Below are positions 1-64,000 of a stretch of DNA of 64,000 nucleotides, piece by piece; positions within the stretch are counted from its first letter, which is position 1; the number at the start of each line of letters is the position of its first letter. Below the pieces are notes generated by a model. The model had not been told where the DNA came from and made no database searches. It saw nothing but the letters and a program-made list of their open reading frames with translations. The DNA is from Escherichia coli (GTDB lineage: Bacteria; Pseudomonadota; Gammaproteobacteria; Enterobacterales; Enterobacteriaceae): the NCBI RefSeq assembly GCF_024502345.1, contig NZ_JALDNN010000001.1; one strand, given 5' to 3'. Both the position numbers and the translations under genes were made by a program.

Positions 1-214
1 TATACTTATCTTTTGGTGAACGACCGGTGAAGATCCCGGTATCGACGGCAACGGCACCCAGATTAGTTAACACCCCGCGCTCATAACCTGTCAGGCTCGG
101 ATCGAGCTCTTCCTGATACAGCAGGTCGTAGCTTGGGTTGTAAACGATATCATGTACGTCACTGATACCATAAGCCTCGAGTTCTTGCGGGGTCAAACCA
201 TTGTTAACGCGCAT
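1..214 (-). CDS. pckA: Phosphoenolpyruvate carboxykinase (ATP), 5' part only; gene runs off the window start
   Basis: Reverse strand from ATG at 214 reads [32 protein letters not shown]..., a recognisable Pck N-terminus; AGGAG Shine-Dalgarno just upstream. Confidence 0.9.
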
Positions 215-592
215 TTCACTGCTCCTTAGCCAATATGTATTGCCTGAATAGTAAAGTCTTTTTGGGGGTGTTAACCGCGACAAGGCTCATAGATTTACGT
301 ATCTGGAGAAATTCATATTTGACAAAAAACTCCGTGATTCCTGTCACGAAACGGTTGCTATTATCGCAGAAATAGCATTTTAGGTGTGGAAAATGTTCTC
401 AAAAGGTTAAATCTTGGTTTATATGGCGGGAATATTGTGAGTGGAATCGCATTCCTGAATGAAATTGATGCAAATTCAACCGGTAAAGTATCGATTCACC
501 ACGCTAACTTTTTTTGATTATTTTCTGAAAAAAGCAAAATACTACTGCCCGGATGCGATAATTAACCCACCTTTTGATTCTGGATAACCAAC

Positions 593-2094
593 ATGGATAA
601 CGTTGAACTTTCACCCGCAACACGCTGGGGGATGATTGCTACCGGATTACTTCAGGGTCTGGTTTGCTACCTGCTGATCGTCTGGCTTTCCGGAAAAAAT
701 CACAGTTGGATTGTTTATGGCGTGCCTGCGACCGTTGCGTTTTCATCCGTTTTACTCTTCTCCGTGATCTCTTTTAAACAGAAGCGCCTTTGGGGATGGC
801 TGGCGCTGGTGTTTATTGCCACGCTGGGGATGAGTGGCTGGTGCTTTTACTGTGGGGCGAGTTGTTTAAACTTGTTGGCATCACGTTTTTCAAAACGCTC
901 TTTTTTGCAACCGACTGGTTTATTTATCTCACGTTAGGTCTGGTTACCGCGCTGGCGGTGATCCTCGCGCGAACACAGTCACGTTTAATCGACTCTATTC
1001 AAAAGTTGTTCACGTTAATCGCCACGGGGTTGCTGCCGTTAGTCTCATTGCTAACCCTGATGTTTATCATCACCCTGCCGTTTACGGGCCTGAGCGCGAT
1101 TTCTCGCCACATCTCCGCCGCCGGGTTGCTGTTGACGCTGGCCTTTTTGCAATTGATCTTAATGGCTATTGTCCGCGATCCGCAAAAAGCGTCTCTTCCC
1201 TGGACGGGGCCGTTGCGTTGCCTGATTAAAACCGCTTTGCTGGTTGCTCCGCTGTATGTGTTCGTCGCCGCCTGGGCGTTATGGCTGCGGGTCGCTCAGT
1301 ACGGCTGGACTGTCGACCGCTTGCAGGGCGCGCTGGCGGTGCTGGTGTTACTGGTGTGGTCGCTGGGGTATTTTGTCAGCATTGTCTGGCGTAAAGGGCA
1401 AAATCCCCTTGTTCTTCAAGGCAAAGTGAACCTTGCGGTTTCGGTATTGGTGTTGGTGATACTGGTGCTTCTTAATTCGCCGGTGCTGGACAGTATGCGC
1501 ATTAGCGTGAACAGTCATATGGCGCGTTATCAGAGCGGTAAAAACACGCCAGACCAGGTAACTATCTACATGCTCGAACACAGCGGTCGCTATGGACGTG
1601 CGGCGCTTGAGTCGCTGAAAAGCGATGCCGAGTTTATGAAAGACCCGAAACGCTCGTGGGATCTGCTGATGGCGTTAGATGGGGAGCAAAGTCTTCAGAA
1701 GGTGGTGTCGGAAAAATCATTAGCCGAAAATGTGTTAATTGCCCCTGGTTCTGGTAAACCGGATGCGACATTCTGGTCGGCCTTAATCCAGGATCGCTAT
1801 AACGTGATGACCTGTATTGAAAAAGACGCCTGCGTACTGGTCGAGCAAGATCTGAATAGTGATGGCAGGGCAGAGCGGATCCTCTTTGCCTTTGATGATG
1901 AAAGATACATTGTCTATGGCTTTGATCCTGACAAGAAAGAATGGCAAGAGCTTACGATGAGTTTACTTCCGCGTGATATAACGAAAGAAAAATTACTCAC
2001 AGCTGCGAAGGATGGAAAACTGGGAACGAAGCCTAAAGCGTGGCGCGATCTTGTAGTGGATGGTGAAAGGCTGGGTGTGAATCTGAATGAGTGA
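593..2094 (+). pseudogene. yhgE: YhgE-like inner-membrane protein gene with interrupted reading frame (593..937 in one frame, 790..2094 in the next)
   Basis: Two consecutive overlapping ORFs, both hydrophobic and membrane-like; first frame opens at ATG 593 after TGA at 575 and stops at TAG 935-937; second frame is closed by TAA 775-777 and runs to TGA 2092-2094. Confidence 0.6.
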
Positions 2095-2125
2095 CAAAGC
2101 GCATCAGGTGTATTAGTCGTAAAAT

Positions 2126-2147
2126 CCGGCAGAGCCCTCTCTGCCGG
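2126..2147. terminator. Hairpin between convergent yhgE and hslO
   Basis: Perfect inverted repeat CCGGCAGAG-ccct-CTCTGCCGG; A/T-rich flank on the hslO side. Confidence 0.5.
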
Positions 2148-2156
2148 ACATACTCA

Positions 2157-3035
2157 TTAATGAACTTGCGGATCTGCCGGAGACGCGTTGTTGCGGATTT
2201 CAGCAATATCCATCGCATTGAACAGATAGTGGTTACCGCAGTAATCACAATGCATGTCAATTTCGCCATCTTCCGCCAGGATGCTATCGACTTCTTCATC
2301 AGGCAGCGTTTTCAGCGCATCGGCGCAACGTTCACGCGAGCAGGTGCATTTGAACTCCACATCCTGCGGATCGTAAACCGTCACCTCTTCTTCGTGATAC
2401 AAACGCCACAACACTTCGTTTGCCGGTAAGGTCAGCAGTTCTTCGGTTTTGATGGTTTCGGTTAGCGTCGCCAGGTGGTCGAAGTCGTCCTGCTGGGCAT
2501 TTTGCGCAGGCATTACCTGCAACAACATACCGCCCGCAGCCGGTTTGCCGTCTACGTCGCCGGTGCGAATAAACAGGCGCGTCGGCAGCTGTTCAGAACG
2601 CATAAAGTAATCTTCCAGGCAGGCCGCCAGGGTATCTCCTTCCAGACCCACCACGCCCTGATAGCGCTCACCTTCGCTCGGGGTAATGGTGATCACCACG
2701 TAACCATTGCCGACCAGCGTTTTCAGGTCGGCATTTTCTGGAATTTCGCCCTGCACGCGCGCCACACCGCGCATCTGCTGGTTGTTGTTACCGTTAATAA
2801 CCGCCAGATTCATCGGACCGTCGCCCTGCAGCTGTACGGTGATATCACCATCAAACTTCAGCGTAGCGGTTAACAGGCTGGTCGCAACCAGCAGTTCTGC
2901 CAGCACGTTTTTAACGGGCTGCGGATAATCGTGGTTCTCAAGGATCTGTTGCAGGGTTTCCGAAACGGTTACCAGTTCGCCGCGCACGGCAAAGTTTTCA
3001 AACAGATAGCGATGTAATTGGTCATGTTGCGGCAT
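2157..3035 (-). CDS. hslO: Redox-regulated chaperone Hsp33
   Basis: ORF 2157..3041 translates [21 protein letters not shown]... with C-terminal CxxC...CxxC zinc centre ([16 protein letters not shown]); start taken at the third Met (ATG at 3035) to give 292 aa. Confidence 0.93.
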
Positions 3036-3059
3036 AATCATCTCTCTTGCAGGTGACAG

Positions 3060-3461
3060 TTATTCACTGTCGCCGTGTTTAAATCGTAACAGGTCGCGGC
3101 GCTCTTTTTTGTCCGGGCGTCGGTCCGGGTGCGGCATGGTTAAGGCATTAAGTTTACGTGCCAGCGCCATTTTTTCGCGTTTCTCTACACTTTCCGCAGT
3201 CTCTTCATACAGCAAGGCAGCCTCGCTGGCGGGGCGACGCTGTTCAGTAATCGCCTTTACAATCACCGTGCGTTCGTCATTTCCCTGGCGCAGAGTGAGC
3301 GTGGCATTCAGCTCGACGATTTTGCTCGGCTTGCTGCGCTGCCCGTTGTAATGCACCTTACCGCCTTCAATCATTTCACGGGCCAGCGCGCGGGTTTTAT
3401 AAAAACGGGCAGCCCATAGCCATTTATCCAGTCGAACCTCAACAGCAGGTTTTTCTTTCAT
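3060..3461 (-). CDS. hslR: Heat-shock protein Hsp15, ribosome-associated S4-like RNA-binding protein
   Basis: 133-aa ORF MKEKPAVEVRLDKWLWAARFYKTRALAREMIEGGKV... Confidence 0.93.
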   Translation of the reverse strand: MKEKPAVEVRLDKWLWAARFYKTRALAREMIEGGKVHYNGQRSKPSKIVELNATLTLRQGNDERTVIVKAITEQRRPASEAALLYEETAESVEKREKMALARKLNALTMPHPDRRPDKKERRDLLRFKHGDSE

Positions 3462-3471
3462 GGCGTCTCCT

Positions 3472-4140
3472 TCACATTAGCGAGGGGATCAGGCGGCGGT
3501 AGTCATTCAGTGACGGATGGCGTTGATACTGTTTCTCGGCAATCCCTGAGTCAGGATTAGTCACGCCGAGGCAGTAACGAATACCAAATTGCGCGGCAGC
3601 ATCGAGAATCGCTTCGCTGTCATCAATAAACAGCGTTCTTTCAGCTTTCAGACCCGTAGCTTCGGCCACCGCATGCCATAACCGCTGATCCTCTTTCGGA
3701 TAACCAAATGTGTGGGTGGAAAGTAATAAATCAAGGTGTGCGTCCAGACCGGTATGCTCAAGTTTTACCGCCAGGTTGTGCGGATGCGCATTGGTGAGCA
3801 AAATTCGCTGCTTACCGCTGGCTTTCAGTGCCTCAAGAAACGGAATGGTATCTTCACGCAGTACGGCACGCGGTCCCATCTCGGTGGTCATCGCACAGAT
3901 ATCCAGACCCAGTTGCTCACTCCAGTAATCAAGACAGTACCAGTTTAGCGTATGCTGTACGTCGTGATATTGCTGGCGCATATATTCCATCGCTTCCTGT
4001 GGCGTAACCCCGTTTTTCGCGCCCCATGTTTCAGGCACCAGCTTTTGCCAGAAATAGTTATCGAAGGCGAGGTCGAGCAACGTGCCGTCCATATCCAGCA
4101 GAACGGTATCTACGTCCTGCCAGGCAATGTTGATATGCAT
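3472..4140 (-). CDS. yrfG: HAD-family nucleotidase (GMP/IMP phosphatase YrfG)
   Basis: ORF 3472..4185; HAD motif DMDGTLLD near N-terminus; start taken at internal Met MHINIAWQDVDTVLLDMDGTLLD (222 aa). Confidence 0.88.
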   Translation of the reverse strand: MHINIAWQDVDTVLLDMDGTLLDLAFDNYFWQKLVPETWGAKNGVTPQEAMEYMRQQYHDVQHTLNWYCLDYWSEQLGLDICAMTTEMGPRAVLREDTIPFLEALKASGKQRILLTNAHPHNLAVKLEHTGLDAHLDLLLSTHTFGYPKEDQRLWHAVAEATGLKAERTLFIDDSEAILDAAAQFGIRYCLGVTNPDSGIAEKQYQRHPSLNDYRRLIPSLM

Positions 4141-4204
4141 GAGGGAAATCTCCAGAGTGAAGCAATTTGCGCGACAGGGTAGCATAACCTGCCGCGCAAA
4201 CGTG

Positions 4205-6340
4205 TTATTCGATAAGGCTTTCTGAAGGGGTGATCAGTTGCGGGTTCAGGCAGCTTTCATAATAGGCCTGAATCTTCATCATGCGAGTGCGATGACGCTG
4301 GTAACGCCGCCAGGCCTGTACGCCATTGTAAATGGCGCTACCCAGCATCGTCAGTAGCAGCAGCGTGGTGCTGAGATAGCGCCACAGGCCGGAACGATCC
4401 GGGATCGGATGAAGGCCTATATGCTGCGTACCATTGGCGTTAGTGAAGATTTTTGTGACGATACCCTCGGCGTTAAACGGCGTATGCATCAGCATTTGTG
4501 CCAGTTTCTGGAAAGCGTTCCACTGTTCTTGCGGCGGGTAGTCGTAAAGTGATGCCGAAGGCCAGGGCTGATCAACAAAATCGCTGCCTTCGTCGCTGAC
4601 AATCAGGAATCCGCCGGGGGCCGGACTGTTTAGTGATTGTGCTGCTCGCGCCGTTTCATGCGTGATAAACGGCGCGGTGGAGGTTGCCACCAGGTTATCC
4701 AGCGATTCCGCACTCACCGGGCGTAATAACACATTCACGCCATCGAGCTTCCCGGCGTTGGCGCGTTTTACCAGCGCGTCCCAGTCTTTACTGTTGCCGA
4801 GATTGACCAGCGCATTTTTCAGTCGCACACAGTCATCTTTGGCAGAACACAGATCCGCTGTCTTCAGTACAATGTCGCCAAAATCATCAAGCAATACCAT
4901 GCCGGATTTTTGAATCGCTGAACGTAATGAGGCACTGACGCGAGATTCATCTTCCGGTTTAGGGTGCAGCTGGCGATTAACTGCTTCAGTCAATGCCGTC
5001 GCTTTGTTGACCAGCTCAGATTCTGGTAATGGTAATGAGCGGGCGTCATTCCAGATGATCTGCGAGCAGTCAAACGGTAAAAAAGGTGAATTGGTTTTCG
5101 CGCTCCAGGTTCCGGAAGTGCGAATATTACACATTCCCGTACCGCTAATACGCAATGTATCGCCTACCCGCACGCCAGCGTCAGCCAGTTGTTTTACGCT
5201 GGTGGCTTCAATGGTCTGCGCGCCTTTCATCCATGAGAGAGTGAATTTCAGCGGCATATCCAGCGGGATCCAGAATAACAGCATAAACAGCACCAGCAGC
5301 GAGCCCGCAGCGATAATCGTACTGCGCAGCCAGTGCTGTAACGGAAAGTTTTTTACTTCATCATGCAGCGAAAGATATCGTCCCTGACGCACTACATGGC
5401 GGTCGAGATAGATATCGATATCGGTTTGTTGACCGAGATCCTGAGCAATGTATGGCTGCCAGTGTGCGGGATAGACCAGGTCGATAATACCGAGTGAAAT
5501 ATTGTTGATCTGTTCCTGATCGTTTTCGCCAAACAATCCCCAACGACGGGGTGTACCGCGCAGACAATGAATTTCCCGCAGGGAGGATTTTGCCGGGGGG
5601 GCGAATAGCCCCCACAGACCTGCGCCCAGCAGCAGTAATGCGCCGCCTGCCAGCCACGGAACAAATACATCCGGGGTAATCAGGCAGAAAAAGAACATCA
5701 GAAAGGAGGCGACGATCAGCAACGCTTCACGCAGCCCGCGCGGACGACTCAGCGCATACTCTTCATGCGTTTCTTTGCGAATATTGAGTAGCTCGATTTG
5801 CTCACTCTCTTCCCCGCGAATCGACGCCTGCGTGGACGGAACAGGTTGCAAGGCATAGCCGCGCGTTTCCTGCATGTACTCCTGCAGCGTATGACCGTTG
5901 AGTGAAATAACCAACGGCAGCGAATCGGTATGAATCAGTTCAACGGTATTCTCATCGTTGATGTACTGTTCCCAGAAGGGGGGCAGGTGGACTTCTACCG
6001 AATCGAGGTAGTAACGCCATTTATTCGGATCGTCGGTAGAGATGCCGTAACGTGTGATAGCGTGTGTCAGCATCATGACGTTGTTGCTTTCGGCATTCAG
6101 CGCCAGAGAGATCGGTGCCGCGCTGGCTCCCGTTGGGCCAGGCACCTGTAATACCTGCGTCAGGCTCTCAAGATAATTTTCAACGGCGCTACGTTCTTCA
6201 GGTGTGAGTTTACGCGTTTGCGCATCCGCGAAGGCGTTGGTCCAGGGCAGCTGACGCCGTCTGGATCGCACTTTTATCAGCCATCCCGCAAGTAGTGAGC
6301 AGGCCAGCAAAGCAGCTAAAAAAATCACAATGGTGCTCAT
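4205..6340 (-). CDS. igaA: Inner-membrane regulator IgaA (negative regulator of the Rcs phosphorelay)
   Basis: 711-aa ORF with multiple hydrophobic segments, MSTIVIFLAALLACSLLAGWLIKVRSRRRQL... Confidence 0.92.
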   Translation of the reverse strand: MSTIVIFLAALLACSLLAGWLIKVRSRRRQLPWTNAFADAQTRKLTPEERSAVENYLESLTQVLQVPGPTGASAAPISLALNAESNNVMMLTHAITRYGISTDDPNKWRYYLDSVEVHLPPFWEQYINDENTVELIHTDSLPLVISLNGHTLQEYMQETRGYALQPVPSTQASIRGEESEQIELLNIRKETHEEYALSRPRGLREALLIVASFLMFFFCLITPDVFVPWLAGGALLLLGAGLWGLFAPPAKSSLREIHCLRGTPRRWGLFGENDQEQINNISLGIIDLVYPAHWQPYIAQDLGQQTDIDIYLDRHVVRQGRYLSLHDEVKNFPLQHWLRSTIIAAGSLLVLFMLLFWIPLDMPLKFTLSWMKGAQTIEATSVKQLADAGVRVGDTLRISGTGMCNIRTSGTWSAKTNSPFLPFDCSQIIWNDARSLPLPESELVNKATALTEAVNRQLHPKPEDESRVSASLRSAIQKSGMVLLDDFGDIVLKTADLCSAKDDCVRLKNALVNLGNSKDWDALVKRANAGKLDGVNVLLRPVSAESLDNLVATSTAPFITHETARAAQSLNSPAPGGFLIVSDEGSDFVDQPWPSASLYDYPPQEQWNAFQKLAQMLMHTPFNAEGIVTKIFTNANGTQHIGLHPIPDRSGLWRYLSTTLLLLTMLGSAIYNGVQAWRRYQRHRTRMMKIQAYYESCLNPQLITPSESLIE

Positions 6341-6659
6341 GCTTTCCCCATCTTACTTAGTCTGTCAGGCGTGGTCAGTCGCACCGGACACAATACATGA
6401 TTCTGCGGTTGGCTATCGGCAAGCGTGGAGTTTAACTTGAGCATCATTAAGCACATCACAGTAACCGCTGATCATAGCAAACCCTCTGAAGGCGGAATAT
6501 CAGCAAATTCCTGGAGTTATTTCAACCTATTGACTTTTAATTTGATTTGAGGACGATTATTTATTAAGTTACATAAATGTAAATAACATGCAATTCACAT
6601 TGCCGAAAGCGTGTCCGATATCGCACAATAACCGCTGATTTCACAGCATAGATCCCACG

Positions 6660-7220
6660 ATGAGCAAATCATTACAAAAACCCACCATTCTGAATGTTGA
6701 AACTGTAGCCCGTTCCCGACTGTTTACCGTCGAGAGCGTGGGTCTGGAGTTCAGCAATGGCGTGCGGCGTGTTTATGAACGAATGCGTCCAACCAACCGG
6801 GAAGCAGTGATGATTGTGCCGATTGTGGACGATCACCTGATCCTGATCCGCGAATACGCAGTGGGAACTGAATCCTACGAATTAGGTTTTTCGAAAGGAT
6901 TAATTGATCCGGGTGAAAGCGTCTACGAAGCCGCTAACCGCGAGCTAAAAGAAGAGGTTGGATTTGGTGCGAACGATCTGACTTTTTTGAAGAAGCTCAG
7001 CATGGCACCGTCTTACTTTTCCAGCAAAATGAATATCGTGGTAGCGCAAGATCTCTACCCGGAATCGCTGGAAGGCGATGAGCCAGAGCCGCTACCACAG
7101 GTGCGCTGGCCGCTGGCGCATATGATGGATTTGCTGGAAGACCCTGACTTCAACGAAGCGCGTAATGTCAGCGCGCTGTTCCTCGTGCGCGAATGGTTGA
7201 AAGGGCAGGGGCGAGTGTAA
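6660..7220 (+). CDS. nudE: ADP-compounds hydrolase NudE (Nudix family)
   Basis: 186-aa ORF; Nudix box region GLIDPGESVYEAANRELKEEVG. Confidence 0.92.
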   Translation: MSKSLQKPTILNVETVARSRLFTVESVGLEFSNGVRRVYERMRPTNREAVMIVPIVDDHLILIREYAVGTESYELGFSKGLIDPGESVYEAANRELKEEVGFGANDLTFLKKLSMAPSYFSSKMNIVVAQDLYPESLEGDEPEPLPQVRWPLAHMMDLLEDPDFNEARNVSALFLVREWLKGQGRV

Positions 7221-7233
7221 ATGCGTGAAGTTT

Positions 7234-7330
7234 GCCTGATGCACAACGCTTATCAGGCTTATGGGATTCCTGCAATATATTGAGTTTTCACGATTTTGTT
7301 AGCCGGATAACGCGTTCACCCGTATCCGGC
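7234..7330. repeat. Pair of REP-like palindromic units (BIME-like) between convergent nudE and mrcA
   Basis: GCCTGATGCACAACGCTTATCAGGC at 7234..7258 and GCCGGATAACGCGTTCACCCGTATCCGGC at 7302..7330, typical REP architecture. Confidence 0.6.
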
Positions 7331-7359
7331 ATAAACAAGTGCACTTTGTCAGCAAACTG

Positions 7360-7384
7360 AAAAGGCGCCGAAGCGCCTTTTTAA
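7360..7384. terminator. Bidirectional rho-independent terminator (nudE / mrcA)
   Basis: AAAAGGCGCC-gaa-GCGCCTTTTT hairpin with U-runs on both strands, directly after the mrcA stop. Confidence 0.75.
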
Positions 7385-9937
7385 TCAGAACAATTCCTGT
7401 GCCTCGCCATTATCGATAATGGTCGTTCCCACCTCGTGCACCGCCTGTTGTGTCGGCTGCGTACCTTCGATGAAATACTCTTCGCGGCTGTTGCCACCAT
7501 TAGCTAACTGCCCGGTGCTGCGATCGATTTTCACCGTCACAATACCTGGCGGCGGCGTCAGCGGCTGCTCCGGCACACCTTCAAGAACGGCTTTCATATA
7601 AGCGTCCCATGCAGGCTGGGCGCTCTTGGCACCGCCTTCGTAACCTGATATCTGATCTTTAATCGCTCCGGAAGCCGTTGTATGACCGAGATTACGACGG
7701 TGATCATCAAAGCCAATCCAGACCGAGGTCACAACGCCCGGACCGTAACCCGAGAACCACGCATCTTTCGAACTGTTAGTGGTACCGGTTTTCCCGCCGA
7801 TATCGCGACGCTGCAAATCACGACCTGCACGCCAGCCGGTACCCTGCCAGCCTGGCTCACCAAAGATATTGGTGTTCAAAGCACTCTTAATCAGGAATGC
7901 CAGCGGAGTGTTGATGACGTGCGGTGCGTACTCCTGCGCGCCAGTCTTCGCCACTAACGCCTGATTTGCCTGCTCCAGCTGCGGCATTGGTACAGAAACA
8001 TTCTGCTGCTCGCGGGAGATAGCGACATCTTCAACATCGTTATTTTCCAGCACGTTCGATTTCTGCGTATCACCGTAAATCACTGGAATATCGCATTCCG
8101 GGCAGGCTACTTTCGGTTTCGCTTCGAAAATCACGCCGCCCTGATCGTTTTCAATTTTGCTGATAAACCACGGGTCCACCAGGAAGCCGCCGTTCGCCAT
8201 GACCGCGTAGCCGCGCGCCACCTGCATTGGGGTGAAGGACGCTGAACCCAGCGCCAGCGATTCGGTGTGGACAATGTTTTGCGCCGGGAAGCCGAAGCGT
8301 TGCAGATATTCTGCAGCGTAGTCGACGCCCATCGCTCGCATTGCGCGTACCATCACCACGTTTTTCGACTGACCCAGCCCCTGACGTAAGCGAATTGGAC
8401 CGGCATACTGCGGTGGTGAGTTTTTCGGCTGCCAGTCAGAACCGGCACCTGCGTCCCAGCGAGAAATTGGCACATCGTTCAACATACTTGCCAGCGTCAG
8501 ACCTTTATCCATCGCCGCGGTGTAGAGGAACGGTTTGATGTTGGAACCCACCTGACGCAGTGCCTGGGTGGCGCGGTTAAACTTGCTCTGATTGAAATCA
8601 AAGCCACCGACCAGCGCCATAACGGCACCATTTTGCGGATTGATCGACACCAGTGCCGAGTTCACTTCCGGCACTTGTGCCAGCCACCATGCATCGCCAA
8701 CCTGACGAACCCAGATTTGCTGGCCCGTTTGCAGAACATCGGTCACTTTACGCGGCGTCGGTCCCTGCTGAGTATCCGAACGGTAAGGACGCGCCCAGCG
8801 AACGCCTTCCATACTCAATGCGACGGTCGACCCGTCCGCCAGCATTGCCGTCGCTTCCTGAGGATTGGCGCTGGTGACTGCGGCAGGCAGCAGCGGACCA
8901 TAGGTCGGCAGCGCCTTCAGCGTATCGGTAATCTTGTTGTTATCCCACGCCGACTCGCCCACTTTCCACAGCACATTTGCCGGGCCGCGATAGCCGTGGC
9001 GCATGTCGTAGTCCAGCACGTTATTACGTACCGCCTGCTGTGCGGCCTGCTGCACTTTGCGGGTGATGGTGGTGTAAATGCGATAACCGTCTTCATAGGC
9101 ACTTTCGCCATAACGGTTATACATCTCCTGGCGCACCATTTCGCTCAGGTACGGCGCAGAAAAAGCAATCTCCGGCGCGTGATAGTTAGCGTTAATCGCC
9201 TCAGTGCGTGTCTGATCGAACTGTTGTTGGGTGATATACCCTTCATCCAGCATCCGCGACAGTACGACGTTACGCCGCGCGACGGCACGATCCATTGAGT
9301 AGAGCGGATTAAAGGTGGAAGGCGCTTTCGGCAGCCCGGCGATCACAGCCATTTCGTTCAGCGTCAGTTGGTCGACCGTTTTACCGAAATAGACTTGTGC
9401 CGCAGCACCGACACCATAGGCGCGGTAACCAAGGTAAATCTTGTTCAGATAAAGCTCGAGGATCTCGTCTTTCGTCAGCAACTGTTCAATGCGAATCGCG
9501 AGGAAGACTTCCTTAATCTTACGCATCAGCGTGCGTTCTGGACTGAGGAAGAAATTTCTCGCCAGCTGCTGGGTAATGGTACTCGCCCCTTGTGACGCGT
9601 GGCCGGAGAACAGCGCCACACTTGCCGCACGGAAGATCCCCACCGGGTCAACGCCGTGATGCTCGTAGAAGCGGCTGTCTTCCGTCGCGATAAAGGCTTT
9701 CACCATCTCTGGCGGGATTTGATCCAGCGTAACCGGAATACGACGTTTCTCACCGTATTGAGCAATCAGCTCGCCATCGGCGCTGTAAATCTGCATCGGA
9801 ATTTGCAGGCGAACATCTTTTAATGTCGCCACATCCGGCAGTTGTGGCTCGATGTAGCGGTATAGGCCATAAATCGAGCCTGCTCCCAGCAGAATGCAAC
9901 AGACTGCAAGGATCAAAAAATACTTTACGAACTTCAC
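7385..9937 (-). CDS. mrcA: Penicillin-binding protein 1A (bifunctional transglycosylase/transpeptidase)
   Basis: ORF 7385..9961; glycosyltransferase motifs (EDSRFYEHHGVD, RIEQLLTKDEILELYLN) and SxxK transpeptidase region; probable GTG start at 9937 giving MKFVKYFLILAV... (850 aa). Confidence 0.93.
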   Translation of the reverse strand: MKFVKYFLILAVCCILLGAGSIYGLYRYIEPQLPDVATLKDVRLQIPMQIYSADGELIAQYGEKRRIPVTLDQIPPEMVKAFIATEDSRFYEHHGVDPVGIFRAASVALFSGHASQGASTITQQLARNFFLSPERTLMRKIKEVFLAIRIEQLLTKDEILELYLNKIYLGYRAYGVGAAAQVYFGKTVDQLTLNEMAVIAGLPKAPSTFNPLYSMDRAVARRNVVLSRMLDEGYITQQQFDQTRTEAINANYHAPEIAFSAPYLSEMVRQEMYNRYGESAYEDGYRIYTTITRKVQQAAQQAVRNNVLDYDMRHGYRGPANVLWKVGESAWDNNKITDTLKALPTYGPLLPAAVTSANPQEATAMLADGSTVALSMEGVRWARPYRSDTQQGPTPRKVTDVLQTGQQIWVRQVGDAWWLAQVPEVNSALVSINPQNGAVMALVGGFDFNQSKFNRATQALRQVGSNIKPFLYTAAMDKGLTLASMLNDVPISRWDAGAGSDWQPKNSPPQYAGPIRLRQGLGQSKNVVMVRAMRAMGVDYAAEYLQRFGFPAQNIVHTESLALGSASFTPMQVARGYAVMANGGFLVDPWFISKIENDQGGVIFEAKPKVACPECDIPVIYGDTQKSNVLENNDVEDVAISREQQNVSVPMPQLEQANQALVAKTGAQEYAPHVINTPLAFLIKSALNTNIFGEPGWQGTGWRAGRDLQRRDIGGKTGTTNSSKDAWFSGYGPGVVTSVWIGFDDHRRNLGHTTASGAIKDQISGYEGGAKSAQPAWDAYMKAVLEGVPEQPLTPPPGIVTVKIDRSTGQLANGGNSREEYFIEGTQPTQQAVHEVGTTIIDNGEAQELF

Positions 9938-10056
9938 TGGAAATTTCCCATTTAGTTTCATTTGGGCAGTTTATAAACAAACGCGCGGTAGTATAAAGGC
10001 AAGCCAGACGCATTGATATACCCGTCAGAGTGACGGGTGATAAGGAGATCATCACA

Positions 10057-10836
10057 ATGGCATTTAAGATCTGGCAAATTGGTTTGCATTTACAACAGCA
10101 AGAAGCGGTAGCGGTTGCTATCGTGCGGGGCGCAAAAGAATGCTTTTTGCAACGCTGGTGGCGGTTGCCGCTGGCGCACGACATTATCAAAGATGGGCGG
10201 ATTGTTGATGCGCAGCGGCTGGCTAAAACGTTGTTACCGTGGAGTCGCGAACTGCCGCAGCGCCATCACATCATGTTGGCATTTCCCGCCAGTCGCACAT
10301 TACAGCGGTCATTTCCGCGCCCGTCGATGTCCCTCGGTGAGCGGGAGCAAACGGCCTGGCTGTCCGGGACGATGGCTCGCGAGCTGGATATGGATCCGGA
10401 CTCCCTGCGCTTCGATTACAGCGAAGACTCACTCAGTCCCGCCTATAACGTGACTGCCGCGCAAAGCAAAGAGCTGGCAACGCTGCTTACTCTGGCAGAA
10501 AGGTTGCGTGTTCATGTTAGTGCGATCACCCCGGATGCCAGTGCATTACAGCGATTCCTGCCTTTTTTACCTTCTCATCAGCAATGTCTGGCCTGGCGTG
10601 ATAACGAACAGTGGCTGTGGGCGACACGCTATCGCTGGGGGCGCAAACTGGCGGTGGGGATGACTAGCGCGAAGGAGCTGGCGGCAGCGTTATCCGTTGA
10701 TCCCGAAAGCGTCGCGATATGTGGCGAAGGCGGATTTGATCCCTGGGAGGCCGTTTCTGTTCGTCAGCCGCCGCTACCGCCGCCTGGTGGAGACTTTGCC
10801 ATCGCGCTGGGGCTGGCGCTTGGGAAGGCGTACTGA
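10057..10836 (+). CDS. hofM: Type IV pilus / DNA-uptake assembly protein HofM (PilM-like)
   Basis: ORF 10030..10836; ATG at 10057 preceded by AAGGAG; MAFKIWQIGLHLQQQEAV... Confidence 0.88.
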   Translation: MAFKIWQIGLHLQQQEAVAVAIVRGAKECFLQRWWRLPLAHDIIKDGRIVDAQRLAKTLLPWSRELPQRHHIMLAFPASRTLQRSFPRPSMSLGEREQTAWLSGTMARELDMDPDSLRFDYSEDSLSPAYNVTAAQSKELATLLTLAERLRVHVSAITPDASALQRFLPFLPSHQQCLAWRDNEQWLWATRYRWGRKLAVGMTSAKELAAALSVDPESVAICGEGGFDPWEAVSVRQPPLPPPGGDFAIALGLALGKAY

Positions 10837-11375
10837 TGAACCCGCCAATTAATTTTTTGCCCTGGCGACAGCAACGCCGGACCGCTTTTCTTCGTTTCTG
10901 GTTGCTGATGTTCGTTGCGCCTCTGCTGCTGGCCGTCGGGATAACGCTAATACTGCGTCTGACAAGCAGCGCCGAAGCGCGCATAGACGCCGTTTTGCTT
11001 CAGGCGGAACAACAACTCGCCCGCAGCTTACAGATAACGAAACCACGTTTGCTGGAGCGCCAACAAATTCGTGAGCAGCGTTTGCAAAGGCAGCGCCAGC
11101 GACAATTTACCCGCGACTGGCAATCTGCGCTGGAAGCACTGGCGGCGCTTTTACCCGAGCACGCCTGGCTGACAACGATAAGCTGGCAGCAGGGAACGCT
11201 GGAGATCAAGGGGCTGACAACAAGCATTACCGCGTTAAACGCACTAGAAATGTCACTCCGCCAGGATGCGTCTTTTCATCTCAATCAGCGGGGAGCCACG
11301 CAGCAGGATGCGCAGGGACGCTGGCAATTTGAGTATCAGTTAACAAGGAAGGTTAGCGATGAACATGTTCTTTGA
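10836..11375 (+). CDS. hofN: DNA-uptake protein HofN (PilN-like)
   Basis: 179-aa ORF with N-terminal TM segment; start overlaps hofM stop (TGATG). Confidence 0.88.
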   Translation: MNPPINFLPWRQQRRTAFLRFWLLMFVAPLLLAVGITLILRLTSSAEARIDAVLLQAEQQLARSLQITKPRLLERQQIREQRLQRQRQRQFTRDWQSALEALAALLPEHAWLTTISWQQGTLEIKGLTTSITALNALEMSLRQDASFHLNQRGATQQDAQGRWQFEYQLTRKVSDEHVL

Positions 11376-11799
11376 CTGGTGGTTCGCCACATCACCCCGC
11401 CTCCGCCAGCTTTGCTGGGCAGTCTGGTTGCTGATGTTAGTTACGCTCATTTTTCTATCATCGACACACCATGAAGAGCGCGACGCATTAATTCGACTAC
11501 GGGCAAGTCATCACCAGCAGTGGGCCGCACTGTATCGCCTGGTAGACACCACTCCCTTCAGCGAGGAAAAAACGCTGCCCTTTTCGCCACTGGATTTTCA
11601 GTTATCCGGCGCGCAACTGGTTTCCTGGCATCCATCCGCGCAGGGAGGCGAGTTGGCGTTGAAAACGCTGTGGGAAGCAGTGCCGTCGGCATTTACACGG
11701 CTGGCAGAGCGCAACGTCAGCGTGAGCCGTTTTTCGTTAAGCGTGGAAGGTGATGATCTTTTGTTCACGCTACAACTGGAGACGCCGCATGAGGGTTAA
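11359..11799 (+). CDS. hofO: DNA-uptake protein HofO (PilO-like)
   Basis: 146-aa ORF, 17-nt overlap with hofN. Confidence 0.85.
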   Translation: MNMFFDWWFATSPRLRQLCWAVWLLMLVTLIFLSSTHHEERDALIRLRASHHQQWAALYRLVDTTPFSEEKTLPFSPLDFQLSGAQLVSWHPSAQGGELALKTLWEAVPSAFTRLAERNVSVSRFSLSVEGDDLLFTLQLETPHEG

Positions 11800-12193
11800 A
11801 CGCTGGTTGTTGGCAGGTATTGCATTGTGCCTTTTAACCGGTATGCGTGACCCTTTTAAACCGCCGGAAGATCTATGCCGGATTAGCGAACTTAGCCAGT
11901 GGCGCTATCAGGGGATGGTAGGGCGAGGCGAACGCATCATCGGTGTAATAAAAGACGGGCAAAAGAAATGGCGACGGGTGCAGCAAAACGATGTGCTGGA
12001 AAACGGCTGGACAATTTTACAGCTGACGCCAGACGTACTAACGCTGGGTACCGGGACAAACTGCGAACCGCCACAATGGTTGTGGCAACGGCAAGGAGAT
12101 ACAAATGAAGCAATGGATAGCCGCACTACTGTTGATGCTGATACCCGGCGTACAGGCGGCAAAGCCGCAAAAAGTGACGCTGATGGTGGATGA
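11789..12193 (+). CDS. hofP: DNA-uptake protein HofP (PilP-like)
   Basis: ORF 11750..12193; start at ATG 11789 (MRVKRWLLAGIALCLLTGM...), overlapping the hofO stop; 3' end overlaps hofQ by 89 nt in another frame. Confidence 0.8.
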   Translation: MRVKRWLLAGIALCLLTGMRDPFKPPEDLCRISELSQWRYQGMVGRGERIIGVIKDGQKKWRRVQQNDVLENGWTILQLTPDVLTLGTGTNCEPPQWLWQRQGDTNEAMDSRTTVDADTRRTGGKAAKSDADGG

Positions 12194-13343
12194 CGTTCCG
12201 GTAGCTCAGGTGTTGCAGGCGCTGGCTGAACAGGAGAAGTTGAACCTGGTGGTGTCGCCAGACGTCAGCGGTACGGTGTCGTTACATCTAACAGATGTTC
12301 CCTGGAAGCAGGCACTACAAACTGTAGTGAAAAGCGCCGGACTGATAACGCGCCAGGAGGGCAACATTCTCTCGGTGCATTCCGTTGCCTGGCAGAATGA
12401 CAATATCGCCCGTCAGGAGGCGGAGCAGGCGCGGGCGCAGGCAAATCTGCCGCTGGAAAATCGCAATATTACTCTGCAATACGCCGACGCCGGAGAGCTG
12501 GCGAAAGCGGGGGAGAAGCTACTGAGTGCCAAAGGGAGTATGACCGTCGATAAACGCACCAATCGCCTTTTGCTGCGAGATAACAAAACGGCGTTAAGCG
12601 CGCTTGAACAATGGGTAGCGCAAATGGATCTGCCGGTCGGGCAGGTTGAGCTGTCGGCGCATATTGTCACCATTAATGAAAAAAGTTTGCGTGAGTTAGG
12701 CGTGAAATGGACGCTGGCCGATGCGCAACACGCTGGTGGCGTTGGGCAAGTCACCACGCTTGGTAGCGACCTCTCCGTAGCGACGGCGACAACGCATGTC
12801 GGTTTTAACATTGGGCGCATCAACGGACGCTTGCTGGATCTTGAGCTTTCCGCGCTCGAACAAAAACAGCAGCTGGATATTATCGCCAGTCCGCGTCTGC
12901 TGGCCTCACATCTTCAGCCTGCCAGCATTAAACAGGGGAGCGAAATTCCATATCAGGTTTCCAGCGGGGAAAGTGGCGCGACGTCGGTGGAATTTAAAGA
13001 GGCCGTCCTGGGGATGGAGGTCACGCCCACGGTGTTACAAAAAGGTCGCATCCGGCTGAAATTACACATCAGCCAGAACGTTCCGGGGCAGGTGCTACAG
13101 CAGGCCGATGGCGAAGTGCTGGCGATTGATAAGCAGGAGATCGAAACGCAGGTCGAGGTCAAAAGCGGAGAAACGTTGGCGCTGGGCGGCATTTTTACCC
13201 GTAAAAATAAATCGGGTCAGGATAGCGTACCGTTGCTTGGCGACATTCCCTGGTTCGGGCAATTATTTCGTCATGACGGAAAAGAAGATGAACGACGCGA
13301 GTTAGTGGTGTTTATCACGCCACGACTGGTTTCCAGTGAGTAA
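12105..13343 (+). CDS. hofQ: Outer-membrane secretin HofQ (PilQ/ComE-type)
   Basis: 412-aa ORF with signal peptide MKQWIAALLLMLIPGVQA and secretin C-domain (GETLALGGIF...VPLLGDIPWFGQLF). Confidence 0.92.
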   Translation: MKQWIAALLLMLIPGVQAAKPQKVTLMVDDVPVAQVLQALAEQEKLNLVVSPDVSGTVSLHLTDVPWKQALQTVVKSAGLITRQEGNILSVHSVAWQNDNIARQEAEQARAQANLPLENRNITLQYADAGELAKAGEKLLSAKGSMTVDKRTNRLLLRDNKTALSALEQWVAQMDLPVGQVELSAHIVTINEKSLRELGVKWTLADAQHAGGVGQVTTLGSDLSVATATTHVGFNIGRINGRLLDLELSALEQKQQLDIIASPRLLASHLQPASIKQGSEIPYQVSSGESGATSVEFKEAVLGMEVTPTVLQKGRIRLKLHISQNVPGQVLQQADGEVLAIDKQEIETQVEVKSGETLALGGIFTRKNKSGQDSVPLLGDIPWFGQLFRHDGKEDERRELVVFITPRLVSSE

Positions 13344-13743
13344 ACAGCCGTAAAAGCGGTAATGTTTTTATGCTGAACGTGTTTCATCTATTTGACGCGC
13401 GCAGGTATTTAGCATACAAGGAGTACCGATTTGAGAGTTGGTGCTCTTCGCTGCCTGCGTTCCATGATGATGATTTATCATTCAGGCGGCATTTTGCTGT
13501 CTTTTTTACGCTAATCTTACCCGGTGATTTATCGCCAGAGCGGTGGTAGCAAGGCAGCGCGCTTGCAGCGACCAGATATGCAGAGGGATGGGTGATTTAT
13601 TCAGTTGCCAAACCCGCTGGAGTATTGAGATAATTTTCAGTCTGACTCTCGCAATATCTTATGAGGTTTCAGTTCATGTCCTGCGGCGCTCTCTGAGCGA
13701 AGCGGGTTTATCATTAACGAATAGTCTTAGTAGTACCGAAAAA

Positions 13744-14265
13744 ATGGCAGAGAAACGCAATATCTTTCTGGTTGGGCCTATGGGTGCCGGAAAAAGCACT
13801 ATTGGGCGCCAGTTAGCTCAACAACTCAATATGGAATTTTACGATTCCGATCAAGAGATTGAGAAACGAACCGGAGCTGATGTGGGCTGGGTTTTCGATT
13901 TAGAAGGCGAAGAAGGCTTCCGCGATCGCGAAGAAAAGGTCATCAATGAGTTGACCGAGAAACAGGGTATTGTGCTGGCTACTGGCGGCGGCTCTGTGAA
14001 ATCCCGTGAAACGCGTAACCGTCTTTCCGCTCGTGGCGTTGTCGTTTATCTTGAAACGACCATCGAAAAGCAACTTGCACGCACGCAGCGTGATAAAAAA
14101 CGCCCGTTGCTGCACGTTGAAACACCGCCGCGTGAAGTTCTGGAAGCGTTGGCCAATGAACGCAATCCGCTGTATGAAGAGATTGCCGACGTGACCATTC
14201 GTACTGATGATCAAAGCGCTAAAGTGGTTGCAAACCAGATTATTCACATGCTGGAAAGCAACTAA
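13744..14265 (+). CDS. aroK: Shikimate kinase I
   Basis: ORF 13543..14265; ATG at 13744 gives [25 protein letters not shown]... with Walker A; 173 aa. Confidence 0.93.
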
Positions 14266-14321
14266 TTCTGGCTTTATATACACTCGTCTGCGGGTACAGT
14301 AATTAAGGTGGATGTCGCGTT

Positions 14322-15410
14322 ATGGAGAGGATTGTCGTTACTCTCGGGGAACGTAGTTACCCAATTACCATCGCATCTGGTTTGTTTAATGAACCAGCTT
14401 CATTCTTACCGCTGAAATCGGGCGAGCAGGTCATGTTGGTCACCAACGAAACCCTGGCTCCTCTGTATCTCGATAAGGTCCGCGGCGTACTTGAACAGGC
14501 GGGTGTTAACGTCGATAGCGTTACCCTCCCTGACGGCGAGCAGTATAAAAGCCTGGCTGTACTCGATACCGTCTTTACGGCGTTGTTACAAAAGCCGCAT
14601 GGTCGCGATACTACGCTGGTGGCGCTTGGCGGCGGCGTAGTGGGCGATCTGACCGGCTTCGCGGCGGCGAGTTATCAGCGCGGTGTTCGTTTCATTCAAG
14701 TCCCGACGACGTTACTGTCGCAGGTCGATTCCTCCGTTGGCGGCAAAACTGCGGTCAACCATCCCCTCGGTAAAAACATGATTGGCGCGTTCTACCAGCC
14801 TGCTTCAGTGGTGGTGGATCTCGACTGTCTGAAAACGCTTCCCCCGCGTGAGTTAGCGTCGGGGCTGGCAGAAGTCATCAAATACGGCATTATTCTTGAC
14901 GGTGCGTTTTTTAACTGGCTGGAAGAGAATCTGGATGCGTTGTTGCGTCTGGACGGTCCGGCAATGGCGTACTGTATTCGCCGTTGTTGTGAACTGAAGT
15001 CAGAAGTTGTCGCCGCCGACGAGCGCGAAACCGGGTTACGTGCTTTACTGAATCTGGGACACACCTTTGGTCATGCCATTGAAGCTGAAATGGGGTATGG
15101 CAATTGGTTACATGGTGAAGCGGTCGCTGCGGGTATGGTGATGGCGGCGCGGACGTCGGAACGTCTCGGGCAGTTTAGTTCTGCCGAAACGCAGCGTATT
15201 ATAACCCTGCTCACGCGGGCTGGGTTACCGGTCAATGGGCCGCGCGAAATGTCCGCGCAGGCGTATTTACCGCATATGCTGCGTGACAAGAAAGTCCTTG
15301 CGGGAGAGATGCGCTTAATTCTTCCGTTGGCAATTGGTAAGAGTGAAGTTCGCAGCGGCGTTTCGCACGAGCTTGTTCTTAACGCCATTGCCGATTGTCA
15401 ATCAGCGTAA
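14322..15410 (+). CDS. aroB: 3-dehydroquinate synthase
   Basis: 362-aa [25 protein letters not shown]...; NAD-binding GGGVVGD motif. Confidence 0.95.
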
Positions 15411-15501
15411 CAACAAGAAAGGTCAGGCCGCTTATCAAGCGGTCTATTAGCTTCAGGTTAATTGCAACGTGGTAAGCATTAACCTTTTAGTGGGGTGTTA
15501 A

Positions 15502-16788
15502 ATGGATGAATTCAAACCAGAAGACGAGCTGAAACCCGATCCCAGCGATCGTCGTACTGGTCGTTCTCGTCAATCTTCTGAACGTTCTGAGCGTACTGAA
15601 CGTGGCGAACCGCAGATCAATTTTGATGATATTGAACTTGATGACACTGACGATCGCCGTCCGACTCGTGCGCAAAAAGAGCGCAATGAGGAACCGGAAA
15701 TCGAAGAAGAAATTGACGAATCCGAAGATGAAACCGTGGATGAAGAGCGCGTAGAGCGTCGTCCGCGTAAGCGCAAAAAAGCAGCCAGTAAACCCGCTTC
15801 TCGTCAGTATATGATGATGGGCGTCGGCATTCTGGTTCTACTGCTGTTGATCATCGGTATCGGTTCTGCGCTAAAAGCCCCCTCGACCACTTCCAGCGAT
15901 CAAACCGCGTCTGGCGAGAAGAGTATTGATCTTGCTGGCAATGCGACCGATCAGGCGAATGGCGTGCAGCCAGCGCCGGGAACCACGTCTGCGGAAAATA
16001 CTCAGCAGGATGTTTCTCTGCCACCGATCTCTTCTACGCCGACTCAAGGGCAAACCCCGGCGGCAACGGATGGTCAACAACGTGTTGAAGTGCAGGGTGA
16101 CCTGAACAATGCGCTGACCCAGCCACAAAATCAGCAACAGTTGAACAATGTGGCGGTCAATTCCACATTGCCGACCGAACCCGCGACTGTCGCGCCTGTT
16201 CGCAATGGCAATGCATCCCGTGAAACGGCGAAAACGCAAACCGCTGAACGTCCGGCCACTACGCGTCCAGCTCGCCAGCAGGCAGTGATTGAACCGAAAA
16301 AACCGCAAGCAACCGTGAAAACGGAGCCGAAGCCGGTAGCACAGACGCCGAAGCGTACTGAACCAGCTGCCCCTGTGGCGAGCACGAAGGCACCGGCTGC
16401 GACTTCTACGCCAGCACCAAAAGAGACGGCGACTACGGCTCCAGTACAGACGGCATCCCCGGCGCAAACCACGGCAACACCAGCCGCTGGAGGGAAGACC
16501 GCAGGTAATGTTGGTTCGTTGAAATCGGCACCGTCCAGCCATTACACTCTGCAGCTGAGCAGTTCCTCTAACTACGACAACCTGAACGGTTGGGCGAAGA
16601 AAGAGAATCTGAAAAACTACGTTGTCTATGAAACGACGCGTAATGGTCAGCCGTGGTATGTCCTGGTTTCTGGCGTGTACGCTTCGAAAGAAGAGGCGAA
16701 AAAAGCGGTATCTACATTGCCAGCAGATGTTCAGGCCAAAAACCCGTGGGCGAAACCGCTGCGTCAGGTACAGGCCGATCTGAAGTAA
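15502..16788 (+). CDS. damX: Cell-division protein DamX (SPOR domain)
   Basis: 428-aa ORF: acidic N-terminus, one TM segment, long P/T/A/Q-rich linker, C-terminal SPOR-like domain. Confidence 0.93.
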
Positions 16789-16894
16789 TCAAGGTTATCT
16801 CCCGCAATGGTTTATCGTTGCGGGAGTTGCCTGAAGCGCTGGATGCTGTCGGAGCTTTCTCCACAGCCGGAGAAGGTGTAATTAGTTAGTCAGC

Positions 16895-17731
16895 ATGAAG
16901 AAAAATCGCGCTTTTTTGAAGTGGGCAGGGGGCAAGTATCCCCTGCTTGATGATATTAAACGGCATTTGCCCAAGGGCGAATGTCTGGTTGAGCCTTTTG
17001 TAGGTGCCGGGTCGGTGTTTCTCAACACCGACTTTTCTCGTTATATCCTTGCCGATATCAATAGCGACCTGATCAGTCTCTATAACATTGTGAAGATGCG
17101 TACTGATGAGTACGTACAGGCCGCACGCGAGCTGTTTGTTCCCGAAACAAATTGCGCCGAGGTTTACTATCAGTTCCGCGAAGAGTTCAACAAAAGCCAG
17201 GATCCGTTCCGTCGGGCGGTACTGTTTTTATATTTGAACCGCTACGGTTACAACGGCCTGTGTCGTTACAATCTGCGCGGTGAGTTTAACGTGCCGTTTG
17301 GCCGCTACAAAAAACCCTATTTCCCGGAAGCAGAGTTGTATCACTTCGCTGAAAAAGCGCAGAATGCCTTTTTCTATTGTGAGTCTTACGCCGATAGCAT
17401 GGCGCGCGCAGATGATGCATCCGTCGTCTATTGCGATCCGCCTTATGCACCGCTGTCTGCGACCGCCAACTTTACGGCGTATCACACAAACAGTTTTACG
17501 CTTGAACAACAAGCGCATCTGGCGGAGATCGCCGAAGGTCTGGTTGATCGCCATATTCCTGTGCTGATCTCCAATCACGATACGATGTTAACGCGTGAGT
17601 GGTATCAGCGCGCAAAATTGCATGTCGTCAAAGTTCGACGCAGTATAAGCAGCAACGGCGGCACACGTAAAAAGGTGGACGAACTGCTGGCTTTGTACAA
17701 ACCAGGAGTCGTTTCACCCGCGAAAAAATAA
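16895..17731 (+). CDS. dam: DNA adenine methyltransferase (GATC)
   Basis: 278-aa [24 protein letters not shown]...; catalytic DPPY motif ([12 protein letters not shown]). Confidence 0.96.
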
Positions 17732-17748
17732 TTCTCAAGGAGAAGCGG

Positions 17749-18426
17749 ATGAAACAGTATTTGATTGCCCCCTCAATTCTGTCGGCTGATTTTGCCCGCC
17801 TGGGTGAAGATACCGCAAAAGCCCTGGCAGCTGGCGCTGATGTCGTGCATTTTGACGTCATGGATAACCACTATGTTCCCAATCTGACGATTGGGCCAAT
17901 GGTGCTGAAATCCTTGCGTAACTACGGCATTACCGCCCCTATCGACGTACACCTGATGGTGAAACCTGTCGATCGCATTGTGCCTGATTTCGCTGCCGCT
18001 GGTGCCAGCATCATTACCTTTCATCCAGAAGCCTCCGAGCATGTTGACCGCACGCTGCAACTGATTAAAGAAAATGGCTGTAAAGCGGGACTGGTATTTA
18101 ACCCGGCGACACCGCTGAGCTATCTGGATTACGTGATGGATAAGCTGGATGTGATCCTGCTGATGTCCGTCAATCCTGGTTTCGGCGGTCAGTCGTTCAT
18201 TCCTCAAACACTGGATAAACTGCGCGAAGTACGTCGTCGTATCGACGAGTCTGGCTTTGACATTCGTCTGGAAGTAGACGGTGGCGTGAAGGTGAACAAC
18301 ATTGGCGAAATCGCTGCGGCGGGCGCGGATATGTTCGTCGCCGGTTCGGCAATCTTCGACCAGCCAGACTACAAAAAAGTCATTGATGAAATGCGCAGTG
18401 AACTGGCAAAGGTAAGTCATGAATAA
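17749..18426 (+). CDS. rpe: Ribulose-phosphate 3-epimerase
   Basis: 225-aa [24 protein letters not shown]... Confidence 0.95.
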
Positions 18427-19177
18427 GTTTGAAGATATTCGCGGCGTCGCTTTTGATCTTGATGGTACGCTGGTCGACAGTGCTCCCGGTCTTGCTGCTG
18501 CGGTAGATATGGCGCTGTATGCGCTGGAGTTGCCCATCGCAGGTGAAGAACGCGTTATTACCTGGATTGGTAACGGCGCAGATGTTCTGATGGAGCGCGC
18601 ATTGACCTGGGCGCGTCAGGAACGTGCGACTCAGCGTAAAACAATGGGTAAACCGCCCGTTGATGACGACATTCCGGCAGAAGAACAGGTACGTATTCTG
18701 CGTAAACTGTTCGATCGCTACTATGGCGAGGTTGCCGAAGAGGGGACGTTTTTGTTCCCGCACGTTGCCGATACGTTGGGCGCGTTGCAGGCTAAAGGCC
18801 TGCCGCTAGGCCTGGTCACCAACAAACCGACGCCGTTCGTCGCGCCGCTGCTCGAAGCCTTAGATATTGCCAAATACTTTAGCGTGGTTATCGGCGGCGA
18901 TGATGTGAAAAACAAAAAACCGCATCCGGACCCGCTGTTACTGGTGGCTGAGCGGATGGGAATTGCCTCACAAGAGATGCTGTTTGTCGGCGACTCACGC
19001 AATGATATTCAGGCGGCAAAAGCGGCAGGTTGCCCATCAGTTGGCTTAACCTACGGATATAACTACGGCGAGGCTATCGATCTCAGCCAGCCTGATGTAA
19101 TTTATCAGTCTATAAATGACCTTCTGCCCGCATTAGGGCTTCCGCATAGCGAAAATCAGGAATCGAAAAATGACTAA
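18419..19177 (+). CDS. gph: Phosphoglycolate phosphatase (HAD family)
   Basis: 252-aa ORF with HAD motif I ([12 protein letters not shown]); 8-nt overlap with rpe. Confidence 0.94.
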
Positions 19178-20174
19178 GCCCATCGTTTTTAGTGGCGCAC
19201 AGCCCTCAGGTGAATTGACCATTGGTAACTACATGGGTGCGCTGCGTCAGTGGGTAAACATGCAGGATGACTACCATTGCATTTACTGTATCGTTGACCA
19301 ACACGCGATCACCGTGCGCCAGGATGCACAGAAGCTGCGTAAAGCGACGCTGGATACGCTGGCCTTGTATCTGGCTTGTGGTATCGATCCTGAGAAAAGC
19401 ACCATTTTTGTTCAGTCCCACGTACCAGAACATGCGCAGTTAGGCTGGGCACTGAACTGCTATACCTACTTCGGCGAACTGAGCCGCATGACCCAGTTTA
19501 AAGATAAATCTGCGCGTTATGCCGAGAACATCAACGCTGGTCTGTTTGACTATCCGGTGCTGATGGCTGCGGACATCCTGCTGTATCAAACTAATCTGGT
19601 ACCGGTGGGTGAAGACCAGAAACAGCACCTGGAACTGAGTCGCGATATCGCCCAGCGTTTCAACGCGCTGTATGGCGAGATCTTTAAGGTGCCGGAGCCG
19701 TTTATTCCGAAATCTGGCGCGCGCGTAATGTCGCTGCTGGAGCCGACCAAGAAGATGTCCAAGTCTGACGATAACCGCAATAACGTTATCGGCCTGCTGG
19801 AAGATCCGAAATCGGTAGTGAAGAAAATCAAACGCGCGGTCACTGACTCCGACGAGCCGCCGGTAGTTCGCTACGATGTGCAGAACAAAGCGGGCGTTTC
19901 CAACCTGCTGGATATCCTTTCTGCGGTAACGGGCCAGAGCATCCCAGAACTGGAAAAACAGTTCGAAGGCAAGATGTATGGTCATCTGAAAGGTGAAGTG
20001 GCTGATGCCGTTTCCGGTATGCTGACTGAATTGCAGGAACGCTATCACCGTTTCCGCAACGATGAAGCCTTCCTGCAACAGGTGATGAAAGACGGCGCAG
20101 AAAAAGCCAGTGTACACGCTTCCCGTACGCTGAAAGCGGTGTACGAAGCGATTGGTTTTGTGGCGAAGCCGTAA
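19170..20174 (+). CDS. trpS: Tryptophanyl-tRNA synthetase
   Basis: 334-aa ORF; class I HIGH-type (TIGNYMG) and KMSKS motifs. Confidence 0.96.
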
Positions 20175-20189
20175 TATCAAAACGCTCGG

Positions 20190-20232
20190 ACGGTCCCCTC
20201 GCCCCTTTGGGGAGAGGGTTAGGGTGAGGGGA
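20190..20232. repeat. GC-rich hairpin repeat, copy 1 (resembles E. coli boxC-class intergenic repeats)
   Basis: ACGGTCCCCTCGCCCCTTTGGGGAGAGGGTTAGGGTGAGGGGA; identical 43-mer recurs at 27897..27939. Confidence 0.8.
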
Positions 20233-20301
20233 GCAGGGAAGCGCCAGTGGGAATTACCCTTTGCTCGCATTGTCGAATAAATCACTTCGTCATCACTCTG
20301 A

Positions 20302-20327
20302 AACCGGGGAAACCCGGTTTTTTTATC
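20302..20327 (+). terminator. Rho-independent terminator downstream of trpS
   Basis: ACCGGGG-aaa-CCCGGT followed by TTTTTTTAT. Confidence 0.75.
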
Positions 20328-20392
20328 CTCATTTGCAATAATCCGAAAAAATGTGAAGCGCCTCGCCGTTTCCACATCTCACAGTTGCCACT

Positions 20393-20414
20393 TATCTTCA
20401 TTTTAATGAAGATA
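20393..20414. promoter_or_regulatory. Inverted repeat TATCTTCAT-N4-ATGAAGATA upstream of yhfZ (candidate operator)
   Basis: Perfect 9-bp arms, about 30 bp upstream of the yhfZ start codon in an AT-rich promoter-like region. Confidence 0.4.
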
Positions 20415-20442
20415 TAAACATTCATTTTATTGAAAATATATT

Positions 20443-21348
20443 ATGCGTCGAACGTTTATCAAAAAAGAAGGCGTCGTTATCACGACGCTGGCCCGTTATT
20501 TGTTGGGTGAAAAATGCGGTAATAGGTTGAAAACCATAGATGAGCTGGCAACTGAATGCCGTTCATCCGTTGGCCTGACGCAGGCCGCGTTGAAAACGCT
20601 GGAATCAAGCGGAGCGATACGGATTGAACGCCGTGGGCGCAATGGCAGTTATCTGGTCGAGATGGATAACAAAGCATTGCTGAGTCATGTGGATATCAAC
20701 AACGTGGTATGTGCGATGCCTTTGCCCTATACCCGCTTGTACGAAGGTTTAGCGAGCGGATTGAAAGCCCAGTTTGATGGCATTCCTTTTTACTATGCGC
20801 ATATGCGCGGCGCGGATATTCGCGTGGAGTGTTTACTTAACGGCGTGTATGACATGGCGGTGGTTTCCCGACTGGCGGCGGAAAGTTATCTCACGCAAAA
20901 AGGGTTTTGCCTCGCGCTGGAGTTGGGGCCGCACACCTACGTTGGCGAGCACCAGTTGATTTGCCGTAAAGGCGAGTCCGCAAACGTGAAGCGCGTGGGG
21001 CTGGATAACCGTTCGGCGGATCAGAAAATCATGACCGATGTTTTTTTTGGCGGTAGTGATGTGGAACGAGTCGATCTCTCTTATCACGAGAGTTTACAAC
21101 GCATTGTTAAAGGCGATGTCGATGCGGTGATCTGGAACGTGGTGGCGGAAAACGAACTGACCATGCTGGGATTAGAGGCGACGCCGCTCACAGACGATCC
21201 GCGATTTTTACAGGCCACCGAAGCCGTGGTCCTGACGCGAGTCGATGATTACCCAATGCAACAACTGCTGCGTGCCGTTGTAGATAAACACGCCCTGCTT
21301 GCCCATCAACAACGGGTGGTGAGTGGGGAACAGGAACCCAGTTATTAA
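20443..21348 (+). CDS. yhfZ: Putative transcriptional regulator YhfZ (N-terminal winged-HTH, C-terminal ligand-binding domain)
   Basis: 301-aa ORF; HTH-like segment TIDELATECRSSVGLTQAALKTLESSGAIRIERRGRNGSYLV. Confidence 0.85.
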   Translation: MRRTFIKKEGVVITTLARYLLGEKCGNRLKTIDELATECRSSVGLTQAALKTLESSGAIRIERRGRNGSYLVEMDNKALLSHVDINNVVCAMPLPYTRLYEGLASGLKAQFDGIPFYYAHMRGADIRVECLLNGVYDMAVVSRLAAESYLTQKGFCLALELGPHTYVGEHQLICRKGESANVKRVGLDNRSADQKIMTDVFFGGSDVERVDLSYHESLQRIVKGDVDAVIWNVVAENELTMLGLEATPLTDDPRFLQATEAVVLTRVDDYPMQQLLRAVVDKHALLAHQQRVVSGEQEPSY

Positions 21349-21364
21349 ACGAAAGGCATCTGAT

Positions 21365-21727
21365 ATGGAAACCAGACTCAACCTGCTTTGCGAGGCAGGC
21401 GTTATTGATAAGGACGTCTGCAAAGGCATGATGCAGGTCGTCAACGTACTGGAAAAAGAGTGCCATCTGCCGGTGCGCAGTGAGCAAGGAACGATGGCGA
21501 TGACACATATGGCGAGTGCACTGATGCGCAGTCGCCGTGGTGAAGAAATTGAGCCATTGGATAACGAGTTGCTGGCAGAACTGGCGCAATCCAGCCACTG
21601 GCAAGCCGTTGTGCAATTGCATCAGGTGTTGTTGAAGGAATTCGCACTGGAAGTTAACCCGTGTGAAGAAGGCTATTTGCTGGCCAACCTTTATGGATTA
21701 TGGATGGCTGCTAACGAAGAGGTTTGA
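21365..21727 (+). CDS. yhfY: PRD-domain protein YhfY
   Basis: ORF 21323..21727; start taken at ATG 21365 (METRLNLLCEAGVIDKD...), 120 aa. Confidence 0.8.
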   Translation: METRLNLLCEAGVIDKDVCKGMMQVVNVLEKECHLPVRSEQGTMAMTHMASALMRSRRGEEIEPLDNELLAELAQSSHWQAVVQLHQVLLKEFALEVNPCEEGYLLANLYGLWMAANEEV

Positions 21728-21757
21728 AGCTCCCGACAAATCCACGTCGCACAACCT

Positions 21758-33594: not shown

Positions 33595-34968
33595 TTAATG
33601 GTTGGAGAACCAGTTCAGTTTATCGCGCAGGCCAACAACCCGACCAATAATAATTAGCGATGGACTGTTCATTTGCTGAGCAAGTTCACCGAGTTGCGTG
33701 AGCGTACCGTCAATCACGCGCTGCGTGACTGCCGTTCCGTTTTCGACAATTGCCACCGGCATTTCGCCAGGCATACCGTGTTCAATCAGCTTTTGCTGAA
33801 TAGTCGCGGCCTGATTCAACCCCATATAGAACACCAGCGTCTGTTTTTCTGCCGCCAGGTTTTCCCAGTCCAGCTCGCCACCGGTTTTTAAGTGTCCGGT
33901 AATTAAGCGTACGCTCTGGGCATAATCGCGATGCGTGAGTGGAATACCCGAATAGGCAGAGCAACCAGAAGCTGCGGTAATACCCGGAACCACCGAGAAC
34001 GGAATACCCGCGTTGCACAGTGTTTCCAGCTCTTCGCCACCACGGCCAAAAATAAACGGATCGCCACCTTTCAGCCGCACCACGCGTTTGCCTTTTTGCG
34101 CTTCCCGCAGCAGGATCTGGTTAATCTCTTCCTGCGGTACACAGTGGTATCCCGCGCGTTTGCCGACGAAAACGCGATCAGCATCGCGGCGTACCAGATT
34201 CATAATATCGTCAGAAACCAGACGGTCGTAGACCACCACATCTGCCTGCTGAATTTGTTGCAGTCCTTTCAGCGTCAGCAGCCCGGCATCGCCCGGACCT
34301 GCACCAACCAGCACCACTTCACCGCGATGGTCGAGCGGTTCGTTGATTAACTGTTCGGTCGTTTCAGTAATGGCTTTCTGATCGTTGTTTGCCAGCGACT
34401 GCGCCAGGCGGTCGTTAACGAACAATTTCTCCCAGAAACGGCGACGCTCACTCATCGTGGCGAACTGTTGTTTCACTCGCCCGCGTAATTGCCCGGCATA
34501 TTTCGCCACCTGGCCCAGATGCAACGGCAGCAGTGATTCGAGTTTTTCGCGCAACAGGCGCGCCAGAACCGGAGAGGTGCCGCCAGAGGAGACCGCTACC
34601 ATTAGCGGTGAGCGGTCAATAATCGACGGCATAATAAAGCTGGCGGCTTTCGGCGCATCGACTACGTTACAGAAGATGCGACGAGCTTCAGCGGCTTCGC
34701 TGACGCGCTGGTTAAGCGTGTCATCATCCGTCGCTGCAATCGCCAGCCAGCAGGTGTCGAGAAGGCTTTCATCAAATGGCCCTTCGACGAGGGTTAACAT
34801 GCCTGCATCTGCCCATGCGGTGAACTGTGGAATAAACGCTAATGCATTCACCGTTAAGCGAGCGCCTGCGTCTAACAGCAACCTTGCTTTGCGTTCCGCG
34901 ACATCACCACCGCCGACAATCAGACAGTCGCGATCGCGTAATTGGCAAAATATAGGCAAATGATCCAC
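33595..34968 (-). CDS. cysG: Siroheme synthase (uroporphyrinogen-III methyltransferase / precorrin-2 dehydrogenase / ferrochelatase)
   Basis: 457-aa [34 protein letters not shown]...; SAM methyltransferase motif [15 protein letters not shown]. Confidence 0.95.
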
Positions 34969-34986
34969 GTAAAAACCCCTTAGTAA

Positions 34987-35793
34987 TTAACCGGCAGCCG
35001 TTTCAGTTTGATTAAATTTGTCCGCAACCGGACGATTCGCTTTCGGCGTAGCATACCAATAACCCAATCCCATGAATACGGCACCCGATAAAGTATTACC
35101 CAGCGTCACCCACAGCAGGTTATGACCAATACCCGCCAGCGTGTAGGCTTCGCTGTGGTTGCCGAACCAGGAGAGGGCGAACAGCGTCATGTTAGCGATG
35201 GAGTGCTCGTAGCCGGACGCGATAAATGCCAGCAGACACCACCAGATAGCGATAAATTTCGCCGCCCCTTCAGTGCGCAGCGCCATCCAGATTGCCAGGC
35301 AAACCAGCCAGTTACACAATGCACCTTTGAAGAAGAGTACCATTGCCGGTGCAGTGGTTTTAGCCAGCGCGACGGAGTGAACGATGCTGGTATCTACCGG
35401 CAGCAGGCTACCGCCGCCCCAGCTATAAAGCATGGCAACGAAGACGGAACCGACCAGGTTACCCAGCCAGGTTTGCGGCAGGATTGCCCACATTTGCCCG
35501 TGGCTGATGCTGCCCGCTTTTACCCCAAAGGTGAGGAACATGGTGTGTCCGGTGAACAGTTCAGAACCGGCGATAATCACCAGCGTTAAGGCGATACCAA
35601 AGGTCGCGCCCATCACCAGCGGACGTACGGACGGGTCGAGCAAATTACCGAGCGTGAAAATCAAGATGATCCCAAGACCCACATACGCGCCCGCCATGGC
35701 GGAGCTGACCCAAAAGCCGAGCGGGTTATTTGCCGACAGGCGTGCAATGCGCGCAGCGTTAGCCGCACACTTATTAATAGTGTCTGTAAACAT
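34987..35793 (-). CDS. nirC: Nitrite transporter (formate/nitrite transporter family)
   Basis: 268-aa hydrophobic ORF MFTDTINKCAANAARIARLSANNPLGFW... Confidence 0.94.
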   Translation of the reverse strand: MFTDTINKCAANAARIARLSANNPLGFWVSSAMAGAYVGLGIILIFTLGNLLDPSVRPLVMGATFGIALTLVIIAGSELFTGHTMFLTFGVKAGSISHGQMWAILPQTWLGNLVGSVFVAMLYSWGGGSLLPVDTSIVHSVALAKTTAPAMVLFFKGALCNWLVCLAIWMALRTEGAAKFIAIWWCLLAFIASGYEHSIANMTLFALSWFGNHSEAYTLAGIGHNLLWVTLGNTLSGAVFMGLGYWYATPKANRPVADKFNQTETAAG

Positions 35794-35919
35794 TTGATTA
35801 TCCTTTAAAAAATAAAAACAACAAAATAAAACAAAAAGTTTAAAAAATGTCCTGCAATATACCGAAGGTCATTACAGGACCATGCAAAAAGGGGAGGCAT
35901 TGCGCCTCCCGTTAAAACA

Positions 35920-36246
35920 TTAACCGCGCAGCTGCACCACGCCGTCTTTCACTCGCGCTTCGTAATGTTTGACGGAAAACTGTTCGTCTTCCATGCACAA
36001 GCCATCACTTAAGCGAAAACGCTGTTTTTTCAGCGGGCTGGCGACCCACAGCTCGCCCTGGTGTTCCGCAATCAGCCCGCGTGATAGCACGCTGGACTCG
36101 AAGAACGGATCAATGTTGCTGATCGCAAACACCTGGTCGCTGTGATACGGGCGGAAAATCGCTACCTGCTCGTCACCTAACAGCGCGCAGACGCCGGTTT
36201 CAGGCAGGATGTCATCGATTTTGCAGATGTCTTTCCACTGGCTCAT
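35920..36246 (-). CDS. nirD: Nitrite reductase (NADH) small subunit
   Basis: 108-aa ORF MSQWKDICKIDDILPETGVCALLGDEQVAIF..., Rieske-like fold lacking the cluster ligands. Confidence 0.94.
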   Translation of the reverse strand: MSQWKDICKIDDILPETGVCALLGDEQVAIFRPYHSDQVFAISNIDPFFESSVLSRGLIAEHQGELWVASPLKKQRFRLSDGLCMEDEQFSVKHYEARVKDGVVQLRG

Positions 36247-38786
36247 GCGTTGTCCTCCACCAGAGTTACCGGGATACGTTCATACGGCGTTGCCGGACGG
36301 TGCTGTTCGCGCTCTGGCACCATCTGTACGTTCGGGTCACGCTTGTCGCTGTTGATGAAGTGTTTGAAGCGAGTCTGCGCGGACGGTGTATTGACCGTTT
36401 CAGTCCACTCACACACTACCGCTTCACGCAGGCGCGCCATCTCTTCTTCCAGATGTGCGTTCAGCCCCAGTTTGTCGTCAATGATCACCGCTTTCAGATA
36501 ATCGATGCCGCCTTCGAGGTTTTCTAACCACGGCGCGGTACGCGTCAGTTTGTCGGCGGTACGGATGTAGAACATCATGAAGCGGTCGAGATATTTGATC
36601 AGCGTTTCGCGATCGATATCCGCTGCCAGCAGATCCGCATGACGCGGTTTCATGCCGCCGTTACCGCAAACATACAGGTTCCAGCCTTTTTCAGTGGCGA
36701 TAATACCCACGTCTTTACCCTGAGCTTCTGAACATTCACGGGTACAGCCGGAGACACCGAACTTCATTTTGTGCGGCGTACGGATGCCTTTGTAGCGGTT
36801 TTCCAGTTCCACGCCGAGGCCGACGCTATCGCCAACACCGTAGCGGCACCAGGTGCTACCCACGCAGGTTTTCGCCATACGCAGTGCTTTCGCATAGGCA
36901 TGACCGGTTTCGAAGCCAGCTTCAATCAGCTGACGCCAGATTTCCGGCAGATCGTCTTTCTGTGCGCCAAACATCGCCAGGCGCTGGGAGCCGGTGATTT
37001 TGGTGTAGAGATTAAATTCACGCGCGATACGACCCACTGCCATCAGCCCTTCCGGGGTGATTTCACCGCCCGGAGAACGCGGGATCACCGAGTAGGTGCC
37101 GTCTTTCTGGATGTTAGCGAGGAAGTTGTCGTTAGAATCCTGCAGCGGAGTATGTTCCGGCTTCAGAATGTATTCGTTCCAGCAGGAGGCCAGCAGCGAA
37201 CCGACGGTTGGTTTACAAACTTCACAACCGTAGCCTTTGCCGTGTTTCGCCAGCAGTTCTTCGAAGGTTTTAATGCCTTCAACGCGGATCAAATGGAACA
37301 GTTCCTGACGCGAATAAGCAAAGTGTTCGCACAGGTTGTTGTTAACTTCGATGCCCTGTTTCGCCAGTTCCGCGTTCAGTACCTGAGTGACCAGCGGGAT
37401 ACAGCCACCGCAGCCAGTACCCGCTTTGGTTTCAGCTTTCAGCGCCGCAACTGTGTGGCAGCCTTTGTTGATGGCAGCAATCAGATCACCTTTGGTGACG
37501 TCGAAGCAGGAGCAGATTTGCGCGCTGTCCGGCAGTTTATCAACACCGATAGACGGCTTGCCGCTACCAGAGTGTGCTGGCAGGATCAGGGAATCCGGGT
37601 TTTCCGGCAGTTCGATAGCGTTCAGCACCAGTTGCAGCAGGTTACCGTAGTCGCTGGTATCGCCCACCAGTACCGCACCGAGCAGGGTTTTGTTGTCTTC
37701 GCTGACAATCAGGCGTTTGTAGATCTCTTTACTTTCGTCGAGGTAAACGTAGCTACGTGCGCCAGGCGTGCGACCGTGCGCATCACCAATACCGCCTACG
37801 TCTACGCCCAGCAGTTTCAGCTTGGCGCTAAGGTCAGCACCTTCAAAGGCGTTTTCGCTACCGAGAATATGGTCAACGGCGACCTGCGCCATTTTGTAGC
37901 CAGGTGCTACCAGACCAAATACACGGTTGTTCCAGCTTGCGCATTCACCGATGGCGTAGATATCCGGATCGGAAGTCTGGCAGGAATCATTAATGACGAT
38001 ACCCCCACGCGGAGCAACGTCCAGACCACACTGGGTTGCCAGCTTATCGCGCGGACGGATACCGGTAGAGAAGACGATAAAGTCGACTTCCAGTTCGCTG
38101 CCGTCGGCAAAACGCATGGTTTTACGCGCTTCGACACCTTCCTGCACAATCTCAAGGGTGTTTTTGCTGGTGTGAACGCGCACGCCCATACTTTCGATTT
38201 TGCGACGCAGCTGCTCGCCACCCATCTGATCAAGCTGTTCCGCCATCAGCATAGGGGCAAATTCGATAACGTGGGTTTCAATACCTAAGTTTTTCAGCGC
38301 GCCAGCGGCTTCCAGACCTAACAGGCCGCCACCAACAACGGCACCGCGTTTGCTGCGACGGGCGCAGGATTCAATGGCGTTGAGGTCTTCAATGGTGCGA
38401 TAGACAAAGCAGTCCTGAGTATCAGAACCTTTGATTGGTGGGATCCACGGGTAGGAACCGGTTGCCATGATCAGCTTGTCATAAAAAACGGTACGTCCGG
38501 CGCTGGAGTGAATCACCTTCTCCTGACGGTTGATGGTGATAGCGCGTTCGCCGACCAGAACTTTGATGCCGTGTTTCTCGTAGAAGCCTTCGCGCACCAG
38601 CGACAGCTCTTCGGCGGTGTGGTGAGAGAAGTAAGACGAGAGGTGTACGCGGTCATAAGCGATGCGCGGTTCTTCACAGAAAACGGTAATATCAAAGTTG
38701 GCCGCATCAGATTTATCAAGAAGATCTTCGATAAAGCGATGGCCGACCATACCGTTACCGATAATTGCGAGTCTGACTTTGCTCAT
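36243..38786 (-). CDS. nirB: Nitrite reductase (NADH) large subunit
   Basis: 847-aa ORF MSKVRLAIIGNGMVGHRFIED...; FAD/NAD Rossmann motifs and siroheme/Fe-S cysteine clusters. Confidence 0.96.
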   Translation of the reverse strand: MSKVRLAIIGNGMVGHRFIEDLLDKSDAANFDITVFCEEPRIAYDRVHLSSYFSHHTAEELSLVREGFYEKHGIKVLVGERAITINRQEKVIHSSAGRTVFYDKLIMATGSYPWIPPIKGSDTQDCFVYRTIEDLNAIESCARRSKRGAVVGGGLLGLEAAGALKNLGIETHVIEFAPMLMAEQLDQMGGEQLRRKIESMGVRVHTSKNTLEIVQEGVEARKTMRFADGSELEVDFIVFSTGIRPRDKLATQCGLDVAPRGGIVINDSCQTSDPDIYAIGECASWNNRVFGLVAPGYKMAQVAVDHILGSENAFEGADLSAKLKLLGVDVGGIGDAHGRTPGARSYVYLDESKEIYKRLIVSEDNKTLLGAVLVGDTSDYGNLLQLVLNAIELPENPDSLILPAHSGSGKPSIGVDKLPDSAQICSCFDVTKGDLIAAINKGCHTVAALKAETKAGTGCGGCIPLVTQVLNAELAKQGIEVNNNLCEHFAYSRQELFHLIRVEGIKTFEELLAKHGKGYGCEVCKPTVGSLLASCWNEYILKPEHTPLQDSNDNFLANIQKDGTYSVIPRSPGGEITPEGLMAVGRIAREFNLYTKITGSQRLAMFGAQKDDLPEIWRQLIEAGFETGHAYAKALRMAKTCVGSTWCRYGVGDSVGLGVELENRYKGIRTPHKMKFGVSGCTRECSEAQGKDVGIIATEKGWNLYVCGNGGMKPRHADLLAADIDRETLIKYLDRFMMFYIRTADKLTRTAPWLENLEGGIDYLKAVIIDDKLGLNAHLEEEMARLREAVVCEWTETVNTPSAQTRFKHFINSDKRDPNVQMVPEREQHRPATPYERIPVTLVEDNA

Positions 38787-38844
38787 TTTTGCCTCGATTT
38801 CTTTTCTATTACCGCCTACCTTAACGATTCAGCAACCCCGCTTA

Positions 38845-38858
38845 TTGATGTAAATCAA
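38845..38858 (-). promoter_or_regulatory. FNR binding site of the nirB promoter
   Basis: TTGAT-gtaa-ATCAA matches FNR consensus TTGAT-N4-ATCAA; centre lies about 65 bp upstream of the nirB ATG, as expected for a class II FNR promoter. Confidence 0.75.
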
Positions 38859-38871
38859 ATTCACCTTTATA

Positions 38872-38887
38872 TACTCCTTAAGGGGTA
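38872..38887 (-). promoter_or_regulatory. NarL/NarP 7-2-7 heptamer pair upstream of the nirB FNR site
   Basis: TACCCCT-ta-AGGAGTA (reverse strand) inverted heptamers. Confidence 0.6.
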
Positions 38888-39047
38888 TATTGCTGATTTG
38901 TATAAATTTTCTTAAGTCACGGAATTGTCTGACATTTCATGTTTGTGCAAAAAATGGACATAATGAACGGGTTTATAGAAATAGATGCACGTAGCGGGGG
39001 AAGAGAGGAAAAGGCCGGACGACGATAGTGCCGTCCGGCATTAGCAA

Positions 39048-40229
39048 TTAATGAGAGGTCAGGGTGTTATGCTGACGGTGACGGCTGACGAAACCTAACA
39101 GGAAGCACATCACAAAGACGACAGCGTACAGACCGTTTGCTGTAAGCAGTGCCGCCTGCGGACCGCTATGTTCAACAATCGGGCCGGTAACCACAAAGGT
39201 CAACATAGTACCGATGGTTCCGCAGGTCAGGACAAAGTTAACCAGTTTTGGCGACGGTACTTTGGTCTGCTGTGAACCCAGGGTGATGATGGTGGTATAG
39301 ATCGCGCTGGAGAAGAAGCCCAGAGCGAGAATTGACCACGCCATATGTGCTGGTGTTCCGGTGTTAAAGACGTACATCAGAATCGCAGCCAGACCAGCCA
39401 GTACGGTCAGAATGCGTTGCAAATCAAAGAAGCGAAGAATAAAGCTGAACGCCCACATGCCGACCATGTATGACATCCAGAAGTTACTCACCAGCGTGCC
39501 CGCGTCGTTCAGGCTCATGCCCAGGCCTTTGGCATACTCAGGCACCCAGGAGATAAAACCTAACTGACCGAGGATGTAGCACAGCGCCGCAACAGAGAGA
39601 AACAGTACGCCGATCCCCCACTTTTCTTTCTCTACCGGAGCATCCGTTTTTGGTGCATGTTTGCCCAGTGCCGGGAACTCACAGCCGAAGGTCAGAATAA
39701 AAATAGCGACATACACCAGCCCGATGCAGGCATAAACCCAGTACCACTCAATGCTGCGCGCCAGTAGAAACGCGGCGATCATTGGGAAAATCATCCCAGC
39801 CATACTGAAGAAGGAGTCAGTAAATAACAGGCGGGAACCGCGCTGACGCCCTTCATACATTTGTGTTATCAGGAATGTACCAATCGACATAGTAATGCCG
39901 CTGACCACCCCGAGAATGAACATCGCCGTCGAGAACAGCGCCAGGCTGTGGCTGAACATCAAACCGGCAACCGCCAGCACCATCAGGAGAAAGCCAAAAC
40001 GTAACTGCGTTTTCAACGGGACGATTTCCATCAGCCAGGCGTTGAGGAAGATAGAGATTAAAATGCCGGCGTTGAGGAAGGTGAAGGTGTTACTCATACT
40101 GGAAACAGGCAGATTGAAATAATCGGCGATATTTCCCATCACCATCCCGGTGACAATAACCAACGCACCAGTCAGTGCGTAGGAGAGAAAGCTAATCCAT
40201 GTGAGCTTGATGCGATTGCTGTTAGTCAT
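39048..40229 (-). CDS. tsgA: MFS-family membrane protein TsgA
   Basis: 393-aa hydrophobic [31 protein letters not shown]... Confidence 0.92.
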
Positions 40230-40490
40230 GATTGGCCTGCGTTCAAAAATAAAATGGCATAGCGGGATATGCCGCGAGCGGGCGATTTTAGGTGATTTTG
40301 TGATCTGTTTAAATGTTTTATTGCAATCGGTTGCTAAATTGCATTTTAAGAGGTGATTTTGATCACTGAATAAAAAGTGATCGTCAGGTTACATATATTT
40401 CAGATACGTAAAATTAGGTAAAGGGATGGCCTTGTTCTTGAAGGCTATTTAGAATCTCTTCACTTGCTTTTTTTCTGCTCTGTTTGTTAA

Positions 40491-41072
<582 letters not shown>

Positions 41073-41080
41073 TGATTTCT

Positions 41081-41102
41081 CGCGCGGGCAATCTTGCCCG
41101 CG
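41081..41102 (+). terminator. Hairpin downstream of ppiA (possible terminator)
   Basis: GCGCGGGCA-atc-TTGCCCGCGC, weak T-tract after. Confidence 0.4.
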
Positions 41103-41176
41103 CTTCTGCTCTCCCGGCGTAACCCGGATTTGCCGCTTATACTTGTGGCAAATGGACACGTTCAGGGAGGCATCAA

Positions 41177-41344
41177 GTGAAGAAACTCACCGATAAGCAA
41201 AAGTCCCGTCTCTGGGAGCTTCAGCGTAATCGTAATTTTCAGGCCAGTCGCCGTCTTGAAGGCGTCGAGATGCCTTTAGTCACTCTTACTGCCGCAGAGG
41301 CTTTAGCGCGCCTTGAAGAGCTGAGGAGTCACTATGAGCGATAA
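41177..41344 (+). CDS. yhfG: Small protein YhfG (55 aa), upstream partner of fic; below the ORF-track cut-off
   Basis: GTG at 41177 (GGGAGG SD 7 nt upstream) to TAA 41342-41344: [55 protein letters not shown]; 11-nt overlap with fic. Confidence 0.8.
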
Positions 41345-41936
41345 ATTCGGCGAAGGGCGCGATCCGTATCTTTATCCAGGCCTTGATATCATGCGTAACC
41401 GGCTGAACATCCGCCAGCAGCAGCGGCTGGAACAGGCCGCTTACGAAATGACGGCGCTGCGTGCTGCGACCATTGAGCTTGGTCCGCTGGTGCGCGGTTT
41501 ACCGCATTTGCGAACTATCCATCGCCAGCTGTATCAGGATATTTTCGACTGGGCAGGGCAACTGCGTGAAGTTGATATTTATCAGGGTGATACGCCGTTC
41601 TGCCACTTTGCTTATATCGAAAAAGAGGGCAATGCCCTGATGCAGGATCTGGAGGAAGAAGGTTATCTGGTTGGCCTGGAGAAAACGAAGTTCGTCGAGC
41701 GGCTGGCGCATTACTATTGTGAAATCAACGTGCTGCATCCCTTCCGGGTGGGAAGTGGTCTGGCACAGCGGATCTTCTTCGAGCAACTGGCGATTCATGC
41801 CGGATATCAACTGAGCTGGCAGGGTATCGAAAAAGAGGCCTGGAATCAGGCAAATCAGAGTGGGGCAATGGGGGATCTCACCGCGTTGCAGATGATATTT
41901 AGCAAAGTGGTAAGCGAAGCCGGGGAATCTGAGTAA
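41334..41936 (+). CDS. fic: Fic-family protein
   Basis: 200-aa [27 protein letters not shown]...; Fic motif region reads [12 protein letters not shown]. Confidence 0.92.
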
Positions 41937-41967
41937 AATAGCGCGGTTATTTCGTACCGGAGCCGCC

Positions 41968-42531
41968 ATGATCCTGCTTATAGATAACTACGATTCTTTT
42001 ACCTGGAACCTCTACCAGTACTTTTGTGAACTGGGGGCGGATGTGCTGGTTAAGCGCAACGATGCGTTGACGCTGGCGGATATCGACGCCCTTAAACCAC
42101 AAAAAATTGTCATCTCACCTGGCCCCTGTACGCCAGATGAAGCCGGGATCTCCCTTGACGTTATTCGCCACTATGCCGGGCGCTTGCCGATTCTTGGCGT
42201 CTGCCTCGGTCATCAGGCAATGGCGCAGGCATTTGGCGGTAAAGTTGTGCGCGCCGCAAAGGTCATGCACGGCAAAACCTCGCCGATTACACATAACGGT
42301 GAGGGCGTATTTCGGGGGCTGGCAAATCCACTTACCGTGACACGCTACCATTCGCTGGTGGTGGAACCTGGCTCATTACCAGCGTGCTTTGACGTGACGG
42401 CCTGGAGCGAAACCCGCGAGATTATGGGGATTCGCCATCGCCAGTGGGATCTGGAAGGTGTGCAGTTCCATCCAGAAAGTATTCTTAGCGAACAAGGACA
42501 TCAACTGCTGGCTAATTTCCTGCATCGCTGA
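41968..42531 (+). CDS. pabA: Aminodeoxychorismate synthase glutamine amidotransferase component
   Basis: 187-aa [22 protein letters not shown]...; class I GATase catalytic Cys (GVCLGHQ). Confidence 0.95.
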
Positions 42532-42601
42532 TTTCTGATTGTCATTCAGTGATTTTTTATGCATATTTTGTGATTATAATTTCACATTTATTTATGCGTA
42601 A

Positions 42602-43837
<1,236 letters not shown>

Positions 43838-43861
43838 ATAAGACGCGTCAGGAAAAAGATG

Positions 43862-43889
43862 TCGGATGCGGCGTGAACACCTTATCCGA
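43862..43889. repeat. REP-like element between convergent argD and yhfK
   Basis: TCGGATGCGGCGTGAACACCTTATCCGA. Confidence 0.6.
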
Positions 43890-43903
43890 TAGTTTAGTCT
43901 GCA

Positions 43904-45994
43904 TTACGCCTTCGAATCCCGCAACTTGCGACTCAGCCAAATCCCGTGATGCGGTCGCTGACGCCATGCCATCGACGAAATGGTGTGCATGGTGTTCAGA
44001 TGACCAATAACCCGCTGTAAATGCTGCTCCAGCGTACCTGCCGCACCTTCGTGCGGCTGCATCTCCGGCGAATCCATGATATTGGCATCGCCAGAACTCC
44101 CCGGTTCGTCATATTCCAGTCGCTGCTGACAACGCTGAATGGCGATTTCACAAGACTGCAAATATTCTTGCGCCAGTTCAGGTGGCAATGCCCGGTGTTC
44201 CCGTGCCAGCGTGGTCATGGCATTAATATGTTCAACAATAAACTGACTGTGCGTTACCCACAGTTTCATATCTGCCAGATAATGGCTGTTGAATGCCGGT
44301 TCCTGCATCGCCTGATTCAATGAGTTATACAGAGTGTTATGCGCCTGATTTACCCGCATTCGCTGCCAGGCCAGTGGCGTTGGTTGCGGGTCCTCGCTCA
44401 GAATCAAGCGAATCGCTTCCTGATAGGCTTCTAAAGCGTCATGGGCGTTTTTACGCAATAACCCGCTCTGCCACTGCGGCCACAGCCAGACGGTACCACC
44501 GAAAGCAATTAAACAACCAATAATGGTATCGATAAGACGCGGAAGGATGTACTGCTCACCGTTCAGCCACAACAGTTGCAGGGTATACACTGCGGTAATA
44601 GTAAAACCGACCGTCGCCCAGCCGTAGTTTTTGCGCAATATCAGGTAGCTGGCAAGGGTGGTAATCAGCATCAAGGTCAGGGTGTAACCTTCGGGAATTT
44701 TAAAGTGCAGCGCCACGCCCGCAATGATTAACCCGACCACGGTTCCCACGGAGCGATTCACAATCCTCAGACGGGTTGCGCCATAGCCATTTTGCGTCAC
44801 CAGCAATACCGTCATCAGGATCCAGTACGACTTCGGTAGATGCAGCGCGGTGCCCATCAAGCTGGCAACGCTTAACATCACACTGAGTCGTCCGGCATTG
44901 CGTAGCGCCGGAGACTTTAGTGACAGATAACTTTTCAGCGCCGGAAGTAACGGCATTCGTCGCTGTTTATCGGCCAGTAAGTCACGCGCATAGAGCGGTT
45001 TTTGGGTGCGCAGCACGCGGGCAATGCGGCTGAAGTGCCAATAGCAGAATTGCCCAACCGGATTATCCGGATGCTGGCGGGCGATTTTTTCCAGTGCGCC
45101 AATTTGCTTTTCCATCGTAAAACGCGTCGGCAGGCGATGGTAAAGAATGTCATCAGCCAGCACGCGCAGGCGAGCGGCGACGGTTTGCGCATTCCAGCGG
45201 ATAACTTCTTCCGCATGGCTACGCTCGACCAGCTTTTGCACCTCTTCCGGCTGATGCAAACTGACCGAAATATGTTCCTGTAAATCCAGCGCCTCCTGGA
45301 AAATACGCAGCATCCGCTTGTAGTCAGTATTATTTTGCGCGGAAAGCATATGCATTTGCTGATAGCACTGGGTAATTAGATCGACCGCTTTTTGCTGGCG
45401 CACCAGCAGCGGCGGCAGCGCTTTTTCAGGGTCGGTGTGCTGGGTAAGCAGGCTGTATTTGGCTTCACAATAATCTGCCAGTTCACGGTACAGCAGACTT
45501 AGTGACTCGCGCAGCGGTTGTTCGCGCCAGATCCAGAACCAAAACCAGTTAAACAATCCGTACCAGAGAGTGCCCAACGCATAGATGAGCAACGGTTCCC
45601 AGACCGGCATGTATCCCGCCAGACTGAGGGTAAAAATGGCTGCCAGCAGCGATGCGGGAAGCAATTTTGCGTGCAATGGCCCCAACTCAGCAGTGACGCC
45701 AAGTACCAGCGTTAATCCGGTCAGCAAAAAGGGCAGGGGAACATCTTTTGCCAGTAGCAGCTGTGTCAGTAAGCTACAGGTGGCAAACAGCGACGCACCA
45801 ATGATTAAGCGTTTGAAAAAACGTTTATGAGGCGTATCAAGGCCCGCAATATTGCAACAGGCAGGAACGAGAGAGAAGAGCAGACCGAATCGTAATTCGC
45901 CAAGCATTAACCCAACGGCCACGGGCAAACATAGCACCAGCGTTTGTCGTAGTGCATAGTTGATATCGGGGTGATAAATCAGTCTGCGCCACAT
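43904..45994 (-). CDS. yhfK: Large inner-membrane protein YhfK
   Basis: ORF 43904..46006; start at Met of MWRRLIYHPDINYALRQTLVL... (696 aa); multiple TM segments in both halves. Confidence 0.88.
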   Translation of the reverse strand: MWRRLIYHPDINYALRQTLVLCLPVAVGLMLGELRFGLLFSLVPACCNIAGLDTPHKRFFKRLIIGASLFATCSLLTQLLLAKDVPLPFLLTGLTLVLGVTAELGPLHAKLLPASLLAAIFTLSLAGYMPVWEPLLIYALGTLWYGLFNWFWFWIWREQPLRESLSLLYRELADYCEAKYSLLTQHTDPEKALPPLLVRQQKAVDLITQCYQQMHMLSAQNNTDYKRMLRIFQEALDLQEHISVSLHQPEEVQKLVERSHAEEVIRWNAQTVAARLRVLADDILYHRLPTRFTMEKQIGALEKIARQHPDNPVGQFCYWHFSRIARVLRTQKPLYARDLLADKQRRMPLLPALKSYLSLKSPALRNAGRLSVMLSVASLMGTALHLPKSYWILMTVLLVTQNGYGATRLRIVNRSVGTVVGLIIAGVALHFKIPEGYTLTLMLITTLASYLILRKNYGWATVGFTITAVYTLQLLWLNGEQYILPRLIDTIIGCLIAFGGTVWLWPQWQSGLLRKNAHDALEAYQEAIRLILSEDPQPTPLAWQRMRVNQAHNTLYNSLNQAMQEPAFNSHYLADMKLWVTHSQFIVEHINAMTTLAREHRALPPELAQEYLQSCEIAIQRCQQRLEYDEPGSSGDANIMDSPEMQPHEGAAGTLEQHLQRVIGHLNTMHTISSMAWRQRPHHGIWLSRKLRDSKA

Positions 45995-46044
45995 CGGGGG
46001 AAACAAAATGGCGCGCTACCAGGTAACGCGCCACTCCGACGGGA

Positions 46045-46677
46045 TTAACGAGTGCCGTAAACGACGATGGTTTTACCGTGTGCGGAGATCAGGTTCTGAT
46101 CTTCAAGCATCTTCAGAATGCGTCCCACGGTTTCACGAGAACAGCCGACAATCTGACCGATTTCCTGACGGGTAATTTTGATTTGCATACCGTCCGGGTG
46201 AGTCATAGCGTCTGGTTGTTTTGCCAGATTCAGCAGAGTCTGTGCAATGCGGCCCGTCACGTCGAGGAACGCCAGGTTGCCCACTTTCTCTGAAGTGACT
46301 TGCAGACGACGCGCCATCTGTGCAGACAGACGCATCAGAATGTCCGGGTTTACCTGAATCAATTGGCGAAATTTTTTGTACGAAATTTCAGCCACTTCAC
46401 AGGCGGTTTTCGCACGTACCCATGCGCTACGTTCCTGGCCCTCTTCAAACAGGCCCAGTTCGCCAATAAAATCACCCTGATTCAGATAGGAGAGGATCAT
46501 TTCTTTACCCTCTTCGTCTTTGATCAGCACTGCCACAGAGCCTTTAACGATGTAGTACAGCGTTTCCGCTTTTTCACCCTGGTGAATAAGCGTGCTCTTG
46601 GATGGGTACTTATGAATGTGGCAATGAGACAAGAACCATTCGAGAGTCGGGTCTGTTTGCGGTTTGCCAAGCACCAT
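46045..46677 (-). CDS. crp: cAMP receptor protein (catabolite activator protein)
   Basis: 210-aa [80 protein letters not shown]...[17 protein letters not shown]. Confidence 0.98.
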
Positions 46678-46794
46678 GCGCGGTTATCCTCTGTTATAAG
46701 CTTTCTCCAGAGCCAGATAACGCCGCTGTCTCTGGATTGCCGAAATATGCTTCCCGCTACCTGGGAAGGGGCTATCAACTGTACTGCACGGTAA

Positions 46795-46810
46795 TGTGAC
46801 GTCCTTTGCA
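46795..46810 (-). promoter_or_regulatory. CRP-like site in the crp leader (autoregulatory site)
   Basis: TGTGACGTCCTTTGCA; reverse strand TGCAAaggacgTCACA resembles TGTGA-N6-TCACA; lies about 120 bp upstream of the crp ATG. Confidence 0.5.
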
Positions 46811-46978
46811 TACATGCAGTACATCAATGTATTACTGTAGCATCCTGACTGTTTTAGCATAGCTTTCGCTTTGTGTCTCCTGGTGTCTCGCTTCAGCATG
46901 ACCCAGGTCGCCTTCCGTTGCGCGATTTGGTTAGTACGCGTACTCTGTCAGGAAAATTGACGCAGTGGAGTAGCAAAA

Positions 46979-47383
46979 ATGCAAGCGCGAGTGAAGTGGG
47001 TCGAAGGGTTAACTTTTCTGGGCGAATCCGCCTCTGGTCACCAGATTTTAATGGACGGCAACTCAGGCGATAAAGCACCAAGTCCGATGGAAATGGTGTT
47101 GATGGCGGCGGGTGGTTGCAGTGCCATCGATGTGGTTTCGATCCTGCAAAAAGGGCGTCAGGATGTGGTCGATTGTGAAGTAAAATTGACCTCTGAACGC
47201 CGCGAAGAGGCACCACGCCTGTTTACGCACATTAATCTGCATTTTATCGTCACCGGTCGCGACCTGAAAGACGTAGCGGTTGCGCGTGCGGTTGATCTCT
47301 CTGCTGAGAAATATTGTTCAGTGGCGTTGATGCTGGAAAAAGCGGTGAATATTACTCACTCGTATGAAGTGGTTGCCGCGTGA
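46979..47383 (+). CDS. yhfA: OsmC-family protein YhfA
   Basis: 134-aa ORF MQARVKWVEGLTFLGESASGHQILMDGNSGDKAPSPMEMVLMAAGGCSAIDVVSILQK... Confidence 0.9.
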   Translation: MQARVKWVEGLTFLGESASGHQILMDGNSGDKAPSPMEMVLMAAGGCSAIDVVSILQKGRQDVVDCEVKLTSERREEAPRLFTHINLHFIVTGRDLKDVAVARAVDLSAEKYCSVALMLEKAVNITHSYEVVAA

Positions 47384-47437
47384 TTTAACTATCCCGTTGT
47401 GAAGCCGGATAGTATTTTATCCGGCGTAATAGCAGAG

Positions 47438-48307
47438 TTACTCGATTTTCTTTCCTTCCATCAATCGTTGCACCAGCGGCAGCATAATTAATTCCATTGC
47501 CAGACCCATTTTGCCGCCGGGCACCACTAACGTATTGATGTGGGAAATGAATGAGCCTTGCAACATCGCCAGCAGCCAGGGGAAATCGATCCCTTCCAGA
47601 TTACGAAAATGGATCACCACAAAGCTTTCATCCAGCGACGGGATACCTTTTGCCGCGAACGGGTTTGAAGTGTCGACGGTGGGAACGCGCTGGAAGTTAA
47701 GATGGGTGCGGGAAAACTGCGGTGTGATGTAGTTGATATAGTCTTCCATTGAACGCACTACTGAGTCCATCACTGCTTCTCGTGAGTGACCGCGCTCGCT
47801 GGTGTCGCGGATCAGTTTTTGAATCCACTCAAGGTTAACGATAGGCACCACGCCGACCAGTAAGTCCACATGCTGCGCAACGTTATGCTGTGGCGTGACT
47901 ACGCCGCCGTGTAAACCTTCATAAAACAGTACATCAGTGGGTTCTGGTAAAGGTTGCCAGGGGGTGAATGTTCCCGGTACCTGATTCCACGGTACGGCTT
48001 CATCGTAGGTATGCAGATATTTGCGAGATTTCCCTTTGCCGCTCTGACCGTATTCAATGAAGGTTTGTTCCAGCAGGCCGAAGTCGTTCGCTTCGGGGCC
48101 GAAGTAGCTGATATGCCGCCCGGCGTCGCGCGCTTTGCGGATCGCCATGTCCATTTCCGGGCGGGTGTAACGGTGAAAACTGTCGCCTTCCACCTCAGCT
48201 GCATGCAGATTTAACTGCGCGAATATTTTACGAAACGCGAGGCTGGTGGTGGTGGTCCCCGCGCCGCTGGATCCTGTTACCGCAATGACCGGATGTTTGG
48301 CAGACAT
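47438..48307 (-). CDS. prkB: Phosphoribulokinase homologue
   Basis: 289-aa ORF MSAKHPVIAVTGSSGAGTTTTSLAF... with P-loop. Confidence 0.92.
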   Translation of the reverse strand: MSAKHPVIAVTGSSGAGTTTTSLAFRKIFAQLNLHAAEVEGDSFHRYTRPEMDMAIRKARDAGRHISYFGPEANDFGLLEQTFIEYGQSGKGKSRKYLHTYDEAVPWNQVPGTFTPWQPLPEPTDVLFYEGLHGGVVTPQHNVAQHVDLLVGVVPIVNLEWIQKLIRDTSERGHSREAVMDSVVRSMEDYINYITPQFSRTHLNFQRVPTVDTSNPFAAKGIPSLDESFVVIHFRNLEGIDFPWLLAMLQGSFISHINTLVVPGGKMGLAMELIMLPLVQRLMEGKKIE

Positions 48308-48360
48308 AGTAACTCCATGACTTAGCTATCATTATTATCTCGTCCGCCGACGGTTGCAGG

Positions 48361-48579
48361 TTATTCGCGAAACTGACTGCGCGGCATAATATTGACCGTT
48401 TCGTGCAGCTCCGACCATACCAGCACCGCTTCTCCGCACTGTAGCTGGCGTTTGACGTCGGCGACTTTCTGTTCAAGTGTACGCTCATGTTCACCATAAT
48501 CGGTGCCTTCACGTAACACAAAGCTTTCAATTAAATTTTCCAGCGTTTCGGGGGAGAGGTCTTGCCACGGAATCAACAT
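48361..48579 (-). CDS. yheU: Small protein YheU
   Basis: 72-aa [75 protein letters not shown]. Confidence 0.88.
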
Positions 48580-49595
48580 GATTTCGCCTCCAGATACGTT
48601 GTTAACCAGTCAGGAATGCGTGACTCCAGCCACATTTGCGGATGAAGTAATGTACCGCCAATAAAGCCAACATGACCGCCATGTTCAGTCAGTTGATACT
48701 CCACCTGCGGGGGGAGACTTTCCGGTTTCGGGATCACCTGATGATCCATAAACGGATCGTCTTTGGCGTGAATAATCAGCGTCGGTTTGGCGATCCGATT
48801 GAGCATCGGCATGGCGCTACACTGACGATAATAGTCGATAGCGTCAGCGTAGCCGTGAATTCTGGCGGTGATGAGATCGTCAAATTCACGGATGCGACGT
48901 ACCGATTTTAACTGCGCGAGATTAATCGGCAGTGTTCCGGGGTAGGCTGCCAGCTTGCGCGCGGCATTGGCTTTTAACAGGTTCAGCAAGTAACGCTGAT
49001 AAACGCGGGAAAAGCCCTTTTCCATATGGTAACTACAGGCCTCCAGCATAAACGGCGCAGAGACAATCACCGCCGCATCAACCGGGAGATCATTGCCTTC
49101 TTTTGCCAGCAAACAGGCCAGCATATTACCGCCGAGCGAATAGCCGACGGCAGCCGTTGGCGCATGACCAAATTCGCGTTGCAGCCAGCGTAAAAACCAA
49201 CTGGCGTCTTCGGTTTCGCCCGAATGGTAAATGCGGTGCATACGGTTTGGTTCACCGCTGCATCCGCGAAAATGCATCACCACGCCCAGCCAGCCGCGCT
49301 TTTGCGCCGCCTCAACCAGACCGTGGGCGTAAGGGCTATTGAGACTGCCTTCCAGCCCGTGAAATACCACTAAACGCGGTTTATGCCGCGCCTGTGCAGG
49401 GTTTTCACTCCACGCGAGATCGACAAAATCGCCGTCGGGCAACTCCAGCCGCTGCCAGTACGGGGTGAATTTCACCTGACGACGAAACAGACGCGGCAGC
49501 ATAGTTTGTAGATGACAATTGCTAAAGCCGCGCATAGGGGTGAATTCAGCACTGCTGCTGAATTCATTGGCATCGGTCGTCGTTATCTGCGCCAT
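48573..49595 (-). CDS. yheT: Alpha/beta-hydrolase-fold protein YheT
   Basis: 340-aa ORF; GxSxG nucleophile elbow (VGYSLGGNM). Confidence 0.9.
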
Positions 49596-51508
49596 CAGTT
49601 GCTTTGGCCTTCCAGCAGCATCTGCTCAAGCTGCTCCTGGGCTTCCAGCCACGCCATTTCGCACTCTTCCAGGCCGGATTTGGCGCTGGCTTGCTGTTGC
49701 AGGCAGGCGGTCAACTCCGCTTTACGGCTCTGGTCATACAGTTCGCTGTCGCCGAGTTTCTCTTCCGCCTGCGCCAGTTGCGCGTTCAGCTTCTCCATCT
49801 CTTTTTCCAGACGGGCAATCTCTTTACGCAGTGGCTGGGTTTGCGCACGCAGCTCCGCTTCCCGGCGCTTCTGATCTTTACGTGCCTGGGCGCTGTTCGC
49901 GTTCTCTTTTGGCGCTTCGTCGGTCTGGTTTTCCTGCTTTTGTACGTCGCTCAACCACTGTTGATAATCTTCCAGATCGCCGTCGAACGGTTCGACTTTA
50001 CGATCGTGAACCAGGTAGAGGTCGTCAGTGGTGGAACGCAGCAAATGACGGTCGTGCGAAACGACAACCAGCGCGCCTTCAAACTCGATTAATGCTTCGG
50101 TGAGTGCCTGACGCATGTCGAGGTCAAGGTGGTTAGTCGGTTCGTCGAGCAGCAGCAGATTCGGCCGCTGCCAGACAATTAATGCCAGCACCAGGCGGGC
50201 TTTTTCCCCACCTGAGAAGCGGCGCGTTTCTTCGGTTACTTTATCGCCCTGGAAACCAAAGCCGCCGAGGTAGTCACGCAGTTTTTGCTCCAGTTCCTGC
50301 GGTGCTAAACGTGCCAGATGTTGAATAGGCGATTCGTCGGCGCGCAGGTATTCAAGTTGATGCTGGGCGAAGTAGCCGAGCTTGATCCCTTTCGCCAGAC
50401 CAATTTCTCCGCTGACAGGCGCAAGTTCGCCAGCTAACAGTTTGATTAATGTCGATTTACCCGCGCCGTTGCGGCCTAACAGACCAATGCGCGAGCCGGG
50501 GACCAGATTCAATTTAATTGAGTCGAGAATAATGCGATCGCCATAGCCCGCGCTGACTTTTTCCATCTTCAGTAACGGATTTGGCAGGCTTTCCGGCGCG
50601 CGGAAGCTAAAGCGGAACGGGTTGTCGACGTGCGCGGGGGCAATCAGCTCCATACGCTCGAGCATCTTAATGCGGCTCTGGGCCTGCTTCGCTTTGGTGG
50701 CTTTGGCACGGAAACGGTCGATATAACTTTGCAGATGCGCTACGCGTTCCTGCTGGCTTTCGTACATCGCTTGTTGCTGCGCCAGACGGGTGGCGCGCTG
50801 TACTTCAAACGAACTGTAGTTGCCGGTGTACTCGAACATGCTTTGTTGTTCGATATGAATAATTTTATCGACGATCGGATCGAGGAAGTCGCGGTCGTGA
50901 GAGATCAGGATCAGCGTGCCCTGATAGCTCTTCAGCCATTTTTCCAGCCAGATAACGGCATCGAGATCGAGGTGGTTAGTCGGTTCGTCGAGCAGCAGCA
51001 ATTCTGAACGGCAAATCAGCGCCTGGGCAAGGTTAAGACGCATACGCCAGCCCCCGGAAAAATCACTTACCGGGCGCTCCAGTTGTTCATTGCTGAAACC
51101 GAGGCCGTGCAGCAGGCTGGCGGCACGGGAGCGAATACTCCATGCGTCAATAGCATCCAGCTTGCCATGAATGGTCGCAATGGCATGCCCGTCGTTACGT
51201 TCGTTGGCGTCGTGCAACTGCGCTTCCAGTTGACGATATTCACGGTCGCCGTCAATGACATATTCCAGCGCCGCTTGCGGTAACGCCGGCGTTTCCTGAT
51301 TCACCCACGCCAGTTGCCAGCTTCCCGGAAAGGTGTAGCTGCCGCCGTCGGCGCTGATTTCATTTTTCAGCAATGCCAGCAGGGTAGATTTACCACAGCC
51401 GTTTTTACCCACCAGGCCGACTTTCTGCCCGGGGTTGATGGTGGCGGTGGCATTATCCAGCAGGACGCGCACGCCGCGACGAATTTGTAACGAGGAGAAA
51501 ACAATCAT
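49595..51508 (-). CDS. yheS: ABC-F family ATPase (two ABC domains, no TM domain)
   Basis: 637-aa ORF; two Walker A boxes (GLVGKNGCGKST, GLLGRNGAGKST), two LSGG signatures, coiled-coil C-terminus. Confidence 0.93.
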   Translation of the reverse strand: MIVFSSLQIRRGVRVLLDNATATINPGQKVGLVGKNGCGKSTLLALLKNEISADGGSYTFPGSWQLAWVNQETPALPQAALEYVIDGDREYRQLEAQLHDANERNDGHAIATIHGKLDAIDAWSIRSRAASLLHGLGFSNEQLERPVSDFSGGWRMRLNLAQALICRSELLLLDEPTNHLDLDAVIWLEKWLKSYQGTLILISHDRDFLDPIVDKIIHIEQQSMFEYTGNYSSFEVQRATRLAQQQAMYESQQERVAHLQSYIDRFRAKATKAKQAQSRIKMLERMELIAPAHVDNPFRFSFRAPESLPNPLLKMEKVSAGYGDRIILDSIKLNLVPGSRIGLLGRNGAGKSTLIKLLAGELAPVSGEIGLAKGIKLGYFAQHQLEYLRADESPIQHLARLAPQELEQKLRDYLGGFGFQGDKVTEETRRFSGGEKARLVLALIVWQRPNLLLLDEPTNHLDLDMRQALTEALIEFEGALVVVSHDRHLLRSTTDDLYLVHDRKVEPFDGDLEDYQQWLSDVQKQENQTDEAPKENANSAQARKDQKRREAELRAQTQPLRKEIARLEKEMEKLNAQLAQAEEKLGDSELYDQSRKAELTACLQQQASAKSGLEECEMAWLEAQEQLEQMLLEGQSN

Positions 51509-51635
51509 AAGGCGCCGTATGTTCAGACTATGTTAACTTATCATTATGATAATGTAATGTATGGGCGAGCTGCCGCACCGGGCGCAATGGTAGCCCAAAA
51601 CAGCGACTATACACAAAAACCATACCGGGAGGGGG

Positions 51636-52190
51636 ATGATGTCTCAGCCAGCGAAAGTTTTGCTGCTGTATGCCCATCCGGAATCTCAGGACTCGGTGGC
51701 AAACCGGGTGCTGCTTAAACCGGCTACGCAGCTCAGCAATGTTACCGTGCACGACCTTTACGCGCACTATCCCGATTTTTTTATTGATATCCCCCGTGAG
51801 CAGGCATTACTGCGCGAGCACGAGGTGATTGTCTTTCAGCATCCTCTTTATACCTATAGCTGCCCGGCGCTACTGAAAGAGTGGCTGGACCGGGTATTAA
51901 GCCGTGGTTTTGCCAGCGGGCCGGGGGGAAACCAACTGGCGGGAAAGTACTGGCGTAGCGTGATTACCACCGGCGAGCCGGAAAGTGCTTACCGTTATGA
52001 CGCGTTGAATCGCTACCCGATGAGCGATGTCCTGCGCCCCTTTGAACTGGCGGCGGGCATGTGCCGGATGCATTGGTTAAGTCCCATCATTATTTACTGG
52101 GCGAGACGGCAAAGCGCACAGGAGCTGGCGAGCCACGCCAGAGCCTACGGTGACTGGCTGGCAAATCCGCTGTCTCCAGGAGGCCGCTGA
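51636..52190 (+). CDS. kefG: K+ efflux system ancillary protein KefG (flavodoxin-like oxidoreductase fold)
   Basis: 184-aa [27 protein letters not shown]... Confidence 0.93.
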
Positions 52191-53995
52191 TGGAAGGTTC
52201 CGATTTTTTACTTGCAGGAGTGCTGTTTCTCTTCGCGGCGGTGGCTGCGGTGCCGTTGGCATCGCGGCTGGGTATTGGCGCTGTGTTGGGATATTTGCTG
52301 GCAGGGATTGCAATTGGCCCGTGGGGGCTGGGGTTTATTAGCGACGTCGATGAGATCCTCCACTTTTCGGAACTCGGCGTGGTGTTCCTGATGTTTATCA
52401 TCGGCCTTGAGTTGAATCCCTCCAAGCTTTGGCAACTGCGGCGTTCGATTTTTGGCGTAGGCGCGGCACAGGTGCTGTTAAGCGCGGCGTTGCTGGCGGG
52501 ATTATTGATGCTGACGGATTTCGCCTGGCAGGCGGCGGTGGTCGGTGGCATTGGCCTTGCGATGTCTTCGACCGCAATGGCGTTGCAATTGATGCGTGAG
52601 AAAGGGATGAATCGCAGCGAATCCGGGCAGCTCGGGTTTTCGGTACTGCTGTTTCAGGATCTGGCGGTGATCCCGGCACTGGCGTTAGTGCCGTTGTTGG
52701 CGGGTTCGGCAGACGAACATTTCGACTGGATGAAGATCGGCATGAAGGTGCTGGCGTTTGTCGGCATGCTGATTGGCGGGCGCTATTTATTGCGTCCGGT
52801 ATTCCGTTTTATTGCAGCTTCTGGCGTGCGGGAAGTGTTTACCGCCGCGACGCTGCTGCTGGTGTTGGGTTCCGCATTGTTTATGGATGCGCTGGGGCTG
52901 TCGATGGCGCTCGGTACGTTTATTGCAGGCGTGCTGCTGGCGGAAAGTGAATATCGCCATGAACTGGAAACGGCTATCGATCCGTTTAAGGGGTTGCTGC
53001 TCGGTTTGTTCTTTATCTCTGTCGGCATGTCGCTCAATCTCGGGGTGCTTTATACCCATCTGTGGTGGGTAGTGATAAGCGTGGTTGTGCTGGTGGCGGT
53101 GAAAATTCTCGTGTTGTATCTGCTGGCGCGATTGTATGGCGTGCGTAGCTCAGAGCGGATGCAGTTTGCTGGCGTGTTGAGTCAGGGCGGCGAGTTTGCC
53201 TTTGTCCTCTTTTCTACCGCTTCTTCGCAACGGTTGTTTCAGGGCGACCAGATGGCGCTGTTGCTGGTGACGGTGACGCTTTCCATGATGACCACGCCGT
53301 TGCTGATGAAGCTGGTGGATAAATGGCTATCCCGCCAGTTTAACGGACCGGAAGAAGAAGACGAAAAACCGTGGGTCAACGATGATAAACCCCAGGTCAT
53401 TGTCGTGGGCTTCGGGCGTTTTGGTCAGGTGATTGGTCGTTTGCTGATGGCAAATAAAATGCGCATTACCGTGCTGGAGCGGGATATCAGCGCCGTTAAC
53501 CTGATGCGTAAATATGGCTACAAAGTTTATTACGGCGACGCTACGCAGGTAGATCTTTTACGTTCTGCGGGTGCAGAGGCCGCTGAGTCTATCGTCATTA
53601 CCTGTAACGAGCCGGAAGACACCATGAAGCTGGTGGAAATATGCCAGCAGCACTTTCCGCATTTGCATATTCTTGCGCGAGCGCGCGGACGTGTGGAAGC
53701 GCATGAGTTATTACAGGCAGGGGTGACGCAGTTTTCCCGTGAAACATTCTCCAGTGCGTTAGAGCTGGGGCGCAAGACGCTGGTCACGCTTGGCATGCAT
53801 CCGCATCAGGCACAGCGGGCGCAACTGCATTTTCGCCGCCTGGATATGCGGATGCTGCGAGAGCTCATCCCAATGCATACCGATACCGTACAAATTTCTC
53901 GCGCCAGGGAAGCCCGACGCGAACTGGAAGAGATTTTCCAGCGTGAAATGCAACAAGAACGACGCCAGCTGGACGGCTGGGATGAATTTGAGTAG
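52190..53995 (+). CDS. kefB: Glutathione-regulated K+ efflux antiporter KefB
   Basis: 601-aa ORF; N-terminal CPA2 membrane domain, C-terminal KTN/RCK Rossmann ([11 protein letters not shown]); start overlaps kefG stop. Confidence 0.95.
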
Positions 53996-54004
53996 AGGGT
54001 AAAG

Positions 54005-54205
54005 ATGGCAATCCGAAAACGTTTTATTGCGGGCGCAAAATGCCCGGCCTGTCGGGCACAGGATTCAATGGCGATGTGGCGCGAAAATAATATTGATATT
54101 GTTGAATGTGTTAAGTGTGGACACCAGATGCGAGAAGCAGACAAAGAAGCCCGCGATCACGTTCGCAAAGATGAGCAAGTGATCGGGATTTTTCATCCGG
54201 ACTAG
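54005..54205 (+). CDS. yheV: Small zinc-ribbon protein YheV
   Basis: 66-aa ORF with CPAC...CVKCGH. Confidence 0.85.
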   Translation: MAIRKRFIAGAKCPACRAQDSMAMWRENNIDIVECVKCGHQMREADKEARDHVRKDEQVIGIFHPD

Positions 54206-54299
54206 CGATATGCGCCGAGTTTTTTTAAGCTAGTGAGTACACGGCTGCAGAATTCCGCTACAATCTGCGCCACTATTCTTCCCATGCTCAGGAGATATC

Positions 54300-54890
54300 A
54301 TGAAAGTAGCAAAAGACCTGGTGGTCAGCCTGGCCTATCAGGTACGTACAGAAGACGGTGTGTTGGTTGATGAGTCTCCGGTGAGTGCGCCGCTGGACTA
54401 CCTGCATGGTCACGGTTCCCTGATCTCTGGCCTGGAAACGGCGCTGGAAGGTCATGAAGTTGGCGACAAATTTGATGTCGCTGTTGGCGCGAACGACGCT
54501 TACGGTCAGTACGACGAAAACCTGGTGCAACGTGTGCCTAAAGACGTATTTATGGGCGTTGATGAACTGCAGGTAGGTATGCGTTTCCTGGCTGAAACCG
54601 ACCAGGGTCCGGTACCGGTTGAAATCACTGCGGTTGAAGACGATCACGTCGTGGTTGATGGTAACCACATGCTGGCCGGTCAGAACCTGAAATTCAACGT
54701 TGAAGTTGTGGCGATTCGCGAAGCGACCGAAGAAGAACTGGCTCATGGCCACGTTCACGGCGCGCACGATCATCACCACGATCACGACCACGACGGTTGC
54801 TGCGGCGGTCATGGCCACGATCACGGTCATGAACACGGTGGCGAAGGCTGCTGTGGCGGTAAAGGCAACGGCGGTTGCGGTTGCCACTAA
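54300..54890 (+). CDS. slyD: FKBP-type peptidyl-prolyl isomerase / metallochaperone SlyD
   Basis: 196-aa ORF MKVAKDLVVSLAYQVRTEDGVLVDESPVSAPLDYLHGHGSLISGLE... with His/Cys/Gly-rich C-terminal tail. Confidence 0.96.
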   Translation: MKVAKDLVVSLAYQVRTEDGVLVDESPVSAPLDYLHGHGSLISGLETALEGHEVGDKFDVAVGANDAYGQYDENLVQRVPKDVFMGVDELQVGMRFLAETDQGPVPVEITAVEDDHVVVDGNHMLAGQNLKFNVEVVAIREATEEELAHGHVHGAHDHHHDHDHDGCCGGHGHDHGHEHGGEGCCGGKGNGGCGCH

Positions 54891-54904
54891 TACCGAAAAA
54901 GTGA

Positions 54905-54936
54905 CAAAAAAGCGGGGAATCCCCGCTTTTTTTACG
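54905..54936. terminator. Bidirectional rho-independent terminator between slyD and slyX
   Basis: AAAAAAGCGGGGA-at-CCCCGCTTTTTTT, U-runs on both strands. Confidence 0.8.
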
Positions 54937-54938
54937 CC

Positions 54939-55157
54939 TCAATAATGTGGCGGTGGCGTTTCTTCAGCCTGCGACGCGATGTTCGACGGCTGGCTGGCTT
55001 TTAACTTCTCGGTCAGCAGACGCAGATGATCGCGCAGTTTCGCCATCTCCATTTCATGAGCGGTCACCGTGACGTTCAGTTCTTCAATGGTGATTTCCTG
55101 AAAAGCCAGTCGGCTCTCCAGCTCTGCCAGGCGTGCTTCCAATGATAAATCCTGCAT
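54939..55157 (-). CDS. slyX: Protein SlyX
   Basis: 72-aa coiled-coil [31 protein letters not shown]... Confidence 0.9.
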
Positions 55158-55377
55158 GATTCACCTCTTTTGTCGAATGGTCGCCGCGGATTCTACTTAA
55201 CTTTGCTGCCCGAGACAGCACTCATTTCGCGGTCATCGAAACTAATTTAAACAAAAAGAGTCTGAAAATAGATGATAATAGGGCGTGTCTGTATGTAGAT
55301 TTGTTCGACAACGCTTTATAGTACCCTTCTGATAATAGTTAACCTTGGGGTGAGATGCCCCGATCCTGGAGATATGG

Positions 55378-56190
55378 ATGAAATCACTGTTTAAAGTAAC
55401 GCTGCTGGCGACCACAATGGCCGTTGCCCTGCATGCACCAATCACTTTTGCTGCTGAAGCTGCAAAACCTGCTACAACTGCTGACAGCAAAGCAGCGTTC
55501 AAAAATGACGATCAGAAGTCAGCTTATGCACTGGGTGCCTCGCTGGGTCGTTACATGGAAAACTCTCTAAAAGAACAAGAAAAACTGGGCATCAAACTGG
55601 ATAAAGATCAGCTGATCGCTGGTGTTCAGGATGCATTTGCTGATAAGAGCAAACTCTCCGACCAAGAGATCGAACAGACTCTGCAAGCATTCGAAGCTCG
55701 CGTGAAGTCTTCTGCTCAGGCGAAGATGGAAAAAGACGCGGCTGATAACGAAGCAAAAGGTAAAGAGTACCGCGAGAAATTTGCCAAAGAGAAAGGTGTG
55801 AAAACCTCTTCAACTGGTCTGGTTTATCAGGTAGTAGAAGCCGGTAAAGGCGAAGCACCGAAAGACAGCGATACTGTTGTAGTGAACTACAAAGGTACGC
55901 TGATCGACGGTAAAGAGTTCGACAACTCTTACACCCGTGGTGAACCGCTCTCTTTCCGTCTGGACGGTGTTATCCCGGGTTGGACAGAAGGTCTGAAGAA
56001 CATCAAGAAAGGCGGTAAAATCAAACTGGTTATTCCACCAGAACTGGCTTACGGCAAAGCGGGTGTTCCGGGGATCCCACCGAATTCTACCCTGGTGTTT
56101 GACGTAGAGCTGCTGGATGTGAAACCAGCGCCGAAGGCTGATGCAAAGCCGGAAGCTGATGCGAAAGCCGCAGATTCTGCTAAAAAATAA
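55378..56190 (+). CDS. fkpA: Periplasmic FKBP-type peptidyl-prolyl isomerase / chaperone FkpA
   Basis: 270-aa ORF with signal peptide and FKBP domain (GVIPGWTEGLKNIKKGGKIKLVIPPELAYG). Confidence 0.96.
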   Translation: MKSLFKVTLLATTMAVALHAPITFAAEAAKPATTADSKAAFKNDDQKSAYALGASLGRYMENSLKEQEKLGIKLDKDQLIAGVQDAFADKSKLSDQEIEQTLQAFEARVKSSAQAKMEKDAADNEAKGKEYREKFAKEKGVKTSSTGLVYQVVEAGKGEAPKDSDTVVVNYKGTLIDGKEFDNSYTRGEPLSFRLDGVIPGWTEGLKNIKKGGKIKLVIPPELAYGKAGVPGIPPNSTLVFDVELLDVKPAPKADAKPEADAKAADSAKK

Positions 56191-56199
56191 GCATTAAGA

Positions 56200-56231
56200 A
56201 CCGCCGCCTGACCAGGCGGCGGTTTTTTTAT
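56200..56231 (+). terminator. Rho-independent terminator of fkpA
   Basis: ACCGCCGCCTG-accag-GCGGCGGT followed by TTTTTTTAT. Confidence 0.8.
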
Positions 56232-56356
56232 TACAGGCCGGATATAATTAGTGCTGGAAAGCGGAACCTCCGCTGTATTAATTTAGTTACCCGCATCATT
56301 AATGAGCCTGCCCTGAAAAGTTAACGACAGGCTCCTGAAAAGGAGTGTTTTTTTTC

Positions 56357-57464
<1,108 letters not shown>

Positions 57465-57465
<1 letters not shown>

Positions 57466-57824
57466 TGAAACGAATTGCGTTTGTTTTTTCTACTGTGCCT
57501 CATGGTACCGCTGCCGGGCGGGAAGGTTTAGATGCTTTACTGGCAACTTCCGCGTTAACTGACGAGCTGGCCGTCTTCTTTATTGCTGATGGCGTTTTTC
57601 AGCTACTGCCAGGACAAAAGCCCGGTGCGGTGCTGGCGCGTGATTACATTGCCACTTTTAAATTGTTGGGTCTGTACGACATTGAACAGTGCTGGGTTTG
57701 TGCGGCTTCACTGCGCGAACGTGGGTTAGATCCGCAGACACCCTTTGTTGTCGAAGCCACGCCGCTCGAAGCAGATGCCTTACGCCGCGAACTTGGCAAC
57801 TACGATGTAATTTTGAGGTTTTGA
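57465..57824 (+). CDS. tusC: Sulfurtransferase subunit TusC
   Basis: 119-aa [30 protein letters not shown]... Confidence 0.93.
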
Positions 57825-57831
57825 GGCGTTT

Positions 57832-58119
57832 ATGCTGCACACATTACATCGCTCACCCTGGCAGACGGATTTTGCTGCGCTGCTGCGTCTGCTCAGTGAA
57901 GGCGACGAACTGCTGTTATTGCAAGATGGTGTAACTGCCGCAGTTGACGGTAACCGCTACCTTGAAAGTCTGCGTAATGCCCCCATTAAGGTCTATGCCC
58001 TGAACGAAGACCTTATTGCCCGCGGTTTGACTGGTCAAATTTCGAACGACATCATTCTCATTGACTATACTGATTTCGTCAGACTTACGGTTAAGCACTC
58101 CAGCCAGATGGCCTGGTGA
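57832..58119 (+). CDS. tusB: Sulfurtransferase subunit TusB
   Basis: 95-aa [37 protein letters not shown]... Confidence 0.93.
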
Positions 58120-58141
58120 TGGCGGGATCGTTGTATATTTC

Positions 58142-58619
<478 letters not shown>

Positions 58620-58700
58620 TGGTTCTCCGTTAAGTAAGGCCAAACGTTTTAACTTAAATGTCAAACTAAACTCGTAGAGTTTTGGACAATCCTGAATTAA

Positions 58701-59186
<486 letters not shown>

Positions 59187-59270
59187 TCCCTTCGGAGTTT
59201 TAGTCACCAGGCGGGCGCTTCCAGTAAGCAGCCCGCTTTGGGCTACTTAAATTGAACGCCTAAAAGATAA

Positions 59271-61397
<2,127 letters not shown>

Positions 61398-61410
61398 GCC
61401 TAAGGGTTAA

Positions 61411-62652
<1,242 letters not shown>

Positions 62653-62678
62653 TTACACGTTAATTAGTTTTGAATTGA

Positions 62679-62703
62679 AAAGGGCGCTTCGGCGCCCTTT
62701 TTG
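62679..62703 (+). terminator. Rho-independent terminator of the str operon (after tufA)
   Basis: AAAGGGCGC-ttcg-GCGCCCTTTTT. Confidence 0.85.
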
Positions 62704-62779
62704 CTGCCCGTAATTTGAGCTCGAAATATTTAGTCGTAATTTTGCTCGCTGAACTATGGCGCAAATAAAACTGTGCTAT

Positions 62780-62798
62780 TGTAATCATAACTATTCTC
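62780..62798 (+). promoter_or_regulatory. Possible Fur box in the bfd promoter region
   Basis: TGTAATCATAACTATTCTC matches about 13 of 19 positions of GATAATGATAATCATTATC; about 40 bp upstream of bfd. Confidence 0.35.
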
Positions 62799-62834
62799 AT
62801 TTACACTTTGCGCAGAATTTGAACGGGAGCAATC

Positions 62835-63029
62835 ATGTACGTTTGTTTGTGTAATGGTGTAAGTGACAAAAAAATTCGCCAGGCAGTCCGTCAGTTTCAT
62901 CCGCAATCTTTCCAACAATTGCGTAAGTTTATTCCTGTGGGAAATCAATGTGGTAAGTGCATTCGCGCCGCGCGCGAAGTGATGCAGGACGAGTTGATGC
63001 AGATGCCAGAATTTAAAGAGATTGCTTGA
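62835..63029 (+). CDS. bfd: Bacterioferritin-associated ferredoxin
   Basis: 64-aa ORF MYVCLCNGVSDKKIRQAVRQ... with CxC...CxxC [2Fe-2S] ligands. Confidence 0.95.
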   Translation: MYVCLCNGVSDKKIRQAVRQFHPQSFQQLRKFIPVGNQCGKCIRAAREVMQDELMQMPEFKEIA

Positions 63030-63101
63030 AGCCCACGCTTATTTTTTGACAACCAGCTAGCCCCATCTACGCTCTAATAGTGGAAGCGGAGGGACTATAA
63101 A

Positions 63102-63578
63102 ATGAAAGGTGATGTTAAAATCATAAATTATCTCAATAAACTATTGGGAAATGAGCTTGTCGCAATCAATCAGTATTTTCTCCATGCCCGGATGTTTAAA
63201 AACTGGGGGCTGATGCGTCTCAATGACGTTGAATACCATGAATCCATCGATGAGATGAAACACGCTGATAAGTATATCGAGCGTATTTTGTTTTTAGAAG
63301 GAGTCCCCAACTTACAGGATTTAGGCAAACTGGGGATTGGTGAAGATGTCGAAGAGATGCTGCAATCCGACCTGCGATTAGAGCTGGAAGGCGCGAAGGA
63401 TCTGCGTGAGGCTATCGCATATGCCGACAGCGTTCATGACTATGTTAGCCGCGATATGATGATCGAGATCCTTGCTGATGAAGAAGGTCATATCGACTGG
63501 CTCGAAACTGAACTGGATCTCATCGGTAAAATCGGCCTACAAAATTACCTGCAATCACAAATTAAAGTTAAAGATTAA
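63102..63578 (+). CDS. bfr: Bacterioferritin
   Basis: 158-aa [40 protein letters not shown]... Confidence 0.97.
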
Positions 63579-64000
63579 CGGCCTATCAGCAAACTATCCC
63601 AGCCTATAACGAAACCCGCAGCCGCCAGAAATGGCCCAAAGGGCAGCGGGTTTTTTAATGATTCTTTTCCTCTCATGAGCAGACCAATAACTACGGCTCC
63701 GCAAGCGAATGAGGCAGCAAGGAAAACCAGTCGTGGTAAGAAGGCCCATGAATGCCAGGCGCCAAGGGCGGCGAGAAACTTCACATCACCATAGCCTAAT
63801 CCTTCTTTATGGCGCAGTATACGATACCCCCAGTAAATGACAGCGAATGTGCCGTAACCAACAATTGCCCCCCATAACGCATCGGCTAAACCATCAGGAT
63901 GACAAACTTGATAGAACAAAAGACCTGACCAGAGTAACGGGCACGTAAATCTGTCAGGTAACAAGCCATGCTTTGCATCCCAGAAAAAAAGTAGGGCTGA
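63575..64000 (-). CDS. hofD: Prepilin-peptidase-like leader peptidase HofD/HopD, 3' part; start lies beyond the window end
   Basis: Reverse-strand frame open to the window edge; hydrophobic ...[30 protein letters not shown]...[17 protein letters not shown]..., typical of A24 prepilin peptidases. Confidence 0.8.

Follow-up and report, generated by a model that had tools for sequence, protein, structure and literature searches.

The DNA analysed here, a stretch of 64 kb that we refer to as the window, carries the gene order kefB-yheV-slyD-slyX-fkpA, as read from its ORFs and their family matches, with slyX convergent to slyD. The features that define the slyD gene are the following.

54290..54294, + strand: AGGAG resembling a Shine-Dalgarno sequence, 5 nt before the ATG of slyD, as read from the DNA
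54300..54890, + strand: coding sequence of slyD, with an ATG start and a stop codon after 196 codons (ORF list, identity with PDB 2KFW, NF008008)
54300..54743, + strand: folded core, residues 1-148, an FKBP prolyl-isomerase domain with an inserted IF chaperone domain (Pfam, solved structures)
54744..54887, + strand: C-terminal metal-binding tail, residues 149-196 (translation, composition, literature), with the stop codon at 54888-54890
54906..54932, no strand assigned: hairpin of 12 pairs with an A-run on one side and a T-run on the other (terminator scan and RNA fold)

Identity and genomic context of slyD

The encoded protein is identical to E. coli K-12 SlyD (2KFW, 2K8I; NF008008/PRK10737), tail included, and the gene neighbourhood is alike. 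All 196 of its 196 residues are shared with the E. coli SlyD of PDB 2KFW; its residues 1-166 match 2K8I and its residues 1-154 match the chain of SlyD in 8G01/8G02, with an identical folded core in 2K8I, 2KFW and 8G01. At the DNA level, slyD is 99.3% identical to the K-12 gene, with synonymous differences only. The NCBIfam SlyD equivalog model NF008008 scored 427 bits, the cut-off being 174, and aligned residues 1-196 with profile positions 1-196. The Pfam FKBP_C model aligned residues 4-78 only, with profile positions 6-74 of 94, a restricted match that is consistent with an FKBP domain split by the insertion of the IF ('insert-in-flap') domain, which was defined in the NMR structures 2K8I and 2KFW (PMC7055735).

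The 24 kb around slyD are colinear with the annotated chromosome of E. coli 88-3493 from tsgA to bfr, in the standard gene order. The gene, annotated as slyD, occurs in a single copy in 5,425 of the 5,426 complete E. coli genomes searched. A slyD match was absent from the one remaining genome, and in one complete genome the match lay on a plasmid-labelled record. The best identity found in this collection was 99.8% for the slyD DNA and only 99.1% for its 24-kb surroundings (window positions 40001-64000), whose nearest complete genomes include O157:H7- and O55:H7-type strains. Judging from these comparisons, the window is an E. coli/Shigella-type chromosome identical to none of the complete genomes in the collection, probably from a Shigella or from an E. 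coli lineage that is thinly sampled.

The hairpin at 54906-54932 (-19.7 kcal/mol, z = -4.8) is the single strong one in the 48-nt gap between slyD and slyX, and it probably terminates both convergent genes, acting as a bidirectional intrinsic terminator. Rfam, tRNA and strong tandem-repeat scans across the whole window gave no matches.

Extent and composition of the tail

Translation of 54744-54890 gives HGHVHGAHDHHHDHDHDGCCGGHGHDHGHEHGGEGCCGGKGNGGCGCH followed by the stop codon; these 48 residues, encoded by the last 48 codons of the gene, comprise 15 His, 6 Cys, 16 Gly, 5 Asp and 2 Glu. Two motifs mark the ends of the tail.

54744..54758, + strand: HGHVH motif (His149, His151, His153), the conserved proximal metal site (91/91 intact homologous tails; PMC7055735)
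54870..54887, + strand: GCGCH end of the tail (GGCGCH); GCGC, optionally one residue, and H end 85/91 intact tails

The tail contains all six cysteines of SlyD, the folded part having none. His and Cys together account for 21 of its 48 residues, compared with a mean of 2.6 (sd 2.0) for stop-free 48-aa stretches, and the runner-up among all stop-free 48-aa stretches in the six frames of the window reached a count of 11; the composition of the tail is far beyond chance. Its codons are mainly CAC (11), GGC (9), GGT (7), TGC (5), CAT (4), GAT (3) and GAC (2), and its GC content is 64% versus 53% elsewhere in slyD.

A sequence-only reading of this DNA had described the segment as the C-terminal Ni/Zn-binding tail of SlyD, a description supported by the identity with 2KFW, by the NF008008 match and by the published account of the tail. 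The peptide that it quoted matches the translation of 54744-54890 exactly; the start that it gave, 54760, misses the first 16 nt of the tail and falls in another frame (it reads ARTIITT...). Of the codon bias that it proposed, the richness in CAC and GGC is evident, while that in GAT is weak, this codon being used only three times.

Repeats in the tail DNA

The short direct repeats of the tail, and the segments that they delimit in rare alleles, are located as follows.

54774..54788, + strand: 15-nt unit CACCACGATCACGAC, tandemly duplicated in a rare 201-aa allele (alignment with locus L003)
54776..54786, + strand: copy 1 of the 11-nt repeat CCACGATCACG, bounding the alleles that have a 39-nt deletion or duplication
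54776..54814, + strand: 39-nt (13-codon) module with the first GCCGG motif, its exact register being ambiguous within the repeat
54815..54825, + strand: copy 2 of the 11-nt repeat CCACGATCACG, 39 nt downstream of copy 1

The 11-nt unit is the longest exact direct repeat in the tail. Tandem Repeats Finder (TRF) reported two units for this segment, one of 12 nt in 2.4 copies (score 44, 88% match) and one of 6 nt in 3.3 copies (score 33), and no score of 50 or more anywhere in the window; the tandem codon repeats that the sequence-only reading had suggested looking for thus come down to these two partial units, with no real array. Ranked among 144-nt tiles of the window, the tail came in the top 0.5% for the longest repeat and in the top 0.2% for repeated 8-mers. 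As a null for repetitiveness we used 5,000 synonymous recodings of the tail peptide, which yielded two null distributions. A longest repeat equal to or above the observed 11 nt was present in 38-53% of the recodings, and the 10 repeated 8-mers observed in the tail fell well inside both null distributions. Since the repeat content of the tail matches that of its synonymous recodings, the repetitiveness of this DNA follows passively from what the peptide is made of. Selection for or against tail repeats was also considered and is unsupported, both the longest repeat and the 8-mer count lying within the recoding nulls. The tail DNA can therefore be called repetitive relative to the other tiles of the window, but not in the sense of a true tandem array, nor above the level of its synonymous recodings.

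Tail length and motifs across enterobacteria

A protein database was searched with SlyD, and the segment following the column of residue 148 was measured in the best 120 cluster representatives, 91 of which had tails that appeared intact. The median length of these 91 enterobacterial tails was 47 aa and the extremes were 25 and 69 aa, with differences between genera, bearing out the earlier claim that tail length is variable among enterobacteria. Every one of them starts with HGHVH, and all but six end with GCGC(x)H; it is the middle of the tail that varies, being longer or shorter and having different numbers of CC motifs, which were absent from 7 tails, single in 63, double in 19, E. coli SlyD also having two, and triple in 2. 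Relative to the 48 residues of E. coli, the tail measures 34-36 aa in Erwinia, 44-49 in Klebsiella, 48 in Salmonella, 50 in Citrobacter, 42-54 in Serratia, 55-59 in Dickeya and 61-62 in Pragia and Brenneria. The SlyD proteins of other Enterobacterales, Yersinia included, have an FKBP+IF core 79-97% identical to that of E. coli, and they share with it the HGHVH start, the GCGC(x)H end and the His/Asp/Gly/Cys composition of the tail. Duplicated modules are visible in several of the long tails; that of Dickeya undicola, for instance, contains EGCCGGHGHDHDHDH twice.

At the short end, P0057 (173 aa, 164 member sequences) is a Klebsiella-type SlyD with a 25-residue tail, HGHVHGAHGHDHDHDHGHDGCCGCH. 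This tail apparently results from an in-frame deletion joining GCCG to the terminal GCH, and represents a further repeat-bounded length allele, in a different genus.

Several database sequences around SlyD tails were unusual for other reasons. The entries P0010, P0012, P0014, P0046, P0072 and P0106 are frameshifted in the tail and continue in a Thr/Ile/Val/Ala-rich extension whose end lies past the normal stop; P0012, of 214 aa, comes from a 4.99-Mb E. coli record. Such +1-frame entries are slyD sequences whose frame shifts in the tail, either through genuine mutations that remove it or through errors of sequencing. In P0007, found on a 1,037-nt contig of a Logan assembly, 11 His residues of the tail are replaced by Tyr (YGYVYGAHDYYYDYDYDG...), which implies repeated C-to-T changes at first codon positions; this pattern is suggestive of deamination or bisulfite-type data, or of an editing experiment, and not of variation arising in nature.

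The database also contains apparent fusions of the SlyD N-terminus, through a His-rich linker, to a CobW_C-like domain (P0039 and P0061); P0039 is an artefact of a chimeric assembly and does not represent a true fusion protein. It lies at positions 2217-3035 of L007, a metagenome contig of 2.4x coverage joined inside a run of His codons. Before the junction this contig carries the enterobacterial genes kefB-yheV-slyD with a GC content of about 0.52-0.58, and after it cobW/DUF1980-pth-mfd with about 0.42, in a pth-mfd gene order typical of Firmicutes; at the junction itself the GC content drops from about 0.52 to 0.42. Runs of His codons of the slyD type can mis-join metagenome contigs.

Length alleles within E. 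coli

Within E. coli the length of the tail is almost fixed. Sixty genomes were drawn at even intervals from the 5,425 ranked ones, and 59 of them had the standard length; the identity bands of this ranking that are able to hide an indel hold at most ~33 genomes. Three length alleles were seen in the species, each of them in frame and bounded by direct repeats. In the -39 nt allele, represented by E. coli HCP4S3_I4 (183 aa), one GCCGG module is lost between the 11-nt repeats, as judged by alignment; the +39 nt allele of E. coli ERP001 (209 aa) aligns as the reciprocal duplication, with three GCCGG modules; and the +15 nt allele (201 aa; P0004, strain MB10) has gained HDHDH. In an exact-protein index the 196-aa protein was represented by 97,568 blocks, and the 183-, 201- and 209-aa proteins by 343, 139 and 3 blocks, respectively; blocks are not genomes, and these counts indicate orders of magnitude only. 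When a junction-spanning sequence was compared by BLAST with the complete genomes of E. coli, canonical genomes aligned as two joined pieces and ranked equal with true deletions, and for this reason the block counts were taken as a rough substitute for a count of the -39 allele.

Five loci with the -39 allele were compared; they differ at many SNPs, some of them within ~60 nt of the junction, so that at least 5 SNP haplotypes carry the allele. These differences, which extend even to the vicinity of the junction, indicate that the deletion arose more than once, that is, that it is recurrent. The +15 allele was on one haplotype common to three loci. In a weak sense, then, slippage-type events occur and recur at this site, yet they are rare or removed by selection. 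The earlier statement that the tail DNA is prone to slippage is thus upheld weakly, by the rare in-frame +/-39 and +15 alleles, and is at odds with the overwhelming dominance of the standard length; comparison with other strains, which the sequence-only reading had proposed, reveals a length that varies between genera and is nearly fixed in E. coli.

Discussion

The SlyD tail encoded in the window was correctly recognized, and it is an ordinary, already known feature of a textbook-identical E. coli protein. We are in practically no doubt that, as a whole, the segment is best explained as the metal-binding tail of E. coli SlyD, the nickel-related steps being drawn from published work on the identical protein. 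As the SlyD found here has the published sequence, its functional steps were taken from the literature, and what the present analysis shows is its identity, its context and its variation.

The tail of SlyD is unstructured (2KFW), has been described as 'variable among SlyDs' and is rich in His, Cys, Asp and Glu; it takes up to 7 Ni(II) with a Kd below 1.8 uM, at sites of mixed geometry, and the binding of Ni reversibly inhibits the PPIase activity of the protein (PMC7055735). [quoted passage not shown] The truncated SlyD155 retains a single site, in which His149/151/153 are the Ni ligands, and this tail-less protein does not restore [NiFe]-hydrogenase activity in vivo (PMC7055735). The published evidence that tail length affects hydrogenase maturation and nickel storage, as the sequence-only reading had stated, consists of tail removal only, namely the SlyD155 truncation, and not of natural length alleles; the PPIase activity is dispensable for hydrogenase maturation (PMC7055735). 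The tail also stimulates the release of nickel from HypB, and SlyD is thought to be both a nickel store and a nickel source (PMC7055735). The folded domains of SlyD bind the disordered N-terminal extension of HypB, and the C-terminal tail mediates a Ni-specific transfer to the CxxCGC motif of HypB, and probably to its G-domain too, accelerating the HypB GTPase (PMC12284835). The literature debates whether the tail chiefly donates nickel, stores it or regulates HypB (PMC12284835). The tail also has a practical side, being known to protein chemists as the reason why SlyD contaminates Ni-affinity purifications (PMC13397214).

From these data the following picture can be proposed. The FKBP and IF domains (residues 1-148) would dock onto the N-terminal extension of the accessory GTPase HypB, while the flexible His/Cys/Asp-rich tail would hold several Ni(II), up to about 7, in mixed geometries. 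The tail would then hand nickel to HypB, stimulating both nickel release and GTPase activity, and the nickel of HypB would be inserted into the large subunits of [NiFe]-hydrogenases. In addition, the tail may act as a cellular nickel reservoir, with Ni binding reversibly inhibiting the isomerase. At the DNA level, the short direct repeats (11-15 nt) would occasionally lead to the in-frame loss or gain of 13- or 5-residue modules, and over longer times such events may have produced the range of 25-69 aa seen in the tails of Enterobacterales.

Three other explanations were weighed against this one. That the real product is the antisense ORF at 54288..54887 (-), of 199 aa, which spans all of slyD, or the +1-frame ORF at 54700..54945 (+), the His-rich reading being incidental, has a practically negligible probability. 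Both ORFs are indeed open, and a Thr/Ile/Val/Ala-rich +1 reading ends database proteins such as P0012 and P0046; however, these frames stay open because codons for His, Asp, Gly and Cys (CAC, GAT, GGC, TGC and the like) create no stops when read out of frame, the +1-frame proteins fall in small clusters (1-11 members) that share the SlyD N-terminus, and the product of the slyD frame is identical to a purified and solved protein and matched end to end by curated family models. The antisense ORF is a shadow ORF, kept open because the sense codons yield no stops on the reverse strand. We regard as very improbable the idea that the tail is a contingency locus, in which a simple-sequence repeat slips so often that the tail differs in length among strains or is turned on and off in them. 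The short direct repeats, the in-frame -39, +39 and +15 alleles, the occurrence of the first of these on at least 5 SNP backgrounds and the frameshifted tails of some database entries are what such a locus might be expected to display, but TRF found no uninterrupted many-copy tandem tract inside slyD (12-nt x2.4 with an 88% match at best, and no score of 50 in the window), the DNA is as repetitive as random synonymous recodings, and frequent length differences among close strains were not found in the 60 sampled genomes (59 of standard length, with at most ~33 genomes in the bands that could hide an indel) or in the protein index (97,568 blocks against 343, 139 and 3).

The third explanation concerns function rather than coding: the main job of the tail in vivo would be the buffering of metals (Zn, Cu, Co) or a metal-dependent switching of the isomerase/chaperone, delivery to HypB being secondary. 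Ni reversibly inhibits the PPIase, and the SlyD of H. pylori binds Zn besides Ni (PMC7055735); Ni binding moves the IF and PPIase domains relative to each other (PMC12284835); and other clients of SlyD have been reported (Tat signal peptides, Fe-S biogenesis, Fur/YdiV). Nevertheless, the failure of SlyD155 to restore hydrogenase activity, the dispensability of the PPIase for maturation (PMC7055735) and the Ni-specific transfer to HypB mediated by the tail (PMC12284835) make this possibility quite improbable, and we retain nickel handling towards HypB as the preferred reading of the tail.

Comparison with other metal-binding proteins helps to delimit what is particular to this tail. The HGHxaaH sequence is the conserved metal site of Thermus thermophilus SlyD (PMC7055735); this protein (PDB 3CGM) and SlyD155 share with E. 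coli SlyD the FKBP+IF fold and a single HGHxH metal site, but the extended His/Cys-rich tail is absent from both, and each binds one metal ion. [quoted passage not shown] These segments are attached to folded domains unrelated to those of SlyD. Urease can also mature without the tail of UreE, but hydrogenase maturation requires that of SlyD (PMC7055735). We take the likeness between them and the SlyD tail to be a functional analogy.

It is rather unlikely, in our opinion, that the 39-nt segment between the 11-nt repeats is a recurrent mutational hot spot whose -39, +39 and +15 alleles form a niche-selected series of nickel capacities, and not neutral noise. If this were true, the number of GCCGG metal-binding modules would go from 2 to 1 in the 183-aa protein or to 3 in the 209-aa protein. 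Our search of the literature found no report on natural tail-length alleles or within-species polymorphism and their functional effect.

In summary, SlyD and its tail have been characterized structurally, biochemically and genetically for decades, and the present result matters little for discovery. It makes a small descriptive addition, namely that in E. coli the length of the tail is near-invariant and that its rare alleles are in-frame changes of modules at direct repeats of 11-15 nt. These length alleles constitute ready-made material on the relation between tail length and nickel capacity.

Follow-up and report, generated by a model that had tools for sequence, protein, structure and literature searches.

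Does the intergenic region between slyX and fkpA in Escherichia coli hold a promoter through which the envelope-stress factor sigma-E drives fkpA, or have two short boxes resembling one merely come together there by chance? The stretch of DNA analysed (the window, 64 kb at its full length) belongs to the E. coli chromosome and covers slyD, slyX, fkpA and yheO, its gene order being kefB, yheV, slyD (+, ending at 54890), slyX (−, 55157..54939), fkpA (+, 55378..56190), yheO, tusD, tusC and tusB. The boxes lie on the fkpA strand (+) of the 220-bp divergent slyX–fkpA intergenic region. Positions 54900–55500 recur at 95% identity or more in 5425 of 5426 complete E. coli genomes, with slyX and fkpA as the annotation there, and a comparison of 55140–55400 with K-12 MG1655 returned a single mismatch (55345) and no indels, the promoter bases being identical throughout. 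On the other side of slyX, between convergent slyD and slyX (54870–54933), a hairpin rich in G+C, with A-runs and T-runs on its flanks (54906–54932), looks like a bidirectional terminator; at 28.5 bits against a gathering score of 45, the 3' end of slyD together with this hairpin also gives a sub-threshold Rfam match to the Salmonella sRNA STnc40.

The candidate promoter, its leader and the gene downstream comprise the following features:

55238..55244, + strand: −35 element GAAACTA, matching GGAACTT at 5 of 7 positions, with the AAC core intact.
55245..55260, + strand: spacer ATTTAAACAAAAAGAG, A-rich, 16 nt, its last base (G55260) doubling as the extended −10 G.
55260..55265, + strand: −10 element (G)TCTGA, of the (G)TCTGA / (G)TCAAA type.
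55269..55272, + strand: probable transcription start zone, placed by a tagRNA-seq prediction and the 5–6 nt discriminator rule.
55271..55377, + strand: predicted 5' UTR of the sigma-E transcript, about 107 nt, from the start zone to the ATG at 55378.
55368–55371, + strand: ribosome-binding site GGAG in the fkpA leader, 3' of a hairpin at 55346–55364.
55378..56190, + strand: fkpA coding sequence, the gene that the promoter would drive, a 270-aa open reading frame annotated as fkpA in E. coli genomes.

Direct reading of the + strand bears out the two boxes named in the initial annotation, cGAAACTa (55237–55244) and TCTGA (55261–55265). The spacer, put there at about 16 nt, measures exactly 16 nt between GAAACTA (55238–55244) and TCTGA (55245–55260), and the quoted distance of about 115 bp to fkpA comes to 113 nt from the end of the −10 element to the ATG. 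The sigma-E consensus combines a −35 GGAACTT with a −10 TCAAA across a spacer of 15–19 nt, 16 being strongly preferred (Rhodius 2006, PMC1312014); by sequence, the fkpA site has the −35, the −10 and the spacer of a sigma-E promoter. The 30 nt 5' of the −35 (55208–55237) are 40% A+T and 60% G+C and only about 10–50% conserved, so the A/T-rich UP element that characterizes strong sigma-E promoters (Rhodius 2012) is absent from 55208–55237. That absence argues for modest strength and nothing further, an UP element being no defining feature of sigma-E promoters generally.

We compared the site with five other sigma-E promoters read from MG1655, which also served to build a crude position weight matrix (PWM):

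rpoE P2: −35 GGAACTT, spacer 16, −10 TCTAA; 5' end not anchored here.
rpoH P3: −35 TGAACTT, spacer 16, −10 TCTGA; 5' end not anchored here.
degP: −35 GGAACTT, spacer 16, −10 TCTGA; 5' end not anchored here.
micA: −35 TGAACTC, spacer 16, −10 TCTGA; 6 nt, then the annotated 5' G.
rybB: −35 AGAACTT, spacer 16, −10 TCTTA; 6 nt, then the annotated 5' G.
fkpA: −35 GAAACTA, spacer 16, −10 TCTGA; aaata-G (55271) or aaatag-A (55272).

A sixth promoter, that of lpxD, was omitted from the matrix because the lpxD start quoted in PMC7075262 shows no clear canonical motif. Like the promoters of rpoE (P2), rpoH (P3), degP, micA and rybB, the fkpA site joins an AAC-containing −35 to a (G)TCTGA-type −10 across 16 nt, and it shares with rpoE P2, degP and rpoH P3 a run of AAAA within the spacer. 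It departs from them in a −35 that reads GAAACTA where theirs read (G/T/A)GAACTT, in its want of an A/T-rich UP element, and in a much lower matrix score, 11.3 bits as against 19–22 bits for the training promoters. Because the −35 is sub-consensus, the score lies this far below those of the training set, and the UP position is filled by G+C-rich, unconserved DNA, the promoter is probably of modest intrinsic strength.

Taken by sequence alone, the motif is no more than chance would supply. With the consensus pattern fixed a priori (GGAACTT-N16-TCTGA, up to 2 mismatches), the window yields 2 matches against 4.08 expected, no excess; likewise, when the window is shuffled by mononucleotide, an average of 2.5 sites reach or exceed the PWM score of the fkpA site, again no excess. 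The exact string GAAACT-N17-TCTGA is expected only 0.02 times per window, a figure for a pattern chosen post hoc from the site itself. Among 127,946 window positions the fkpA site ranks second on the matrix. The top match (GGAACGC-N16-TCTGA, 46266–46293, +; 12.9 bits) runs antisense within a 210-aa minus-strand open reading frame (46045..46677), which we take from its position on the MG1655 map to be crp; this match is most likely due to chance, and its higher score shows how easily such matches arise. Since the sequence match stands at chance level, the significance of the fkpA site has to be drawn from its position, its conservation and published experiments.

To gauge conservation, we compared the 240 nt upstream of the start codon at 80 fkpA loci, one genome per species, spanning Enterobacteriaceae, Erwiniaceae and Chimaeribacter. 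The pattern GAAACT(A/T)-N16-TCnnA lies 136–146 nt before the fkpA ATG in 78 of the 79 loci other than our own, with a spacer of exactly 16 nt in 76 of the 79 (15 in L073 and L042, 17 in L068). The property by which Rhodius 2006 delimited the core regulon, a promoter conserved upstream of orthologs, is thus found at 78 of 79 loci. In the sole exception, an uncultured Pluralibacter metagenome-assembled genome (L042), the site about 140 nt upstream of fkpA has GAAATT as its −35 and a spacer of 15 nt, which may reflect either a degenerate promoter or a fault in the assembly; a second Pluralibacter bin (L048) carries the canonical site. The S. enterica arizonae locus in the set (L046) has, like E. 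coli, GAAACTA-N16-TCTGA, at −139.

This conservation is selective. Across 50 non-redundant sequences (pairwise identity at most 90%), identity to E. coli reaches 0.99 at GAAACT and 0.88 at TCTGA, as against 0.45 for the 80 nt upstream, and it falls to only about 0.1 in the 8 nt directly 5' of the −35. When the comparison is narrowed to 16 distant sequences from Erwiniaceae and Chimaeribacter, non-redundant and no more than 47% identical to E. coli between the two genes, GAAACT comes out ahead of every other hexamer in the region (0.99 against a background of 0.41), and the full two-box pattern, scored as the −35 hexamer plus G-T-C and the terminal A at fixed spacing, ranks first of 187 offsets (0.975; next best 0.788). 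Within the −10 element, conservation reaches at least 90% at G, at T, at C and at the final A, and the two middle positions vary, the loci reading TCTGA, TCGGA, TCTCA, TCCTA, TCTTA, TCACA or TCGTA. About 80 genomes, some of them from genera whose surrounding sequence is unalignable, thus keep the AAC core, the spacer length and, in the −10, G-T-C plus the last A, and this combination of fixed G-T-C and terminal A with a free middle fits selection for sigma-E recognition and not general sequence inertia. The A at position 2 of the −35 is itself retained in 78 of 80 sequences, Mixta alone reading GGAACTT, which suggests that the sub-optimal match is maintained. Among Enterobacteriaceae the spacer ATTTAAACAAAAAGAG shows unusually high conservation, and its CAAAAA part is partly kept in the distant genera (0.5–0.7).

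Published experiments place sigma-E-responsive 5' ends at the same spot. FkpA belongs to the core sigma-E regulon that related genomes share (Rhodius 2006, PMC1312014), and fkpA was induced 3.1-fold and flagged as found earlier by Dartigalongue, Kabir and Rhodius (Bury-Mone 2009, PMC2731931). In a tagRNA-seq time course after sigma-E induction, the 5' ends at PfkpA show the same response as other sigma-E starts; the fkpA start was predicted at MG1655 3477528, inside a run of 12 tagged nucleotides and embedded in what is described as a strongly transcribed region, while a previously reported fkpA 5' end was classed as a processing site (PMC7075262). With the fkpA ATG at 3477419 and no indels between the two sequences, MG1655 3477528 corresponds to window position 55269. 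This base is a T, only 3 nt past TCTGA and 2–3 nt upstream of the canonical start position; the short distance and the processing-site classification both count against the sigma-E reading. Sigma-E promoters follow a rule of a 5–6 nt discriminator and a purine start (Rhodius 2006, PMC1312014), with which G55271 and A55272 agree, 55269 itself lying within the 12-nt tagged run. The prediction for degP (180840/42, PMC7075262) is likewise 2–5 nt upstream of canonical spacing, and because the same upstream shift occurs there, we read the fkpA 5' end as belonging to the same promoter, located with some imprecision. By the discriminator rule, +1 would be G55271 or A55272, giving a start zone of 55269–55272. 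In Salmonella (S. Typhimurium), sigma-E ChIP-seq yielded a peak assigned to fkpA/slyX, and fkpA is named there as one of the genes whose sigma-E promoters had been established before (PMC4577112); the literature in favour further includes PMC6737893, and the fkpA promoter serves as a sigma-E reporter (bioRxiv 10.1101/2021.08.26.457804). Since gene and intergenic region coincide and 5' ends responsive to sigma-E fall at window position 55269, the site should be the published fkpA sigma-E promoter, an identification that we infer to hold base for base.

We therefore regard the site as the promoter through which sigma-E (RpoE, sigma-24) drives fkpA, with a probability of roughly 0.93. Its boxes, spacing, orientation, selective conservation and equivalence to canonical promoters of the same genome are observed in the DNA itself; the dependence of fkpA on sigma-E, and occupancy by sigma-E in Salmonella, are taken from the literature. 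The central claim of the initial annotation, a sigma-E-type promoter for fkpA, is accordingly upheld by architecture, by conservation across about 80 genomes, by published regulon and 5'-end data and by the Salmonella ChIP-seq, and its description of fkpA as an envelope-stress regulon member agrees with the gene's place in the core sigma-E regulon (PMC1312014).

How such a promoter would work follows the general scheme for this factor. Envelope stress leads to proteolysis of RseA and frees sigma-E, and the holoenzyme E-sigmaE binds the −35 element through region 4 and the −10 element through region 2, melting the latter. At fkpA, accumulation of unfolded outer-membrane proteins would cause RseA to be degraded and sigma-E to be released; E-sigmaE would then recognize GAAACTA (55238–55244) through region 4 and GTCTGA (55260–55265) through region 2 across the 16-nt spacer. 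Transcription would begin a few bases downstream, at 55269–55272, and the mRNA, its 5' leader about 107 nt long, would encode FkpA, a periplasmic prolyl isomerase and chaperone.

Two readings would deny sigma-E a direct role at these boxes. According to one, the motif is a chance match, and the sigma-E dependence of fkpA comes from another site or is indirect. The chance-level consensus count and shuffles, and a score far below those of canonical promoters, are what this reading predicts; yet the 240 nt upstream of fkpA contain no other pair of a GGAACTT-like box and TCnnA, the site is the best-conserved two-box pattern of the intergenic region (first of 187), and sigma-E-responsive 5' ends map directly after it (PMC7075262). 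Because of this footprint and these 5' ends, we consider pure chance extremely improbable. According to the other, the boxes are genuine binding sites of a different factor, be it sigma-70, an ECF sigma factor other than sigma-E or a protein regulating divergent slyX, and the position between divergent genes would suit such a factor. On the minus strand, TCTACA-16-TATCAT (55299..55272; 9 of 12 matches) does resemble a sigma-70 site; it overlaps the region, and transcription from it would run toward slyX across the sigma-E start. Conservation of its two hexamers is poor, however, and it is probably a chance match, and a generic consensus scan found no sigma-70-type site on the + strand at the motif. 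The positions that are conserved are, moreover, those critical to sigma-E (AAC, GTC, the terminal A and the 16-nt spacing), with the middle of the −10 left free, and the Salmonella ChIP peak supports occupancy of the intergenic region by sigma-E itself (PMC4577112). Since the conserved positions are the sigma-E-specific ones, binding by another factor is very unlikely.

A third reading accepts the sigma-E promoter and questions its share of the output: the promoter would be real but minor and active only under stress, most fkpA mRNA arising from a proximal housekeeping promoter with the −10 TATAGT at 55317–55322. We hold this to be a serious possibility, if somewhat less than an even one. TATAGT belongs to a second strongly conserved box, TTATAGTA (+ strand, within 55294–55322), about 55 nt before the fkpA ATG; it is kept even in Erwinia, Pantoea and Chimaeribacter and is the second most conserved hexamer in the distant genomes (0.97). 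A weak −35, TGTAGA, lies 17 nt upstream of it, so that TGTAGA-17-TATAGT resembles a sigma-70 promoter close to the gene, within what would be the sigma-E leader, and the strongly transcribed surroundings of the fkpA start (PMC7075262) are consistent with such a source. The consensus scan, by contrast, did not call the TATAGT site, which has 8 of 12 matches against a threshold of 9, and no start belonging to a proximal promoter was observed. A putative promoter at this box, which may supply basal fkpA expression, would in any case complement the sigma-E promoter and not exclude it.

Downstream of this box, the leader contains a small conserved hairpin (55346–55364, +; cTGGGGt-GAGAT-gCCCCGa), which sits just 5' of the ribosome-binding site and leaves it uncovered. 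An alignment fold gives it 7 pairs, 2 of them with compensatory changes, and its stem reads GGGG/CCCC in Enterobacteriaceae and GAGG/CTTC in Erwiniaceae. The one base at which this region differs from K-12 MG1655, 55345 (T here, C there), falls at the base of the hairpin and turns a C-G pair into U-G. We also considered a large structured fkpA leader and rejected it, the fold of the whole leader having no unusual stability (z = 0.41) and only the small hairpin being supported. Rfam searches at E ≤ 1 returned no family in the fkpA promoter or leader, hairpin included. The hairpin could be an undescribed post-transcriptional element, acting for example in mRNA stability or as a target of an sRNA or RNase.

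Returning to the sigma-E promoter itself, it is an already known, textbook feature, and this is the only point that the initial annotation missed. The fkpA start site is said to have been mapped by Danese and Silhavy in 1997 and by Dartigalongue et al. in 2001, and Rhodius and colleagues in 2006 reportedly included this exact site among mapped sigma-E promoters; the promoter is listed in RegulonDB/EcoCyc. A literature search with the promoter sequence as a string returned unrelated papers only. That fkpA belongs to the sigma-E envelope-stress regulon has been standard knowledge since the late 1990s, and the promoter already serves as a reporter, so the discovery value of the site is small. Even so, a promoter for an alternative sigma factor with a weak consensus match was correctly located by a reader working without tools, and the locus illustrates that motif statistics alone cannot validate such a site, while phylogenetic footprinting cleanly separates it from chance matches, among them the better-scoring one antisense to the presumed crp. 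More speculatively, and on balance doubtfully, three elements may be combined in the control region of fkpA: a sigma-E promoter kept deliberately below consensus, a proximal TATAGT promoter under separate conservation, and the conserved hairpin of the leader; if so, the region would carry more regulation than the textbook 'sigma-E promoter' implies.

Follow-up and report, generated by a model that had tools for sequence, protein, structure and literature searches.

The gene bfd, which encodes the bacterioferritin-associated ferredoxin, is an established member of the Fur regulon of E. coli. In E. coli K-12 MG1655, bfd is among the operons that show both upstream binding of Fur in ChIP-seq and Fur-dependent expression (Beauchene et al. 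2015, PMC4676285), and a lacZ fusion to the K-12 bfd promoter is repressed by Fur, more strongly so without oxygen (PMC4676285). Fur has also been mapped by ChIP-exo across nine E. coli strains, a study that yielded the iron-replete motif TGAnAATnATTcTCA (PMC10164565) and whose Dataset 2 gives, for eight strains, an intergenic Fur peak that is attributed to bfd and categorised as repressing (Gao et al. 2023, PMC10164565); when fur was knocked out in these eight strains, bfd expression rose by 2.27-7.30 log2 units (PMC10164565). Beyond these strains, bfd was up 5.9-fold in a fur mutant of Salmonella (PMC3212961), and a Fur box has been predicted at bfd with a PWM in an ExPEC strain (PMC4145685). 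Neither an EMSA nor a footprint nor a FURTA for the bfd promoter of E. coli came to light in the searchable literature. Fur control of bfd is firm; for the adjacent gene, bfr, a pattern of expression unlike that of bfd has been reported. Given the established place of bfd in the regulon, a Fur site at this gene adds little in itself.

Here we consider the bfd promoter as it occurs in a 64-kb stretch of E. coli DNA, the whole of which we refer to as the window. The features of the locus are as follows, in coordinates of the window.

62677..62702, plus strand: intrinsic terminator hairpin of tufA, AAAAGGGCGC-UUCG-GCGCCCUUUU (fold -18.5 kcal/mol, z = -2.06)
62779..62784, plus strand: putative -35 hexamer TTGTAA, 4/6, from the cross-genus alignment and homology to the K-12 hexamer
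62780..62798, no strand assigned: Fur-box match TGTAATCATAACTATTCTC, as originally reported, 13/19 to the 19-bp Fur consensus GATAATGATAATCATTATC
62785..62799, no strand assigned: core of the probable Fur operator, 7-1-7 type, TCATAAC-T-ATTCTCA (that is, TCATAACTATTCTCA), in the same register as the 19-mer
62786..62804, no strand assigned: second, overlapping Fur-consensus register, 13/19 on the reverse strand, offset by 6 nt
62802..62807, plus strand: putative -10 hexamer TACACT, 4/6 with A2 and T6, 17 nt after the -35 hexamer
62825..62829, plus strand: GGGAG, Shine-Dalgarno sequence of bfd, with 5 nt between it and the ATG, read from the sequence and conserved across genera
62835..63029, plus strand: bfd, bacterioferritin-associated [2Fe-2S] ferredoxin, 64 aa (PF04324, Fer2_BFD, E 9.7e-16; RefSeq WP_000289090.1)
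63102..63578, plus strand: bfr, bacterioferritin, 158 aa (PF00210, E 9.7e-38; RefSeq annotation)

A 471-bp region of the locus is 100% identical to several complete E. coli genomes, in which the genes are annotated as tuf, bfd and bfr. The tufA gene ends at 62652 and is followed by the terminator hairpin (GGGCGC-TTCG-GCGCCC, 62677-62702), which is bordered by A and T runs; a scan of 62500-63700 for consensus terminators called none, and the hairpin was recovered by folding. With a terminator at this position bfd has a promoter region of its own, of about 130 nt, and the upstream str operon is separated from the bfd promoter. On the far side of bfr, toward the end of the window, a short ORF for a GspO-like prepilin peptidase (63575-63964, minus strand) converges on bfr. 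In an identical genome this convergent ORF is annotated as a 155-aa prepilin peptidase, with rpsJ directly next to it, an arrangement from which it follows that this haplotype lacks gspC-M, the type II secretion genes found on the flank of bfr in K-12.

The original prediction, that a 13/19 match to the Fur consensus lies in the bfd promoter, was borne out when both the sequence and its position were recounted: the box occupies positions -55 to -37 relative to the bfd ATG (62835), that is, it lies 37-55 nt upstream. Its core, TCATAACTATTCTCA at 62785-62799, matches the 7-1-7 consensus TGATAATnATTATCA at 11/14 positions and the published ChIP-exo motif TGAnAATnATTcTCA at 11/13, and the three definitions of the motif (19-mer, 7-1-7 and ChIP-exo motif) agree on one register. 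The two half-sites of the core have modest dyad symmetry, with 4/7 positions complementary by hand count. The second register overlaps the first on the opposite strand, and overlapping registers that are phased by a hexamer are a typical trait of Fur operators. This second register and the agreement of the three definitions distinguish the bfd site.

Measured against the rest of the window, the match itself is unremarkable. The 19-mer finds 13 positions with at least 13/19 in the 64-kb window, against 6.3 +/- 2.3 expected from first-order Markov random sequences; the 7-1-7 consensus TGATAATnATTATCA finds 5 positions with at least 11/14 (2.2 expected), and the ChIP-exo motif TGAnAATnATTcTCA finds 2 with at least 11/13 (1.2 expected), the expectations again being those of the first-order Markov model. 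Under none of these three motif definitions does the window-wide count rise significantly above that of the random sequences, and the probability of meeting such a match in any given 100-bp promoter is approximately 1-2%. The top-scoring 19-mer of the window (15/19, at 22273) lies within a long ORF, and so does the majority of the remaining matches. Those other matches include 22273-22291 (the 15/19 match, inside the ORF at 21811-22974), 28011-28029 and 33034-33052 (14/19 each), and 55330-55344 (an 11/14 match to the 7-1-7 consensus just 5' of the ORF at 55378-56190); these four are most likely chance occurrences. With the bare number of matches close to chance, the score alone cannot support a Fur site at bfd. 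What establishes the site is its position, its conservation and its published occupancy, and not its score.

The conservation of the site extends well beyond E. coli. When aligned with bfd upstream regions from 18 other Enterobacterales (including Kluyvera, Enterobacter, Phytobacter, Buttiauxella, Pluralibacter, Siccibacter, Yokenella, Trabulsiella, Hafnia and Pantoea), DNA upstream of about -60 could not be aligned, and conservation sets in abruptly at TATTGTAATCATAAC.ATTCTCATTTACAC-TTTG. The best 7-1-7 match starts between -56 and -47 in 17/18 of these taxa, the right half, ATTCTCA, hardly varies between genera in the alignment, and the complete 19-mer TGTAATCATAACTATTCTC is found unchanged in Phytobacter, Buttiauxella and Escherichia sp. 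ESNIH1. No other non-coding block upstream of bfd is as well conserved across genera as the one that holds the Fur box. A broader sample was obtained from a species-level genome collection, in which the N-terminal Bfd pattern MYVCLCNG identified 120 loci, 112 of them (from Proteobacteria and Nitrospira) with enough upstream sequence for the Fur box to be sought. Among these bfd-like loci, a 7-1-7 match of at least 11/14 was present within 150 nt in 69/112, compared with 1.0 in shuffled sequences, and at -75 to -30 in 63/112, compared with 0.3 in shuffled sequences. Boxes of the TGACAATCATTCTCA type were found at the loci of Pseudomonas, Lysobacter, Alcanivorax, Marinomonas and Nitrospira.

Within E. 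coli, the bfd-bfr region exists as two haplotypes. The window and K-12 are 99.6% identical through tufA up to 62704, have no detectable similarity over 62705-62777, and become similar again in BLAST at 62778, from where they are 78% identical to 63562 (149/195 nt in bfd, 387/477 nt in bfr, and 140/158 aa in Bfr). Similarity therefore resumes exactly at the -35 hexamer and the Fur box. In K-12, chiA sits between tufA and bfd, whereas the window haplotype is without chiA. The window-type promoter is found in 2255/5426 complete E. coli genomes, and three of the strains profiled by ChIP-exo, namely W, 042 and Sakai, share the window arrangement, in which bfd comes straight after tuf, and encode the same Bfd protein (WP_000289090.1). 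Over the aligned positions 62650-62850, box included, Sakai does not differ from the window, and in W and 042 the sole difference in the box is a T to C change at the equivalent of 62792, the central, unconstrained base of the 7-1-7 motif. The two haplotypes are deeply diverged, share little non-coding sequence beyond the -35 hexamer, the Fur box and the -10 hexamer, and illustrate natural phylogenetic footprinting in a single species. One further upstream region deserves mention: at a locus (L125) from a MAG labelled Citrobacter sp. HRGM_Genome_0066, the DNA upstream of bfd hardly differs from the K-12-type allele in an alignment of 130 nt, apart from a few substitutions close to the box, which suggests either that E. 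coli DNA is present in this bin or that the lineage has the K-12-type haplotype in common with E. coli.

The W and 042 strains carry the window-type allele, and we placed their published Fur peaks on fetched genome regions. In E. coli W, the ChIP-exo peak at 3667868-80 corresponds to -55 to -43 from the bfd ATG, or 62780-62792 of the window; in E. coli 042, the peak at 3816258-70 corresponds to -46 to -34, or 62789-62801 (coordinates of PMC10164565, mapped by us). The centre of the peak is thus 3 bp upstream of the centre of the box in W (-3) and 6 bp downstream of it in 042 (+6). (Note that the Sakai peak coordinates refer to version.1 of the record, for which exact placement on version.2 is not possible.) In the four K-12-type strains of that study (W3110, BL21(DE3), Crooks and CFT073; PMC10164565), the 13-bp peak lies at about -65 to -53, approximately 16 bp upstream of the homologous box; either the coordinates are accurate only to 10-20 bp, or the contacts of Fur reach further upstream in these strains. 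Derepression of bfd in the fur knockouts amounted to 7.30, 3.11, 2.42 and 5.23 log2 units in strains of the K-12 type and to 3.58, 3.08, 5.52 and 2.27 in strains of the window type, with no systematic difference between the haplotypes among the 8 strains compared.

Approximately 145 bp downstream of the bfd peak, the ChIP-exo study lists another Fur peak, which it attributes to bfr (PMC10164565). It corresponds to about 62929-62941 of the window, inside the bfd coding sequence, and is reported only in the window-haplotype strains W, 042 and Sakai; no Fur-like motif of at least 11/19 or at least 9/14 was found in the bfd coding sequence or in the spacer between bfd and bfr. It is conceivable, though doubtful, that the two bfd-bfr haplotypes (78% identical) differ in how they engage Fur, with a peak on the box plus a second peak in the bfd coding sequence in the one and a single, upstream peak in the other. 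Were this so, the second site could provide separate, haplotype-specific control of bfr, and roughly 40% of E. coli strains would regulate the mobilisation of their stored iron in a different way.

The box is embedded in a putative core promoter of bfd. The TTG of the putative -35 hexamer TTGTAA is invariant across 20 enterobacterial sequences, and the TAnnnT pattern of the putative -10 hexamer is kept across genera in the alignment. A promoter scan of 62500-63700 at a threshold of 9/12 called none, TTGTAA-17-TACACT scoring 8/12; the homologous K-12 pair, TTGAAA-17-TATTTT, was the sole promoter-like site that the scan called in its intergenic region. We found no published, mapped transcription start site for bfd in the searchable literature. 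The Fur core (62785-62799) falls wholly within the 17-nt spacer between the putative hexamers, and the flanking Fur registers overlap the putative -35 hexamer by 5 nt and the putative -10 hexamer by 3 nt. A core that fills the spacer, with flanks over both hexamers, has the classical geometry of repression by occlusion. Moreover, conservation in the spacer equals that of the hexamers and falls on positions specified by the Fur motif, which speaks for an operator and not merely a promoter.

These findings make it highly probable (we would put it at about 90%) that 62780-62804, with its core at 62785-62799, is the operator through which Fur acts on the bfd promoter of E. coli. The operator as such is already known, the site of the same allele having been mapped previously by ChIP-exo. 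According to the model that we favor, when iron is plentiful, dimers of Fe2+-Fur would occupy the AT-rich array of hexamer-phased half-sites at 62780-62804, and the placement of the core in the spacer and of the registers over both hexamers would exclude RNA polymerase and keep bfd repressed. Under iron scarcity, Fur would depart and bfd would be transcribed, and the Bfd ferredoxin would then help to release the iron stored in bacterioferritin by reduction. The sequence and the published data show the match, where it lies, how it is conserved, that Fur occupies it in vivo in strains of this allele and that Fur represses bfd; we infer the exact -35 and -10 hexamers, the start site, occlusion as the way in which bfd is repressed and the bases that are contacted by Fur.

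Three other accounts of the site have to be weighed against an operator bound by Fur. The conserved block might be the core promoter only, with Fur binding elsewhere nearby, perhaps immediately upstream, and the 13/19 match a by-product of an AT-rich promoter. In keeping with this account, AT-rich promoter DNA looks like the Fur consensus, the match counts are not above chance, and the peaks of the four K-12-type strains are centred approximately 16 bp upstream of the homologous box. However, the sequence of a promoter spacer is not normally conserved, and here the spacer bases are kept as strongly as the hexamers, at positions of the Fur motif (ATTCTCA). In addition, the peaks of W and 042, which belong to the window-type allele, are on the box; the DNA upstream of 62776 is conserved neither within E. 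coli nor across genera, which leaves no alternative conserved operator there; and distant taxa hold a Fur box at the same distance despite having different promoters. We therefore regard a purely promoter-derived block as improbable.

Even less can be said for a chance match with no regulatory role, in which case iron would act on bfd by an indirect route, such as post-transcriptional control by RyhB or the action of another regulator. The weak score of 13/19 and the 11 other positions of the window with at least 13/19, almost all of them in long ORFs, are what one would expect of such a match, but Fur was cross-linked in vivo at the site (ChIP-exo, W and 042) and a transcriptional promoter-lacZ fusion of K-12 is repressed by Fur, data that largely refute an accidental match, and the site is strongly conserved besides. 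Just as improbable is an account in which some other protein with affinity for AT-rich DNA (H-NS, IscR, Zur or one like them) shares the site with Fur or is its main user, Fur being secondary. The region is indeed AT-rich, and chiA, the neighbour of bfd in the K-12-type arrangement, is silenced by H-NS. Yet we found no evidence for binding of this kind, the conserved bases track the Fur motif, the ChIP was of tagged Fur, and knocking out fur is by itself enough to raise bfd expression by up to 7 log2 units. We thus retain the reading of the site as a Fur operator.

That bfd would be under iron-dependent control by Fur, as had been suggested from the match, is accordingly supported by the ChIP-exo peaks, by derepression in fur knockouts, by the K-12 lacZ fusion and by conservation across genera. 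The caution that came with the suggestion, namely that a weak match makes it tentative, was justified as regards the score, which is truly weak; the interpretation holds nonetheless. The value of the case is mainly one of calibration, in that a match of 13/19 that is statistically unremarkable is yet a real operator.

The closest of the known systems is the K-12 bfd promoter, which has in common with that of the window the gene, the distance to the ATG, the putative layout of a -35 hexamer, 17 nt and a -10 hexamer, and repression by Fur. The K-12 box, TGAAATAAGAACTATTTTC, is identical to the window box, TGTAATCATAACTATTCTC, at 15/19 bases; the window box matches the consensus at 13/19 and the K-12 box at 11/19 (the latter by hand count), and the -10 hexamer is TACACT in the window and TATTTT in K-12. 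The bfd sites of W, 042 and Sakai, which are of the window haplotype, are in effect the same site as that of the window. Further afield, boxes of the TTGACAATCATTCTCA type in Pseudomonas and other Proteobacteria are found 45-75 nt ahead of the bfd start, with the same right half, ATTCTCA, as the window box. In the Pseudomonas-type taxa, which are known here from sequence only, a consensus -35 hexamer, TTGACA, falls on the left half of the box, whereas the box of the Enterobacterales lies 5-6 nt further downstream, within the spacer. The architecture of the bfd operator, AT-rich, hexamer-phased and overlapping the putative core promoter, is like that of the classical 19-bp Fur boxes (GATAATGATAATCATTATC) of siderophore and iron-uptake promoters; unlike those boxes, the one in the window is a weaker match (13/19), and the gene that it regulates mobilises stored iron and does not serve uptake.
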